From Prosthecobacter sp. (GTDB lineage: Bacteria; Verrucomicrobiota; Verrucomicrobiia; Verrucomicrobiales; Verrucomicrobiaceae), in NCBI GenBank assembly GCA_017853885.1, contig JAFMIR010000016.1, positions 8,990-72,989 of the forward strand: a stretch of DNA of 64,000 nt, read 5' to 3'. A program made the position numbers and the translations under genes. This document shows positions 1-64,000 of the stretch, piece by piece (the stretch's first letter is position 1; every line of letters starts with the position of its first letter). The notes beneath the pieces are model-generated. The model made no database searches and was not told the origin of the DNA. It worked only from the letters and a program-made list of their open reading frames with translations.

Positions 1-618
1 ATGGAGCCGCTCACTAGCAACTCTGTGCAAGTCCATTGCACACTCGGCAATCACGACAGCCGCCAGAGCTTCATCAATGCCGTCCTCCCTCCTGGGCCCC
101 CGAATGCCGAGCGTCAGGTCCCTGTCGCAGACAAGCACGTCACCGTCGTCTCTAGTGCCACGATGAATTGGCTACTCCTCGACTCGCTTCACAGTGTGAA
201 CCAGACGCCCGGCCTCATCGGAGATGTGCAGCTTGGCTGGATCGACCGCACGCTGCGAGGTCTCCCCAACAAGCCCACGCTCGTCTGCGCTCACCACAAT
301 CCCATGCTCGCCAGCATGGACGACAAAAAAAAGAACGGCTGTCTTCAGGATAGTGATGCACTTTTCAAGATCCTCGCCTCCCATGAAAAAGTGAAGGGCT
401 TTATCCACGGGCATATCCACAACTGGAACCTCACGAAGCATGCAGAGACTGGCCTGCCTGTGCTTAGCCTCCCGCCCGTGGCGTACACCTTCAGCAAGGA
501 CCGCCCGAACGGTTGGGTACTTGTTCATGCCACGGCCGAAAAAGCCGAGTTCGAGCTGCGCAGCCTCAACCCTGCTCATGAAGAGCATGGCCAAAAGCAT
601 GTCATCGAGTTCATCTGA
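1..618 (+). CDS. Calcineurin-like metallophosphoesterase (CpdA/Icc-like), probably 5'-truncated by the window edge
   Basis: GNHD, HHNP and GHIH metal-binding motifs are present. The N-terminal DxH/GD motifs are missing, so the true start is probably upstream. Confidence 0.8.
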   Translation: MEPLTSNSVQVHCTLGNHDSRQSFINAVLPPGPPNAERQVPVADKHVTVVSSATMNWLLLDSLHSVNQTPGLIGDVQLGWIDRTLRGLPNKPTLVCAHHNPMLASMDDKKKNGCLQDSDALFKILASHEKVKGFIHGHIHNWNLTKHAETGLPVLSLPPVAYTFSKDRPNGWVLVHATAEKAEFELRSLNPAHEEHGQKHVIEFI

Positions 619-650
619 TTCTTTGAGCCCTTTTTGACTCTCATAGCCTC

Positions 651-1763
651 ATGCATCCCGCTTGGTTCCACATCGAAAACGAAGCCGAAATCCCTTCCCC
701 GGCCCTCCTTTTTTACCGTAGCCGCATTGAGCACAACCTGAAGCTCATGATTCACATTGCCGGCGGTGATCCGAAACGCCTCCGCCCGCATGTGAAGACT
801 CACAAGTGTGCCGAGATCATCGCTTGGCAGGTGCAGTTCGGCATCACGAGTTTCAAGGCCTCGACCATCGCTGAGGCTGAAATGTGTGCCGCGTCCGGAG
901 CCAATGATGTCCTGCTGGCCATGCCATGTGTTGGCCCGAACGCGCATCGCCTCGCGGAGCTCGCGTTGAAATTCCCCCAGACCGCCTTCTCTAGCATCGC
1001 CGATGCCGAGGACAGCCTGCGCTTGCTTGCCTCTGCCGCCCAACAGCACCGGGTCACGCTTGGCGTTTACCTTGAGATCGATTGTGGCATGGCTCGCACC
1101 GGCATTGTGCCGGGCGATGAGGCCGCCTCTTTGGCACATGTGATGAAAGATACACCGAAACTGCAGTTTCGAGGCCTTCACGCCTACGACGGCCACATTC
1201 ACGATGAGAGCCTCGATGTGCGCCAGGAGCGTTGCGATGCTGCTTTTGCCTCCGTGCACCAACTTCGCTGTCGTTTGCAAGGCGAAGGCATCCTCGTCAA
1301 AGAATTGGTCGCGGGCGGCTCGCCTACCTTCGGGTTGCATGCCAAACATGCTGACCGCACGCTGAGCCCTGGCACCACGGTGCTGTGGGACTTCGGCTAC
1401 GGAGACAAGCACCCAGATCTGCCCTTCCAGCCTGCCGCGGTCTTGCTCGCCCGTGTGATCAGCAAACCTGGCAAAAACCGCATCACGCTTGATCTCGGCC
1501 ACAAATCTGTTGCACCGGAGAATCCGCATCCGCGTGTGCGCTTCGAAGAGCTACCAGATGCCACGCCGCTGATGCAAAGTGAGGAGCACCTCGTGCTTGA
1601 GACCGAGCGTGCAAATGAGTTCCTTATTGGCCAAGCCTTGCACGGCATTCCGCGGCATGTCTGCCCCACCGTCTCCATGCATGGTGAGGCGCATCTTATC
1701 GAAAATGGCCGCTTCACCACCCGCTGGCCCATTACCTCACGCAATCGCCGCATCACCATTTGA
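651..1763 (+). CDS. PLP-dependent D-threonine aldolase / DSD1-family enzyme (alanine-racemase fold)
   Basis: RPHVKTHK PLP-lysine motif; EIDCGMARTG, GLHAYDGH, GGSPTF and SEEHLV...PRHVCPTV motifs. Confidence 0.9.
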   Translation: MHPAWFHIENEAEIPSPALLFYRSRIEHNLKLMIHIAGGDPKRLRPHVKTHKCAEIIAWQVQFGITSFKASTIAEAEMCAASGANDVLLAMPCVGPNAHRLAELALKFPQTAFSSIADAEDSLRLLASAAQQHRVTLGVYLEIDCGMARTGIVPGDEAASLAHVMKDTPKLQFRGLHAYDGHIHDESLDVRQERCDAAFASVHQLRCRLQGEGILVKELVAGGSPTFGLHAKHADRTLSPGTTVLWDFGYGDKHPDLPFQPAAVLLARVISKPGKNRITLDLGHKSVAPENPHPRVRFEELPDATPLMQSEEHLVLETERANEFLIGQALHGIPRHVCPTVSMHGEAHLIENGRFTTRWPITSRNRRITI

Positions 1764-1765
1764 GT

Positions 1766-2233
1766 ATGAAGCACTGGCTCCTCAAATCTGAACCCGACGT
1801 CTTCTCCTTCGACGACCTCAAAAAGCGTCCCAATAAGACCGAGCCATGGAACGGCGTGCGCAACTATCAGGTGCGCAACATGATGAGAGATGAGATGCAC
1901 ATCGGCGACCTTGGCTTTTTCTACCATTCGAGCTGCCCTCAGCCAGGCATCGCGGGCGTCGTGCGCCTTGTTAGCGAGGCCAAGCCAGATCCCACGCAGT
2001 TTGACCCCTCATCGGAATACTTCGACCCCGGCAGCAAGCGCGAGGAACCTCGCTGGTTGCTCATCGATGTGAAGTGGGAGGCCCATTTCCCGAGCTTCGT
2101 GAGCCTTGAAATGCTGCGCGCTGATCCATTCCTTGCTGATCTGCTCATCCTGCGCCGTGGCAACCGCCTCTCCATCACCGAAGTTTCCAAGAAACACTTT
2201 GACCGTATCCGCCAGCTTGGCGGCCTGAAGTGA
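1766..2233 (+). CDS. EVE domain protein (PUA-like, thymocyte nuclear protein 1 family)
   Basis: WLLKSEPDVFS, WNGVRNYQVRN, FFYHSSC and RGNRLSI signature. The ATG at 1766 is preferred over the TTG at 1760. Confidence 0.9.
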   Translation: MKHWLLKSEPDVFSFDDLKKRPNKTEPWNGVRNYQVRNMMRDEMHIGDLGFFYHSSCPQPGIAGVVRLVSEAKPDPTQFDPSSEYFDPGSKREEPRWLLIDVKWEAHFPSFVSLEMLRADPFLADLLILRRGNRLSITEVSKKHFDRIRQLGGLK

Positions 2234-2618
2234 AGGTGAAAGGAGCAGCCGTTTTATGGCAATAAAGCGGACGCAAAGTTATAGTAATAAATCTTAAGCG
2301 GAAGGCGCCACTTTTAGTTCGAGACAATTTCGAATGGTTCGCTCGATGGAAACCACTCCTGAATGGCAAGGTAAACGCCTTTCAGAAACTTCAAAATTGG
2401 CACCCTTTATGTTTTGCTAAATTGATAGGTTCCCGGCAGGGTCGCCCGTATGCTTTTCCGGACCTTGTGAAAAAACCTGGTTTCCACCCTCAAACTTTTC
2501 AAAACAATAGCAAAATCATGATCCAACTGAACTCGAAATGTTCTTTCCAAACCCTTAACAATCTGTAAGAATTTAACCATATCAATCCAGTTTTTATCAT
2601 CAGGCTCGTCCATTTGCC

Positions 2619-3398
2619 ATGCATGTTCGATTTTTAAGTGATGGAAGTGAATACCGCTCCTACGGCGGTGGTAGCTTCTCAAAAAAGAAAGATTCCGGAG
2701 GAATCTTTTGGTGGACGATCCTGATCACATTCCTCATGGGCGTTGCCACGTTTTGTTGGTTTTTCAGCATCATGGTTTTCTCCCACCCGGAAAAACCCTT
2801 CAACTACCGGGTGCTTGCCAAGTTTGACAAGCTTGATCCGATCCGCCCTTTCTCGAAGTACTCTGTTCCGGGTGGCAAGTTCCTGCCCTCTCGTGATCTG
2901 CTAGCGGAATTCTTTAACTTCTCGCATGAACAACTCGCGGTGAAGAATGATCTTTTGAAGCGTGCCTACATCCGCAATTACAAACAGGAAGAACCCATCT
3001 ACGTCACCGGTGACTATCAGGTGATCAACTCGCGGCCGCTCGTCTCAAACGACGTGATCACGCAAGGGTGGATCATCCGTGCGCGTTCGGTGGAGCTCGA
3101 AGATGTGGATGTGGAGATCGTTCTTCCAGGTCTCACGGAAAAGACAGATCCTTATCAAGCAGGTGACAAGATCACGTTGGACAAAAAGAACACGTTTGCC
3201 GCAGCACTGCATGTGCAAAAGTTTGATCAGGATCGCCTCTGCGTCACACTGATGCCCATCACCTATCAAGGCCTCGGAGCGAAAAATGGTAAAGCCTTGA
3301 AGATGAATCCACCTGCCTTGCTCAATATGGGAGCCTACTGGCCGATCTCGCATGATCCCGCCAATGGAGAAAAGGTTGCTGCGCAAAGCGGCGAGTGA
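2619..3398 (+). CDS. Hypothetical single-pass membrane protein
   Basis: 259-aa ORF with one hydrophobic segment (IFWWTILITFLMGVATFCWFFSIMVF) followed by a soluble domain; no family recognised. Confidence 0.75.
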   Translation: MHVRFLSDGSEYRSYGGGSFSKKKDSGGIFWWTILITFLMGVATFCWFFSIMVFSHPEKPFNYRVLAKFDKLDPIRPFSKYSVPGGKFLPSRDLLAEFFNFSHEQLAVKNDLLKRAYIRNYKQEEPIYVTGDYQVINSRPLVSNDVITQGWIIRARSVELEDVDVEIVLPGLTEKTDPYQAGDKITLDKKNTFAAALHVQKFDQDRLCVTLMPITYQGLGAKNGKALKMNPPALLNMGAYWPISHDPANGEKVAAQSGE

Positions 3399-3526
3399 TT
3401 TCACAGCGCGGCCTCGCCCTGATGGAAAAGCTGTGAAAACTCCACCGGCTTCAGCGGCATGTTGAAGAAACGGGAATGCGATGATCGATACCTTGTAATC
3501 CAACTCGTGACGTGTTGGTATATCGC

Positions 3527-4198
3527 ATGCCTGCGCGTCGTGGTTCGTTGATGCTTTTGATTCTAGTTCTGTTGGGAGCCATCCTAATCCCCTTTTTCGT
3601 CTGGGGCAGGCGCTTTGACGCGGCGCTCAGCCTTGATGGTGCACGTCAATGGATGGAAGGCTTTGGAGTGTGGGCCTGGGTGGGAGGCATCCTGCTGCTC
3701 ATGAGTGACATCGTGTTGCCGGTGCCTTCCACCGTTGTGATGTCTGCCATCGGCTGGGTGTATGGCTGGCTCGTAGGCGGCCTCGTGTGTGCGGCAGGCT
3801 CGATGCTTTCCGGCATCGTCGCTTATGCCTTATGTCATTGGCTGGGACGTGGCGCTGCAGCGTGGATTGCGGGTGAGAAAGGTCTGCAAAAAGTAGAAGC
3901 CTTGTTTGATAGACACGGCGGATGGCTTGTGGCGCTTTCGCGCTGGACGCCGGTGCTGCCGGAGGCAGTCGCGTGCCTTGCTGGCATTGCCCGCATGAGC
4001 TGGCGCGTGTTTCTGCCCTCGCTGGCCTGTGGCAGCATTCCCTTGGGCTTCGCGTTCGCTGCCATTGGCCATTTGGGTCAAAGCGAACCTATCTGGGCCA
4101 TCGCGCTTAGCGCCATCACGCCGGTCTTTTTGTGGCTTCTGGCATCCCGGCTTGTGCGGCGGCCTGGTGAAGCATTGACTTCATGTCAAGGCGGATGA
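3527..4198 (+). CDS. DedA/VTT (TVP38/TMEM64, SNARE-associated) membrane protein
   Basis: LPVPSTVV, YALCHWLGR and VALSRWTPVLPE DedA-type motifs; hydrophobic throughout. The start could be the GTG at 3512. Confidence 0.85.
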   Translation: MPARRGSLMLLILVLLGAILIPFFVWGRRFDAALSLDGARQWMEGFGVWAWVGGILLLMSDIVLPVPSTVVMSAIGWVYGWLVGGLVCAAGSMLSGIVAYALCHWLGRGAAAWIAGEKGLQKVEALFDRHGGWLVALSRWTPVLPEAVACLAGIARMSWRVFLPSLACGSIPLGFAFAAIGHLGQSEPIWAIALSAITPVFLWLLASRLVRRPGEALTSCQGG

Positions 4199-6566
4199 AG
4201 CGCAACGCCAACGGAATACCGATGAGTATCCCGACGACTCCGATCACACCAAAAAAGCCGATGGGTAGAGGCAGCGTGGCCAGCAGGCATGCCAAGACTA
4301 GGCCCAATGCGAGATTCCAAACCAACCCGCGGCGTATACGCAGCATGCAGCGCACCCGTGTAAGACAGCGTCGATGCCCGTGATACTCGGTGACGGTCAT
4401 GAAGGCCTGCGAAAGATCGCTGTGTGGAGCGAGCTCGAAGTCAAACCAGCGCCAGCCATCATCCTCGCGAACCATGCGCCGATTTTCCGTCAGCACGTGA
4501 CGCAGTGCATTGAGCAAACAATGACGATCATGGCCCTCCTCACTCCAAAACGACAGCGTTGTGAGAGTGATCGATATCTTGCCAGGCTTGAGCGGCGGCA
4601 GGATGTCCGGCGCGTGAGGTCGCCATGTCGGCAGCGCGCCTCCGATGAACATGCCCGAAAGGCGCGCAAACTCCCGCACCACTGGCTGGAGAAAGCTCAG
4701 CAGCCAAAGTAAAGTTCCATCACGCAAGCCGCCTAGGCAGACCGCCTGCGCATTCCGCCGACTGATGCGCCACGCGGCCCACGAGGCAAAAACCAGCAGC
4801 AGCAGCGCCACCGGTTCGAGTCTCAAAACGGCTGCCAGCAGGGCGAACGCGATCCAGATCACCCCCGTGAATCGGTCCCACCAGCGAAAGCCTTTGTTCG
4901 CCGCATAGATCGTCTGAAAGGCCCCCATCCCCAACGGGCCGTGGTAGATGCTGCCCTCAATCGGATCATCCGAAGGAAGATGATCACCATAGATGCCGCC
5001 GCGCCATCGAGCGCCGCCAAGCGGCCCAAAACGTTGCGGATGCTGTCGCATCAAAAGCGCTTCCGCACGGCCATAACCAAGCTGTTGCCTCAGATAAGCA
5101 CGAATCGTGAAACGGCGATGATGCCACACCATCGCACCTGGCACAAAGCGCAGGCTGCCGCGCCCACCGTGCTCGCGAAGCCTCCAGCAAATGTCCACAT
5201 CATCACCCGCCGTGATAAAATCGGCCTTGAAACCACCAATGGCATGCAACGCGACTTTGCGGATCGCTAGATTGCACCCAGGCAGATGCTCCGCCTCCGT
5301 GTCGCTGAGCAAAACATGCGCCGGAGCTCCCGGTGCGGCGGCCACAACACGCTCGACTCGATTCCGTGGTGGCGGCGGAATGTTCGGCCCGCCAGCGGCG
5401 AGCACGCGTTCATCGGCAAAGGCTAGACTGAGATACAAAAGCCAGTCAGCGTGAGCTATGCAATCATCATCCGTGTAGGCCACGATGCTGCCGGTGGCGA
5501 GTTCCGCGCCGCGATTGCGTGCCACGCTCAAGCCCGCCGGCTCTTGACGATAATACTTCACAAAATGGAAGCCCTTTGCGATCTCCGGCGTGGCATCTGT
5601 CGATCCATCATCCACCAACCACACCTCGTAATGGGGATAGTTCAGCGCTTTCAGTGACTCCAAGCATTCGCTCAGCGTGCGAGCGCCATTCCGCGTGCAG
5701 ACCACCACCGAGATGCGTGGTGCATTAGAAGGAGGTGAAAGCCTGGCTGGCAGGATCTGGCAGGCCGCACGCTCTTGGCGTTCACGTGTCACCAAGCCAA
5801 AACGCCAAGCCGTCACTTCTTCCCCACCCCGAAACCACTCATCCGTATAGCTGAACCAAAACGCGCCTGCGCATCCTCCGGCAAGGGTTTCAGTCTCATA
5901 CCATTGAAAAACCTCCCTTTGAACCTCATCGCCCTGCATGGCAGTATCAAGGCCGAACTCCGTGATCACCAATGGTTTGTTACCTGCGAGGTTTTGCAAG
6001 CGGGCTAGATAGCGCGTGAACTCTTCGCGACGTTCCAAATACACATTCACGGCAAGAAAGTCCGCGTTTCGCGGCACCAGATACTCTGTCGAAGGGTAGG
6101 TGGCATAGCTTACGAGTTTTTGAGGAGCCTGCGCACGCACCACATCGATCAGTTCCTCCATCGCCGCTCGCACTCGGTTGGGACGCATCCAGCGCACCAA
6201 GGTTTTCTCGATTTCGTTGCCCACCAGAATCGCCGAGACCGCTTCCTGCCTGCCAAGAAAAGCCGCGCCATTCTCCACGCTGCGCCGGATGTCTTGCCAC
6301 GTGCTCACATCGCTCAGGAAATCGATGTGTTCTGCCCACGGGATGCCGCACACAAGTTTGATGCCATGCTTCATCGCCGCATCGAGCATGTCCTGATCTG
6401 GAATCTCATACAACCGCACACTGTTGAAACCGAGCCTTGCGATATGCGCGAAGTCCACGTCCATCTTTCGAGATGAATCCGGTGCAAAGGGCCCGTAACT
6501 CACGCCACGCCAATGCGAGGCAAAAAACTTGCCGGGCATCGGTGCGGATTTGGTCAGAGTGGGCAT
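4116..6566 (-). CDS. Fusion of a clan GH-A TIM-barrel domain, a GT2 glycosyltransferase and C-terminal membrane helices
   Basis: N-terminal FNSVRLY, LVGNE (acid/base) and ITEFG (nucleophile). GT2 motifs SVVVCTRNG, VDDGSTD, YTDDD and GDDVDICWR. TM segments near the C-terminus. Confidence 0.85.
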   Translation of the reverse strand: MPTLTKSAPMPGKFFASHWRGVSYGPFAPDSSRKMDVDFAHIARLGFNSVRLYEIPDQDMLDAAMKHGIKLVCGIPWAEHIDFLSDVSTWQDIRRSVENGAAFLGRQEAVSAILVGNEIEKTLVRWMRPNRVRAAMEELIDVVRAQAPQKLVSYATYPSTEYLVPRNADFLAVNVYLERREEFTRYLARLQNLAGNKPLVITEFGLDTAMQGDEVQREVFQWYETETLAGGCAGAFWFSYTDEWFRGGEEVTAWRFGLVTRERQERAACQILPARLSPPSNAPRISVVVCTRNGARTLSECLESLKALNYPHYEVWLVDDGSTDATPEIAKGFHFVKYYRQEPAGLSVARNRGAELATGSIVAYTDDDCIAHADWLLYLSLAFADERVLAAGGPNIPPPPRNRVERVVAAAPGAPAHVLLSDTEAEHLPGCNLAIRKVALHAIGGFKADFITAGDDVDICWRLREHGGRGSLRFVPGAMVWHHRRFTIRAYLRQQLGYGRAEALLMRQHPQRFGPLGGARWRGGIYGDHLPSDDPIEGSIYHGPLGMGAFQTIYAANKGFRWWDRFTGVIWIAFALLAAVLRLEPVALLLLVFASWAAWRISRRNAQAVCLGGLRDGTLLWLLSFLQPVVREFARLSGMFIGGALPTWRPHAPDILPPLKPGKISITLTTLSFWSEEGHDRHCLLNALRHVLTENRRMVREDDGWRWFDFELAPHSDLSQAFMTVTEYHGHRRCLTRVRCMLRIRRGLVWNLALGLVLACLLATLPLPIGFFGVIGVVGILIGIPLALRFIRLDMKSMLHQAAAQAGMPEATKRPA

Positions 6567-6603
6567 CACGATAAAAAGAAGACGATACGAACGCGTTCCG
6601 GAT

Positions 6604-7194
6604 TCACTTCAACTCCAGCACGCCAAAGCTCGCCGGTACATGAAAGTCTGGCTTCTCTGTGTGCGGATTCACCCACGGCATCCAGCCGCAATGCACGGTG
6701 CCATCCGGTTTGCGATGAAACTCCGCGCGGTACAGTCCCGCAAACATCTCGCGGCCGCGCAGCACGCCGAGATCATGCAGCGCTTTCAATGGGATGCTTC
6801 CGATCACCGTATAGCCGCCTTCACGAATTTCCGGTTCCAAAGCAAGGTCTTCAAAACTCCAACTCCAATCGACTTCGCGATAAAAGCTCGCCGCGTAATC
6901 CGCCACATCGCCCCGCGGACTCATTTCGAGCCCGTAGTAGCATTGCAGGCTCAAATCCGTCGCGAAGAAGATCTCCACACGGTCTGCCCCTAGTGCCCTT
7001 TCTTTGGCCGTCGGCCCCTCCGGCAGCACCAGATCCTCATCCATGCAGTCGAAACGAAAACGAAATACCGTATCATCATGCATGGCCCGAAACTCTGTTT
7101 TCGGTGCGGGCCGATCCTCCCATGGAAATATGAAGTCCGTGAGCGGATCAGCCTCAGACCATCGGGCAGCGTTTCGGACGAGATAGCGTTTCAT
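6604..7194 (-). CDS. Carbohydrate-binding family 9-like (DOMON-like) sugar-binding protein
   Basis: DRVEIF, YYGLEMSPRG and KPDFHVPASFG pattern. The ATG at 7194 is chosen because the longer ORF track start overlaps the divergent gene. Confidence 0.7.
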   Translation of the reverse strand: MKRYLVRNAARWSEADPLTDFIFPWEDRPAPKTEFRAMHDDTVFRFRFDCMDEDLVLPEGPTAKERALGADRVEIFFATDLSLQCYYGLEMSPRGDVADYAASFYREVDWSWSFEDLALEPEIREGGYTVIGSIPLKALHDLGVLRGREMFAGLYRAEFHRKPDGTVHCGWMPWVNPHTEKPDFHVPASFGVLELK

Positions 7195-7465
7195 CCGCGA
7201 GCAGTGGCACGAATGCACGCAGGCGACAAGACATGGATTGACGCCACGGCGGATCTTCTGCCACCCTATCGGGCTTATGGTTGCATTCTCAAAACCTGCA
7301 CAGAATTTTTCGTTCCAGCAATCGAGCACAGTTTGGGCCCGCGGTGAATGGTCGGCGGTGTCGGTTGCGAACTTTTTCAGGATTCCCGTTCTGCTTGGCC
7401 TCATCACTCTCGGCTTGTTCATCAATGGCACGTTGATGCTGATCGGCACAAAGATCTTTCGCCTT

Positions 7466-8407
7466 ATGAAAACAGGGATGGCGCTTCTTTTTTTCACCAC
7501 CCTAGCTGCCGCGCAACCGTTTACCATCGCGCATCGCGGTGCCAGTGGCTATGTGCCGGAGCACACGCGCGAGGCCAAGGTCATGGCACATGCGATGGGC
7601 GCGGAGTTCATCGAACAGGACGTCGTGCTTTCGAAAGACGACGTGCCGGTGGTGCTGCATGACATTCATCTCGAAACCACGAGCGATGTCGCGATGCGCT
7701 TCCCGGGCCGCAAACGGGCGGACGGACGCTACTACGCGCTCGATTTCACACTCCTAGAGCTGAGACAGCTTTCGATGCACGAGCGGACGGATCATAAAAC
7801 GGGCAAGCCGGTCTACCCGAACCGTTTTCCGGCCACCATGGGCGGTTTCCGCATCCTGACGCTGGATGAGGAACTGGAAGTCATCGCGGGCCTGAATCGC
7901 AGCACCGGCCGCGTGGCAGGCATTTATCCGGAGATCAAGCAGCCAACTTGGCATCGGAAAGAAGGCCGCGACATCAGCTCGGTGGTGCTGCGTGTGCTGG
8001 CGAAGCATGGCTACACGACAAAAGAGCATGCATGCTACCTGCAATGCTTTGAATATGGAGAGCTGAAGCGTTTGAGGCATGAACTCGGTTGGAAGGGAAG
8101 GCTCATTTTTCTTGCGGGCAACAAAACCAAGATCGACCTCGCCGAGTTGGCGAAAGTCGTGGATGGTATCGGGCCATCGATTGGTGCCATCGTTTCCGGC
8201 ACGCAGGTCACGGATCTGACTGCACGTGCGCATGCGTTTGGCCTCGAAGTGCATCCTCACACGCTGCGCGTCGATGATCTACCGAAAGGCATTCAAACGT
8301 CCGATGAGCTCATGCGGCTGCTTGTTGATGAGGCGAAGGTGGATGCACTCTTCACCGATTTTCCAGATGTGACGGTGAATGGGTTAAAGAAGGCCGCCAG
8401 ACCTTAA
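7466..8407 (+). CDS. glpQ: Glycerophosphodiester phosphodiesterase, secreted
   Basis: IAHRGASGYVPEHT, IEQDVVLSKD, YPEIK and LFTDFPD motifs; signal peptide after the ATG at 7466. Confidence 0.9.
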   Translation: MKTGMALLFFTTLAAAQPFTIAHRGASGYVPEHTREAKVMAHAMGAEFIEQDVVLSKDDVPVVLHDIHLETTSDVAMRFPGRKRADGRYYALDFTLLELRQLSMHERTDHKTGKPVYPNRFPATMGGFRILTLDEELEVIAGLNRSTGRVAGIYPEIKQPTWHRKEGRDISSVVLRVLAKHGYTTKEHACYLQCFEYGELKRLRHELGWKGRLIFLAGNKTKIDLAELAKVVDGIGPSIGAIVSGTQVTDLTARAHAFGLEVHPHTLRVDDLPKGIQTSDELMRLLVDEAKVDALFTDFPDVTVNGLKKAARP

Positions 8408-8413
8408 GGCCCT

Positions 8414-9940
8414 TCATTGGCCAAACTGCTTCTCGAAAAGAGTCTTGAAGGGGTTTTCAGAAGCAAGTGGGGCTTTTTCGTTCACCAGCATGGGCTGCAC
8501 GCTCTCCCACCACGCATCATAGGCGGCTGCGAGTTCTTGGACGACATCGGGATGGGCCGCTGCCACATCTGTCTGCTCGCCAGGATCAGCCTCAATGTCG
8601 AAAAGCTGCCACGAGACATTCAGAGGCTCGGGACCGGCTTTGACGATCGCATTCTTCATGGGTTCGGCGGGAGCTTTCGGAGCCGTTTTTTTGGCTTTCG
8701 CCTTACCTTTGGCTGCTTTGGGCGCAGCCCCACTGGCGTTCACCAGATGCCAGCGTTGGGTTCGGATGCTGCATTGCGTGAACTTGTACTTTTGAGGATC
8801 CGCATCCTTGGGCCAACGGCCGACGTGGGTGAAGAGTCGGCGGTCCGCCCACTCCGCTGCTGGGTTTTCGAGCAGAGGCACCAAGCTGCGGCCCTCCACC
8901 TGCCTCTGGAGTTCGTCGGTGATTGGTGCGCCGGCGAGCTCCGCCAGAGTGGGGAAGAAGTCCACATGGGCGGTTAGTTTCGTCACCGGTGCAGGCGAAA
9001 GGGTGCCCGGCCAACGCCACAAGCTGCTCGCCTTGATGCCACCCATCCACGGAGACCCCTTCTGTGAACGAAGACCCGCATTGAAGACCTTGGTGCCTGC
9101 GGTGCCCCCATTGTCATTGATGAAAATGACCAATGTGTCCTTCTCGATGCCCCACTCCTTGAGCTTTTCCAGCAGGCGGCCGAGGTTTTGATCGATGTTG
9201 TGGAGCATGCCGAAGAAGTTTTGCACGTCTTCGCCCTCGACTTTGCCTTCGAAGAGCTTCTTGTCCTCCGGCCGGGCGATATAAGGTCCGTGCGGGGCGT
9301 TGGTGGCGAGGTGGCAGTAAAAGGGCTGCTTTCCCTTGACGCTCTCGATCCACTTCGCGGCCTGGGAGAAAAAGACATCGGTACAGTAACCCTGGGTCTT
9401 CTCAAAGATGCCATTGTGCAGAATGGCAGGGTCGAAATATTGGTTGCCAGGAGCATCGCCGCAGGAGCCAGGGAAGGTCTGGCCGATCCCACCTGCCCCA
9501 TGGATAAACATTTCATCAAATCCGCGGGCACTGGGCCAATACTCCGGCTCATCGCCGAGATGCCATTTGCCAAAGATACCCGTCGTGTAACCCGCGGATT
9601 TTAGAACTTGGGCCAGCGTGGTGGCCTTAGGCGTGAGGCGTTCACGTTCCAGAATGGTGTGGGTGATCCCGTTTTTGAACTCGTGGCGGCCCGTGAGCAG
9701 GGCTGAGCGAGTGGGAGAGCAGGTGGGGCTGACGCAGAAATCCTCGAAGCGCACCCCCTCCGCGTTCAGGCGGTCGAGGTTCGGGGTTTTCAGGATGGGA
9801 TTCCCATGGGAGGAAAGGTCGCCGTAACCTTGGTCATCGGTCAGTAGGAAGAGGATGTTCGGCTTTTTGCCCGCTATTCCTGCGGCGAAGAGGCTGCTGC
9901 AGTGGCAAAAGAGAGCGAGAAAGAGGGCGGCGCGAATCAT
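8414..9940 (-). CDS. Arylsulfatase (formylglycine-dependent)
   Basis: TDDQGYGD, CSPTRSALLTGR (CxPxR) and GKWHLG motifs; signal peptide. Confidence 0.95.
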   Translation of the reverse strand: MIRAALFLALFCHCSSLFAAGIAGKKPNILFLLTDDQGYGDLSSHGNPILKTPNLDRLNAEGVRFEDFCVSPTCSPTRSALLTGRHEFKNGITHTILERERLTPKATTLAQVLKSAGYTTGIFGKWHLGDEPEYWPSARGFDEMFIHGAGGIGQTFPGSCGDAPGNQYFDPAILHNGIFEKTQGYCTDVFFSQAAKWIESVKGKQPFYCHLATNAPHGPYIARPEDKKLFEGKVEGEDVQNFFGMLHNIDQNLGRLLEKLKEWGIEKDTLVIFINDNGGTAGTKVFNAGLRSQKGSPWMGGIKASSLWRWPGTLSPAPVTKLTAHVDFFPTLAELAGAPITDELQRQVEGRSLVPLLENPAAEWADRRLFTHVGRWPKDADPQKYKFTQCSIRTQRWHLVNASGAAPKAAKGKAKAKKTAPKAPAEPMKNAIVKAGPEPLNVSWQLFDIEADPGEQTDVAAAHPDVVQELAAAYDAWWESVQPMLVNEKAPLASENPFKTLFEKQFGQ

Positions 9941-9995
9941 GTGATGCGCTCAAACGCAGCGCTTGGACAGGCTTTACCTCAAATTTTTAAAAAAG

Positions 9996-10087
9996 TGCCA
10001 GGGAACCGCAGCATGATCAGACAGGCTGCCGTTGCTTCCTTCCGGACCTGGCGGGGTTCGCAAGCTGAACATCCACGGTCCCTGACA
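9996..10087 (-). ncRNA. ffs: Signal recognition particle RNA (4.5S, small bacterial SRP)
   Basis: The reverse strand reads TGTCAGGGA...GCGAACCCCGCCAGGTCCGGAAGGAAGCAACGG...TCCCTGGCA. It has the conserved domain-IV CAGGUCCGGAAGGAAGCA motif, complementary 5'/3' ends and a following T-run. Confidence 0.9.
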
Positions 10088-10260
10088 TCCGCAGCCCTAA
10101 AACGGGGGCAGAGCGCATACAAGCACGATTCTCGATGGATTTCCACTCCAAGGCAGTCGGGTCGGCTTTGGGGTAGGAAGTTTGCCTCTTTAGAAAAATG
10201 CTGTTGTCGAAAGGACGGCTTTTCGTTAAAACATTCAATTCAATTCCCCCTCATCCCCTC

Positions 10261-11352
10261 ATGGCTTGGAAAATTTTATCTGCCCTCGCTGCTGTCTGCC
10301 TCGCAGGCTCCGCTTTTTTTGCTTGGAAAAACCAAGAGCGCCTCAAAAATGAGCGTGATCGTGAGGAGTATACCAAAAAAAACCTGACCGTGATTCAGGA
10401 TCATAAGAAGGCCGCCGAAGAAGCGAAGACCAAACACATCGCTGCACTCGCCGATGTGAATAAGGAACTCGAGAAAGCCAAGTCAGAGTCCACCGATATC
10501 GCTACCAAAGTGCAGGAGAAGGAGCAGGAACTCGCCCTAGCAAAGACCAACCTTGAAGGCGTGACCAAGGTCGTCAAAGAACTGCAGACAAAGATCGATG
10601 AAGCGGGTGACATCAAAAAGCTGATGGCGACCATCAAGGATCTCGAGGAGAAAAAGAAGGAAGCTGAGGGGGCCCTAGCCAACCAGAACCAGCGCCTCGC
10701 CACCGCCCAAGAGACCGTCAAAAATCTCACCGACAGCGTGAAGGCTGCCGAAGAGCGAGAGGCCCGCGGCCGCAAAGGCATGGTTGAGCCTGATTTCACC
10801 GCAAAAGTGACCCAACCTTTCAATGACTGGGGCTTTGTGGTTCTCAGCAAGGGCAACGGAGGTGGTGTTTTCGCCAACGCCGAACTCGAGGTGAAGCGCG
10901 GCAAAGACGTCATTGGCAAGCTCAAGGTGCGGAATGTTGAGCAGGCCACATCAGTCGCTGACATCGTGCCCGGATCCATCGCCAAAGATCAAACGATTCG
11001 CTCCGGAGATCTCGTGGTCGCCGCGGCGGTGCCTGTCAAGCCCGCGGCCCCTCCTGCACCCACTGCCCCAGCGCCTGCCGCGCCCGGAGCCCCAGCGGCT
11101 GCGCCCCCCTCGGATCCATTTGGTGCGCCGCCCGCAGGTGGCATGGCTCCTGCGGCACCTGCTGCTGCCGCATCCGATCCCTTCGGGGCACCGCCCGCAG
11201 GCGGCATGGCTCCTGCAGCGCCAGCTGCTCCTGCCTCCGATCCCTTTGGCGCAGCACCTACACCTGCCAAGCCTGCCGCCGGCGGAGCTGGCACACCCGC
11301 CTCGCCGAGTACAGCTGACCCCTTTGGCTCAGCTCCTCCAGCCAAACCCTGA
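10261..11352 (+). CDS. Membrane-anchored coiled-coil protein with FlgT-C-like beta domain and Pro/Ala-rich DPFG-repeat tail
   Basis: N-terminal hydrophobic helix, about 170 aa of K/E-rich heptads, then DWGFVV...GKLKVRNV...SVADIVP...IRSGDLV, then a low-complexity tail. Confidence 0.85.
   Translation: MAWKILSALAAVCLAGSAFFAWKNQERLKNERDREEYTKKNLTVIQDHKKAAEEAKTKHIAALADVNKELEKAKSESTDIATKVQEKEQELALAKTNLEGVTKVVKELQTKIDEAGDIKKLMATIKDLEEKKKEAEGALANQNQRLATAQETVKNLTDSVKAAEEREARGRKGMVEPDFTAKVTQPFNDWGFVVLSKGNGGGVFANAELEVKRGKDVIGKLKVRNVEQATSVADIVPGSIAKDQTIRSGDLVVAAAVPVKPAAPPAPTAPAPAAPGAPAAAPPSDPFGAPPAGGMAPAAPAAAASDPFGAPPAGGMAPAAPAAPASDPFGAAPTPAKPAAGGAGTPASPSTADPFGSAPPAKP
11110..11349 (+). repeat. Intragenic tandem repeat encoding four (S/A)DPFG units
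   Basis: Units start at 11110, 11173, 11236 (63-bp period, SDPFGAPPAGGMAPAAPAAxA) and 11314. Confidence 0.85.
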
Positions 11353-11403
11353 TCGGCCTATCATTATCTTTTCGCTCAACCTAACGCCTAGCTTTCTCGG
11401 AAC

Positions 11404-12195
11404 ATGATTAAAGTACTTTTCATCCTTTCCATTCTCATCACTGGGGTGTCTTTGGTTTTTGCTTGTAATATTCGTTCTTCTTTTGTCGAGACGCGCAACA
11501 GCATCGCCCAAATCAACGCGGACATCGCCAACGAGAAAAAAGCGGATGCCGCACTCATCGCCGAATGCGCCCGCCTCTCAGGTGACATTGCTAAAGTCAG
11601 AGGGGATCTCGACGTGGAATCGGAGAAGCTTAAGCAGACCAAAAACCGACTCTTGCTTGCCGAAAACGATGTCAAGCGAGTTCAGGAGGAATTAGAGGCC
11701 AATAACAAGAAGAAGAACGACCTCGACAAGCAACTGACCGATCTTCCTGTTGGGATGAAACCCGAAACCATCGTGCAGGACATCAACAAGATGAAACAGG
11801 GTCAGGCCGAGCTTGAAGCCCAAGCGCTTGCCAAGTCTGAGGAAGTGAAAAAAGAAGAAGGCAAAATTGGGGACATTCAAAAACGCCTCGCTGAGGTCGA
11901 GCGTAAAATCGAAGATCGCCGCAAGCTTTTCGAGCGCAATTCCCTTCAAGCTCGCGTCCTTGCGGTGAATTCAGACTGGGGCTTCGTGGTGATCGATGCT
12001 GGCGTGGCTGCTGGTCTTGAGCAGGACACTAAGCTTTTGGTGACCCGCAACCGCCAGACTGTTGGCAAAATTAGCGTGTTGAGTGTTGAGGGCGGCCGCT
12101 CCGTCGCCAGTATTGTGCCAGATACCGTGCTTGGTAGCATGGGTATCGCTCCGGGTGACAATGTGATCCTTGAAAACCTGACCGCTGGGCAGTGA
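11404..12195 (+). CDS. Membrane-anchored coiled-coil protein with FlgT-C-like beta domain (paralog of the upstream gene)
   Basis: Same layout as the upstream gene. The C-terminus SDWGFVVIDAG...GKISVLSV...SVASIVP...IAPGDNV aligns by eye with it. Confidence 0.85.
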   Translation: MIKVLFILSILITGVSLVFACNIRSSFVETRNSIAQINADIANEKKADAALIAECARLSGDIAKVRGDLDVESEKLKQTKNRLLLAENDVKRVQEELEANNKKKNDLDKQLTDLPVGMKPETIVQDINKMKQGQAELEAQALAKSEEVKKEEGKIGDIQKRLAEVERKIEDRRKLFERNSLQARVLAVNSDWGFVVIDAGVAAGLEQDTKLLVTRNRQTVGKISVLSVEGGRSVASIVPDTVLGSMGIAPGDNVILENLTAGQ

Positions 12196-12223
12196 TTGGC
12201 AAACCTCTTTAAGGAGTGCTGGC

Positions 12224-12418
12224 ATGAAACTCAAACTCTTGCTCTTGACTGTTAGTCTGGCCCTTTTCAGCAGCCTCTCAAGCTGTTCGTCGGAAGCACC
12301 CAAGCGCAAAAAAGTCGTCGGTCCACCCAGCTCTGGAGACAGCAATCTCCCTTGGAATCGCCCAAGGTCTTGGGAGGGCACCGCCCGCTATGGTCCGATG
12401 ATGCCTCAAAGTCGCTGA
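12224..12418 (+). CDS. Small lipoprotein
   Basis: Signal peptide ending LSSC (lipobox), then a short tail with a PWNRPRSWEG motif. Confidence 0.75.
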   Translation: MKLKLLLLTVSLALFSSLSSCSSEAPKRKKVVGPPSSGDSNLPWNRPRSWEGTARYGPMMPQSR

Positions 12419-12477
12419 TTTGGCTCAAAGATACCCGAAGCACAGTCACCAAGTTCGTCTCTTGTGCTGCTTGGTTT

Positions 12478-12879
12478 TCAGCTCGTTTTGCTCAAGACAG
12501 CTTGACCATCGCTCAGTCTCACCACGCGGTAGAAGCAGCTCGCGCGCTTCGTATGGCAGCAGCCACCGCCGCGCTGCTTCACTCGTAGAACCAGCGCATC
12601 CTGATCACAATCGGTGCGGATCTCGACGATCTCCTGAAACTCTCCGCTCGTCGCGCCCTTGTGCCAAAGGGTCTTACGACTGCGGCTCCAGTAAACGGCT
12701 TGGCCCAGTTCCAAAGTCATGCGTAGGGATTCCTCATTCATGTAGGCAAGCATGAGCGGCGCATGGGTGTCTGCGTCCACAGCCATCGCCGCGATCAAAC
12801 CATGCTCATCAAATTTCGGCGCAAACTTTAGGCCTTCTTCGACAGCTTCTTTGGATTCTCGGGGGGCAAACATGTTCAT
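12478..12879 (-). CDS. hisI: Phosphoribosyl-AMP cyclohydrolase
   Basis: YWSRSR, LWHKGATSG and DCDQDAL...CCHT...SCFY motifs. Confidence 0.95.
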   Translation of the reverse strand: MNMFAPRESKEAVEEGLKFAPKFDEHGLIAAMAVDADTHAPLMLAYMNEESLRMTLELGQAVYWSRSRKTLWHKGATSGEFQEIVEIRTDCDQDALVLRVKQRGGGCCHTKRASCFYRVVRLSDGQAVLSKTS

Positions 12880-13024
12880 GGAGAAAGCATGCTAGCGGCC
12901 TAGCCCCGGAATGCAAACGACGCTCAATCGAGATAGATCGCATAGACCGATTCTCTTTGGAGAAACGAATCAGCATGAGCAAAGCGGGTGGCTGGTTCAC
13001 TTATCGCGAGATAAGCTAGTCCAC

Positions 13025-14071
13025 ATGCTTATCGATTCCCCCGAAGACCCTTTTCGCCATGGAGGTCCACTTGGTCGAGCACGCTTCAAGGTGCACCCGG
13101 AAGACTTCGTGGTGGAGGAATGGCTTGGCTTCGAACCTTCTGGCGTGGGCGAGCACTGCCTCGTCTGGGTGGAAAAGAGCGATATGGACAGCAACACGGC
13201 CGGTGCGCGTCTTGCAGATGCGCTCGGCCTGCGTCGCAGGCTCGTCAGTCATTGCGGCCTCAAAGATCGCCACGCCGTGACGCGTCAGTGGTTCAGCTTA
13301 CATATGCCTGGACAACCTTCGCCCGAGCCTGATGTGCTCGAATCCGAAGGCCTTCGGATTCTGCGCATCACGCGAAACATCCGCAAATTGTGCCGCGGCA
13401 TCCATTACGGCAATCGTTTCATCATCCGGTTGCGTGAGCCCAGTTTCGATTACGACACTGCGTGGCAGCGCTGGCAACAAATCGTCACCGAAGGCGTGCC
13501 AAACCTCTTCGGTGAGCAGCGCTTTGGTCACGAAGGCCGCAATGTCGAAAAAGCGCTCGCCATGTTTCGCGGCGAGTTCACGCCGGGGGATCGTTTGCTG
13601 CGCGGGTTGCTGCTTTCTAGCGTTCGCAGCCATCTTTTCAATGCCGTCATTGCTGAACGCCTACACCGAGGCATCTGGGATCGACCCCTGTCCGGCGAAG
13701 TCTATGGCTTCGCCGATAACGGCACCCTCCTTCTCATTCACAACCAGCGTGGCGATGAAGCCCAACGCTTCGCCGAAGGCAAAGTCGAGCTCACCGCGCC
13801 TCTTTGGGGCTCTGGCGAGCTTCACACGGCCGATGAAGTGCGCGCTCTGGAAAGAGAGATCGCACGGCGTTTCCCCGAACACACCGCAGGCCTCGAAGCC
13901 GCCGGATTACGACAGGAACGCCGCATCATGCGTCTGCGCCCGATGAATCCCTCCGTCATTGCCCTGCCAGACGGCGATTTGGAGTTCCGTTTCGATCTGC
14001 CCCGTGGGGCCTATGCCACCACCGTGCTGCGCGAGCTCGCGGAGCTGATCGAACCTCAACGTGGCTCGTAA
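13025..14071 (+). CDS. truD: tRNA pseudouridine(13) synthase
   Basis: FKVHPEDFVVEE, GEHC, CGLKDRHAVTRQWFS, GNRFIIRLR, PNLFGEQRFG and FDLPRGAYATTVLRE motifs. Confidence 0.95.
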   Translation: MLIDSPEDPFRHGGPLGRARFKVHPEDFVVEEWLGFEPSGVGEHCLVWVEKSDMDSNTAGARLADALGLRRRLVSHCGLKDRHAVTRQWFSLHMPGQPSPEPDVLESEGLRILRITRNIRKLCRGIHYGNRFIIRLREPSFDYDTAWQRWQQIVTEGVPNLFGEQRFGHEGRNVEKALAMFRGEFTPGDRLLRGLLLSSVRSHLFNAVIAERLHRGIWDRPLSGEVYGFADNGTLLLIHNQRGDEAQRFAEGKVELTAPLWGSGELHTADEVRALEREIARRFPEHTAGLEAAGLRQERRIMRLRPMNPSVIALPDGDLEFRFDLPRGAYATTVLRELAELIEPQRGS

Positions 14072-15204
14072 TCCTTTGGCACCAGTTTCATCAACGCTGC
14101 CACATCTGCGCCTGCAGAGGCATTTTCAATCTTTAGCTCGCCCCGTGCGTCAAAAGTGAAATGTTCCATCGTGAATCGCCTCGCGCGAAGCAAGGCTGTT
14201 TTGGCAATGAGGCCCTTTCTCGGCTCCACAAGCCTGCGGAAAAGCACGTTGTCGATTTCGAGCTCGCAGTACTTGTCCTCGCGACCGGTCACCGTGAAGG
14301 GATTCTGCGCTTTCGAGAAGATCACGGCATTCGTGAGCTTGTAGCGGCCATCATCGAGGAAGAACAAGTCGTAGCCGATACAGTCCGCGATGAAAACGCG
14401 GTTGTAGCTCGTCTTCGCCGCCACCGTGTCGCAGATGCCCGTGCTGTTGCCGATGCTTACAAAGCCGTCCACACGATACTCCGCTGTTTCGTGTGCGCTG
14501 ATGCCGTCGTCACCGCATTCGATCGCGCGGATGTTTTCAAAGACCACGTCACGGCAGTCGCCATGGATGTTGAAGCCGTCATTGTAGGGATGTGTGGCCG
14601 TCAGGTTCTTGATCACGAGGTGCGCATTGTCACCGCTCATCTGCACACCCGCGCTGCGCATCGGTGCAAACACCTTCGCCTTCGCTAGCGACTTCCCAGC
14701 GGCCAGCTTGAGGTAAAACGTGCCGTAAATCGCTTTCGACGGCGGTTTCTGACGGCTCGGGTCGTTCACAAACGTCCATTCGCCCGCTTGCAGTTCCTCC
14801 GGCTTCTTCAGCGGAGCCTGCTTACCCTTCGAGGTGCGCCCCATGTGCTGCATCTTGCCATCAAAAAGGAAAAACCAGCGTCCGATCACCGCATCGCTCA
14901 GCCCCAGCATGAGATCGTCATTCGCAAACAACCCCGGCGAAACCTCGCGCCACTTCGCCGTATCAATTGGATCACTGCCGTCCAGCGTCGCGCCATGCCC
15001 ATCGAGCGTGATCGGCTTCCCCGGTTCGCCCTTCTTGCCGTAAAAGCCCGCGTAATCGCGATACACCTTCGGCTCTAGATGAATCGTGTCGCCCGCCGCA
15101 GCCATCTTGATCGCGTGATGAATTGTCGGTGCTTCTTTGCCGACATGAATGTCACGAGCAACGAGCGGGCATGTGAGAGCAAAAAAAAGAGCGGAGAGCT
15201 TCAT
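14056..15204 (-). CDS. Secreted right-handed parallel beta-helix protein
   Basis: Signal peptide; TIHHAIKMAAAGDTIHL start; NDGFNIHG and DDGISAHE beta-helix repeats. Confidence 0.8.
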   Translation of the reverse strand: MKLSALFFALTCPLVARDIHVGKEAPTIHHAIKMAAAGDTIHLEPKVYRDYAGFYGKKGEPGKPITLDGHGATLDGSDPIDTAKWREVSPGLFANDDLMLGLSDAVIGRWFFLFDGKMQHMGRTSKGKQAPLKKPEELQAGEWTFVNDPSRQKPPSKAIYGTFYLKLAAGKSLAKAKVFAPMRSAGVQMSGDNAHLVIKNLTATHPYNDGFNIHGDCRDVVFENIRAIECGDDGISAHETAEYRVDGFVSIGNSTGICDTVAAKTSYNRVFIADCIGYDLFFLDDGRYKLTNAVIFSKAQNPFTVTGREDKYCELEIDNVLFRRLVEPRKGLIAKTALLRARRFTMEHFTFDARGELKIENASAGADVAALMKLVPKDYEPR

Positions 15205-15218
15205 TCTGGAGGATGCAC

Positions 15219-16772
15219 TCAACGGGAACTTGCTGCGGTTTCATGCGTGTGGCGTGCCTGACGTTGATTGCCGCGCTTTTCGACCGTTTTGCCGGCCAGA
15301 TGGTGGCCGCGAAGGTTCAAGGTCTCACGACTTGGCGTGCGGTGCCAGTCGGTTTCTAGAGTGGTGGCGACGAGATCGCGGTCCAGTTCGGATTCATTGA
15401 CCAAAAAGTCGAACAAAGCCTGCGCGGTGACGTGGAGCGCGATTTGATGCGTGCGGCCGAGTTTGGCGTGCAGCCAGTCGCTGAAGCGCAGGAACTCCGC
15501 GAAGGGCGATTCGGCGTTTTGCCACATCAGCTTGAGCGTGTCGGTGAAATGACCACTGTTGGCAACGATGTCCCAATACCGCGCGAAGCGCCGCATGCGC
15601 TGCATCTGCTCAAACGGAATCTCACGCGTGGAAAGGATCTCGTAGGGCGGGTTCGGCGCGTAGATCATGCGATACTCGTTATCGTGCCGAACGATGGGCG
15701 TACCGCGCAGCCGCTTGAGGATTCCGATTTGGATTTCCTGCGGCCCAAGACGCACGAGGCGGTCAAAGCCACGCCCAAAGCTCTCGATGTCCTCGCCCGG
15801 CAATCCGACGATGAGGTCCGCGTGGATGTGCACGCTCGTCTCCTCGCGTAGGAAGCGGAAGTTGTCCGCGAGCCGGTCCAGATTCTGCCTGCGGCTGATG
15901 TTTTTCGACGTGGCATCATCAAAGGTCTGGATGCCGACCTCAAACTGCACCGCCCCCGCCGGAAACTGGCGAATGAGACCGCGGAGCTGCTCAGGCAGAC
16001 GATCAGGCACCATCTCAAAGTGCAGAAACAGCCCCTCGCGCCAGCGATCGAGGAAGAACTGCAAAATCGCCATGCTCGTCGGCAGGTGGAGATTGAACGT
16101 GCGGTCCACAAACTTGAACTGCTTGGCTCCGCGATCTAACAGGCGCTGCATCGAGGCGAGGAATGCCTCTGTGGGGAACGCTCGCACCGGAATGTCGAGA
16201 GAGGAGAGGCAGAACTCGCAGGTGAAGGGGCATCCACGTGAGGCCTCGACATAGACGACGCGGTTCTTAAGGTCTTCATCCGTGTAGAGCTCGTAGGGCG
16301 AGCTGAGTTGCGCGAGCGGTGGGAGTTCCGAAGTGATCACCTTCGCGAATGACGAATGAGGACCCAATTCAGGCATTTCGTTCTCATCCAGCAGCCCGTG
16401 GCATACTTCAGCAAACTTCAGATCGGCTTCGCCGGTGATCACATGATCCGCAAGAGCCGTGATGGCTTGCTGATCGGTTTCATACGAGACCTCCGGGCCG
16501 CCGAGAATGACCGTGATGTCTGGACGCAGCTTTTTCAGCAGGGCCACGACTTCCGTGGTTTGCTCGACATTCCAAATATAGACGCCGAAGCCGATGATGC
16601 GCGGCTGACGGGCCAGCAGGGCTTCGACGATCTCCAGCGGTTGCTGGTGGATGACGAATTCGAGCATGCAGGCGCGATCACGCAGTTCCTCGAGGTTCGC
16701 CATGAGGTAGCGGAGCCCGAAGGAGGTGTGGATGTATTTCGCGTTGAGCGTGGCGAGGACGATGTCCGGCAT
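15219..16772 (-). CDS. B12-binding domain radical SAM protein (DUF4080-type C-terminus)
   Basis: N-terminal B12-binding domain ([15 protein letters not shown]); [11 protein letters not shown] CxxxCxxC motif; FVDRTFN and [10 protein letters not shown]. Confidence 0.9.
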
Positions 16773-16847
16773 GCGCGGGCATAGTGGCGCGTTTCAGCAC
16801 GCGGAGCAAGGGAGCGGCGCAGGGCGTCGTTTGAGCTAAATCGTCTC

Positions 16848-17846
16848 ATGAACACGCGCCGCCACTTTTTTGCCACTGCCGTTGGTGCTGCCGCCGCGCT
16901 TGCGGCTCGCGCGGAGGAGTCTGTGAAGCCGTTTCACTTCCCGAAATGCCAGATCATACCGCAGGCAGACCATTCGGTGCTTTTTGAGGTCGCGGGCCAG
17001 GAGACGACGCGATGGCATTTCGCGTCGGATCATCCGCGGCCCTGCTTTTTTCCGCTGAATGGGCCCTCGGGCCTAGCCTTGACGCGCATGGGGCATCCAG
17101 GGGCGCCGAATCACGATCATCATCAGTCCGTTTGGTTCGCGCACAACGACGTGAACGGCTGCACCTACTGGGCGAACAAGCCTGACGGAGGCCGCATTCG
17201 CCAGAAGGAATGGCTTTGCTACGAGGACAGCGATGAGCACGCGATCATGGCCGTGAGCCTCGGCTGGTATTATGGCAAAACGCAGCGCGAGGTGATGGAT
17301 CACACGCTCATCGCCATTCAGCGCCCCGGCGAGCACGGCGAACATACGCTGGAGATGCAAAGCACCTTCAAAGCCGTGAATGAGCCGGTGCAACTCGGCA
17401 AAACGAACTTCGGATTCCTAGCGGTGCGTGTCGCGAAGTCGCTCTCCGTGCATTTTGGCGGCGGGAAGCTCACCGACAGTGAAAGCCGCGTGGGTGAGTC
17501 GGACATCTTTGGCAAACAAGCGGCGTGGATGGACTACAGCGGCCCCGTGAAAGAAGACGTGACCGAAGGCATCACCTTTTTCGATCATCCCGCGAACCCG
17601 CGCCACCCGACGCATTGGCACGTCCGCTCCGATGGCTGGATGGGCGCGGCTTTTTGCCTGAGCGAAGGCCACACGATTACACCCGATGCACCACTACGTC
17701 TGCGTTACCTACTTCATGCACATCGTGGCCCGGTGGATGCCTCACGCGCCGCGAAGATGCTCGCCGAGTTCGCGAAGTGGCCGCTGCGCGAGGTCGTGAA
17801 GGGCACGAAGCCGCATCATCAGTTTGAGACGAGGATCGTGCCATGA
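16848..17846 (+). CDS. DUF6807 / PmoA-like family protein with Tat signal
   Basis: MNTRRHFF Tat motif; HDHHQSVWFAH, FGFLAVRV, WMDYSG, DHPANP...WHVR and LRLRY family motifs. Confidence 0.8.
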   Translation: MNTRRHFFATAVGAAAALAARAEESVKPFHFPKCQIIPQADHSVLFEVAGQETTRWHFASDHPRPCFFPLNGPSGLALTRMGHPGAPNHDHHQSVWFAHNDVNGCTYWANKPDGGRIRQKEWLCYEDSDEHAIMAVSLGWYYGKTQREVMDHTLIAIQRPGEHGEHTLEMQSTFKAVNEPVQLGKTNFGFLAVRVAKSLSVHFGGGKLTDSESRVGESDIFGKQAAWMDYSGPVKEDVTEGITFFDHPANPRHPTHWHVRSDGWMGAAFCLSEGHTITPDAPLRLRYLLHAHRGPVDASRAAKMLAEFAKWPLREVVKGTKPHHQFETRIVP

Positions 17847-18859
17847 GCGGACTCATCGGTCACACCACTTACGGCCTTGTTGCTCTTCGGGAGGCAAAGG
17901 CACGCGGTTTGGCTGTGGCGTCGATGATTGAGCGGCATCTGCCGTCGTTTTTGTGCGGTGCTTACATCGGCAGTGACATTCAATGCATGCCTGAGGCGGT
18001 GTGTGTGGACACGGGGCGCGACGTTGGCTTTGGGACGGTGCCTTTGGAGAAAAGTCCGATCACCGGTGGCGCGGTGAAGCCGTGGTCGTTCACGCATGAA
18101 GGCCGAAGCTATCGACCGAAGGAGCTGCATGAGTTGTTTTATGGTCGTGCGCATCTTGTGTTTGGCTGGGCGAAACCGGATGTGGGCCTGCGGGTGCCGT
18201 GGGATCATCTGGCGGAGTATTGTGCGCTCGCGGTGCGCGATGATCTGCGCTCGGAGCGAGGTTTGGCGTATGCGCTGGGTTGGATGGTTCACATGGTGGG
18301 CGATTCGCTCATCAAATCCGTACAGCCGGGCATTCGCATGCATCTGCTTGATGGCGTTTACACGCCGCGGAATCGCATCGTGCAGGATCAGTTCTCGTTT
18401 CATGTAATCGGGCGCGAGCTGCGCGTGGATTGGGAGAAAAACTTCCGCGAGATGGCTGCGACGCCCGTGGAGCCGATCCAGCCGCACTACATGCGTGTGG
18501 CGGAGGCGCGTGGAGAGCTCGCGCGAGTGTTTGATGAAGGCTGGAAGCTGGAACTGCTTCCGCTGCTGGAGGCGGTGCTCGCTGAAAACCGTCGCTGGCT
18601 GCCGCATCACACGAAGGACGTGCTGAAGGTGGTGAAGCTCACCGATGGCAAAGCGAGTGAAGATGCTGTGCGAATCAGCGGAGGCCTGCGGCACGAAGAG
18701 ATGCTCGGAATCGCCGAAGCGGCCGGCATGCGAAGCACTCTGATGACGATTGCAGACGAGTGCGTGGCACTCTATGAGCGTGTGATCGATCTGGTTCCGG
18801 AGTGGAAGGCGCTGCCGAAAGTGCAGGTGGAGCCGTGGAGCCGGCTTGGTGTGCGTTGA
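17843..18859 (+). CDS. Hypothetical protein resembling the zinc-dependent phospholipase C / P1 nuclease fold
   Basis: N-terminal GH, GxxGSD, RAH and GWMVHMVGD candidate Zn ligands. ATGA overlap with the upstream gene. Confidence 0.6.
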   Translation: MSGLIGHTTYGLVALREAKARGLAVASMIERHLPSFLCGAYIGSDIQCMPEAVCVDTGRDVGFGTVPLEKSPITGGAVKPWSFTHEGRSYRPKELHELFYGRAHLVFGWAKPDVGLRVPWDHLAEYCALAVRDDLRSERGLAYALGWMVHMVGDSLIKSVQPGIRMHLLDGVYTPRNRIVQDQFSFHVIGRELRVDWEKNFREMAATPVEPIQPHYMRVAEARGELARVFDEGWKLELLPLLEAVLAENRRWLPHHTKDVLKVVKLTDGKASEDAVRISGGLRHEEMLGIAEAAGMRSTLMTIADECVALYERVIDLVPEWKALPKVQVEPWSRLGVR

Positions 18860-18861
18860 GG

Positions 18862-20325
18862 CTACTTCTTCTTCCCCTTGCCTTTGCCCTTCTTCGGGCC
18901 GCCGTCGGCTGCGTTGCCTTCCATGAGATCGGGGAGCGGGAGGTAGTCCCAGTCGAGGATCATCTTTTCGGCGAGGGCAGCGCGGAGTTCGCGCTCGACG
19001 GCGGCGAGTTCGGGTTTGCCGCTGAGGTTGTTCAGCTCGCCGGGATCGGCGTCGAGGTCGTAGAGTTCATAAACGGGCCGCGGTGTGGTGAAGTAGGTGG
19101 CGCTATGGCCGGATGAGAGTTTGCCGGCGGCGTGGGCTTCTTGGATTTGTTTCCACGCTTGTCCCCCGGAGGAATCGACGGGCGAGTATGGAATCCAAGG
19201 CGTGCAGTTGTAGATGAACTTGTAGTGATCGCTGCGCACGGCGCGGGCGAGGTCGTAGCCGGCATTAGTCATGCTCGCCTGCACGGGCGCGGAGCCGTGC
19301 GGGCCGCGCTCGACGAAAATATGCTTCCGCGGCACATGCTTCTCGCCTTTGAGCAGCGGCAGGAAGCTTACGCCGCTCATTTTGGGGCCGGGGGCGAGGC
19401 CGGCGGCATCGAGGAGCGTTGGCGCGAGGTCTTCGCCGCTGATGAGGGCACGTGAATCGCCGCCGGGCTTCACGACGCCGGGCCAGCGGATGACGAAGGG
19501 CACCTTGGAGCCCGGATCGTAGAGCGAGCCTTTGCCGTGCGGCATCGCCATGCCATTGTCGCCGCAGAAGATGATGATCGTGCTGTCCATGAGGTCGCGC
19601 TTCTTCAGCTCGGCCAGCACGGTGCCAACGGTGCGATCGACGCGGTTCACCTCGGCGCAGTAATCGGCGAGTTGCTCGCGTATGCCGGGCAGATCAGGGA
19701 AATGCGGCGGAAGCTGGAGCGAGGCGGGATCGGGGCGGAACTCCGCGGGCGCATTCCACGCGTGATGCGGGTCGCTGAAGTTTGCCCACATGAAGAAGGG
19801 TTTATCCGCGGGCTTTTTGTCGAGAAACGCAGCGAGCTGGCTGGCGACCTCGTTGTCGCCGCAGGTGTTGAGGAAGTCCACGCGGTCGATGAAGGTCTTC
19901 AACTGATGCTCTTGAAACACCTTCGATGCCGCAGCGCCGACTTTGGCGGAACCATCGAGATGGAAGCTGCGCCCGCACACGCCGGTGAAGTAGCCGCCTT
20001 TGTTGCGAAGCAGCTCCGGCAGCGTGATCTCATCGCGCGGCAGCGGCGCGGAGAATCGCGTCATGCGTGCCGCGACGGGCGAGCGACCCGTCATCAGCGT
20101 GGCACGCGAGGGCACGCACTGCGGGGCGCCGGTGAAGAAGCGATGAAACTTGATCCCCTCTGCCGCGAGCTGGTCCACGACGGGCGTTTTGACGTTCGGG
20201 CTGCCGTAGGTGCTGAGGAACGGGTAGCTGTGGTCGTCGCTGAGCAGGAAGAGGATGTTCGGCGGAGCTGAAAATGACGAATGTAGAATCAGGAATGACG
20301 AAAAGAGGATGAGCAGGAGCTTCAT
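18862..20325 (-). CDS. Sulfatase (heparan N-sulfatase-like)
   Basis: SDDHS, CVPSRATLMTGR, GDNG and ELYDLDADPGELNNL motifs. The real start MKLLLIL is at 20325; the longer ORF-track start overlaps the upstream gene. Confidence 0.9.
   Translation of the reverse strand: MKLLLILFSSFLILHSSFSAPPNILFLLSDDHSYPFLSTYGSPNVKTPVVDQLAAEGIKFHRFFTGAPQCVPSRATLMTGRSPVAARMTRFSAPLPRDEITLPELLRNKGGYFTGVCGRSFHLDGSAKVGAAASKVFQEHQLKTFIDRVDFLNTCGDNEVASQLAAFLDKKPADKPFFMWANFSDPHHAWNAPAEFRPDPASLQLPPHFPDLPGIREQLADYCAEVNRVDRTVGTVLAELKKRDLMDSTIIIFCGDNGMAMPHGKGSLYDPGSKVPFVIRWPGVVKPGGDSRALISGEDLAPTLLDAAGLAPGPKMSGVSFLPLLKGEKHVPRKHIFVERGPHGSAPVQASMTNAGYDLARAVRSDHYKFIYNCTPWIPYSPVDSSGGQAWKQIQEAHAAGKLSSGHSATYFTTPRPVYELYDLDADPGELNNLSGKPELAAVERELRAALAEKMILDWDYLPLPDLMEGNAADGGPKKGKGKGKKK
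20275..20302. repeat. Degenerate heptamer tandem repeat inside a signal-peptide coding region
   Basis: The plus strand reads TGACGAA TGTAGAA TCAGGAA TGACGAA, encoding part of FSSFLILHSSF. Confidence 0.6.
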
Positions 20326-20368
20326 GTGGCCGTGAAACGCGGCCATGAGCTGCGGCTTTCGTCTTTCC

Positions 20369-21109
20369 TCAAGCGGGTGGCGTGGCGGTCGCAGCGGCTG
20401 CGTAGGCCTCTTTGAGCTTCGTGTCGGTTTGCGTGTGGGAGCCGCGATACACGAGCAATAGGCCGAGACGTGAGTGCTCGGTCGTGTTGGGTGCGGAGTG
20501 GTGGATCGTCTCGCACTGATGGATGGTGGCATCGCCGGGCTCCAAAAGGCCGCAAAACTGCTCGTTGAGAGGAACTGTGGGGGTTTCGGTCATGCCGATG
20601 CTGTTGCCGCGCACGCCGCTGGGGCGTGTTGGGAGCATGCCGGCTTTGTGGGAGCCTTTGACGAAGAAAACGGGACCGTTGGCCTCCGTGACGGCATCAA
20701 TGGCGATCCAGACGGTGAGCATGTCGGGTGGCGTCTGGCAGAAGTAGGCGTTGTCTTGATGATACGGCACGCCGGAGCCGATGCGGGCGGGTTTGTTGAA
20801 GGTCTCGACGGCGCACAAAACGGGCTCGCCATGCACGAGAGGCGCGATGAGGGCCTTGATGTCCGCTCGTTCGCCGAGAGCGCGGAAGAAGTCGTTGTGC
20901 TCTTCGAGCCGCCAGAGGTTGCGGACGGTTTTCTCGTCCTTTTCGAGCGTTCGTGCGCTTGATGGTTTGTTGGCGAGATCCTCACTTATGTAGCGATCTA
21001 GCTCCTCACGCACAGTGGCGACTTCATCGGCTCTGAGAAAGCTGCGAATCAGGATGACCCCATCGCGTTCGTAATCGGCAGCAAAGGATTCAGGCGCGGA
21101 CAAGCTCAT
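20369..21109 (-). CDS. Phytanoyl-CoA dioxygenase (PhyH) family Fe(II)/2OG oxygenase
   Basis: YHQD (HxD), [11 protein letters not shown]...GSH, distal His in HHSAPN and the RLG 2OG-binding Arg. Confidence 0.9.
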
Positions 21110-21214
21110 GTGCAGCATCATGCACGAGACGTTCAATCCGCCAACGAACAAGCCCTGGTCCAAGAATTGGACCAGGGCTTGTGTTTGGAATGTCGTCGAG
21201 CGAGAAGTCGTCGA

Positions 21215-22531
21215 TCAATCCATGTAGTCGTTGATCAGGTTCTCCAGCATCTCCTGACGACCGCTGGAGGGGATCACACGGCCAAGCTTCAACGCGTGTT
21301 TCTCAAGCGATTCGAAAGTGGCCTTGCCTGCCGTAACGGTTTTGCCGATGCCGCTTTCGAAGGTGGCATAGCGGGCTTTCACGAAGCGGTCGAGCTCGCC
21401 GTCCTCGATGATGCGGTGGGCGATCTTCAGGCCGCGGGCGAAAGCATCCATGCCGCCGATGTGGGCGTGGAAGATGTCCACGACCTCGTGGCTCTCGCGG
21501 CGCACCTTGGCGTCGAAGTTGAGGCCGCCGGTCTTGAAGCCGCCTGCGCGTAGCAGTTGCAGCATCATCTGCGTGGTCATGTAAACATTCGTCGGGAACT
21601 GGTCGGTGTCCCAGCCGATGAGTTCGTCGCCGGTGTTGGCGTCGATGCTGCCGAGAGCGCCCGCGTTCGCCGAGACGGCGAGCTCGTGCTCGACGCGATG
21701 CAGCGCGAGAGTGGCGTGATTGGTCTCGATGTTGAGTTTGAAGTGCTCCAGCAGGTCAAACTCACGCAGGAAGTTCAAGCAGGCCGCCGCGTCGCTGTCG
21801 TATTGATGCGTGGAGGGCTCGCGCGGCTTCGGTTCGATGTAGAACTGGCCTTTGAAGCCGATCTTCTTTTTATAATCGACCGCCATGTGCAGGAAGTGGG
21901 CGAGGTTGGCCACTTCGCGCTTCATGTCGGTGTTCAAGAGTGTGGCGTAGCCTTCGCGGCCGCCCCAGAAGGTGTAACCGAGGCCGTTGAGGCGATGCGT
22001 GACCTCCATGGCCTTCTTCACCTGCGCGGCGGCGATGGCATACACGTCGGCGTTCGGGCTGGTGGCCGCGCCCTGCATGTAGCGCGGATGCGCGAAGAGG
22101 CAGGCGGTGCCCCACAGGAGCTTGATGCCGGTCTGCTTCTGCAGCTTCTTCAAATGATCCGCCACGGCGTCCAGTGCGTCGCTGCTGGCCTGGAGATCGT
22201 CGAGCTCCGGCGCGACATCGCGATCGTGGAAGCAGTAGAAGCCGAGGCCGAGCTTCTGCATCATCTCAAAGCCCGCATCGGCCACGCGCTTCGCGTTGTC
22301 GATGCTGGTGCTGCCGTCGTCCCACGGGCACTGACGCGTCGGGCCGCCGAAGGGATCGCTGGAGCCGCCCTTCAATGCATGCCAGTAGGCCAGCGAGAAG
22401 CGCAGATGCTCGCGCATGGTCTTCTTGCCCACGACTTCGTCGGGATTGTAGTGACGGAAGGCGAGACGGTTCTTCGTCTTCGGCCCTTCATAGGCGACGG
22501 GCTTGATCTTCGGGAAGTATTCCTGGCTCAT
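21215..22531 (-). CDS. xylA: Xylose isomerase (class II)
   Basis: [38 protein letters not shown] and GGLNFDAK motifs. Confidence 0.97.
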
Positions 22532-22662
22532 GTGTTTGTGGTTGGGTTGGAGTGGGATGAATCGCTTTTATACACTTCTGGAGTGGCGGGAGTCTGGTAA
22601 TGATCTGCCAATGTTTGTTGAAATGCGGTCGCATTTAAACGCAGGACCGAGGTGAGGCAAGA

Positions 22663-25236
22663 TCACTTCCCCGCCACCTTCGGCGCGGGCTCCAGCACGT
22701 CCAGCTCGTGGATGGACCAGAAGGTGCCTTTGGTGCTGCCGGTGTCGGTGATGCGGATGAATCTGGCTTTGGCGGGCTTGGGGAAGAGGAAGTCGGTGGT
22801 GCTGACTTTTTCGCTCTGGCCTTCGAGGATGGGTTTGTCCCAGGTTTGGCCGTCTGGGGAGAGTTCGATCTTCCAGCCGCGTGGCCAGTCGCCGCGGGAG
22901 GTGGCGGTGTCGAGGGTGAGACCGGCGATGTTGGTGGGCTGTGGCAGTTCGATCTGCACCCACATGCCGGGCGTTTGCGAGGTGTGCGTGTCCCAGCGGG
23001 TCTCGGGATTGCCGTCGATGGCGCGGGCGAGATCCTTGGCGTTGTGGCTGGCGGTGAGCTTCCACGCGCTGCGATTTTCGAGCGGGAGTTGCGGGCCGGT
23101 GCGCTTGAGTTCTTCGATGGTCCACGGCGTGGTGCGCGTGGCGAGTTCTTTGCGCAGTTTGGCGACCTCATCTTTCGTGATGAAGCGGCCGTTGTTGCCA
23201 AAGCTCTTGCGCACGTAGCTGGCGATGTCGGCGAGCCATTCATCGGGATTGTTCGCCATCGGGATCATCTGCGCCTGATACGTTTTGCCGTTCACCGGGC
23301 CGCTGAGGCCGTGGAGGAGCACGCGGAGGACTTGATCGCCCTGCAAGACGGTCTTCGAGGCGGCGAGCGCCGGGGCGAGGGTCATGCCAGGAGCGAGTCC
23401 ATCAATGGCGGTGCCTTTGCCATCGAGGCCGTGGCAGGTGAAGCACAGCTCCTGATAAATGGCCTGGCCGCGACGCATCTGATCTTTCTGCGCATTGCTG
23501 AACTCACGCGGGAAGCTGATCTGGCCGTTGAGCATCTGCCCGGCCATTTCTTTGACGCCTTTCGAGGGCGTGCTGAGCGCGGTGAGGTTGATGAGCTTCG
23601 CGTGGTCCTTCCACTTCATCTGCTTTGCGGTGAGCAGGGCCTGGATGACGACGGTGGGATCGCTGTCCTTCGTCAAAGCGGTGATGTCAGCCACGAGCGT
23701 CTCATCGGCGAGCGATTCGCTGGCGCGGATGGCGGCACGGCGTAGCACGGGCGATGCGTCCTTCAAAGCGGCACGCACGAGATCGCTGGTGAGCGCGCCG
23801 AGACCTTCGAGCGTCCACAGCGCGTGGATGCGGGCGAGGTCGCTGCCGTTTTTCTGAAGCATCGCGATGAGCGCGGGCGCGACGTTTTTGTCCTGCTTCA
23901 AAACGAGCAGCTTCTGCGCGGTGTCGCGATGCCAGCCATTCGGATGCGCGAGCGCCTCGACGAGTTGCGCGGGCGTGGCGTCGAGCCATTTCGGCGCGGG
24001 CACGGGCTTCGTCTTGTCATGCACGAGACGCCACACACGGCCGCGATTGATGATCTTGTCCATGCTGTGCTGCAGGATCACTTTGCGCAGGTAGCTGCCT
24101 TCTTTGGTCCAATTTCCCTCCTGGATGATGCCGCGATACATGTCGCAGATGAAGAGCGTGCCATCCGGCGCGGTTTTCATATCGACGGGGCGGAAGCACG
24201 CGTCCGTGCTGCGCAGGAACTCGCTCTGCGGATGCGGATTGTGCAGAATGGTGATGCCGTCCTTCACCTCGATGCTCGTGCGGCGCACCAGACGGCCCAC
24301 GGGCTCGCCAAAGAAGAGATTGCCGCGCAGCTCGGCGGGCAATTGGTCGCCTCGGAAGATCTCGCCACCGCAGGTCGCGGTGAAATGATTCAGCGTGTCG
24401 TCCTCGCGCGACTTGCCGGGGCCGCCCTGGTAATCACGCAGACCCATCGCCGGCCACACGACCTCAAACCCGGGCTCGAACTGCCCGCGGGTGAGCGATT
24501 GACCATAGAGGATGTGGTTTTGGAAATTGAGCGGGCCTTTCTCGCCGCCCGCGTTCACCACCCAGAACTTGCCCTCATCATCCTGCGTCGCGCCCCACTG
24601 GCCGCCATTGCCGGGAATGTCTTGCTTGATGAGCTGGCCGTCCTTCCAGCGCAGGCGGTAGTTGTTCACCGCGGTGTAGATCCAGTTGTCCAGCGCCCAC
24701 GTCATGCCGCTGGGCTGATGCTCCAGATTGCCGCCACGTGGTCCGCCTTGATACACCGGCTTCTTTTCATCGCTCACGCCGTCGCCGTTCGTGTCTTTAT
24801 AAAGGTAGATGTCGTTCGTGTCCGTCTCGCCGATCAGCACGCCATCGGCCAGCGGCAGCAGCAGGCGCGGCAGTTTCAACTTGTCCGCAAAGACGCGATG
24901 CATGTCGTATTTGCCATCGCCCTTGCTCGACCAATGCACCGACACGCGGCTCGTGCTCACCAGTTCGTCCGTGCCGTCGATGTCGCGCATGTAGCTGCTC
25001 ATCTCCGCGACGTAGAGCCTGCCGTTGCCATCGAAGGCTAGGCAAACCGGCTCCGTGATGTCCGGCTCGCTCAGAATCAGCTCCATGCGATACCCCGGCG
25101 GCAATTGAAAGGTCATTTGCTCCTCCGCCGCCGTGAGCGCCTTCACCGGCGGCTTCGGCGGGAAGTCGGTGGCATCATCGGCCAGCAGGCGACCGAGCGA
25201 GAGGGCAGTGACGAAAGCAAGGGGGCGGAGTTTCAT
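22663..25236 (-). CDS. PVC-type heme-binding protein: beta-propeller dehydrogenase-like domain, HEAT repeats, cytochrome c and F5/8-type C (discoidin) domain
   Basis: Signal peptide MKLRPLAF at 25236; EPVCLAFDGNGRLYVAEM, FRPVD...PDGTLFICDMYR, HEAT-like repeats, CFTCH heme site and a C-terminal W.QIEL...WSIHEL domain. The longer ORF extension is antisense to the AraC gene. Confidence 0.88.
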   Translation of the reverse strand: MKLRPLAFVTALSLGRLLADDATDFPPKPPVKALTAAEEQMTFQLPPGYRMELILSEPDITEPVCLAFDGNGRLYVAEMSSYMRDIDGTDELVSTSRVSVHWSSKGDGKYDMHRVFADKLKLPRLLLPLADGVLIGETDTNDIYLYKDTNGDGVSDEKKPVYQGGPRGGNLEHQPSGMTWALDNWIYTAVNNYRLRWKDGQLIKQDIPGNGGQWGATQDDEGKFWVVNAGGEKGPLNFQNHILYGQSLTRGQFEPGFEVVWPAMGLRDYQGGPGKSREDDTLNHFTATCGGEIFRGDQLPAELRGNLFFGEPVGRLVRRTSIEVKDGITILHNPHPQSEFLRSTDACFRPVDMKTAPDGTLFICDMYRGIIQEGNWTKEGSYLRKVILQHSMDKIINRGRVWRLVHDKTKPVPAPKWLDATPAQLVEALAHPNGWHRDTAQKLLVLKQDKNVAPALIAMLQKNGSDLARIHALWTLEGLGALTSDLVRAALKDASPVLRRAAIRASESLADETLVADITALTKDSDPTVVIQALLTAKQMKWKDHAKLINLTALSTPSKGVKEMAGQMLNGQISFPREFSNAQKDQMRRGQAIYQELCFTCHGLDGKGTAIDGLAPGMTLAPALAASKTVLQGDQVLRVLLHGLSGPVNGKTYQAQMIPMANNPDEWLADIASYVRKSFGNNGRFITKDEVAKLRKELATRTTPWTIEELKRTGPQLPLENRSAWKLTASHNAKDLARAIDGNPETRWDTHTSQTPGMWVQIELPQPTNIAGLTLDTATSRGDWPRGWKIELSPDGQTWDKPILEGQSEKVSTTDFLFPKPAKARFIRITDTGSTKGTFWSIHELDVLEPAPKVAGK

Positions 25237-25289
25237 GACGGTGCGAAAAAAGATCAACATCAATACTTTCGCCGCCCACGGCTCCTTTG

Positions 25290-25317
25290 GTGACAGACCG
25301 CCAATCTTTGTTAAAAT
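25290..25317 (+). promoter_or_regulatory. Putative sigma70 promoter (GTGACA -35; TGnTAAAAT extended -10) for a leaderless AraC mRNA
   Basis: GTGACA at 25290-25295, 16-nt spacer, TG at 25309-25310, TAAAAT at 25312-25317, and the ATG 6 nt later at 25324. Confidence 0.6.
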
Positions 25318-25323
25318 CCGGCC

Positions 25324-26064
25324 ATGCCGTTGCCGCGCCTCCAAGCTGACTTTTTCGCCCGGATCGCCGATCCGCAGGGCGTGCGGGCGATTTTCGAGCA
25401 CATGCCCGGCGTGTTCTTTTTCATGAAGGACGACCAGGGGCGGCACATCGCGGCGAACAGCGCCACCTTTGAGCGCTTCGGCATCAAGAGCGAGCGCGAG
25501 CTCGTCGGTGCGATGGATGAGAAATTCTTCCCGCCCGATGTCGCGAAGGCGTATCGCGACGACGACCAGAAAGTCATCCGCAGCGGCAAACCGCTCATCA
25601 ACCGCCTCGAAGTCTGGTATGACGAGCAGCGGAACCTGAGCTGGTTCCTCTGCACGAAGCTGCCCGTGCGCGACAAACGCGGCAAGGTCATCGGCGTCAT
25701 GGGCATCACCCGCCGCGATGAGGACCGCATGCGCCAGCACGACGTGCGCGAGGTCACCGTCGCCGCGCAATACGCCCGCGAGCACTGCCACGAAGTCGTC
25801 ACCACCGCCGAGCTCGCCCGCGCCGCCGGCGTCTCCGAGCGCCACCTGCATCGCAAGCTCCGCATCGCCCTCGACATCAGCCCCTACGAGCTCCTGCTCC
25901 GCTCCCGCATCCAATCTGCTGCCGAAGCCCTAGCCAAAACCACGCTCCCGATCATCCAGATCGCCCTCGACCACGCCTTCTGCGATCAAAGCGCCTTCAC
26001 CCAGCAATTCCGCAAACGCACCGGCATGACCCCGAAGGAATTCAGGCGGCGGCATCAAGGGTGA
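25324..26064 (+). CDS. PAS-domain AraC family transcriptional regulator
   Basis: N-terminal PAS (FFMKDDQGRHIAAN...TKLPVRD...IGVMGI) and C-terminal AraC HTH (IALDHAFCDQSAFTQQFRKRTGMTP). Confidence 0.92.
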   Translation: MPLPRLQADFFARIADPQGVRAIFEHMPGVFFFMKDDQGRHIAANSATFERFGIKSERELVGAMDEKFFPPDVAKAYRDDDQKVIRSGKPLINRLEVWYDEQRNLSWFLCTKLPVRDKRGKVIGVMGITRRDEDRMRQHDVREVTVAAQYAREHCHEVVTTAELARAAGVSERHLHRKLRIALDISPYELLLRSRIQSAAEALAKTTLPIIQIALDHAFCDQSAFTQQFRKRTGMTPKEFRRRHQG

Positions 26065-26866
26065 GCTCGGCCATCAACGCCGGATCATCAAACTCCAGCG
26101 CCGCGAAAGCCTGATCGAGATGCGCGGGCGTGCGCCCGCCGACGAGGACGGTGTCGATGCCCGACTGATGCAAGGCCCACGCCAGCGCGAGATGCGCCTG
26201 TGAGTGCCCGCTGCGCTTCGCGATGGTTTCGAGCCTTGCGAGGCGCTGATACGCCGCCTCATGAAAATAGACGTTCTGATGCCCCGGAACGATCTCGAAG
26301 CGTGAACTGGCTTGAACGCCGTTTTGATGCTTCCCAGTCAAAAAACCGGCTCCGAGCGGACTGTAGGTCACGATGACGATGTTGTTCGCGGCGCAGTAAT
26401 CACGCAAAGCCTCGGTGACATCGCTGACGGCGAGGTTGTGATTGTTTTGGATCACGCGGAAACGCGGGCCGAGGGCGCGGAGTTGATCGAGCGTGACGTT
26501 GCTGGCTCCGAATCGCTTCACGGGCAGTTTTTCGAGAGCGGCACCGGCTTGCAGCGCCGTGTCGTGCCATTGATGCAGGTAAAGCAGGTCGATGTGCTCG
26601 ACACCGAGTCGTTTCAGGCTCGGTGTGATGTCGATGCGGTCATATGGCGGCAGGATTTTCGTGGCGATGGTGATGCCTTCAGGCTTTCGCGAAGCCAGCC
26701 ACTTCCCGAGGATCGTTTCCGAAGCTCCGCCGCCGTATGCGGCGGCGGTGTCGAAGTGCGTGACGCCACGTGCAAAGGCGTGATCGAGCAGCGCAAAGGA
26801 CGCGGCTTCGTCGATCTCACGACCGAAGGTCACGCAGCCGAGACCGATGCGGGGCAATGGGTTCAT
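26042..26866 (-). CDS. Aldo/keto reductase
   Basis: GLGCVTFG, FDTAAAYGGG.SE, ATK, DLLYLHQW and YSPLGAGFLTGK motifs. Confidence 0.92.
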   Translation of the reverse strand: MNPLPRIGLGCVTFGREIDEAASFALLDHAFARGVTHFDTAAAYGGGASETILGKWLASRKPEGITIATKILPPYDRIDITPSLKRLGVEHIDLLYLHQWHDTALQAGAALEKLPVKRFGASNVTLDQLRALGPRFRVIQNNHNLAVSDVTEALRDYCAANNIVIVTYSPLGAGFLTGKHQNGVQASSRFEIVPGHQNVYFHEAAYQRLARLETIAKRSGHSQAHLALAWALHQSGIDTVLVGGRTPAHLDQAFAALEFDDPALMAELTLDAAA

Positions 26867-26903
26867 GGAGTCTTTTGAGACGCATGAGGACTGCATGCGC
26901 CGA

Positions 26904-28211
26904 TCACTTGAGCAGCTTCTCGATGGTGGCCTTCATCACTTTCTCCGACTCAGGCGTGGCGTAGGCCTGCGAGGGCTCGTAGCCGCCTTCGATGAAGGAG
27001 TGTTCGAGAGGAATGTAGCCGGTGACGCCATCGCCATAGCTGGCGGTGCAGACGAAAGCGCCGGGGCGCTGTTGTTGCGCAAAGAGTTGATATTCGACGA
27101 AGCTCTCACCGGGCAGGTGCACGAGGCATACGTTATCGCCGAGGTGCAGGCTGGTGAAGGGAATCGGCTCGCGATGCCGGATAAACCCGAGTCGCAATGC
27201 GGCGGTGATGCGCGTGGAGGGTCGCGTTTCGGTGTTTTGGAGCACTTTGACCATGCGCTCCTCGGGGAACTCAGGATCGGGCTGCAAAACGACCGGCGCA
27301 TGTTTCCAAGCGAGCTTGGTGAGTGGGACACGCTTGGCGTTTTGTTCCGAGGAGACCATGGCGGCGTGGATGCGCTCAGCAAGCAAGGGGCGCATGGGCG
27401 GCGTGCCGTCGTTGTATTTGCCCGCACCGATGTTGCCGCCGCAACCGGTAAAGTAGATGTGCGGCACACCATCCTCCTTCGTGCGCTTTTCACGTGCGAT
27501 GCCAACGAAGTCGTGGCTGACAATTCCGTCGCCGTAGTAGCTCATCGGGTGCGTGGCGTAGTAGTGCAGCGCGGCGAGCTTCTTTTCGCCGTTCCAAAAG
27601 CTCACCGTCTTCAAAAACGGATCAATGAGGCCTTCCGGCAGCGCACGCAGTTCAGGGTCCTTGCTGCCACTGCTGCGCATTTTGCCGACTTTGCCGTTGA
27701 TGACTTGCACGCGTCGGTTTCCGGCCACTTCGAGCACTTTGGACTCACCAGTCGAGAGGTGCGTCACGGGCTGTGGAGTCTTCAAGGCGGCTTGGATGGT
27801 TTTCGCGACGCCTTGGAGGGCTTTTTCGGTTGCGGTGGCATCGATGATACCGATTTCAGGGAGGAGTTTCTGCGCCGCGTTGTCCACGAGTGGTGCGTTG
27901 TGCTGATGCAGTGAGTGCAAGGCAACACGCTCGGGTGTGGTAGCGGCGGCTTCAGCCAAAACCTCCCGCCAATGAATGTGATCCGCGCCGCGGATCTCAC
28001 AGAAGTCGATGGCGCAGAGCACGACGGGCTTTTCATCGCTCAAGAGCACGACTCCGAGTGCCAGCAAGGGCTCGCTGACACCGACGGCCGGTTTGACAAG
28101 CCCGCCGCACAGGGGTGCGCCGATGGGTGGCGTGACATCGGCACGAAAAGGCGCGATTTGGATCGCGAGGGCGGAGACGGAGGTGAGAAGGAAGAGCAGC
28201 AGCGCTTTCAT
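26904..28211 (-). CDS. Neutral/alkaline ceramidase-like amidohydrolase (PVC hypothetical family), secreted
   Basis: ADVTPP, HSLHQHNAP, YATHPMS, FTGCGGNI, LPGESFVEY and GYIP...GGYE pattern typical of this fold. Confidence 0.65.
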   Translation of the reverse strand: MKALLLFLLTSVSALAIQIAPFRADVTPPIGAPLCGGLVKPAVGVSEPLLALGVVLLSDEKPVVLCAIDFCEIRGADHIHWREVLAEAAATTPERVALHSLHQHNAPLVDNAAQKLLPEIGIIDATATEKALQGVAKTIQAALKTPQPVTHLSTGESKVLEVAGNRRVQVINGKVGKMRSSGSKDPELRALPEGLIDPFLKTVSFWNGEKKLAALHYYATHPMSYYGDGIVSHDFVGIAREKRTKEDGVPHIYFTGCGGNIGAGKYNDGTPPMRPLLAERIHAAMVSSEQNAKRVPLTKLAWKHAPVVLQPDPEFPEERMVKVLQNTETRPSTRITAALRLGFIRHREPIPFTSLHLGDNVCLVHLPGESFVEYQLFAQQQRPGAFVCTASYGDGVTGYIPLEHSFIEGGYEPSQAYATPESEKVMKATIEKLLK

Positions 28212-29950
28212 TTCATCAATACGCTGCGAATCACCGGAACGAGCAATTCAGCGACGAGTTCGTGGCCGAGATCGCCGGGGTGCATGCCATCGAGGAGCAT
28301 GCTGCTGATGAAGGTCTTCTTTTTCGCGGCGAAGTCGGGATAGGCGGCGTGGACATCGATGAGGGGCACGTTCAGCTCTTTGGCGAGCGCGCGTAGGGCG
28401 TCGTTGTAGGCGAGGAGGGTGGGCGATTCAAATCCGGCCTCGGCATCCGGTTTGTAGGGGGGCTTGCCGTAGAGTTCGCGGGTCTTTGAGTGCCAGCGGA
28501 GCGGGTTGGTGGTCATGAGGATGACCTTGGCCCCGGCTTTTTGCGTCGCGGCGATCATGCGGCGGTAGTTGGTGATGAAAGCTTCTTTGCTCACGCGGGG
28601 GTCAGTGGCTGGGGGATTCTTCCAAACGTCGATGGCGCTGTCGTTGATGCCGAACTGCATGACGACGAGGCGCGGCTTGTAGGCGAGCACATCGGTTTGC
28701 AGGCGTTTGGCGGCCTGCGTGGTGGTATTGCTGGGGACTCCGGCGTTGTAAACGCTGAGGCTGGAGCCGATGCTCTGGAGCATCGTGTTCACGCGGTCGG
28801 CATACACTTTCACGCTGCCGCGAGGCGCGGTGGTGCTGTCGCCAAACATGAAGATGCCGCCGGGCTTGGGCACGGACTTCGGTGGCGGCACGAAGACGGG
28901 GATTTCGCCTGCAGCGAGGTCGGCGGTGTTCACTTTCATGCGCAGACCGCCTTGCATGGTGGTGATCCAGAGCTCGCCGGGCTTGCTTTCGTATAGATAA
29001 GGGTAGGAGACGCGACCTGCGGGTGCGTAGTTTGCGGCGACGATGACGGGTTTGCTCCACGAGGCCGTTTCATCGCTGGAAAAGGCAAGCGAGAGTTCGG
29101 CGCGGCTGCTGCTGTTGCTTGGGCTGTGGCGCGGTGGTGCGTTCCAAAGCAGCGCGATGCGGCCATCGGCTAGGCGGGCCATTTGCGGGCAACAGGTGAC
29201 GGATTGAATCGTGGTTTGCTTGAGGCCGGTCCATTTGAGGCCGTCTTTGGAAGTCGCTTCCCAAAGGAAGCCGGACTCGGTGCGCAGCAGGAGGTAGAGC
29301 GAGCCATCGGCAAGCTCGATGACGCTGCCTTCGATGCTGCCGGCGTGGTCGTGCACGCCGATGCCGTAATCGAGCACATCGCCGCGTTGCCATGATTTGC
29401 CGAGATCATCGGAAACCCACATCACAGTGGCGTGACGCCACTGCGGGATGATTTCCTGGCCGACAAGTACGAGGCGGCCGCTTTTCATCTGGATGAGCGA
29501 GTGAATGCAACCACACCACGGATCGCTGAGCTTCACGGGCGCTTCCCACGTCTTGCCATCATCGGTGCTGCGGCAGGTGTAGGTGGGCAGGATGAAGTCG
29601 GTCCACTTCGCGCTCGACTCGCCCCAATGCCAGCCCTTGGGTGCCCGGCGCTCCGCGCCGTTCATCCATGCGGAGATGATGATGCCCTCTTTGGTGCGGA
29701 GTAGAGCGCGTTCGTTGCTGACGGAGAACTTCGCCGGATCGGCAAATAGTGGCGAACTCGTCCATGTGTGGCCGTCATCGACGCTGCGTAGAGCGTTTTT
29801 GTTGTCGATGCATAGCACGCCACCTTCTGCGGTGGTCACAAAGGGGCCTTGATGCGTGTGCGGGAGAGTGGATGCCTTCGGATGCAAAACGGGTGAATCG
29901 GCGGCGTAGGCGCTGCTGATGATCCCGAAGAAGACGAGGAGTGCTTTCAT
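28208..29950 (-). CDS. BNR/Asp-box sialidase-fold protein fused to an SGNH/GDSL esterase
   Basis: Asp-boxes SVDDGHTW, STDDGKTW, SDDLGKSW and SSDETASW; SGNH blocks FGDSTT, GVPSNT, FGINDS and DGMHP. Confidence 0.88.
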   Translation of the reverse strand: MKALLVFFGIISSAYAADSPVLHPKASTLPHTHQGPFVTTAEGGVLCIDNKNALRSVDDGHTWTSSPLFADPAKFSVSNERALLRTKEGIIISAWMNGAERRAPKGWHWGESSAKWTDFILPTYTCRSTDDGKTWEAPVKLSDPWCGCIHSLIQMKSGRLVLVGQEIIPQWRHATVMWVSDDLGKSWQRGDVLDYGIGVHDHAGSIEGSVIELADGSLYLLLRTESGFLWEATSKDGLKWTGLKQTTIQSVTCCPQMARLADGRIALLWNAPPRHSPSNSSSRAELSLAFSSDETASWSKPVIVAANYAPAGRVSYPYLYESKPGELWITTMQGGLRMKVNTADLAAGEIPVFVPPPKSVPKPGGIFMFGDSTTAPRGSVKVYADRVNTMLQSIGSSLSVYNAGVPSNTTTQAAKRLQTDVLAYKPRLVVMQFGINDSAIDVWKNPPATDPRVSKEAFITNYRRMIAATQKAGAKVILMTTNPLRWHSKTRELYGKPPYKPDAEAGFESPTLLAYNDALRALAKELNVPLIDVHAAYPDFAAKKKTFISSMLLDGMHPGDLGHELVAELLVPVIRSVLMK

Positions 29951-29973
29951 GCAGCAACTATATCACCGTCCGC

Positions 29974-30789
29974 TTAGTAGGTTTTGCCATTGAGGCTTTT
30001 GTTGTTCGTGGCGGCAGCTCCGAGCAATTCATCAAAGTCGGCGGCACATTGCGTAAAGTGCGCGTGAAGCGCACCGAACTCGCTGCCATGCACCACAAAG
30101 CGGGCTCCAAGGTCGATGATGGCTTTTGCATCCGAGACAGTGCCCACCGGGCGGCCCCATGCCTTGCCATGTTTCTGACAGGCAGCGGCAATTTGGCGCT
30201 GTACATTCAGCATGACAGGATCACCCACGGCGGGCGAACAGCCGAGACGCAGGGACATATCACCAGGTCCGAGAAAGAGAACCTCCACGCCAGGAGCGGC
30301 GGCGATGGCTTCGACGTTTTCCAATGCCTCGGGTGTTTCGATTTGCACCACGAGGAAACTCTCGCGGTTCGCTTGATCGGTGTAGTCATTCGGCTTCCCA
30401 ATCCAGTAGTCCGCATCCCGTCCACCACCGCAGAAACCCCGATCTCCAATCGGCGGAAACTTGATGGCATTGACAAGCGTGCGGGCCTCCTCCGCGTTGG
30501 CAACATGCGGGATCATCAAACCCGCCGCGCCGTCCTCAAGCAGCCGACAGAGACTGGTTTTTTCTTTGGTCACTGCCCGCCAAACGCAGTCGATGTCCGC
30601 AGCATGATGCCGGCCGATCATCGTTTCCACCTCACGTGGATCCCAAACGCGATGCTCAGCATCAACCCAGACGCCATCATAGTGAAAGTGGGCGGCGATG
30701 GTAGGAAGAAAGGCGATGGGGGATCCGGTGGCACAAATGCGTGCTACTTGGCCAGAGCGAAGCTTAGCGAGGACTTTGGAGCGTCTCAT
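29974..30789 (-). CDS. HpcH/HpaI family class II (pyruvate) aldolase
   Basis: WVDAEH, GLMIPHV, FPPIGDRG, VVQIET and LFLGPGDMS motifs. Confidence 0.9.
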   Translation of the reverse strand: MRRSKVLAKLRSGQVARICATGSPIAFLPTIAAHFHYDGVWVDAEHRVWDPREVETMIGRHHAADIDCVWRAVTKEKTSLCRLLEDGAAGLMIPHVANAEEARTLVNAIKFPPIGDRGFCGGGRDADYWIGKPNDYTDQANRESFLVVQIETPEALENVEAIAAAPGVEVLFLGPGDMSLRLGCSPAVGDPVMLNVQRQIAAACQKHGKAWGRPVGTVSDAKAIIDLGARFVVHGSEFGALHAHFTQCAADFDELLGAAATNNKSLNGKTY

Positions 30790-30835
30790 GAAAGATGAAG
30801 GACATTGGAGGAGAGCACTTCAGCTAAGGAAAGGG

Positions 30836-31933
30836 TTATTTCTGTAGCAACCCATCGAGTGGGATGCGGCGAATGCGCAGGCGATTGAGGGCTCCAACCT
30901 TGCTATCCCCTGCGCAGTAGGCAATGAGCAGAGCGTTGTCGATGAAATGAATGGCGGTGTAATGATAAACGCCGTCGGGATCGCCTTCGATGAGTTGGCG
31001 AATGGGCCACGTCTCTCCGCCATCGTTTGAAAGAGCGGCGATCAAGGGATTGCGTTTCTTCGGAGGGAACGGGAAGCGACCAGAGTGGTCGTTGTAGATG
31101 GCGAGGAGATCCCCGCTTCCGGGCAGGCGCTTGATGCTGGCGGGGCCGTTCGGAGATTTCAGCTCGGTGGGCTTAGGCGGTGTGAAGGTCCTGCCCGCAT
31201 CCGTGGAGCGGAAGCCGTACTGCGCCCCCTGATCGGTGCGGCACCACGAGAAGAGCGAGCCATCGGCGAGCTCGACGACACCGGGCTCCTGCAAACCACT
31301 GCTGCTCCGCACGGGCATGGCCCACCACGTGGATGATTCGCTCCAAGTCTCACCCTCATCATCGGAACAGAGCCAGGTGGCGATGGCACGGGCATCCCAC
31401 GATTGGCTGGTGTGCGGATCCGTGCCGCGTGAGCGATGAAAAGCGAGCGGAACGATGAGGCGGCCTTTTGCGGTCTGGATGACGCGGTCGTTGTTTAAGA
31501 CGAAGTAGCCGGGCGCTCGCTGAATGAGCTTCGGTTCGGTCCAAGTCTCGCCATCATCGGTGGACATGCGCATGTGCGGACGGCAGTCAATCCAACTGTT
31601 TTTGATGCAGTAAAACATCGCCAGTTTGCCACTTGCCAGGCGTAGCAACGAGACGCTCATAACATTGTTGCCCGCGGTGTTTTCCAAGACGGTGACGGGC
31701 GTGCTCCAGGTGCGTCCTTGATCATCGGAATGGATCTTCACGAGGCGTGCGGGGCTCTCATCGCCATGGCCGCCATAGAATTGGGAGTAGATGAAGAGGA
31801 TACGGCCGGACTTCAGCGTAGCGAAGGAACCTTCAGAGTTGCGTGGGTGCTCCTTCGAGGGCTCGACATTGAGCGTGACGAGACTCTCCGCAGGCAAGGC
31901 TAGGCTTAAAAGAAGGAAGAGCAGTGTTTTCAT
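30836..31933 (-). CDS. Sialidase-family (BNR repeat) protein, secreted
   Basis: Five Asp-boxes (SDDQGRTW, STDDGETW, SDDEGETW, STDAGRTF, SNDGGETW), plus RNSEG, QEPGVVEL and YHY. Confidence 0.88.
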   Translation of the reverse strand: MKTLLFLLLSLALPAESLVTLNVEPSKEHPRNSEGSFATLKSGRILFIYSQFYGGHGDESPARLVKIHSDDQGRTWSTPVTVLENTAGNNVMSVSLLRLASGKLAMFYCIKNSWIDCRPHMRMSTDDGETWTEPKLIQRAPGYFVLNNDRVIQTAKGRLIVPLAFHRSRGTDPHTSQSWDARAIATWLCSDDEGETWSESSTWWAMPVRSSSGLQEPGVVELADGSLFSWCRTDQGAQYGFRSTDAGRTFTPPKPTELKSPNGPASIKRLPGSGDLLAIYNDHSGRFPFPPKKRNPLIAALSNDGGETWPIRQLIEGDPDGVYHYTAIHFIDNALLIAYCAGDSKVGALNRLRIRRIPLDGLLQK

Positions 31934-31948
31934 GATTTCGATACGCAT

Positions 31949-32719
31949 TCACCAGATGGTCCATCCACCATCAACGGCGAGATTTTGGCCCGTGATGAAG
32001 CTGGCGGCATCGCTAAGCAAAAAAACCACGGCACCAGCGATCTCGGATGACTGACCTACACGACCCAACGGCACTTTTTGGGCCAAGCGGTCGATGAAGG
32101 CGGGTTGGGTGGCTTGGACGGCAGGATTGGGGAAGGGTCCTGGGCTGATGGCATTGCAGCGCACACCGCGCGGACCGTAGTGCACGGCGAGGTAACGTGC
32201 GAGCTGTTGGATGCCTGCTTTGCCGACGCCGTATTCGACAGGATTGGGATTCATCGGCGCCTCATACAGGCGCGGGTCTGGTGAGACGGAACCATACATG
32301 CTAGAAAAAAGCACGATGCTGCCGCTTCCGCGGCTTGCCATGGCATTTCCAATCGCACGGGCGAGTGTGAAAGTGGCGGTGAGGTTTCCATGACTTGCCT
32401 GATCAAAATCGGCGGCGCTGAGGTCATCGAATGTCTTTGCCGTGGAGGAGTAAGTCATCACGACTAGACCATGCGGCACTCCTCGTGCCGCGGTTTGGTT
32501 GGAGACGAATGCCTCGAGCGCCAGAGTGTCTGAGGCGTCTAGACTCACGGTTGAAGTTAGCGGGCCAAAACCGGCCTCCGAAGCTTTTGCTCCCAGATCG
32601 GCACACAAGACACGTGCTTGCATAAGTTCGAGCGCGTTTACCACCGAAGAGCCGAGATAGCCCGCGCCACCGATGATCCAGATGTCGCGGTTTTCGAGAG
32701 AGAAGAGTGAATCGCTCAT
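31949..32719 (-). CDS. SDR family oxidoreductase
   Basis: GGAGYLG Rossmann motif, SSMYG, YGVGK (YxxxK), NAISPG and ITGQNLAVDGG. Confidence 0.92.
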   Translation of the reverse strand: MSDSLFSLENRDIWIIGGAGYLGSSVVNALELMQARVLCADLGAKASEAGFGPLTSTVSLDASDTLALEAFVSNQTAARGVPHGLVVMTYSSTAKTFDDLSAADFDQASHGNLTATFTLARAIGNAMASRGSGSIVLFSSMYGSVSPDPRLYEAPMNPNPVEYGVGKAGIQQLARYLAVHYGPRGVRCNAISPGPFPNPAVQATQPAFIDRLAQKVPLGRVGQSSEIAGAVVFLLSDAASFITGQNLAVDGGWTIW

Positions 32720-32787
32720 GCGTTGGATTCTGTTTGCGATGAGGCTGGAGACGAGCCTTTACTCGTGGTCCCTCTCGGGCACCACTC

Positions 32788-33876
32788 ATGAAAACACGCG
32801 TCTCCACCGCACTCAAGCTGCCACAAAGGCAGTCTCTTGTGACACAAACGGTCGAAAGCCTACGCGAAGGTTTGGAGAAGGGACATTGGGAAGGTCATCT
32901 GCCGGGGGAGCGCGAATTGTGCGAGGCGTTGCAAGTGAGCCGACGCACGCTCAGGGCTGCCTTGGAGGATTTGCAACGCCAAGGATGGCTGGAGGTGAGC
33001 GGTCGACAGAGGCGCAAAATCCAGCAGGCACCCAAGGTACCACGCCATGCAAAGACCACCAAAATCATCGGCATCTTGAACTCCGCCTCGTTTCTGAACA
33101 TACCGCCACACATTGCCTATGTGATGGATACGCTGCGGAGCAAACTGACCGCAGCTGGCTATGCAGTGAGGGTGTATGCACAACCCGGATGCTACACAGC
33201 CAGTCCGGCCCGTGCTTTGGAAAAGTTTTTTTCTGAGCATGCAGCTACGGCTTGGGTGGTGCTGAGTGCGGAGCTTCCCATGCAGCGCTGGCTGGCGGCC
33301 AAGGGCCTGCCCTGCTTTTTGATGGGATCACCAGGTAAAGGCATCTCCCTGCCCTCGCTTGACATGGATTTTCACGCGGCATGCCATCACGCGGGCACGA
33401 TGCTCTGGCGCAAGGGGCACCGGCGCATCGCATTTGTGGTGCCAAAAGGCCAGTATGGAGGTGACATCGCCAGCGAAGAGGGACTGCGTTCCGCATTGTC
33501 GAGCCTGCCGGGCACAAAACTGCGCGTGTTGCGTCATGACACTACCGTGCCAAACCTTTGCCGCATCCTCGACGATGCCCTGCGCGGACCCGATGCTCCC
33601 AGCGCTTTCTTTGTGGCCCGCCCATCGTTCGTGATCACGACGATGATGCACCTGATGCGCCGTGGAAAGCGCATCCCGCAAGATGTGGCCGTCCTCTCCC
33701 GTGACAACGACCCGACCCTCGACGCCACTACGCCCACGATCTGCCGATATGGCGTCGAGCCGCGGCAGCTTGCCTCACGCGTGGTTTTGGCCGTGCGACA
33801 ACTGGCGGAGAACGGATCCGCAGCCTCTGGAAGCGTGAAGCTTATGCCCAGTTACATGCCAGGAGAGACGGTATGA
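32788..33876 (+). CDS. GntR-HTH / LacI-type sugar-binding-domain transcriptional regulator
   Basis: LPGERELCEALQVSRRTLRAAL wHTH, then a periplasmic-binding-like effector domain (RIPQDVAVL). Confidence 0.9.
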   Translation: MKTRVSTALKLPQRQSLVTQTVESLREGLEKGHWEGHLPGERELCEALQVSRRTLRAALEDLQRQGWLEVSGRQRRKIQQAPKVPRHAKTTKIIGILNSASFLNIPPHIAYVMDTLRSKLTAAGYAVRVYAQPGCYTASPARALEKFFSEHAATAWVVLSAELPMQRWLAAKGLPCFLMGSPGKGISLPSLDMDFHAACHHAGTMLWRKGHRRIAFVVPKGQYGGDIASEEGLRSALSSLPGTKLRVLRHDTTVPNLCRILDDALRGPDAPSAFFVARPSFVITTMMHLMRRGKRIPQDVAVLSRDNDPTLDATTPTICRYGVEPRQLASRVVLAVRQLAENGSAASGSVKLMPSYMPGETV

Positions 33877-34047
33877 GAAAGTCCGCCTTGCTACTTTTCA
33901 AGGCCGCCAAAGAGCTTTCTTGTGATTCGCAGTAGCAGAACGCGTCTTTGGCCGTGTCGGCGTAGCGAATTGGACAGCATCTGTCCCTCGCCAGCTGTTG
34001 GGTGAAGGATTGGAAAGCAAAGGCTTGGCGTGAGGATGGAGGCGGGT

Positions 34048-37000
34048 ATGATCGGTGGTGTGAAGCGAAAAAATCCGGGACTGGCTTATCATCTTCGCTG
34101 CCTCGCGGCGGCGGCGTTGGTTGTTTCGGTGGATGGTCAAAACGCGCCAAAGCCGTGGTTGGAGCGGGACACGAGGCTGGCAAATGAGTATCTCTCACTG
34201 CTCGTGCAGCAACCGGAGTATGGTCGCGTGATCGAACTGCTTTGGACGCTGTATGAGAAGCATGAGTCCACGAAGCTGCTCGTTGAGAATGTGGCGGCAC
34301 AGGCGGCTTCTTCGAAACATCCGAGCGTTCTTTTGGTGCATGGGCATCTGCTGCGGCGTGCCGGTGACCTGAAGGCGGCGGCGACAAAGTATGACGAGGT
34401 GCTCAAGCTGGATGTGGCGAACGTGTTTGCGATACGGAGCCGTGCGGATGTGGCGGTGGATCTGAAGAAGCCAGAGGAGGCGTTGGAGTTATTGAAGCGT
34501 CTGGCGGAAACATCGGCCGAAACGGCAGTGTGGATCGAGATTGGCAATCTCTCGTTGGGTATCGGCAAGAATGCTGAGGCCGCTGAGGCATGGGAAAAAG
34601 CGGCGCGGATGCAGCCGGAAGATTTTACTCTAGCACGGCAGGTGGCGCAGTTGCTCCTACAAGCGGGTTTTCCGGAGCGTGCGGCTGCCTTTTTCTCAAA
34701 GCTGGCGGATCAAAAGGACCCGCAGCGACGCCTCGATGCGCTTTACGATCTTGCTCGCATTTACGAGCACGCAGACCAGTTCGCGGCCGCAGATCGGACG
34801 CTACGTGACGGGCTGGTGTTGCTGCATTTTCGCGACGGTCGCTACTTCGATTTCTTTCGCCGTCGCGTTCGGCTGCATGAGCGCTTTGGCATGCTGGACG
34901 ATTTGCAAAAGGCGCTGTTGGCCGCCGCAAAGGCGCAACCGCCCTCTGAGCAGGCGTTGTGGGATGCCACGCGTTTTTTTGATCTCACGGTGGACGTGGA
35001 TGAACAGGTGAAATGGCTGCGAGAGCTGGTGAAGACCGTACCGCAGGTAGAAGACTATCGCTGGGAGCTGGTGCGGGCCTTGCTCGACCATGAAGGCGCA
35101 GCGGAGGCTGCGAAGCTGCTCGATGAACGGCTCAAAAACGATGGCAGCGACCTGCCATCTTTGGTCATGCTTCGCTGTGAGGCGGACCTGCGCGGCGGTG
35201 ATTCGCAGGCGGCGGTGGCGCGGCTGGTGAAGCTGCTCGAGGCGCAGACGACTGTGGAGGCGGAGAAGCAGGTGCTGGTGTTTGCTCAGACGCGGTCACT
35301 CGATGTGGTGATTGAAAAGATCCTTCGCGGCCGCGTGGATCGTGATCCGCAGAAGACAGAGGCGGTCTTCGAACTGGCGGCTTACTATCGGGCGCGGCGT
35401 GATGCGGTGGCGGAGGACAAGCTTCTGCGTGAGTTTACCAGCGGCGCGGCTACCGATGTGGAAAGGCAGAAACGCCTCGGCGATGCGGCGGCCTTTCTCG
35501 CCTCTAGCAACAATCTCGACAGCGCCATCATGCTCGCCCGTGAGTCAGTGGCAAAGCCTGACGCGGGTCGTGACGCTTGGCTGAGGCTCGCCGATTTGCT
35601 GGCGGAGCAGGGTGACAATGACGAGGCAGCCGAGTGGATCGAAAAAGCCTGGTTGGCTAGCACGACGGACGAGGAACGCATCGACACGGATGAGCGTCTG
35701 TTTTCGATTTTGATGGGGGGCAAGGATGAAACGGCGAAAAAGGGCGGGAAGCCTGCCGAGTTTACTCTGCCGAATGCGTTCACCGGAGCCGGCTTTGGCT
35801 CGGATGAGCCTGAAAACCCGGAACAAAAAAAATTTCCCGAAGCGGTTGAGGAGAAGGCTCGCAAGCTGGCGGCTGCCGCAGGAAGAGGGAACGATGCAGA
35901 ACGCTTCCGAGCGCTCTGGTGGGCAGTGCGCGCCCAGCACACGGATGAGGGTTACGCCATTCTGCGAGGACTGGAATTCGATGCGAAAGGTCGGCCGAGG
36001 CCGCTCTCAGCCGCAGCGGAGCAGTTGAAGCTGGATCTGGCCGTGGTGGATGAAAACTTGGCGCTGCAGGAGCGGCAGCTGAAGCGTCTGATCGAGAGCG
36101 ATGCGGCGGGTCGTGTGCGTCATACGCTGCGTTTGAGCGAGCTGCTGCTCGAGAGCGAGCGCCGGTCCACGGCAGAGGTCGGCGGCGCGGGTTGGCGCAT
36201 GATGGGCAGTTCGCCCGTGCAGGGTTTGATGGCGGCGAAGCTGCTGGAGCGTGCTCAGCGCGAGATGCCAGACTCCGAGCCGATCCTTTCCGCGCTGACG
36301 CAGGTCTATTTGCTGCAACGCCGAACGGAGGATGTGCTGGCGCTTTGGAAGCAGGCAGTGAAACAAGCGGAGGGTGCCACCGTAGCTGCATTGATGGAGC
36401 GGCATGCAGACCTGTTACTACGCTTGAACCGTCTTGAAGATTTTGTGCAGACGCAGGCGCTGATTTTGGAGCGTGAGACAGACATTAAACGGCGTCGAGA
36501 AATGCTCGGACGCTGCGTGGATCGGTTGACCTTCTCCGATGCGAACGGGGGGGAGCTGGCACCGAATGTGATCAAGGACCGCCTGCGTCTTGTTGAAAAA
36601 GCGCTCCGCAGCCTTTTGCAGCGTCACCCGTTCGACGGCTTCTATCACGAGGCGCTGGCGATGGTGGCGGAGCGTCAGGGCGATCATGCGACGGCCTTTG
36701 CGAGCATGAAGCAAGCGTATTACACCGCGCCGGAGACGCCGTTCTCGCTCGCCCAGCTTCGCGAGGCAGCGCTGAAGGTGGGCGATCTGAAATCCGCGAT
36801 CTATTTTCAGAGGCAGATCGCCGCTGCATCTCCGCCACAGGAGCTGGCAGCGGAGTCTAGGCGCTTGGTCGAGCTGTTGGAGCAGACATTTCAAATCGAC
36901 GAGGCGGATCGGGTGCGGCGTCGCCTGGAGAGTCGCTTCTCGCAGGATGTGAAGGCGCTCAACGAACTGGCAAGGCACTATCAAACGACCGGCCAAGACG

Positions 37001-40000
37001 AGGCGGAAAAGCGTGTCTATGAGCAGGTAGTCAAGGTGCAGTCTTGGGACAGCCGCTCCTTGCTGCGTCTGGCCTTGAAGTGCCTGCGTTTCGCAGACAC
37101 CGCGGCGGCGGAGAAACATTTGGAGCAGATCCTCGCGCTGAAGACAAAAGCCACCATCACACGCAGCGGCATGCGGGGTCCGCTGCCTCTCAGTGATGGG
37201 CGTAAAAGTGGTGGCAAGTCGTCGATGAGCGAGCTGACGCCGCTGCTGGATTTCGCGCCCGGCATCGAACGGGCGGAGATCGAGAGGCTGCGCGCCTTCC
37301 TTTCCATGCCGCGGCCGGAGTTCGCGGATGTGCCAGAAGATGCGGCGTTGGTGCGCCTACGGGCCATTGAGGAGCTTTCGAAGCTCAAGAGACAAAGCGG
37401 TGGCAAGTCGTGCGAAGCTTGGATCACTCGGTGGAATTCCGGTCTGCACTCCGATTGGGAGAAATTGTGGGCTCTGTATTACAGCGGCGAGGGCGCCGCA
37501 TTCCGCAGGCTGCTGCATACCCTGCTGAAAAGTGATCAAGGCACGCTGGAAGGTCAGTTTTGCCTGCTGTGGATGAACCTGCGCAGCCATGGCATGAGCG
37601 ATGTGATGGCGTGGGCTGCGCCGGGAGCTCTCATGCCCGAGGTGATCGCGGCGCGGGAGCGGCTGGTACATGCTTGTGTGTCGATGTTGGTCGATGCGGA
37701 GGGGTTTCACTTTACAGAGGATGAGCTGAGGCAGCTCGGTGGCTCGAAGGTGATGCGCACGGCGGCTATCTGGGATGTGACGGATAAGCTCAAGGGCAAA
37801 CAGCGCTACCACGAGGCGCTGGCACTCGGTGAGGGGCTTCCACGTCAGACGCTGGACAAGTCGTCGATCTACGCGCTCTTCCTCGCCCGAATCGCGGAGA
37901 GTGCGGAAGATTGGACGCTGGCTCGGCACCATCTTCAGCAGGCGGTAAACGCGCCGCTATTGCCGGAGGCATACCGCAGCCGCTTTGACACCTTTCTGTC
38001 GAGTTTTTCGTCGCTGCAGCGCGTGGCAGGTTCAAGGCCGGAACGCGATGCGATCACACGGGACGCATGGCGCCGCCTCCAGCGCTCGACGCCGAGTGAT
38101 CTCACGGTCATTCGTCAGGCTGCGGTGCAGGGTGTGGCGGGTGCGGATGATGCTGCGGCGAAAAAGCTCGGCGGCTTTTTCACCCGCGATTTCACCACCA
38201 CGCGGCAGATGAGCGACGGGCGCGGCAATCTGATGCCTCAGGGCTCCTCGCGCTACGAGGAGGCCCAGCATGTGCGCAGCCTGTGGGAGGAGACCCGTGA
38301 GCTGCAGATGATCCTGCGCCAGCAAGGCTTGGGCAATGCAATCAAAGGCACGAACGCCGAGCTTGAGCAGCGCTGGGGGACCACAATGTTAGCCCCGCGT
38401 TCCGACACGGAATTCGGAGAGTGGCGCATTCATGCACTGCTTTCCAAACTGCGTCCGGTGGACTATCCCACCCGTCTGCGTCTCATCCGCGAGCATCTCG
38501 CGAGTGTGGACATGCGCACAGAGCATAGCGTCGACACGCTGGGCAATCTCGGTAGCCGCCTCGAAAGTGCGGGGATGTCCCGCGAGGCGGTGATGGTGTA
38601 CCGCCAGCTCCCGGATCGGGCGCCTTCGAATCCCGATTACGCACAGTGGCTGCTGCGAGCTTGTGAAAACTCCGGCGATGTGGAGCCCGGTGCCTCCTTC
38701 GCACATCACCTGCTCATCGCCGAGGCGCCAAACAAGCCGCCTGCTATCGGTGATGAGGTGCTGCGTGAAAAGCATGCCCTCTTCTTGGCGCGTGACTTCA
38801 ATCTTGATGAACTGCGCCGACAGGCTTTTCGTGAAAAAATCTCTCAGGTGCTTGCGGGTCGTGAACCGCATGAAATCCCATATTTGAAAGCCTATGCACT
38901 GCTCCAAGAACGCATGGGCAACCTGCAGGCCGCCCTGCAAGCATGGCAACACCTGAAGGCCGTCTTTGCGGCCAATGATCAAAGCGGCCATGAGTTTGAG
39001 GCGGAGGGGAATTTGCACCTCGCCAAGTTGCTGCAGCGCCTCGCGAGACCGAAGGAAGCCGTCCATGCGCTGCGCGCTGTCCCGGTCAAGGAACCGCTCA
39101 GCGCGCTGATGACCGATACACTCGATCAACGCGTGCGCCTCGCCGTCGGCTTGGGCGACTGGAAAGAGATGGGTGAGCTGAAAGTGCAGGCCGTGGAGTT
39201 GAAATCGCTGCCCACCGTGCTAGTGATCGCTCGTGAGCTCGCCACGCATGAGCGCCGGGTTGAGGCGCTGAACTTCCTTACGCAGGCCGAGCGCACGTTG
39301 AAGGACGATCATCAGCGGTTCACACTCCGGCTGGAGCAGCTTACGCTGCTTTCGCAGGATGGCGCTTGGTCCCCTGAGCGGGATCGCGCCCGCCTTTCCG
39401 CCCTCTTTCGCACGCCGACACGAGATCGTGACACGCTCGTGCGTCTTCTCGAATGGCTGAAAAAGCAATCCGAAGGTCCTCATGCTGCTCGATGGGTTCG
39501 CGTGTTGCGTGCCGAGGCCGCTGCAGGCAGTGATCGAGCGGCTGCGGCTCTCGCCTTGAGTGCCTTCGCCCCTATTTTGGATGAGACCACGCCCGCGATT
39601 CTCCATCAAGCTTGGGCTGAGGCCATCGAGAAAGATCGACTCTGCATCGAGCTGACCGCGCAGCGACTTCTTGAAGGCCAAAAACCCGCGTGGGCTCGCG
39701 AAGCATGCCGATTGGTTGCCTCCATCCCCACGCTGCGTGAGAATGGCCGCAAGCTGCCGCTCACCATCCGTGTGGCACAGGCGTTGAATGATGAAGCGGA
39801 GGTGCGCGAACTTTTCAACGAGACGTTGCGCATGCCCTTCCCCGGTGGCGGCCAGACGGTGGCTTGGGCGCTTGCCCTAGAAGAAACCGGTCATGCCAAT
39901 CTCGCTCGCGAGCTTTTCGATGCCGCCTTGCGTCAGATCGAGGCAGGTGAGAGCTTGCAGTTGGAGATCCACGCCGCGTGGACTCGTTTCCTCATCCGGC

Positions 40001-40215
40001 AGAAGGATTTCGATGCTGCCGAGTCCTTTCTAATGCGGATGCACTGGGCGATGCCCGGCGAAGCTGCAAAACTCGTGTTTGAACTCCATGCCGCGTGGGG
40101 GAAGCTCAGCAACCTCGACGCCGAGCTGCCAAAATACCGCCTACCCACTGGCACCGTCCGCGAGGCCACCTTCCTCGCCAAGCAGCAGCTCGACCAAGCC
40201 TCACCTCCCCCATGA
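34048..40215 (+). CDS. Very large (~2050 aa) tetratricopeptide-repeat protein, probably exported
   Basis: Uninterrupted ORF of A/L/E/R-rich helical repeats with TPR-like spacing and a signal-like N-terminus. No catalytic motif recognised. The start is uncertain (34030-34048). Confidence 0.85.
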   Translation: MIGGVKRKNPGLAYHLRCLAAAALVVSVDGQNAPKPWLERDTRLANEYLSLLVQQPEYGRVIELLWTLYEKHESTKLLVENVAAQAASSKHPSVLLVHGHLLRRAGDLKAAATKYDEVLKLDVANVFAIRSRADVAVDLKKPEEALELLKRLAETSAETAVWIEIGNLSLGIGKNAEAAEAWEKAARMQPEDFTLARQVAQLLLQAGFPERAAAFFSKLADQKDPQRRLDALYDLARIYEHADQFAAADRTLRDGLVLLHFRDGRYFDFFRRRVRLHERFGMLDDLQKALLAAAKAQPPSEQALWDATRFFDLTVDVDEQVKWLRELVKTVPQVEDYRWELVRALLDHEGAAEAAKLLDERLKNDGSDLPSLVMLRCEADLRGGDSQAAVARLVKLLEAQTTVEAEKQVLVFAQTRSLDVVIEKILRGRVDRDPQKTEAVFELAAYYRARRDAVAEDKLLREFTSGAATDVERQKRLGDAAAFLASSNNLDSAIMLARESVAKPDAGRDAWLRLADLLAEQGDNDEAAEWIEKAWLASTTDEERIDTDERLFSILMGGKDETAKKGGKPAEFTLPNAFTGAGFGSDEPENPEQKKFPEAVEEKARKLAAAAGRGNDAERFRALWWAVRAQHTDEGYAILRGLEFDAKGRPRPLSAAAEQLKLDLAVVDENLALQERQLKRLIESDAAGRVRHTLRLSELLLESERRSTAEVGGAGWRMMGSSPVQGLMAAKLLERAQREMPDSEPILSALTQVYLLQRRTEDVLALWKQAVKQAEGATVAALMERHADLLLRLNRLEDFVQTQALILERETDIKRRREMLGRCVDRLTFSDANGGELAPNVIKDRLRLVEKALRSLLQRHPFDGFYHEALAMVAERQGDHATAFASMKQAYYTAPETPFSLAQLREAALKVGDLKSAIYFQRQIAAASPPQELAAESRRLVELLEQTFQIDEADRVRRRLESRFSQDVKALNELARHYQTTGQDEAEKRVYEQVVKVQSWDSRSLLRLALKCLRFADTAAAEKHLEQILALKTKATITRSGMRGPLPLSDGRKSGGKSSMSELTPLLDFAPGIERAEIERLRAFLSMPRPEFADVPEDAALVRLRAIEELSKLKRQSGGKSCEAWITRWNSGLHSDWEKLWALYYSGEGAAFRRLLHTLLKSDQGTLEGQFCLLWMNLRSHGMSDVMAWAAPGALMPEVIAARERLVHACVSMLVDAEGFHFTEDELRQLGGSKVMRTAAIWDVTDKLKGKQRYHEALALGEGLPRQTLDKSSIYALFLARIAESAEDWTLARHHLQQAVNAPLLPEAYRSRFDTFLSSFSSLQRVAGSRPERDAITRDAWRRLQRSTPSDLTVIRQAAVQGVAGADDAAAKKLGGFFTRDFTTTRQMSDGRGNLMPQGSSRYEEAQHVRSLWEETRELQMILRQQGLGNAIKGTNAELEQRWGTTMLAPRSDTEFGEWRIHALLSKLRPVDYPTRLRLIREHLASVDMRTEHSVDTLGNLGSRLESAGMSREAVMVYRQLPDRAPSNPDYAQWLLRACENSGDVEPGASFAHHLLIAEAPNKPPAIGDEVLREKHALFLARDFNLDELRRQAFREKISQVLAGREPHEIPYLKAYALLQERMGNLQAALQAWQHLKAVFAANDQSGHEFEAEGNLHLAKLLQRLARPKEAVHALRAVPVKEPLSALMTDTLDQRVRLAVGLGDWKEMGELKVQAVELKSLPTVLVIARELATHERRVEALNFLTQAERTLKDDHQRFTLRLEQLTLLSQDGAWSPERDRARLSALFRTPTRDRDTLVRLLEWLKKQSEGPHAARWVRVLRAEAAAGSDRAAAALALSAFAPILDETTPAILHQAWAEAIEKDRLCIELTAQRLLEGQKPAWAREACRLVASIPTLRENGRKLPLTIRVAQALNDEAEVRELFNETLRMPFPGGGQTVAWALALEETGHANLARELFDAALRQIEAGESLQLEIHAAWTRFLIRQKDFDAAESFLMRMHWAMPGEAAKLVFELHAAWGKLSNLDAELPKYRLPTGTVREATFLAKQQLDQASPPP

Positions 40216-40790
40216 ACCTCCTTGCCTTGATTGCTTCCGCCCTCCTTCCGTTGCTGCTGCTTTGCTCCTGTGGCAGCTCGAAGGACAAAAAGAAGAAAAA
40301 AGACCCCATGAGCCAGACACTTGGCCAGCGGTTGGATCGGCCGGACTTGTCCCGCCAAAGCCGTTATCAGAAGTACATGGATAACTCGAAGCAGGCTGAC
40401 GGCATGGGCTCGCATTTTCAGAAAAAAAGTTTCCGCTCCTCGGAGTTTGCGGGGGATCAAAAGGCTGGTGGCCTGAGCCGGTCCTACAAAACCGATTCGG
40501 TCAAGGGTTTGGGGGCTTCGAAGTATGCTGAATCCAGTTTTACCCAATCCGACAAGGGCAGCGCTTTCTCAAAAAAGGAGTTCGGAGCAGGTTCTGCGTT
40601 TGATGCGGACAAGGCCTCGTCATCGGCGAGCAGCCTATTCAGCGGGGCAAACGATGTTTTCGGCACACGATCCGCCCTACCAAAGAGCCTGCGCACTGCC
40701 CGCCCGGAAAAAATCATTGAGGAACGCGGCTCCGACACGAGCAAATCTTACTCGGAGGACGAGATCAAACGGCTACTGGGAAGGCCTTGA
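40212..40790 (+). CDS. Lipoprotein with a Ser/Gly/Lys/Phe low-complexity region
   Basis: MNLLALIASALLPLLLLCSC lipobox; ATGA overlap with the TPR gene stop. Confidence 0.75.
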   Translation: MNLLALIASALLPLLLLCSCGSSKDKKKKKDPMSQTLGQRLDRPDLSRQSRYQKYMDNSKQADGMGSHFQKKSFRSSEFAGDQKAGGLSRSYKTDSVKGLGASKYAESSFTQSDKGSAFSKKEFGAGSAFDADKASSSASSLFSGANDVFGTRSALPKSLRTARPEKIIEERGSDTSKSYSEDEIKRLLGRP

Positions 40791-40827
40791 TGGATGAAAG
40801 TGCCTGTAGCGTGCGTACAGGCCGAGC

Positions 40828-42456
40828 ATGAAAAATTGTTTTCTTTGGCTTGGATGTGCAGCGCTCGCCGTGGCGCAGGATTTGCCGCCACTCGATCTCG
40901 GTGGTGTGCGTGAGCAGCATGTCATGATCCCGATGCGGGATGGCGTGCGGCTTTCGGCCTATCTTTATCTTCCCGAAGGCGAGGGGAAATGGCCGGCGGT
41001 GTTTGAGCAGCGCTATGCGGATATCAGCGGTGCCTCGACGCGAAAAAATGCCGCGGAGCTCGCGAGGCATGGCTTTGCGGTGGCGATGGTGAACTTCCGC
41101 GGCTCGCAGAAGAGCGAGGGGCAGTATGTCGGCTACCGCGCCCTCGCGTGGGGCGAGAAGAAGGATGGCTACGACACCTGCGAATGGCTCGCTACGCAGC
41201 CGTGGAGCACGGGGAAGGTGGGCACGTTTGGCAGCTCACAGGGCGGCTTCGCACAGAACTTCCTCGCCGTCACACGTCCACCTCATCTCGTGTGCCAGTA
41301 CATGGTCGACACCGGATTGAGCCTGTTTCAGGAAGGCTACCGAATCGGTGGCGTGACTCGGCCCGGTCGCTTCGCGGACTTTGGCAAGAACTGCCGTGTG
41401 CCAGCGGACAACGATGCGCTGATGCGCGAGTGGGATGCACATCCGCATTACGACGACTACTGGAGGGCGGAGGACTGCTCGCTGCACTTCGATGAGATGA
41501 ACGTGCCGTGCTTCACTATCGGGAGCTGGTATGACTTCATGGTGCAGGGCAGCGTGATGAGCTTCATGGGCCGCAAGAAGAACGCGCCCCAGCAGCTCCT
41601 GCTCGGACCGTGGTTGCACGGCCGGTTAAACAAGGGCAGCAAGGTCGCGGAGATGCAGTATCCGGAAAACGCGACGTGGCCGGAGGTCGAGCACATGGTG
41701 CGGTGGTTCGATCACTGGCTCAAAGGCATCGACAACGGTGTCGAGAAGGAGCCGGCGGTGCGCTATTACGTTATGGGTGCCACCGGCGAGGCCAACGCAC
41801 CCGGGAATGTGTGGCGTGAGGCCGCCGACTGGCCGCCAGCGGCGACGGAGATGAGCTTTTACCTGCATGACGGCGGTGCCTTGAAGCCCGAAACACCTTC
41901 CGCGCTCTCCAGCGGCACGAGTTACGACTGCGATCCAATGAAGCCGATGGAAATGCCTGGCCGCGCCTTCCTCGGTGCGAAGGATGCGCAGTCCTTTGAA
42001 ACGCAAAAAGATGTGCGCGTGTGGACGACGCCTGTTCTGGAAAAACCACTCGAAATCACCGGGCAAGTGTTCGCCGAACTGTGGATGAAATCGACCGTCA
42101 AGGACACCGACTTTATCGTGCGTGTCTCGGACGTATATCCAGATGGCCGCAGCATGTTGCTGATGGATTACCCCCTGCGAGCGCGCTACCGCGAGGGCTT
42201 GGATCGTGAGGTGCTGCTGGTTCCCGGCGAGCCAGCGAAGCTGAAATGGCACCTCGGCTGGACGAGCATCATTTTAAACCAAGGGCATCGCCTCCGCGTG
42301 ACGATCTCCAGCACGGGCGCACCGCTTTACGAACCGAACAACCAGACCGGCGGCCCGCAGACGATCGACTGGCTCAAGGATGCCGTAAAGGCTACGCATA
42401 CTGTGCTGCATGAAAAACAGCATGCCTCCCGCGTGCTTCTACCGGTGAGACCCTAA
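40828..42456 (+). CDS. CocE/NonD family hydrolase (peptidase S15)
   Basis: IPMRDGVRL, GTFGSSQGG nucleophile elbow, GSWYD, GPWLHG and a C-terminal PepX-like domain. Confidence 0.92.
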   Translation: MKNCFLWLGCAALAVAQDLPPLDLGGVREQHVMIPMRDGVRLSAYLYLPEGEGKWPAVFEQRYADISGASTRKNAAELARHGFAVAMVNFRGSQKSEGQYVGYRALAWGEKKDGYDTCEWLATQPWSTGKVGTFGSSQGGFAQNFLAVTRPPHLVCQYMVDTGLSLFQEGYRIGGVTRPGRFADFGKNCRVPADNDALMREWDAHPHYDDYWRAEDCSLHFDEMNVPCFTIGSWYDFMVQGSVMSFMGRKKNAPQQLLLGPWLHGRLNKGSKVAEMQYPENATWPEVEHMVRWFDHWLKGIDNGVEKEPAVRYYVMGATGEANAPGNVWREAADWPPAATEMSFYLHDGGALKPETPSALSSGTSYDCDPMKPMEMPGRAFLGAKDAQSFETQKDVRVWTTPVLEKPLEITGQVFAELWMKSTVKDTDFIVRVSDVYPDGRSMLLMDYPLRARYREGLDREVLLVPGEPAKLKWHLGWTSIILNQGHRLRVTISSTGAPLYEPNNQTGGPQTIDWLKDAVKATHTVLHEKQHASRVLLPVRP

Positions 42457-42498
42457 AACACAAAAACAAAAAGGCCGGAAGACGAACTTCCAGCCTTT
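42455..42498 (-). terminator. Rho-independent terminator downstream of rplS
   Basis: The minus strand reads AAAGGCTGGAAG-TTCGT-CTTCCGGCCTTT (12-bp stem with one U-G pair) followed by TTGTTTTTGTGTTTT. Confidence 0.8.
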
Positions 42499-42523
42499 GA
42501 AAATGGGCAATGGTATCGGGCGA

Positions 42524-42886
42524 TCAGGCCGCCTCGTTCTGCTGGGCCACGTCCTTCACGGTCATAGCTTCCTTGCCCTGACGGCCGCGGAGGTAGTGCA
42601 GGCGATTACGGCGAACACGACCGGGCTTGGTCACTTCGATCTTGGCCACTTTAGGGCTGTGCAGGGGGAAGACACGCTCCACACCTTCGCCATAGCTGAT
42701 CTTGCGGACGGTGAAGGCTTCATTGATGTCGCAGCCTTTGCGGGCGATCACAATACCGGCGAAAATCTGGATACGCTCCTTGTCACCTTCGATGACTCGG
42801 GTGTGCACCTTCACGGTGTCGCCCACGCGAAACTCGGCGACTTCCTTCTTCAATTGTTCTTGGTTAATCTTCTCAATGATGTTCAT
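42524..42886 (-). CDS. rplS: 50S ribosomal protein L19
   Basis: FRVGDTVKVH, ERIQIFAGIVI, FTVRKISYGEGVERVFPLHSP and GRVRR..LHYLR motifs. Confidence 0.98.
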   Translation of the reverse strand: MNIIEKINQEQLKKEVAEFRVGDTVKVHTRVIEGDKERIQIFAGIVIARKGCDINEAFTVRKISYGEGVERVFPLHSPKVAKIEVTKPGRVRRNRLHYLRGRQGKEAMTVKDVAQQNEAA

Positions 42887-43108
42887 GGCACAAAGGTTCT
42901 AAGACGCGCCACAGAATGGGGTTGGACAATCGGTTCTGGGGAGCGAGGGGGCGCGAAGATGGGCATCCCGACCTCTTTAGCAACCAGTTTTTAGCCCACT
43001 TTGCTTCTTCGAAGCTCTGTAAACCGGCCTTTAGCCCGGTTTTTTGGCGTTCGATCACGCAAAGCCAAAGCGGCATCGTCCATTTAGAAACTGGGCTGGC
43101 AGGCGTAG

Positions 43109-43117
43109 TGTTATCAT
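43109..43117 (+). promoter_or_regulatory. Putative extended -10 element (TGnTATCAT) just upstream of the DUF1549 operon
   Basis: TGT TATCAT at 43109-43117, 9 nt before the ATG at 43127; no Shine-Dalgarno sequence. Confidence 0.45.
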
Positions 43118-43126
43118 CTACCCCCC

Positions 43127-45331
43127 ATGAAACGTGTCCTGACCAGTCTCCTCACCGTTGCTTTGACCTTCGGTCCAGCTTCAGAAGCCGCTGAGGTTCC
43201 CTCTTTTCGCAACACCATCCAGCCCATCCTCACCCGTTACGGATGCGCGATGGGCGCGTGTCACGGTGCGGCGGCGGGACAAGGAGGCTTCCGGCTTTCC
43301 CTGCGTGGTTTCGATGACGAGGGGGACTGGCTCTCGATCACGCGAAGTGCGAACGGCCGCCGGCTCACGCTCGAAGACCCAGCGCGCAGTCTTTTTCTGC
43401 TCAAGGCAGTTAAGGCTGTGCCGCACAAGGGCGATAAGCGTTTCGAAGTGAACTCGCCCGAATACAAGGCTATCGTCGATTGGATCGCGGCGGGCGCTCC
43501 AGGGCCTAAAGCGGATGACCCTCGCATCGTGTCGCTTAGTGTGTCAGAGCCGCATCTCGTCACAAAGGCAGGTCAAAGCGTGCAGCTCAAAGTCACCGCG
43601 AAGTTCAGTGACGGACATAGCGAAGACGTCACGCGCGGGTGCAAATACAACGCAACGAACGCCAGCGTGGCCACGGTGGATGAAAATGGCCTCGTCAAAA
43701 CCACGGGCAGCGGAGAAGGAACCGTCAGTGCCTGGTATTTGAGCCGTCTGGCCATCGTCACCATCACCATCCCGCAGTCTGGCAAACCGAATACGGAGGC
43801 CTTCGCAGCGCTGAAGCCGCGCAACTTCATTGACGAGCATGTTTTGACCAAACTGCGCGAGCTGAACATCCCGCCCTCAGGTCGCGCCACGGACGCGGAG
43901 TTCCTGCGCCGTGCGTTTCTCGATACCATTGGCGTTTTGCCCACGCCGGACGAAGCGAAGGCCTTCCTCGCCGACAAGGCAGCCGACAAACGTGACCGGC
44001 TCATCGATGCGCTGCTGAAGCGGCCCGAGTTCGTCGATTACTGGTCGCATCGCTGGAGCGATCTCTTCCTCGTGAATGGCGACAAACTCATGCCGCAGGC
44101 GATGTGGTCGTATTACAACTGGATCCGCCGTCACGTCGCCGCGAACACGCCGTGGGACGCCATGGTGCGTGATCTGCTCACTGCCACCGGCAGCACGCTG
44201 GAGAACGGCGGAGGCAACTTTTTCATCCTCAACGACGAGCCGACGAAGTGCGCTGAAACCGTCAGCGTGGCCTTCCTCGGCACCTCCATCGGCTGCGCAA
44301 AGTGCCACAACCACCCGATGGAAAAGTGGACCTATGACCAATACTACGCCTTCGCCAATCTCTTCGCCCGTGTGCGAACTAAGAACGGCACGCAGGCTGA
44401 CGAACGCGTGCTTTTCAGTGACACGCAGGGCGATCTCGTCGCACCGCTCACCGGCAAACCGCAGCCGCCGCGCCCGCTCGATGCCCTGCAGCCCGTTTCA
44501 ATGACCTCCACCGAGGACCGACGCATCACGCTCGCGAACTGGCTCACCAGCGCCGACAACAAACTCTTCCAACGCGCCATTGTGAACCGCGTGTGGGCGA
44601 ACTTCTTCGGCTCAGGCCTCGTCGAGGCTGTCGATGATCTGCGCGTCACCAATCCTTCGAGCAACGAACCGCTTTTCGTGGCCGCCTGCGAGCATCTCGT
44701 GAAGCAGAAGTTCGATCTGAAGGCCCTCATGCGCACCATCATGCAAAGTGAGACTTACCAGCGTAGCAGCATCGCACTCCCTGAAAACATCACCGACCTC
44801 CGTTACGGCTCGCACTACGTTCCGCGCCGATTGAAGGCTGAGGTGTTGCTCGACACCGTGTCGCAGGTCGCCGCCGCGCCTACCACCTTCAAGATCGACC
44901 GCCGCAACGCCAACCGCGGCACCGCCGATGCCTACCCCATGGGCTTCCGCGCGCTGCAACTCCCGGACAGCAACATCGCCAATTACTTTTTGAAGAGCTT
45001 TGGCCGTGCCGACCGCGTCGCCACCTGCGAATGCGAGCGCACCAACGAACCCAGCATGGCACAGGCCCTCCACATCGCGAATGGCGACACCTTGAACCAA
45101 AAGCTCGCCCAAAAGGACAACCGCCTCGACGCCCTCCTATCCAGCAAGCAACCCGACGCCAAGATCATCGAAGAAGCCTACCTCCTCACCCTCACCCGCG
45201 CCCCCACCGACCGCGAACTCGAAAAAGCCACGCAACTTCTCGCTACCGCCAAACCCGAAGACCGCCGCGTCACGCTGGAAGATCTGTTTTGGAGCCTGAT
45301 GAGTTCGAAGGAGTTTTTGTTTAATCACTAA
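43127..45331 (+). CDS. DUF1549/DUF1553 (PSCyt2/PSD1) protein with Ig-like domain
   Basis: CAMGACHG, NFIDEHV, EFLRRAFLDTIG, CAKCHNHP, NRVWANFFGSGLV, CECER and SKEFLFNH signature segments. Confidence 0.92.
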   Translation: MKRVLTSLLTVALTFGPASEAAEVPSFRNTIQPILTRYGCAMGACHGAAAGQGGFRLSLRGFDDEGDWLSITRSANGRRLTLEDPARSLFLLKAVKAVPHKGDKRFEVNSPEYKAIVDWIAAGAPGPKADDPRIVSLSVSEPHLVTKAGQSVQLKVTAKFSDGHSEDVTRGCKYNATNASVATVDENGLVKTTGSGEGTVSAWYLSRLAIVTITIPQSGKPNTEAFAALKPRNFIDEHVLTKLRELNIPPSGRATDAEFLRRAFLDTIGVLPTPDEAKAFLADKAADKRDRLIDALLKRPEFVDYWSHRWSDLFLVNGDKLMPQAMWSYYNWIRRHVAANTPWDAMVRDLLTATGSTLENGGGNFFILNDEPTKCAETVSVAFLGTSIGCAKCHNHPMEKWTYDQYYAFANLFARVRTKNGTQADERVLFSDTQGDLVAPLTGKPQPPRPLDALQPVSMTSTEDRRITLANWLTSADNKLFQRAIVNRVWANFFGSGLVEAVDDLRVTNPSSNEPLFVAACEHLVKQKFDLKALMRTIMQSETYQRSSIALPENITDLRYGSHYVPRRLKAEVLLDTVSQVAAAPTTFKIDRRNANRGTADAYPMGFRALQLPDSNIANYFLKSFGRADRVATCECERTNEPSMAQALHIANGDTLNQKLAQKDNRLDALLSSKQPDAKIIEEAYLLTLTRAPTDRELEKATQLLATAKPEDRRVTLEDLFWSLMSSKEFLFNH

Positions 45332-45363
45332 ACCCAGAGTTCAGCCTTTAATTCATTTGCCCG

Positions 45364-46671
45364 ATGCGTCTCATCCCCCTCACTCTATTTGGTTTAATCA
45401 CGACGGTGTTCATAAACGCCCAAACCGTGGACTACACGAAGCAGATCGCGCCGTTGTGGGACACTTACTGCATCGATTGCCACAGCGCGGACGATGCGGA
45501 TGGGGAGTTCGCGTTGGACACATTTGCGGCGCTGATGAAGGGCGGCGAGGAGGGCGCGGCGATCGTGGCGGGGAAGGCGGACGAGTCGTTGTTGGTGAAG
45601 TTCCTCGAAGGGCGCTCGGGTCGCGGCGGGAAGAATGAATTCATGCCGCCGGGCAAGCGAGAGAAGCTGAAGACGGAGGAGATCGCGTTGATTAAAGCGT
45701 GGATCAATGCAGGCGCGAAAGGCCCGCTCGTCGCGGAAGGGAAGACGATGCCAAAGGAGGTCATCACGCCGAAAATCGCGCCCACCGTGCCGCTAAAGCG
45801 CTCGATCCAGGCGGTGGCGTTCTCGCCGAAAGTACAGTTTGTCGCCGTGGGGCGTTACGGCGAAGTCGAGCTGCTAAATCCCGCGACGAAAAAGGTTGTG
45901 CGGAAGCTTTCAGGCTTCACGGGCAAGGTGAACGCGGTCGCCTTTTCGCCTGATGGCGGGACGGTGTATGCCGCCGGTGGCGAGGCTGGCATCGTGGGCA
46001 TCGTGCGAAGCTGGAAAACGAGCGATGGTAGCCCGCTGCGTTCTTTTGAAGGCCACACGGATGCCGCGTATGCGCTCGTGGTTTCACCGGATGGGAAATT
46101 CATCGCCACGGGCGCCTACGATCAGAAAATCCGCCTCTGGGACACCTCGACAGGCAAGGAAGTCGCGCTGCTCAAAGGCCATAACGGCGCGGTGAACGGC
46201 CTATCGTTCCGCCCCGATGGCAAAGTGCTCGCCAGTGCCAGCGCGGACCGCACGGTGAAGCTGTGGAGCATTCCAACGGGTCAGCGACTTGACACGCTCT
46301 CGCAGCCGACCAAGGAGCAGACGAGCGTCGTTTTCAGCGCCGATGGCAAAACGCTCTTCGCCGCTGGTGGCGATAATCGCATTCGCGTGTGGGCAATCAG
46401 CGCCGCGGCGAAGGAAGGCACGAACAAGATCCTCACCAGCCGCTTCGCGCATGAAGGCGGCCTGCTCAATCTCGCGCTCTCCGCCGATGGCAAACTGCTC
46501 GCTTCGACCGCGACCGACAAAACGCTCAAACTCTGGAACACTGCCGACCTCACCGAAAAGCTCCTCCTCGAAAAACAACCCGATTGGTCCTCCGCCCTCG
46601 CCTTCACCGACCAAGCTCAACTCATCGCGGGTCGCGTCGATGGCACCTGGAGCGTGTATGAGCCTCGTTAA
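45364..46671 (+). CDS. Planctomycete cytochrome c (PSCyt1) + WD40 repeat protein
   Basis: CIDCH heme motif, MPP...IKAWINAGA, then WD40 repeats (GHTDAAYAL, GAYDQKIRLWD, ASADRTVKLW). Confidence 0.92.
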   Translation: MRLIPLTLFGLITTVFINAQTVDYTKQIAPLWDTYCIDCHSADDADGEFALDTFAALMKGGEEGAAIVAGKADESLLVKFLEGRSGRGGKNEFMPPGKREKLKTEEIALIKAWINAGAKGPLVAEGKTMPKEVITPKIAPTVPLKRSIQAVAFSPKVQFVAVGRYGEVELLNPATKKVVRKLSGFTGKVNAVAFSPDGGTVYAAGGEAGIVGIVRSWKTSDGSPLRSFEGHTDAAYALVVSPDGKFIATGAYDQKIRLWDTSTGKEVALLKGHNGAVNGLSFRPDGKVLASASADRTVKLWSIPTGQRLDTLSQPTKEQTSVVFSADGKTLFAAGGDNRIRVWAISAAAKEGTNKILTSRFAHEGGLLNLALSADGKLLASTATDKTLKLWNTADLTEKLLLEKQPDWSSALAFTDQAQLIAGRVDGTWSVYEPR

Positions 46672-46693
46672 AACTTCCATGCCTTTTCTTGCC

Positions 46694-49057
46694 ATGAAAT
46701 CTCTCGTTCTCGTTTTTGTCTTTCTCCTCGGCATTTCGTCTGTCGAAGCTCAAAAAGCCGCTACACCCACAAAAGCAACCGCATCGGCCAAAATGCCTGC
46801 GAAAGCTGCCAAGCCGACGCTCACGAGTGTTTCGCCGCGTGGGCTGCATCTCGGCGTGGAGCAGGTTTTTAGCCTCGCGGGCAAAGATCTGGCCGAGGCG
46901 ACGGTTTTGACCTCAAACGCCCAATTGAAGCCCGTCATCGATATCGCGTCGAGCACGGCCACGAAGGTCGTTTTCAAGCTGCAAGCACCTGCGGGGCTTG
47001 GTCGCGGCAGTCATGATGTTTGGGTGAAAACACCGATAGGTGAATCGGCCAAATTGAAGCTCTATGCTGATGACCTCGCGCCCATTACGACCTCGGCGGC
47101 GGATTTCAAAAAGGGTCCGGTTCAGATCGACAAGTTGCCCGCGAGCGTGTGGGGCACGCTCACGGAAACGGGTCAGCATGACGCGTATCGTTTCACCGCG
47201 AAGGCGGGCGAGGAACTCGTGCTCGATCTCGCCGTGGCGCAAGTCGGCAGCGTGGCGAAATCGCCCACGCTTGAGATTGTAGATGCGAATCACACGGTGC
47301 TCGCGGTGAACCGAGGGCTCGACAGCGGCAGCGATCCGTTCCTTGCTTGGAAAGCGCCTGCGGATGGCGATTACCACATTCTCGTGAGCAACACGACGAT
47401 GGATGGCAGCGCGGGGCATGTGTATCGGCTCACGATTGGAGCGGTGCCGTTCATTACCAGCTGGTCGCCCCTCACTGCGGAGCTGGGCAAGGAGACAAAA
47501 GTCACGCTCATCGGCCATCATCTCGGTGACAAGGCCACGGTGACGATGAAAGCGGACAAGGAAGGCATCACGAATGTGCCGCTCGATGCCAAGGCGCTAC
47601 GTTTTCGCACGATGCCATCGCTTCGCGTGAGTGCGCTGGCGCAGGTGAGTGAGGTGGAAGGGAACGATGACATCGCGCAGGCGCAGATCGTGCCTTCGCG
47701 AGCAGCTATTAATGGGTTGCTCGCCAAAGTGGGCGACCTCGATCACTTTGCTTTTGACGCCAAAAAAGGCCAGACATGGATGATCGAGACGCTCGCTGCT
47801 CAAGCTGGTTCGCCTGCCGATACGAAGCTCGAAGTCTTGCATACCGATGGCACACCCGTCGCACGTTTGTTCATGCAGGCCGTGCGCGACAGTTACAACA
47901 ACTTCCGCAGCGTCGATGCCAACAACCCGGACATCCGCCTGCAAAACTGGGAGGAAATGGAGCTGAACGAGTATGTTTGGTTCAATGGCGATGTGATGAA
48001 GATCTTTCGTATGCCGCGTGGTCCCGATGCCGGGTGCTTTTTCTACATCAGCGATGGCAAGCGTCGCGCCTACTTTGATACCAGCGCCACCTCGCACTCG
48101 CTCGACGAGCCCTGTTATATCGTGCAGCCCTATCCGCTGGACAGCAGCATTGCTGCGAACGGTCTTCCCGTCTTCACCCTCCACTATCACAACGACGATA
48201 GCGGCGACCGCAAAATCGGCCGTGACTCGCGCGTGGCCTTCACCGCGTCTGCCGATGGACGCTATGTCGTCAAAGTCACCGACACCCGCGGCTGGGGCGG
48301 CGAGCGCTTTGTGTATTCGCTGGCCATTCGTGAACCAAAGCCGGACTTCAGTGTCAAACTCGCCGGCATAAACCCCACGGTGATGCCCGGAGCTTCCGTC
48401 GGCTTTTCTTTCAGGGCCGACCGGCACGACAACTTCGACGATCCCATCCAGATCGACATCACCGGTCTGCCTACGGGTTACTGGGCCACCTCGCCGTTGA
48501 TCATCGAAGCCGGCCACGATCTCATCAGTGGCTCCTTGCATGCCATGCCGGATGCGAAAGCTGATGCCGACTGGTCGAAGCTCAAAATCACTGCCACCGC
48601 CAAAGGTTACAAGCACGATGCAGGCACTTTCGGCAAGGTCACGCTCGGCGCGAAGCCGAAGTTCATCATCGTTTTGGAGCCCGATGCCGGGGGCAAGCCT
48701 GTCATGCGCGATCCCGCCGCCGAAACGAAGCCGCTCGAGCTCACTCTCATTCCCGGCCATACCGTCAAAGCTTGGTTCCGCGCCATCCGCAGCGGCGATG
48801 ACAGCATCATCAACCTCGATGTCCATGGCCTACCACACGGCGTCATCGTGGATGACATCGGCCTCAATGGCGTGCAGATTCGTGCTGGTGAGAATGAGCG
48901 CCCCATCTTCTTCCGCGCCGCTAACTGGGTAAAAGACCAAGACAGGCTCTGCCACGGCGCCATTAGCTCTGCTCGCAACGAACACGATAGCGCGGGATTA
49001 CAGACGAGCTTCCCGATTCTAATGAAGATCCGCAAGCCCGGTGTGGCGGCGCGGTGA
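46694..49057 (+). CDS. Secreted protein with repeated PPC (pre-peptidase C-terminal) beta-sandwich domains
   Basis: Signal peptide at 46694; HDAYRFTAKAGEELVL, DLDHFAFDAKKGQ and DSRVAFTASADGRYVVKV repeats. The upstream ORF extension overlaps the WD40 gene. Confidence 0.85.
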   Translation: MKSLVLVFVFLLGISSVEAQKAATPTKATASAKMPAKAAKPTLTSVSPRGLHLGVEQVFSLAGKDLAEATVLTSNAQLKPVIDIASSTATKVVFKLQAPAGLGRGSHDVWVKTPIGESAKLKLYADDLAPITTSAADFKKGPVQIDKLPASVWGTLTETGQHDAYRFTAKAGEELVLDLAVAQVGSVAKSPTLEIVDANHTVLAVNRGLDSGSDPFLAWKAPADGDYHILVSNTTMDGSAGHVYRLTIGAVPFITSWSPLTAELGKETKVTLIGHHLGDKATVTMKADKEGITNVPLDAKALRFRTMPSLRVSALAQVSEVEGNDDIAQAQIVPSRAAINGLLAKVGDLDHFAFDAKKGQTWMIETLAAQAGSPADTKLEVLHTDGTPVARLFMQAVRDSYNNFRSVDANNPDIRLQNWEEMELNEYVWFNGDVMKIFRMPRGPDAGCFFYISDGKRRAYFDTSATSHSLDEPCYIVQPYPLDSSIAANGLPVFTLHYHNDDSGDRKIGRDSRVAFTASADGRYVVKVTDTRGWGGERFVYSLAIREPKPDFSVKLAGINPTVMPGASVGFSFRADRHDNFDDPIQIDITGLPTGYWATSPLIIEAGHDLISGSLHAMPDAKADADWSKLKITATAKGYKHDAGTFGKVTLGAKPKFIIVLEPDAGGKPVMRDPAAETKPLELTLIPGHTVKAWFRAIRSGDDSIINLDVHGLPHGVIVDDIGLNGVQIRAGENERPIFFRAANWVKDQDRLCHGAISSARNEHDSAGLQTSFPILMKIRKPGVAAR

Positions 49058-49100
49058 TTCATAGAGAGACTATGCCATCTTCAGGCGTTCACCCAGCCTC

Positions 49101-50465
49101 ATGAATCGCCGCTCCTTTCTCAAGCACACTGCCGCTTATGTTTCTGCGCCTGCCATTTTGAGCGCCAAGTCGCCTAACTCGATGTTTCAGGTGGCCTCGA
49201 TTGGAGTGGGGGGAATGGGTGGGAATACAATGATGAGTGTGTTGCAGCATCCGAAGGTGCGGATTGTGGGAATGTGTGATGTGGATGCGAAGACGCTGGA
49301 GCTGGCGACGAAGGGCATGTCATCTCGGCGGAAGGAACATCAGGATCCGGCGGCGAAGGAGCGGCTGGGCGAGGCGGCGACGTTTCGGGATTATCGCGAG
49401 ATGATCGCGAAGCTGGGCGAAAGCGTCGATGCGGTGACGATCGGCACGCCGGATCACATGCATGCGGCGCAGGCGGTGACGGCATTACGGGCGAAGAAGC
49501 ATGTGTACTTGCAAAAGCCGCTCACGCATCATCTGCACGAGGCGCGGATTTTGAGTGCAGAGGCGGTCAAGGCAGGCGTGACAACGCAGATGGGCACGCA
49601 GGGGCATTCGAGCGTCGAGACATCGCTGGCAGTCGATTTGATCAAGAGCGGAGCGATCGGCAAAGTGAAGGAAGTCATCTGCTGGGAGAACAAGAAGGCG
49701 AACTGGTGGCCGAAGGTCACGCAGCGCAAGCCGGAGGCTGATCCGGTGCCGGCGAATGTGGATTGGAACCTGTGGCTTGGCGTGGCGAACGAAGTGCCGT
49801 TCCTCGAAGGCGCGTATCATCCGTCAATGTGGCGCTCGTGGGTCGATTTTGGCGTCGGCATGATGGGTGACATGGGCTGCCACTACTTCGACGTCGTGTT
49901 TGCCTGCCTCGGTTTGCAGGCACCGAAGCGCGTGCGCTGTCTCGACGAGGGCAGCAAGAGCGATTTGTATGCGATGAAGCGCCATCTGGAGCTCGAATTT
50001 CCCGGCACACCGCTCACGGCGGGCGACACGATCCAGATGACGTGGACCGACGGCGGCTACGAGTATGACAAGCGCGTCATCAAGCCCTCCGTGCTCACCA
50101 AAGATACGCCGAGCGGCATTTTCTTCATCGGCGAGAGCGGGGGCATCTTCAAACCGCACAGCCAGCGCCCTTGGCTGGTGCCTGAGGCGAATTTCACCGG
50201 CTTCACCTATCCGAAGACCCGCATCGCGAATCATTATACCGATTGGGTGGACGCATGCATGAAGGGCGAAAAGGCCGCCACTGACCTGCCGAGTTATGGC
50301 TGCCCGGTCACGGAGGCCGTTTTGCTAGGCGTGCTCTCGGAGCGAAATCCGGGCGATTGGATCGAATGGGATGCCAGAGCGGGCAAAATCGCCAACCGAC
50401 CCGAATTGAACGCCCAGCTCACACGGACGTATCGCGACGGGTGGACTGTCGAGGGGCTCGGATGA
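49101..50465 (+). CDS. Gfo/Idh/MocA family oxidoreductase with Tat signal
   Basis: MNRRSFLK Tat motif; IGVGGMG, IGTPDHMHA, KHVYLQKPL, QMGTQ and GDMGCH motifs. Confidence 0.92.
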   Translation: MNRRSFLKHTAAYVSAPAILSAKSPNSMFQVASIGVGGMGGNTMMSVLQHPKVRIVGMCDVDAKTLELATKGMSSRRKEHQDPAAKERLGEAATFRDYREMIAKLGESVDAVTIGTPDHMHAAQAVTALRAKKHVYLQKPLTHHLHEARILSAEAVKAGVTTQMGTQGHSSVETSLAVDLIKSGAIGKVKEVICWENKKANWWPKVTQRKPEADPVPANVDWNLWLGVANEVPFLEGAYHPSMWRSWVDFGVGMMGDMGCHYFDVVFACLGLQAPKRVRCLDEGSKSDLYAMKRHLELEFPGTPLTAGDTIQMTWTDGGYEYDKRVIKPSVLTKDTPSGIFFIGESGGIFKPHSQRPWLVPEANFTGFTYPKTRIANHYTDWVDACMKGEKAATDLPSYGCPVTEAVLLGVLSERNPGDWIEWDARAGKIANRPELNAQLTRTYRDGWTVEGLG

Positions 50466-50576
50466 CTTTTAGGGATTTGTTTGGTTAAGCTTTTCAAAGC
50501 AAGCACCATTTTTTGTGCAGGATCGTGATTGTGATCGTTGCGCTTCAAGGATGTCGTCGTAGCATCATTCAATCCC

Positions 50577-50813
50577 ATGAACGCGCATGAGCACTCACCC
50601 GACTCCCGGCTGAAGCAGGCAGAAAAAATCGTCAGCCATCCTGAGCAATACAAGGTCTGCGAAGGCTGTGGTTCCATCGTAGTCATGCGTGCTGTCACCT
50701 GCCCCAGCTGCCATGCGTATCGTTTTGATGCTACGGCTGTGCGTGTGGTGGCGCAGGCGAAGGATCTTGCGCTGCGTGCGGCCAGCTCAGTGCTTTCAAC
50801 GGACCTATCTTGA
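50577..50813 (+). CDS. Small zinc-ribbon protein
   Basis: CEGC...CPSC double CxxC in a 78-aa ORF. Confidence 0.7.
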   Translation: MNAHEHSPDSRLKQAEKIVSHPEQYKVCEGCGSIVVMRAVTCPSCHAYRFDATAVRVVAQAKDLALRAASSVLSTDLS

Positions 50814-50877
50814 GGCATTGGACGATGCTTTGGGGTTGCTGCTGAGTGCCAGTGCGTCAATCTGCGGCAAATCCTTG

Positions 50878-51426
50878 ATGCCTGAAAAGTCCAAATCCGC
50901 TTGGTATGTCGTCCACTCACGACCGAAGTGCGAGCACATCGCTGCCAGTCTCATGGCTGGCTTGGAGGGTGTGAAGACCTACTGTCCGCGCATCCGGTTC
51001 CAAAAGAGCACGCGGCGTGGCAAGGTATGGTTCGTCGAGGCGCTTTTCCCGAGCTACTTCTTCGCGCACTTCAATCCCACCGAGATGCTGCGTGCCGTGA
51101 AGCACTCACAGAGCGTCATCCGCGTGGTCGGTTTTGGCGAGAACCTAGCCCGTGTGGACGATAAAGTCATCGAGCAGATCCGGGCAGAGATGGCCGAGGA
51201 GGACGTGCGTGTGGTGGAGGTTGGCATCAAGGTCGGTGACATGGTTGAGCTCACCGAGGGACCGATGCGTGGGCTGAAAGGCATCGTGAACGCCAAGCTG
51301 AGCGGCGTGGACCGTGTGCGGGTGCTGCTAGAGTTTCTCGGCCGTGAAAATGCAGTAGAGGTGCCGGCCTCAAAGCTGCTCACCGAACATCAGCCGCGGG
51401 TGCTAATTTCGAAAAAGCACGCTTGA
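50878..51426 (+). CDS. NusG paralog, RfaH/UpxY-like transcription antiterminator
   Basis: WYVVHSRPKCE, EALFPSYFF (NGN domain) and GDMVELTEGPMRGLKG (KOW domain). Confidence 0.88.
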   Translation: MPEKSKSAWYVVHSRPKCEHIAASLMAGLEGVKTYCPRIRFQKSTRRGKVWFVEALFPSYFFAHFNPTEMLRAVKHSQSVIRVVGFGENLARVDDKVIEQIRAEMAEEDVRVVEVGIKVGDMVELTEGPMRGLKGIVNAKLSGVDRVRVLLEFLGRENAVEVPASKLLTEHQPRVLISKKHA

Positions 51427-51487
51427 GGATCGCGGGCACGCCTCCGTCATTGCACACAGCCGTGGATGCACTACGTCCTCCTCCCCC

Positions 51488-53098
51488 ATGCTTACTCTCC
51501 GCAACGTCACCAAGGCCTTCAACGCTCGCACGCTCTTCAGCGGTGCGAGCATGACGATCAACCACGGCGAGCGCGTCGCCCTCGTGGGACCGAATGGCGC
51601 GGGCAAATCGACGCTGTTCTCGCTCATTTTGAAAACGGACACCCCAGACGCGGGAGAGATCGTGCGCGATGAATGGACCACCGTCGGCTTTTTGCCTCAG
51701 GAGTGCGAGGCAGTGGGCGATGAAACTGTGCTGGAGGTCTCCACCGGCAAGGCGGGTGAAATTGAGCGCTTGGAGAAACAGCTCTCCGAATTCGAGGCCG
51801 CCGGCGATGTCTCTAGCCCAGAGTATTTCGAGACACATGCGCAGCACGACGCGCTGCAGGATCCGCAGGCCGAGGCGAAGGCGAAACGCATGCTCAAAGG
51901 CCTCGGCTATCTCGAGAGCGACTTTGACCGGCCCGCCCGCGAATTCAGCGGCGGCTGGATCATGCGTGCGCACATGGCGCGGCTGCTCGTCATGGAGCCT
52001 GATTTGCTGCTGCTCGATGAGCCGACGAACCACCTCGATCTCCTCTCGCTAATGTGGTTCCGCAATTACTTGAAGAACTACCCCGGCGCCATCCTCATGA
52101 TCTCGCATGACCGCGATTTCATGGACGAGCTCGTGCAAAACGTGTACGAGATCGAGGACAGTAAGCTCATCAGCTACTCCGGCAACTACAGTGAGTATCT
52201 TCGCCTTCGTGAGGAGAACTGGGAACGCGCCTACCAAGCTTGGAAAAACCAGCAAAAGGAAATCGAAGCGATGCAGGAGTTCATCGACCGATTCCGCTCC
52301 GTGGCGTCGAAGGCCGCGCAGGCGCAGAGCCGCGAGCGCCAACTCGAAAAGATGGAGAAGCTCGATAAACCGCGGCCGCTGCGCAAAGGTTTCCGTTTCA
52401 ACTTCCCGCAGCCACCGCGCAGCGGTCAGCGCATCATCACGCTCAGCAACGTCGATCAAGCCTACGGCACCAAGCAGGTTTACACCGGTCTCGACCTTGA
52501 AATCGAGCGCGGAGAGCGCACTGTGCTCGTCGGTCCGAACGGCGCGGGTAAGTCCACGCTCATCAAAATCCTCGCTGGCGAGGTGCCGATCCAAAAAGGC
52601 GAGCGCAAGCTCGGCACGAATCTCAAGCTCGGCTACTTCTCGCAGCATCGCGGCGATTCGCTCGATCCCGAATGCAGCGTGCTGGAGGAATTGAAGCGTG
52701 TTTCGCCGGAAATACGTGAGGACGAGGCACGCAGCATTCTCGGCAGCTTTTTGTTCAAACGCGAGGATGTGCACAAAAAGTGCAAAGTGCTCTCTGGTGG
52801 TGAAAAGAGCCGTTTGAACCTTGTGAAGTTCCTTGTCGATCCGCCAAACCTCCTGCTCATGGACGAGCCGACAACTCACTTGGACATCTGGGCCATCGAA
52901 GGCCTTATTATGGCCTTGGAGAAGTTTGAAGGCACGCTCGTCTTCATCAGCCACGACGTGCATTTCATCCGTCGTCTTGCCCAAAAAGTCATCCATATCA
53001 ACAACGGCAAACTCACCACTTACACTGGCGACTACGACTACTACCTGCAAAAAACCGGCGCCGAGGAAAATGCACGCGCAGCTGTGATCGCTGGCTGA
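51488..53098 (+). CDS. ABC-F family ATPase (ribosome-associated)
   Basis: Two GPNGAGKST Walker A motifs, FSGGW/LSGGE signatures and LLLDEPTNHLD/LLMDEPTTHLD; no TM domain. Confidence 0.95.
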   Translation: MLTLRNVTKAFNARTLFSGASMTINHGERVALVGPNGAGKSTLFSLILKTDTPDAGEIVRDEWTTVGFLPQECEAVGDETVLEVSTGKAGEIERLEKQLSEFEAAGDVSSPEYFETHAQHDALQDPQAEAKAKRMLKGLGYLESDFDRPAREFSGGWIMRAHMARLLVMEPDLLLLDEPTNHLDLLSLMWFRNYLKNYPGAILMISHDRDFMDELVQNVYEIEDSKLISYSGNYSEYLRLREENWERAYQAWKNQQKEIEAMQEFIDRFRSVASKAAQAQSRERQLEKMEKLDKPRPLRKGFRFNFPQPPRSGQRIITLSNVDQAYGTKQVYTGLDLEIERGERTVLVGPNGAGKSTLIKILAGEVPIQKGERKLGTNLKLGYFSQHRGDSLDPECSVLEELKRVSPEIREDEARSILGSFLFKREDVHKKCKVLSGGEKSRLNLVKFLVDPPNLLLMDEPTTHLDIWAIEGLIMALEKFEGTLVFISHDVHFIRRLAQKVIHINNGKLTTYTGDYDYYLQKTGAEENARAAVIAG

Positions 53099-53151
53099 GC
53101 GAGGCATTCTATTCTTGAGTGGGAGAACGCGTGTGGTTTAGAATCGCATTC

Positions 53152-54048
53152 ATGATTCAGCTCCGTCTATCTCGCCGTCGGTTTGGAACCCTCACCAGCG
53201 TCGGCGCCATTGTCGCGATACTACAAACACAGATCGAAGCCGCCAACAAGGTTGCTGGAGGTAAGGTGAGGCACTCCGCCTGTAAGTGGTGCTACAAGGA
53301 CATCCCGCTGGAGGACTTCTGCCTCGCCGCGAAGGAGATCGGCCTCGAATCCGTCGAGCTGCTCAATCCGAAGGACTTTGCTACGGTGAAGAAGCACGGC
53401 CTGCACTGCGCCATGGTGAGTTTTCCGACCATCGAAGGTCCCGGCGGTATGAAGATCGGCCCGATCCCAAAAGGCTAGAACCGCATCGAGCATCACGACC
53501 TACTGGTGCAGGCCTACGAACCGCTTTTGAAGACCAGTGCCGAGGCGGGTTTCAAGCAAGTCATCTGCTTCAGCGGTAACCGCGAAGGCATGAGCGATGA
53601 GCAAGGCTTCGAGAACTGCGCTAAGGGCCTCCAGCGCCTACTTCCGCTATGTGAGAAACTCGGCGTCACGCTGGTGATGGAGTTGTTGAACAGCAAAGTG
53701 AACCATCCCGACTACATGTGCGACAAGAGCGCTTGGGGTGTGTCCTTGGTGAAAAAGCTCGCTTCGCCACACTTCAAGTTGCTCTACGATATCTACCACA
53801 TGCAGATCATGGAGGGCGATGTCATCGCCACCATCCAGCGTGATCACGAAGCCTTCGCCCACTACCACACGGGGGGCGTCCCCGGCCGCGCTGAGATCGA
53901 TGATACGCAGGAGCTGAACTACTCTGCAATCATCAAGGCCATCCAAGGCACGGGTTACACCGGCTATCTCGGCCAAGAATTCATCCCGAAGCGCTCCGAC
54001 AAGCTCTCCTCGCTCAAGCAGGGCGTGCAGATTTGCACGGTTGCCTAA
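53152..54048 (+). pseudogene. Hydroxypyruvate isomerase-like TIM-barrel protein with Tat signal, interrupted by one in-frame TAG at 53476-53478
   Basis: The two ORF-track pieces are in the same frame (...PKG TAG NRIEHH...). Downstream motifs MELLNS, YDIYHMQ, HYHTGGVPGR and GQEF are intact. Confidence 0.85.
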
Positions 54049-55895
54049 ATCGCCACGAGCTTCTCCACCTCCTCGGCAGCCTTCTCCCACTCTGTTGTCA
54101 GCTTGGCAATTTTTGGCTCTACGGCTTCCAATTCGGCGCTGAGGTCGCGGAATTTGATGGCGTCCGCGTAAGTGGCTTGGTCTTGCAGAAGTTCGACGAT
54201 CTCCTGCTTGCGTTTGTCGAGCGCGGAGAGTTCGGATTCGATTTTGGCGACGCGTTGCTCGGCGTCTTTTTTAGCTTTGCTGCGGGCGTTGCGGGCTTCC
54301 GCTTCGAGGCGCTTCTGCTCCTTCGACTTGGGGGGCTCGCGTACGGCGGGGGCGGTGTAGGCGACGGGCTGGGCATTGTGTAGCGTTGCGGTAAGAGCTT
54401 CACGGGCGCTGCTGGCCTTCGTTTTGTCGAGGTAGTATTGGTAATCGCCCGCATAGGGCGTGATGACACCGGCGCTCACATGCAGGACGTTTTTGGCCAT
54501 CTGGCGGATGAAGTGAACGTCATGGCTGATGAAGACGAGCGTGCCTTCGTATTGTTCGAGCGCGTTGATGAGGGCATCGATACTGCCCATGTCGAGATGC
54601 GTGGTGGGCTCGTCCATGAGAAGAAAGTTCGGTGGATCGAGCAGGAGGCGCACGAGCACGAGGCGACTTTTTTCACCACCGCTGAGAACGCCAACGGGCT
54701 TGAAGACATCGTCGCCGTGAAACAAGAAGGAACCCAGCAGGGTGCGGCAGAGGTTCTCACCGGGACGACTTGGCAGATCCATGGCGGATTGCAGCACGGT
54801 GTGGCGCATGTCGAGCACATCGCCGCGGTATTGGGCAAAGTAGCCAAGCTTCACGTTGTGACCAAGCTCGCGATTGCCAGCCTGCGGTGTCAAGGCTCCC
54901 GCGAGGAGTTTGAGCAGCGTCGATTTGCCCGCGCCGTTTGGTCCAACAAGAACCGTTCGCTGGCCGCGCTCGATCTCGAGGTCGAGGCCATGGTAAACGG
55001 GTGTTTGGCCATAGGCGAAGTCCACGTCGGCCATGCGTATGACACGCAGACCGCTGCGCGGCGGCTGTGGGAAGCGGAATTTGACCGTCTTTGCATCAGC
55101 GATGGGCGCTTCGATTTTTTCGATGCGGTCGATCATTTTCGCCTTGTCCTGCGCACGAGAGGCGAAGTTGGCCTTCGCTTTGAATTTATCGACCCAGGCC
55201 TGCATTTTCGCGAGTTCGCGCTGCTGGTTTTCGTAGGCACCTTGGAGTTGCTCCATGCGCGCAGCCTTCTCGCGGAGGTAGTCATCGTAGTTGCCGGTGT
55301 AACGCGTGATCTTGCTGTGGGCGATCTCGAGGATGCTGTCGCACAGCGCATTTAAAAATTCACGGTCATGCGAAATCATCAAGATGGCTCCGGGGTAGCC
55401 TTGGAGGTAGTTTTGAAACCAGATGAGCGATTCGAGGTCGAGGTGGTTCGTCGGCTCATCGAGCAGCAGGAGGTCCGGTTCCTGCACGAGCAGGCGGGCG
55501 AGGTGTGCGCGCATCACCCAGCCGCCGCTGAGCGTGCGGGCGTTACGCTCGAAGTCCGATTCGCGAAACGCAAGGCCGCTGAGGATACGTTTGGCCTTGG
55601 GCTCTATCTCCCAGCGTTGGTTTTCATCGAGATGACCCGTGGCGAGTTCCAAAACGGTCACGTCATCGATTGGCGCACTCTCCTGCGGCAGGAAGCCGAA
55701 GGTGATGCCGCGCTCCATCATCACTCGCCCATCATCCGGCGTCGACTCTTGGAGTAGAAGCGAGAACAGCGTCGATTTCCCTGCTCCATTCGGTCCAATG
55801 AGACCGATTTTTTCGCCACGATTGATGTGAAACGACACTTGGCTGAACAGAGTGCGGCCGGCATAGGTTTTACTGACGTTGGAAACGGAGAGCAT
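54045..55895 (-). CDS. ABC-F family ATPase with C-terminal coiled-coil extension
   Basis: Two NBDs as in the upstream paralog, plus an ~85-aa K/E/A-rich C-terminal tail. Confidence 0.95.
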   Translation of the reverse strand: MLSVSNVSKTYAGRTLFSQVSFHINRGEKIGLIGPNGAGKSTLFSLLLQESTPDDGRVMMERGITFGFLPQESAPIDDVTVLELATGHLDENQRWEIEPKAKRILSGLAFRESDFERNARTLSGGWVMRAHLARLLVQEPDLLLLDEPTNHLDLESLIWFQNYLQGYPGAILMISHDREFLNALCDSILEIAHSKITRYTGNYDDYLREKAARMEQLQGAYENQQRELAKMQAWVDKFKAKANFASRAQDKAKMIDRIEKIEAPIADAKTVKFRFPQPPRSGLRVIRMADVDFAYGQTPVYHGLDLEIERGQRTVLVGPNGAGKSTLLKLLAGALTPQAGNRELGHNVKLGYFAQYRGDVLDMRHTVLQSAMDLPSRPGENLCRTLLGSFLFHGDDVFKPVGVLSGGEKSRLVLVRLLLDPPNFLLMDEPTTHLDMGSIDALINALEQYEGTLVFISHDVHFIRQMAKNVLHVSAGVITPYAGDYQYYLDKTKASSAREALTATLHNAQPVAYTAPAVREPPKSKEQKRLEAEARNARSKAKKDAEQRVAKIESELSALDKRKQEIVELLQDQATYADAIKFRDLSAELEAVEPKIAKLTTEWEKAAEEVEKLVAI

Positions 55896-55973
55896 GGGAA
55901 AGGGCGGGCGCTTGTGGTAAGCGTGATTTGCCTGTGGTCAAAGAGGTAGAACAGTCATCACGGCCGGTTCAAT

Positions 55974-56294
55974 CTAACAACTGGCCTGCTCACCTAGCTT
56001 CTGGCAGTTCCAGCAGAGTTCGAATTCAGCTGGATTGTTCTCCCCGCAACTGGCGCAGTTCCACTCCTCGATGTGGGGAAGCATTGGATCATGATGCGGA
56101 CGCAGCAGCGCTATCGCCGCGTCGTATTCGTCATCATTTACCACGCACAATGAAGGCTGGCAGGGCGCGATCAGGATATTGATGAGCTGTGCGGTGTGTT
56201 CGTTGCGAATGAAGCTGGTAATGCCCGCTTCATCGAGCAACGACTTGTAAAAGCCGAGCCGTGTCCAGTCCAAGCTACTAAGCACTTCTCTCAT
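55974..56294 (-). CDS. DUF2007 domain protein with C-terminal zinc ribbon
   Basis: KSLLDEAGITSFIRNE and WNCASCGENNPAEFELCWNC motifs. Confidence 0.8.
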   Translation of the reverse strand: MREVLSSLDWTRLGFYKSLLDEAGITSFIRNEHTAQLINILIAPCQPSLCVVNDDEYDAAIALLRPHHDPMLPHIEEWNCASCGENNPAEFELCWNCQKLGEQASC

Positions 56295-57301
56295 GATTTG
56301 CGGCCGAGGATGCGGTCCATCGAGTCGGAGGTCTGCCAGATCAGCGCCTCGGGGTAATGGGCATACGGGTGGAAGTATTCGAAGGTCAGGAAGCCCTTGT
56401 AGCCGGTCTCGGCGAGCGCGTCGGTGACGGCGGGCCAGTTCGTGGTGCCGTCGAGCAGCGGGCGGAAGGTTTCGAGGCTGAAGTCGGTGCCTTTTTTCGT
56501 GAACTCCTTCAGGTGGACGTTCTTGGTGCGCTTGCCGAGCACTTTGGCCCAGTGCTCGGGGAACTGGAACATGCTGATGTTGCCGGTATCGAAATGCACG
56601 CGCACATGCTCGCTGCCAAAGCTGTCCACGAAGGCGTTCATCTCCATCGGCGTCATGAGGTAGCCATTAAAGAAGATGTTTTCGATGTTGAGGCACACCT
56701 TGAGCTTCTCCGCCTGCTTCGCGAGCTGGCCCACGGCCTCGCGGGCCCGCGCATCGCACACATCATTCGCCACCGGCTCGTGGTCCGTGCGCCACGGAAT
56801 GTGAACGGCTCCCGGCACGACGAGCACGTTCTCCACGCCGAGGTCATGTGCACACTGCGCGATCTTTCCGGCGAGTTCGATGCCTTGAGCACGCTTCGCC
56901 GGATCATTGCTCGTCAGCGGATAAGGCCAAAACAGGAAGGAACACAGCCCGCTGATCTGGATGCCGATCTCATCGGCCATCTTGCGGATCTTCACATAGT
57001 CGGCCGTGCCGTGCTTCGGCGAGAGGTCGTTGTCGAGATCGTAGTTCAGCTCGATGCCGTCGAATCCCGCGTCCTTCGCGAGTTGCAGGCACTCGCGCAA
57101 CGTCATGCGCTCCGGATACGGAAACGCCCACAGATTGATCGACTTGAGCATGTCATACTTCTTCGTCGAACCCCGCCGCGCATCCGGTGCGGTTGCCGGA
57201 GCCGCTCTCGCCGGCTCAAACGCTGCCGCCGTGAGCCCCACGGAAGCGATGGTGGCTTTCAAAGCAGCGCGACGGGAAAGAAGATCTGAGTTCGGTTCCA
57301 T
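56291..57301 (-). CDS. Sugar phosphate isomerase/epimerase (AP endonuclease 2 TIM barrel) with Tat signal
   Basis: LSRRAALK Tat motif; AGFDGIEL, LNIEN, HFDTGN, NVHLKEF and LTFE metal ligands. Confidence 0.88.
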   Translation of the reverse strand: MEPNSDLLSRRAALKATIASVGLTAAAFEPARAAPATAPDARRGSTKKYDMLKSINLWAFPYPERMTLRECLQLAKDAGFDGIELNYDLDNDLSPKHGTADYVKIRKMADEIGIQISGLCSFLFWPYPLTSNDPAKRAQGIELAGKIAQCAHDLGVENVLVVPGAVHIPWRTDHEPVANDVCDARAREAVGQLAKQAEKLKVCLNIENIFFNGYLMTPMEMNAFVDSFGSEHVRVHFDTGNISMFQFPEHWAKVLGKRTKNVHLKEFTKKGTDFSLETFRPLLDGTTNWPAVTDALAETGYKGFLTFEYFHPYAHYPEALIWQTSDSMDRILGRKS

Positions 57302-57390
57302 GCGCTGATGCAATCAGAACGTGCGGAGGCTGGCAAGAGGGAAGAAGCTGCGCTTGCCATCGCCCACCCTGCTTGAGAGAATCACGATTT

Positions 57391-59736
57391 ATGACGAAGC
57401 GACTTTTGCTATCCTTTACGGCGGTTTTTACCTTGCAGGCCCAGACCGGTGCGCCGGTGGGCAAGTTTCAGCAATTGGAGCAAATGCTACCAACGCCCAA
57501 CGCGCAGCGATTAGCATCCGGCGCTGCGGGTGCAGGTTATTGGCAAAACACGGCGGACTATGTGATCGATGCGGAGCTGGATGATGTGAAGCGCAGCATC
57601 TCGGCGAAAGCGACGGTGACCTACCATAACGCTTCACCTGACACGCTGGAGTACCTTTGGGTTCAGCTCGACCAGAATTACTTCGCCCACGATGCGGACA
57701 TGCGAGCGGCGCCAAACACAAAGCGCGGAATCGATCCAGCCAAGGTGAGCTACGCCGCAGTGGACCGACTGCTAGCCTATGAAGAGTATGATGGCGCTTT
57801 GAAGATCACGGACCTGACTGACGCAGCGGGAAAAAGTCTGCCACATGCGGTCGTGAAAACGATGATGCGCATCGATTTGCCACAACCGCTGAAGCCGGGT
57901 GGTGAGTTCGTGTTCAAAATCGCATGGAGTTTTCCCATCAACGACGGCGGCCGCATCGGGGCGCGGACGGGCTATGAATACTTCGAGGAGGACAAAAACT
58001 GTATCTACACTATCGCGCAGTGGTTTCCACGCATGGCGGCCTACACGGATTACGCGGGCTGGATGCACAAGCAGTTTCTTGGCACCGGTGAGTTCACGCT
58101 CGAATTCGGCAATTACCATGTGCGTCTAACCGTGCCTGACGATCACACCGTCGGTGCAACAGGCGTGCTAACCAATGCGGAGAATGTTTTGACCGAAACA
58201 CAACGCGAGCGGTTGACGAAGGCGGAAAAGGAGACGCGTAAGCCCGTTTTCATCATTACAGCCGATGAGGCAAAGGCGGCTGAAAAGGGTAAGCCGAAGG
58301 GCAAGAAGACTTGGGAGTTCAAAGCGACCCAGGTGCGCGACTTTGCTTTCGCTAGTTCACGAAAATTCGTATGGGATGCGATGGCAGTCGAGGGAACGAA
58401 GGTAGATGGCAAGCCCGTGATGGCCATGTCGCTCTACCCCACGGTGGCAATGCCGCTGTGGGACAAATACTCGACGCATGCCATCGCGCACACCATCGAG
58501 GTGTACTCGAAGTTCACCTTTGATTACCCGTATCCTGTCGCGTGGTCGGTGAACAACAAGCACGTCGGCGGCATGGAGTACCCGATGATCTGCTTCAATG
58601 GCCCGCGCCCCGAAAAAGACGGCACCTACCCCGAACGAACAAAGTATGCGCTCATTGGTGTAGTTATTCATGAGGTCGGTCACAACTGGTTTCCAATGAT
58701 CGTGAATAGTGACGAGCGGCAGTGGACATGGATGGACGAAGGGCTCAACAGCTTCGTCGAATACCTCGCAGAAGAAGAATGGGAGAACGATTGGAAGCAT
58801 CGCCGCGATGAGCGCGGTATGGTCAGCTACCTGCGATCGACCGACCGCGTGCCAGTGATGACCAATAGCGAAAGCATTGCTGACCTAGGTCCAAACGCTT
58901 ATGGTCAGCCAACGGCGGCTCTGAACATCCTACGCGAACACATTCTTGGCCGCGAGTTGTTTGATCACGCCTTCAAAGCTTACTCTCGGCGCTGGATGTT
59001 CAAGCGGCCGACGCCTGCCGATTTCTTCCGAAGCATGGAGGACGCAAGCGGCGTAGATCTTGACTGGTTCTGGCGTAGTTGGTTCTACAGCGTCGATCAT
59101 GTGGATGTTTCCATCGACGAGGTGAAGTGGATGCAGCTCGACACGCGCGATCCGGCCATCGAGAAGAAAAAGAAGAAGCAGGAGGAGGAAGAGCTGCCGA
59201 AGACGCTCACCGAGGAGCGCAACTACCCGCTTCCGAAGCGTGTGGACCGTTTTCCTGAACTGAAGGACTTCTACGACAGCTTTGATGAGGCTACCGTGCT
59301 GCCGAGCGAGAAGAAAAAATACGAAAGCCTCATCAAAGAGCTTAAAGAGGAAAAGATCGACCCGAGGCTGTTGCAGACGAAGCACAACTTTTATCTCGTC
59401 GAGTTTAGCAATATCGGCGGCATGCTTACGCCGGTGATTTTGAAGGTCGAATATACCGATGGCAGCTCGGAGGAGATGAAGCTGCCGGCAGAGATCTGGC
59501 GTTTTGACACGCGGCAAGCCTCAAAACTGATCTTCACGAAGAAAGAGATCAAAGCCATCACGTTTGATCCGCGTCAGGAGCTGACAGATACCGATGTAGA
59601 AAACAACTTCTGGCCACGCCGCCCTGTGAAGAGTCGATTCCAACTCTATAAAGATGACAAGGCGCCGAACCCGATGCGTGAGATCACGAAACCATCGAAG
59701 GATGAGGACGATAAGTCCAAAAAAGACACGAAATGA
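57391..59736 (+). CDS. M1 family zinc metallopeptidase, secreted
   Basis: GGMEYP exopeptidase motif and HEVGH...MDEG zinc-binding motif. Confidence 0.93.
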   Translation: MTKRLLLSFTAVFTLQAQTGAPVGKFQQLEQMLPTPNAQRLASGAAGAGYWQNTADYVIDAELDDVKRSISAKATVTYHNASPDTLEYLWVQLDQNYFAHDADMRAAPNTKRGIDPAKVSYAAVDRLLAYEEYDGALKITDLTDAAGKSLPHAVVKTMMRIDLPQPLKPGGEFVFKIAWSFPINDGGRIGARTGYEYFEEDKNCIYTIAQWFPRMAAYTDYAGWMHKQFLGTGEFTLEFGNYHVRLTVPDDHTVGATGVLTNAENVLTETQRERLTKAEKETRKPVFIITADEAKAAEKGKPKGKKTWEFKATQVRDFAFASSRKFVWDAMAVEGTKVDGKPVMAMSLYPTVAMPLWDKYSTHAIAHTIEVYSKFTFDYPYPVAWSVNNKHVGGMEYPMICFNGPRPEKDGTYPERTKYALIGVVIHEVGHNWFPMIVNSDERQWTWMDEGLNSFVEYLAEEEWENDWKHRRDERGMVSYLRSTDRVPVMTNSESIADLGPNAYGQPTAALNILREHILGRELFDHAFKAYSRRWMFKRPTPADFFRSMEDASGVDLDWFWRSWFYSVDHVDVSIDEVKWMQLDTRDPAIEKKKKKQEEEELPKTLTEERNYPLPKRVDRFPELKDFYDSFDEATVLPSEKKKYESLIKELKEEKIDPRLLQTKHNFYLVEFSNIGGMLTPVILKVEYTDGSSEEMKLPAEIWRFDTRQASKLIFTKKEIKAITFDPRQELTDTDVENNFWPRRPVKSRFQLYKDDKAPNPMREITKPSKDEDDKSKKDTK

Positions 59737-60245
59737 CTTGGCGTGCCATCATCTTTCTTCTTTGGGCAGCCATGGGCGTGCAGGCGCATTCACTGCACCA
59801 ATCCACGGCAGAAGCAGATTGGAACGCAGAGGCTCAAAAGCTGGAGGTTAGCCTGACCGTGTTCGTCAATGATCTAGAGCTTGCACTGATGCGGCAAAGC
59901 GAAAGGGAGATGAGGGTGGGGAAGACTGCCAAGGAGGTTTTCGATGCCCAGGCACGGCTTTACCTCAGCAAATGCTTTGTCGTGACGGATGCGACAGGCC
60001 AGAGAATAAAAATCGAATGGATCGGCTGCGAGCTAGATGCCTCAACGCAAAAATTCGCCGAGCCGACCATGACATGGTTTTTTGAGATAACACTACCACT
60101 AGGGTTGAAAGGTGTTTCTGTGTGGAATGGGGTTTTCTGCGATCTGTTTGCGGATGAGGTCAATCTGCTGTTGTTGCGCAAAGGATCCGAAAAAATTCAG
60201 ATGCTTTTCCAAAAAGGAACTGCTGCGCAAAATCTCAAAAGCTGA
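59733..60245 (+). CDS. DUF6702-like family protein
   Basis: Signal peptide, then HSLHQSTAEADWN...LEVSLTVFVNDLELAL. ATGA overlap with the M1 peptidase, its usual neighbour as I recall. Confidence 0.65.
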   Translation: MTWRAIIFLLWAAMGVQAHSLHQSTAEADWNAEAQKLEVSLTVFVNDLELALMRQSEREMRVGKTAKEVFDAQARLYLSKCFVVTDATGQRIKIEWIGCELDASTQKFAEPTMTWFFEITLPLGLKGVSVWNGVFCDLFADEVNLLLLRKGSEKIQMLFQKGTAAQNLKS

Positions 60246-60281
60246 GTGACGATCGAACTGACTGTTTCCAATCTTTGAAGC

Positions 60282-62441
60282 ATGGCTAGGTTCAACAGAG
60301 ACCACGCCATGCCAACCCATGCGTCCAAAGCTGCCTGCTGCTGCGCTTCTCCGAAGTTGGAAAGTGCCGTGAATACCGTTCCAAAACCCAGCTTGGCGCG
60401 TGAAGAAAAAATACCTGCCGCGAGTAGCACTCCCGAATGCTGTGGGGATGGCGGCGCGGCAGAACTGCGTGACTTGTGGCGACGCCTGAGGTGGGGTTTC
60501 TGGATGACAATGCCGGTCGTGGCCTTCAGCATGGGCATGGAGTTGCCTATGATACGTGAGATACCGGCAAAGGCGTCCGCGTGGATGCAGCTGGTGTGGG
60601 CCACACCGGTCGTGTTTTGGGCCGGCTGGCCGCTGCTGCTGCGCTTTGCCCGCTCCATTGCCACACGAAAGACAAATATGTTCACACTCATCGGTCTTGG
60701 CGTGCTTGCCGCATGGGCTTACAGCACACTGGTGGTGATTGCGCCAAAGCTTGTGTTGCATGACGGTCTTCACGACCATGCACCAGTTTATTTCGAGAGC
60801 GCTGCGGTGATCACAGTGCTTGTCATTCTCGGTCAGCTCATGGAATCCCGTGCCCGCCGAGCCACCGGATCCGCTATCGAATCGCTCATGAGACTCGCGC
60901 CAAGCACAGCGCTGTTGGTGGAAGGTGCCGATGAGCGGGAGATCCCACTTGATCAGGTGAAGCCAGGCGATGTCCTGCGCCTCAAGCCTGGTGGCAAAAT
61001 CCCCGTCGATGGTCTTGTGCTGGAAGGAGTTTCGACCTTCGATGAATCCATGCTCACCGGCGAACCGATGCCAGTGGTGAAGAAAGTGGGCAGCCGCGTC
61101 ACCAGCGGCACGGTGAATGGCAATGGCACGATCCTTATGCGGGCTGAGCGGATTGGGGCGGACACGCTCCTCAGTCAGATCATTGCTCTCACGGTTCAGG
61201 CGCAGCGCAGCCGTGCTCCAGTGCAGCGGCAGGCGGATCGTGTTTCGTCTTGGTTTGTGCCCTTTGTGGTCTTGATTGCAATTTTTACCTTTCTCGTGTG
61301 GTGGGAGTTTGGACCGCAGCCCAGCCTCGGCTTTGCCATCCTCAATGCGGTGGCCGTTTTGATCATCGCCTGTCCCTGTGCGCTTGGATTGGCTACGCCG
61401 ATGGCGGTTACGACTGGCATGGGCCGCGGTGCGCAGCTCGGCGTGCTCATCAAGGACGCCGAAACACTCGAACGCCTCGCCGCAGTTGACACCATCCTGC
61501 TCGACAAAACCGGCACGCTGACCGAAGGCAAGCCGAGAGTCGTCGAAGTGTACCCACTGCACGGCTGGTCCATCGAAGAGCTCCTTGCCTGCGCGGCGGC
61601 TGTGGAGGCGCTTAGCGAGCATCCCATCGCCAGTGCCATCGTGGCTGCAGCGAAGGATCGAAACATTTCACTGGCGCAGGTGAAGGCTTTCCAAGCTGTG
61701 CCAGGCGGAGGCGTTTCCGGTCGAGTGGGAGAAAAAGAAGTCTTCGTTGGCCAAGCAAGCTTCTTGAAGAAAAAAGGCATCTTCATCGATGCTGAAGTTT
61801 CGAGGCGTGTCTTCGAGCTCCAGGTCAGTGGCTTTACCGTCGTGCGAGTCGTGCTCGATGGGCGTCTGCTGGGCTTCATCGCCCTCATGGACCCGATTAA
61901 GGAGAGCTCCAAGCCTGCCATCGCAGCTCTTCATGCCCTTGGATTAAAGGTCAAGATGCTCACGGGTGACGCGCGCTCCACGGCCGACCGTGTCGCCAAA
62001 GAACTTCAAATTGACGAAATCGCCGCCGAGCTCAGCCCCGAAGAAAAACTGAACCATGTATACCAGATCAAGGAGCAAGGCCGCCACACGGCCTATGTCG
62101 GAGATGGCATCAATGATGCGCCTGCGCTCGCGGGGGCGGATGTTGGCATTGCCATGGGCACCGGCACGGATGCGGCGATTCACAGTGCTTCTGTTACGCT
62201 CGTGCAAGGCGACCTCAGTGCTTTGCACCGCGCCTTCACCCTCAGCCGGGCCACGCTGCGCATCATCCGGCAAAACCTCGCCTTCTCGTTCCTCTACAAT
62301 ACCCTCGGCATTTTGATTGCCGCCGGTGTGCTCTATCCCTTCACAGGTCGCCTCCTCAGCCCCATGCTGGCTAGCGTGGCAATGTCCCTGAGCAGCCTCA
62401 TGGTGATCCTGAACTCGCTGCGTTTGCGCTGCTTCAAATAA
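60282..62441 (+). CDS. copA: Heavy-metal P1B-type ATPase, Cu(I)-type signature
   Basis: [43 protein letters not shown] and MSLSS motifs. Confidence 0.85.
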
Positions 62442-62471
62442 TCGGCACAGATGGTGGCTCGATACCCATTC

Positions 62472-63356
62472 ATGTCTGACCTCAAGACCTACCTCGCGCA
62501 GCGCCGCCAGATCATTGATGCGGCGCTTGATCAATACCTACCGACCGCCGAGACACGGCCGGTTTCACTGCACAAAGCCATGCGGCACAGCCTTTTTGCG
62601 GGCGGAAAAAGGCTGCGACCCATCCTGACATTAGCGGCCGCGGAGGCCTGTGGAGGTTCGATGGAGAACGCCATGCCGAGCGCCTGTGCCGTCGAGTGCC
62701 TCCACACCTACTCGTTGATCCACGATGACCTGCCCTGCATGGACGATGATGAGATGCGTCGCGGCGTGCCCACCTGCCACATTGTCTACGGAGAGGCCAT
62801 CGCGCTTCTCGCAGGTGACGCGCTCCAAGCTCTGGCCTTTGAACTGACGGCGCAAACACCGGCGACCCGCCGCCACACAACAGCAGCCATGGTGGCCGAG
62901 CTCGCGCGAACCTCAGGCAGCCTTCATCTCGTCGGTGGACAAGTGGCAGATCTCGAGGGCGAGCAAAAAAAACTGCCCTTGGAAGATCTGCGCTTCATTC
63001 ACGAGGGCAAGACTGCCGCGTTGCTCACCACGAGTCTCCAACTGGGTGCGATGAGCGCGGACGCCAGCGCGGAAGAGTTGAAGGCCCTCCATGACTTTGG
63101 CATGTCCACAGGACTCGCATTTCAGATCATCGACGACTTGCTTGATGTGACGCAAACGAGCGAAAAGCTCGGCAAAAGCGCAGGAAAGGACGTGGCCTCC
63201 GAAAAAAGCACTTACCCTGCACTCATGGGCCTTGAAGCATCTCGTGCTGAAGCGCATCGCCTCACCGCAGCGGCTCACGAAGCACTGACGATCTTCGGTG
63301 ATCAAGGCGCGAGGCTGCGTCAGTTGGCGGATTACCTGCTGAACCGCGATTATTGA
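62472..63356 (+). CDS. ispA: Farnesyl/geranylgeranyl diphosphate synthase
   Basis: GGKRLRP, SLIHDDLPCMDDDEMRRG, GQVADL and FQIIDDLLD motifs. Confidence 0.93.
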   Translation: MSDLKTYLAQRRQIIDAALDQYLPTAETRPVSLHKAMRHSLFAGGKRLRPILTLAAAEACGGSMENAMPSACAVECLHTYSLIHDDLPCMDDDEMRRGVPTCHIVYGEAIALLAGDALQALAFELTAQTPATRRHTTAAMVAELARTSGSLHLVGGQVADLEGEQKKLPLEDLRFIHEGKTAALLTTSLQLGAMSADASAEELKALHDFGMSTGLAFQIIDDLLDVTQTSEKLGKSAGKDVASEKSTYPALMGLEASRAEAHRLTAAAHEALTIFGDQGARLRQLADYLLNRDY

Positions 63357-63363
63357 GCCCGCA

Positions 63364-64000
63364 TCATCTTACCGGCGTCCAGCGAAGTCGGAAAAACTGC
63401 CGCGTGCTTGGCGCGGAAGGGCTTGACCAAGTGTGGGTGAAGCTCGCGGCGCCATCCGCGGTTCGGAAAGTCTCAACTGCAGTCCATGCCGAGGATAGAT
63501 CGGGCGCGGTTTCAAGCGTGTAGATCGTCAATGGATCGAGCATCGAGGCATCAACCCAAAGCTGGCTGCCGCTAATTCGTGAAGCGAGTTGTGGTCCAAT
63601 GCCTGTCACGGCTTGCCAAGCCACCGCAAAGTCGTGCCCGTTTGTATCAGAAGTGACCTCTAGGCAATACTGACCCGCAGGCAGATGGCGGAGAAAAAGG
63701 TGCTCCACATTGTTCACTGTGCTTGTCGAGCTGCTGATCAGGGCGCTGGTGGCAAGGCCGGAAGCCGCGTACAGCTTCAAACTCAGATCTGGCAGGCTGG
63801 AAGAATAGGAACCAAGAAGATTCGTGATATGGCGATGCCACACGAGCGTGGCGGAAAAAGTGTCGGCAAGGCTGTGTTCTGGAATCGCGAAGAAATAGCG
63901 TCGCCCGCCGGAGCTGGTGGTAGTCGTGGAGAAGTCCCAGCCCTGCATCGAGCGGACCATACTGGAGGAATGCGGCTGTTGCCCTGCGTTCAGCAGATGC
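63364..64000 (-). CDS. C-terminal part of a secreted protein running off the window (possibly a subtilase-type protein)
   Basis: The frame stays open to the edge (HLLNAGQQPHSSSM...). It has a beta-rich domain (ATLVWHR...LSLKLY...NVEHL) and a Verrucomicrobial-type tail (YTLETAPDLSSAW...RQFFRLR). No catalytic residues are inside the window. Confidence 0.6.
   Translation of the reverse strand, partial: HLLNAGQQPHSSSMVRSMQGWDFSTTTTSSGGRRYFFAIPEHSLADTFSATLVWHRHITNLLGSYSSSLPDLSLKLYAASGLATSALISSSTSTVNNVEHLFLRHLPAGQYCLEVTSDTNGHDFAVAWQAVTGIGPQLASRISGSQLWVDASMLDPLTIYTLETAPDLSSAWTAVETFRTADGAASFTHTWSSPSAPSTRQFFRLRWTPVR

Follow-up and report, generated by a model that had tools for sequence, protein, structure and literature searches.

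What does an operon degrade that joins exported sialidase-fold proteins to a cytoplasmic pyruvate aldolase? PVC bacteria carry sialidase-fold genes in very large numbers and, to our knowledge, almost none of these genes has a known substrate. Sugars of the legionaminic and pseudaminic type are abundant in the EPS, capsules and flagella of environmental bacteria, and we know of no catabolic route for these bacterial nonulosonic acids (legionaminic, pseudaminic), nor for Kdo or Dha. One study reports that many different microbes have nonulosonic-type sugars in their extracellular matrix (PMC8053191). The operon analysed here, carried on a 64,000-nucleotide stretch of a contig from a freshwater Prosthecobacter sp. 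of the Verrucomicrobiaceae (hereafter the window), probably degrades a sialic-acid-like sugar acid by an undescribed route; a literature search found no published description of such an operon. It provides a compact, regulated and phylogenetically recurrent candidate set of glycosidase, class II aldolase, long-loop SDR and AKR, which could reveal what large unannotated enzyme families do and perhaps supply the enzymes for orphan activities such as Kdo aldolase. Since cultured Prosthecobacter strains carry the operon, the question is directly testable.

Operon structure and the sialidase-fold propeller

Examination of the window confirmed the arrangement given in a preliminary description of the locus, namely six tightly packed minus-strand genes and a divergent GntR/PBP regulator, all seven open reading frames lying where it had placed them. 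From left to right the genes code for an aldo/keto reductase (AKR), a ceramidase-fold protein (CerL), a BNR_2-SGNH fusion, an aldolase (HpcH), a sialidase-family propeller (BNR370) and an SDR oxidoreductase. AKR and CerL are 7 bp apart, CerL and the fusion overlap by 4 bp, 23 bp separate the fusion from HpcH and 46 bp HpcH from BNR370, the SDR stop codon abuts the BNR370 start (0 bp), and 68 bp lie between the SDR and the regulator. CerL, the fusion and BNR370 have signal peptides; AKR, HpcH and the SDR are cytoplasmic. Every family assignment of the preliminary description holds (by Pfam, and for CerL by fold), and no nan gene or transporter was detected among the domains of the seven genes with Pfam and NCBIfam, as it had claimed.

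BNR370 (30836..31948, minus strand; 370 aa, predicted exported) encodes a six-bladed propeller matching Pfam BNR_2 (123 bits), with five Asp boxes (SxDxGxTW/F) in its sequence. Its AF2 model (pLDDT 95, pTM 0.91) matches GH33 sialidases in Foldseek with TM 0.73-0.75 and E 1e-19 to 1e-17; the top 50 matches are all sialidase-fold proteins, almost all of them named sialidases, and identity to characterised sialidases is only 17-23%. Across 63 diverse homologs of 36-57% identity, R299 and Y330 are invariant, and conservation of R36, D63, E221 and R237 is 90% or more. The NanB residues E541 and R557 correspond to E221 and R237 in the alignment, D63 falls within one residue of D270, and R237 and R299 align to Arg residues conserved in the GH181 enzyme Amuc_1547 (profile E-value 5e-23). 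By sequence and model, BNR370 is thus assigned a GH33-type fold with all catalytic residues in place (Arg triad, Asp and the Glu/Tyr pair), and we propose an exo-ulosonidase activity for it. The six-bladed propeller, the five Asp boxes and this catalytic set are common to GH33 enzymes such as those of Micromonospora viridifaciens (1EUR) and Cutibacterium acnes (7LBU), whereas E39, N152, N153, R155, R163 and Q220 are additional family-invariant residues beyond GH33 and GH181. Conservation of the Arg triad and of the Tyr/Glu pair, together with export of the protein, led us to reject a reading of BNR370 as a lactonase.

The BNR370 family comprises about 570 clusters at 50% identity (E<=1e-30), none of them characterised; BNR370 itself is single-copy, with 74-90% identity across genera. 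Among ten multidomain representatives of the family no fusion to HpcH was found; one carries an SGNH fusion and another PA14 and CHB_HEX modules.

Accessory exported proteins

The fusion (28208..29950, minus strand; 580 aa, predicted exported, with a signal peptide ending in ...SSAYA/AD) combines an N-terminal BNR_2 domain (100 bits) with a C-terminal Lipase_GDSL_2 domain (94 bits). The propeller matches the BNR370 family with 99.7% probability in hhalign and retains E207, R223, R283 and the Tyr, and the same alignment shows that the first Arg of the triad is absent, the position aligning to His31 (Phe in the family consensus). The sialidase constellation, on which the preliminary description made its reading depend, is complete in BNR370 and lacks its first Arg in the fusion, whose propeller site is predicted to be non-canonical; GH181 offers a precedent for activity with an incomplete Arg triad. 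SGNH blocks I, III and V (GDS, GxND, DxxH) are represented by the invariant GDS372, N436 and D554-x-x-H557, which identify the C-terminal domain, by its motifs, as an SGNH esterase.

CerL (26904..28211, minus strand; 435 aa, predicted exported, signal peptide MKALLLFLLTSVSALA) scores 24.8 bits with Pfam Ceramidase_alk, under the cut-off of 32.1. No sequence-level match was obtained in the PDB, and a profile built from the CerL alignment likewise retrieved no PDB sequence. The only significant Foldseek matches of its AF2 model (pLDDT 77.6) are neutral ceramidases, 2zws from Pseudomonas and human 4wgk (E 2e-21 to 8e-19, TMq 0.66-0.68). CerL would thus have the catalytic-domain fold of these enzymes in common, but differs from them by an identity of 14%, a missing C-terminal domain and the score under the Pfam gathering threshold. 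Residues H102, H104, H221, E369, E373 and Y411 are invariant in 23 homologs; H102, H104, H221 and E369 are candidate Zn ligands, for which no alignment to the neutral-ceramidase ligands was obtained. We regard CerL as a putative Zn amidase (N-deacylase).

Both proteins had been described as operon members, which is true of the window. Among 80 related loci, CerL is present in 16 and the fusion in nine; the two are accessory.

Cytoplasmic enzymes and regulator

HpcH (29974..30789, minus strand; 271 aa) encodes a class II (HpcH/HpaI-type) metal-dependent pyruvate aldolase, with 84.4 bits for Pfam HpcH_HpaI (cut-off 25). In PDB alignments to 7et8 and 1dxe (GarL and HpaI residues) it retains the class II active-site set as H46, R71, E150 and D177, the Arg being catalytic and the Glu and Asp metal-binding, which bears out the earlier view of the protein as an aldolase. 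It belongs to the same fold family as HpcH/HpaI, GarL and YfaU (RhmA), with E 1e-26 to 1e-24, but stays under every NCBIfam equivalog cut-off (HpaI 122/369, GarL 120/393, RhmA 97/441 bits) and is linked to sialidase-fold genes instead of aromatic or aldarate pathways. As no sugar-acid dehydratase occurs in any conserved neighbourhood of the cluster, the keto-deoxy acid is probably delivered ready-made.

The SDR (31949..32719, minus strand; 256 aa) matches Pfam adh_short_C2 (145 bits) and contains the motif SSMYG..SPDPRLY..PVEYGVGKAG, as noted previously. It falls under the cut-off of every NCBIfam model, the best being PRK09186 (133 bits against 255), which we take to be the PtmA model. N-acylmannosamine 1-dehydrogenase (4cr6) is among its PDB matches, and the best is 6UH2 (E 1.3e-32), to which the extended Ser-to-Tyr loop aligns gap-free. 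ElaC, an SDR acting as legionaminic-acid C8 reductase, was solved with 6UH2 as search model and has an elongated loop (V150-P165) ahead of Y168/K172 (PMC13656337). The label "PtmA-like" given earlier to the SDR finds indirect backing in this match and none at the level of the NCBIfam cut-offs. An elongated loop between the catalytic Ser and Tyr-x3-Lys is common to the SDR and ElaC/PtmA-type enzymes, 6UH2 being the closest solved relative of both; the likeness is drawn via 6UH2, and ElaC/PtmA-type SDRs are biosynthetic with CMP-linked sugar substrates.

AKR (26042..26896, minus strand; 284 aa, without signal peptide) matches Pfam Aldo_ket_red (164 bits) and no NCBIfam equivalog. The regulator (32788..33876, plus strand; 362 aa) joins a GntR-type HTH (Pfam GntR, 41 bits) to a LacI-type sugar-binding domain (Peripla_BP_3, 66 bits); 42 of the 80 related loci show it in divergent orientation to the operon, and a paralog with 30% identity governs another BNR_2 cluster, which lies on contig C49 of the same genome. 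Within the divergent intergenic region (32720..32787, 68 bp), presumably promoter and operator, there is an imperfect inverted repeat, GACGAG-N6-CTCGTG. The region shows no consensus sigma-70 site, and scanning for promoters and terminators gave no informative result.

Conservation and genome context

In 121 genomes of the family, BNR370 and HpcH co-occur in 63, BNR370 stands without HpcH in 17 and HpcH without BNR370 in 10, and 31 have neither; in 26 of 93 high-quality family genomes BNR370 was not found. Of the 80 BNR370 loci, 53 have HpcH no more than 10 kb away and 23 have it directly alongside, an adjacency kept across at least six different local gene orders, and AKR orthologs are near BNR370 in 17 of the 80. 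The linkage of propeller, aldolase and SDR, whose conservation had been proposed as a check, is thus kept in related genomes, and the arrangement is more than chance because it recurs in many of them. These genomes, from lakes and activated sludge, are close kin, and part of the conserved gene order stems from common descent, not from selection. Esterases of the BD-FAE and SGNH types are recurrent neighbours in relatives, some of which also carry Amidohydro_2 lactonase-like genes and a second SDR. An enolase adjoining the cluster in relatives, missing from the window operon, is only 48% identical to the single enolase match detected in this genome and was for that reason rejected as the housekeeping ortholog.

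On three unrelated metagenome contigs (L121, L169 and L175), BNR370-family genes are flanked by a paralogous set of HpcH (34-45% identity), long-loop SDR (32-34% identity to the window SDR) and AKR. L121 further carries a PIG-L N-deacetylase and a DegT aminotransferase, and in L169 an AKR of 54% identity directly follows the BNR370 homolog and a type-B SDR. In other lineages, most BNR370 homologs with 55-70% identity have no aldolase beside them and instead adjoin sulfatases, SASA esterases and beta-helix proteins.

About 15 sialidase-fold genes are present in the 4.3-Mb Prosthecobacter genome. A BNR_2 gene stands beside a DHDPS gene on contig C6, and another beside RraA-like, AKR and GntR/PBP regulator genes on C49; the DHDPS and RraA-like proteins are putative members of other pyruvate-lyase families. 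Five of the six DHDPS-family matches in this 94%-complete genome, all except the weakest (C6:88281-88868), were scanned with NCBIfam; all five are under the NanA cut-offs and one is DapA. The C6 pair was rejected as a canonical nan locus, its lyase being under these cut-offs, and the C6 propeller has no sialidase match in the PDB at E<=1e-5. A link between an HpcH paralog on C54 and a BNR_2 gene about 8 kb away was rejected, with unrelated genes lying between them.

Proposed pathway and alternative readings

Folds, conserved catalytic residues, export signals and a conserved, recurrent gene linkage are the observations on which we build; what we infer from them is the substrate, the sequence in which the steps occur and the part that each accessory enzyme plays. 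The interpretation we favour, and consider slightly on the probable side of even, is a substrate-inducible catabolic unit for a sialic-acid-like 3-deoxy-2-ulosonic sugar in glycosidic linkage. Outside the cytoplasm, a GH33-type retaining exo-glycosidase, BNR370, would free the keto-acid sugar. The fusion would strip O-acyl groups with its SGNH domain and bind or trim the same glycan with its non-canonical propeller, and CerL would take off an N-acyl group. After uptake by a system presumably encoded outside the operon, the long-loop SDR would oxidise or reduce a side-chain position of the sugar acid, HpcH, in the place of NanA in nan clusters, would cleave C3-C4 to pyruvate and an aldehyde, and AKR would reduce this aldehyde; the GntR/PBP regulator would sense the sugar. 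The most likely substrate is an N-acylated nonulosonic acid, for example a bacterial Leg/Pse-type sugar or sialic acid, with Kdo, Kdn and Dha less favoured. Several observations count against a catabolic unit of this kind: transporter and kinase are absent from the operon, the aldolase neighbour is mostly missing beside the 55-70%-identical propellers of other lineages, synteny is partly inherited among close kin, the fusion propeller lacks the first Arg while CerL and the fusion occur in a minority of loci, and both SDR and aldolase are under all curated equivalog cut-offs. In a bolder and unlikely version, the module would be the first pathway for the breakdown of bacterial 5,7-diamino nonulosonic acids, legionaminic or pseudaminic in type. 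It would comprise an exported legionaminidase- or pseudaminidase-like GH33 relative, O-/N-deacylases and an ElaC-like side-chain oxidoreductase, after which the class II aldolase would yield pyruvate and a diamino-trideoxyhexose for deacetylase, aminotransferase and reductase steps.

The same genes could serve to scavenge LPS and its Kdo. The SGNH domain would then O-deacylate and CerL N-deacylate lipid A, BNR370 would be a Kdo hydrolase and HpcH the orphan Kdo aldolase (EC 4.1.2.23) producing pyruvate and D-arabinose, the latter to be converted by the SDR or AKR. The export of a ceramidase-fold (lipid amide) hydrolase and acyl-esterases beside a ulosonidase is in keeping with this, as are the recurrent BD-FAE and SGNH esterases and the polar N152, N153, R155 and R163 of BNR370, predicted to lie at the site of the usual hydrophobic N-acetyl pocket; the LPS-detoxifying enzyme AOAH belongs to the SGNH enzymes, and Francisella and Helicobacter have Kdo hydrolases that are sialidase-like. 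Kdo scavenging nevertheless appears rather improbable, with CerL in so few of the loci, a sugar aminotransferase and a PIG-L deacetylase in L121 that would be superfluous for Kdo, an SDR resembling a nonulosonic-acid enzyme, and D-arabinose isomerase and kinase genes absent nearby. We give a small chance to the ordinary use of Neu5Ac or Kdn sialoglycans, in which HpcH would be a non-orthologous NanA replacement and SDR or AKR would handle ManNAc or mannose. The complete GH33 site of BNR370, the SGNH and SASA partners of sialate-esterase type, the 4cr6 match of the SDR and the outcome of the NanA scan all suit it, but nanK, nanE, nagA and nagB-type genes are absent from every conserved neighbourhood, BNR370 is distant from characterised sialidases, the relatives come from lakes and activated sludge, and the DegT and PIG-L context of L121 points elsewhere.

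Resemblance of HpcH to the keto-deoxy-rhamnonate aldolase YfaU, the lactonase-like genes and second SDR of some relatives, and the loss of the BNR370 link in distant lineages would also agree with there being no single pathway: exported BNR proteins acting on or merely binding non-ulosonate glycans, and HpcH, SDR and AKR forming a rhamnose/fucose-type non-phosphorylative deoxy-sugar route under a common regulator. This too is rather improbable, given the family-wide Arg triad and Tyr/Glu pair, the lack of a sugar-acid dehydratase in all neighbourhoods, the independent assembly of the module from paralogous parts in L121 and L169, and the three putative pyruvate-lyase families that adjoin BNR_2 genes in one genome. 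Finally, the very high conservation of the single-copy BNR370 could reflect a role in remodelling or recycling glycan on the surface of the cell itself (LPS core, capsule or EPS) and not in nutrient acquisition, which seems very improbable for a gene not found in over a quarter of the high-quality family genomes, placed under a sugar-sensing repressor-type regulator and surrounded by catabolic enzymes.

Comparison with nan clusters

The catabolic unit for a sialic-acid-like sugar that we favour has its closest parallel in nan clusters (NanH, NanS, NanA, NanR/RpiR), with which the operon has in common an exported enzyme of the exo-sialidase family, an esterase for O-acyl groups, an aldolase that releases pyruvate in the cytoplasm and a dedicated sugar-sensing regulator. 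The aldolase is of class II (HpcH) in the operon, whereas that of nan clusters is of class I (DHDPS/NanA). Unlike nan clusters, the operon has neither NanK, NanE, NagA and NagB nor a NanT, SiaPQM or SusCD transporter. It adds to their repertoire a long-loop SDR, an AKR and a putative ceramidase-fold amidase, and its substrate is probably not Neu5Ac.

Organization of the operon and its regulator

The window's assembly belongs to the Verrucomicrobiaceae (4.27 Mb in 108 contigs, 94% complete), and relatives of the window's genes carry names such as Prosthecobacter and Brevifollis. Six co-directional ORFs form a minus-strand operon at 26042-32719, with gaps of 7, -4, 23, 46 and 0 bp in coordinate order. 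In transcription order these genes encode a long-loop oxidoreductase (SDR; 31949-32719; Pfam adh_short_C2, 145 bits), the 370-aa propeller BNR370 (30836-31948; BNR_2, 123 bits), a class II aldolase (HpcH; 29974-30789; HpcH_HpaI, 84 bits), a 580-aa propeller-esterase fusion (28208-29950; BNR_2, 100 bits, and SGNH esterase, 94 bits), the 435-aa protein CerL (26904-28211), which has a weak Ceramidase_alk match of 24.8 bits, below cut-off, and finally an aldo/keto reductase (AKR; 164 bits). A divergent plus-strand gene (32788-33876), beginning 68 bp past the operon, encodes a regulator in which Pfam recognizes two parts, a GntR HTH and a LacI-type binding domain. Pfam and NCBIfam scans of these seven genes detected neither nan genes nor transporter domains, and the layout given in the preliminary description was borne out in every particular. 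Immediately downstream of the AKR gene lies a gene for a 1083-aa PVC-type haem-binding protein (DUF7133, HEAT, cytochrome c and F5/8 type C domains; 22663-25914, minus strand), whose ortholog holds the same position in 4 of 80 related loci.

The exported hydrolases

BNR370 begins with a Sec-type signal peptide, and its sequence contains five Asp boxes. Its AlphaFold model, which drew on 63 homologs (36-57% identity), reached a pLDDT of 95 and a pTM of 0.91, and the best structural matches were all GH33 sialidases (TM 0.73-0.75). Across the 63-homolog alignment R299 and Y330 are invariant, and R36, D63, E221 and R237 are conserved at 90% or more. The catalytic Glu541 and Arg557 of pneumococcal NanB align with E221 and R237, and D63 falls within one residue of NanB Asp270. 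The spacings R-27-D, E-16-R and R-31-Y agree with those of characterized sialidases. With the Arg triad, the Asp and the Glu/Tyr pair thus conserved, BNR370 possesses the sialidase constellation whose absence the preliminary description had named as evidence against a sialic-acid-like pathway. The same alignment contains further conserved residues (E39, N152, N153, R155, R163 and Q220), for which we know of no counterpart in Neu5Ac-specific enzymes. The family comprises 566 uncharacterized clusters at 50% identity (E<=1e-30), and many members seem to have no signal peptide. Many representatives from other lineages, among them P0245, P0248, P0251, P0259 and P0266, start within a few residues of the propeller; judged from this start and the apparent lack of a signal peptide, they would appear to be cytoplasmic versions of the enzyme.

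The fusion protein is likewise exported and its SGNH catalytic set is intact. Its propeller aligns with the BNR370 family at 99.7% probability and keeps the Glu, two Arg and the Tyr of the sialidase site. In place of the first Arg of the triad it has His31, a position where the family consensus shows Phe. Amuc_1547 (GH181) of Akkermansia, which the BNR370 family profile matches best, is an active sialidase in which one Arg and the Tyr are reportedly missing; by this analogy, the incomplete triad of the fusion would be no proof of inactivity.

CerL, the third exported protein, has neutral ceramidases as the only matches to its model (pLDDT 78; E 2e-21 to 8e-19, TMq 0.66-0.68), but lacks their C-terminal domain. 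The HQH motif, H221 and E369 are invariant in its homologs (n=23), as expected for a putative Zn amidase.

The aldolase and the SDR

The HpcH aldolase has kept the catalytic residues of GarL and HpaI (His, Arg, Glu and Asp) and scores well under the curated NCBIfam cut-offs for HpaI, GarL and RhmA. In the SDR a long insertion separates the catalytic Ser from the Tyr-x3-Lys; its best solved relative is 6UH2 (E 1.3e-32), to which the long loop aligns gap-free. 6UH2 was also the search model used to solve the structure of ElaC, an SDR whose proposed role is to reduce the keto group at C8 of CMP-legionaminic acid, and the 2026 paper on ElaC emphasized its elongated loop ahead of Tyr168/Lys172 (PMC13656337). 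The earlier remark that the SDR is PtmA-like therefore receives indirect support from this link and from the long loop, although the protein scores under the cut-off of every NCBIfam model.

Linkage in related genomes and distant contigs

Genes within 10 kb of a BNR370 ortholog were surveyed in 80 loci of related species genomes, many on short contigs. HpcH was present in 45 of these loci, the regulator in 42, SDR in 41, AKR in 17, CerL or a 42%-identical paralog in 16 and the fusion in 9. In an evenly drawn sample of 121 family genomes, 63 had both BNR370 and HpcH, 17 BNR370 alone, 10 HpcH alone and 31 neither. HpcH was directly adjacent to 23 of the 80 BNR370 orthologs in this sample, within 5 kb of another 26 and within 10 kb of 4 more; the remaining ones were mostly on different, short contigs. 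Since the sampled genomes are kin, part of this linkage is inherited. The pair is kept across at least six differing local gene orders, with variable companions (stand-alone SGNH esterase, RraA-like protein, MBL hydrolase, APH-type kinase, enolase paralog, PhyH, GHL10, BD-FAE and Amidohydro_2). Of 93 high-quality family genomes, 26 yielded no BNR370, which is therefore an accessory gene, as expected for a catabolic function. Cultured bacteria with the cluster include P. fluviatilis KACC 12649 (L040) and P. vanneervenii (L005).

In 18 related genomes (e.g. L027:13176-17227 and L008) the aldolase gene is succeeded by those for an APH-family kinase and the enolase paralog, frequently accompanied by an MBL hydrolase. 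The enolase paralog is 48% identical to the only enolase match detected in the window's genome, and the trio is absent from the window's operon.

On metagenome contigs, BNR370 homologs of 55-70% identity mostly have no aldolase neighbour and lie in glycan-degrading contexts, next to sulfatases, a SASA sialate-esterase-family protein, Amidohydro_3 and beta-helix proteins. Some distant loci rebuild the propeller-aldolase module from paralogous parts. L121 (736-11466 of contig Ga0153916_10002246) is one co-directional string of GHL10, a BNR370-family gene (67% identity), AKR, a GFO-like gene, HpcH (34%), long-loop SDR (32%), Gfo/Idh/MocA, a DegT aminotransferase, an unknown gene and a PIG-L N-deacetylase, and seems to be a more complete form of the pathway, for an amino sugar acid. 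In L169 the propeller is directly followed by a paralogous (type-B) SDR and a 54%-identical AKR, and in L175 HpcH, AKR and SDR lie near the propeller. The linkage thus holds in Verrucomicrobiaceae and a few unrelated contigs, and is not universal for the propeller family.

Further putative lyase and propeller loci in the same genome

A type-B pair also occurs in the window's genome, on the 10.5-kb contig C92 (3445-6237; locus L096), where three consecutive genes encode a porin-like beta-barrel protein, a long-loop SDR and an HpcH aldolase, the last two of type B; no propeller is on this contig. The SDR is 52-61% and the aldolase 45% identical to those flanking BNR370 homologs in L121, L169 and L175. 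On contig C6 (1875-6248; L093) the genes for an AraC regulator and a DHDPS-family class I aldolase are divergently arranged. The aldolase scores under the NanA and DapA cut-offs and is followed by two BNR_2 propellers, one of them with a cystatin-like N-terminus and the genome's best BNR_2 score (291 bits). No NanA-grade lyase was found among the five of six DHDPS-family matches in the genome that were scanned against NCBIfam, all scoring under the NanA cut-offs. Contig C49 (38193-50658, minus strand; L095 2193-14658) carries a sulfatase, BNR_2, an FGE-sulfatase-BNR_2 fusion, a GntR/PBP regulator 30% identical to that of the window, an RraA-like protein, BNR_2, LamG-BNR_2, AKR and a sulfatase, giving four BNR_2 genes (one LamG-fused, one FGE-sulfatase-fused), two sulfatases and one AKR. 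Three putative pyruvate-lyase superfamilies adjoin sialidase-fold genes in one genome, two being unquestioned aldolase families and the third RraA-like. The best case for propeller and aldolase having a common target molecule comes from this pairing combined with the independent rebuilding of the module in L121 and L169.

Proposed pathway and substrate

An Arg triad with a Tyr/Glu pair is the signature of enzymes cleaving glycosides of 2-keto-3-deoxy acids, which class II pyruvate aldolases split between C3 and C4. As no sugar-acid dehydratase occurs in any conserved neighbourhood examined, the simplest source of the finished keto-deoxy acid would be the glycosidase. Export of the three hydrolases and a cytoplasmic location of SDR, aldolase and AKR likewise fit a pathway of release followed by cleavage. 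Beyond the family assignments, we infer the following course. The sugar would be freed outside the cytoplasm, with O- and N-deacylation as accessory steps, and taken up by a system not encoded in the operon; a redox step on the sugar acid would then precede retro-aldol cleavage to pyruvate and an aldehyde, which would finally be reduced.

Several features favour as substrate a nonulosonic acid that is N-acylated and possibly diamino: the putative amidase of the operon, the PIG-L deacetylase and sugar aminotransferase of L121, the ElaC-type SDR, and the fact that the relatives live in lakes and activated sludge. According to PMC8053191, microbial nonulosonic acids are widespread in such habitats. 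The substrate may instead be Kdo, through scavenging of LPS, or Kdn, Dha or plain Neu5Ac.

Comparison with nan clusters

Full-text literature searches found no report tying an HpcH-type aldolase to sialidases or to the catabolism of ulosonates. Like nan clusters, the operon combines a sialidase, an esterase, a lyase and a regulator. In contrast to them, its lyase comes from another superfamily, their downstream amino-sugar genes and transporter are absent, and it adds an SDR, an AKR and a ceramidase-fold protein.
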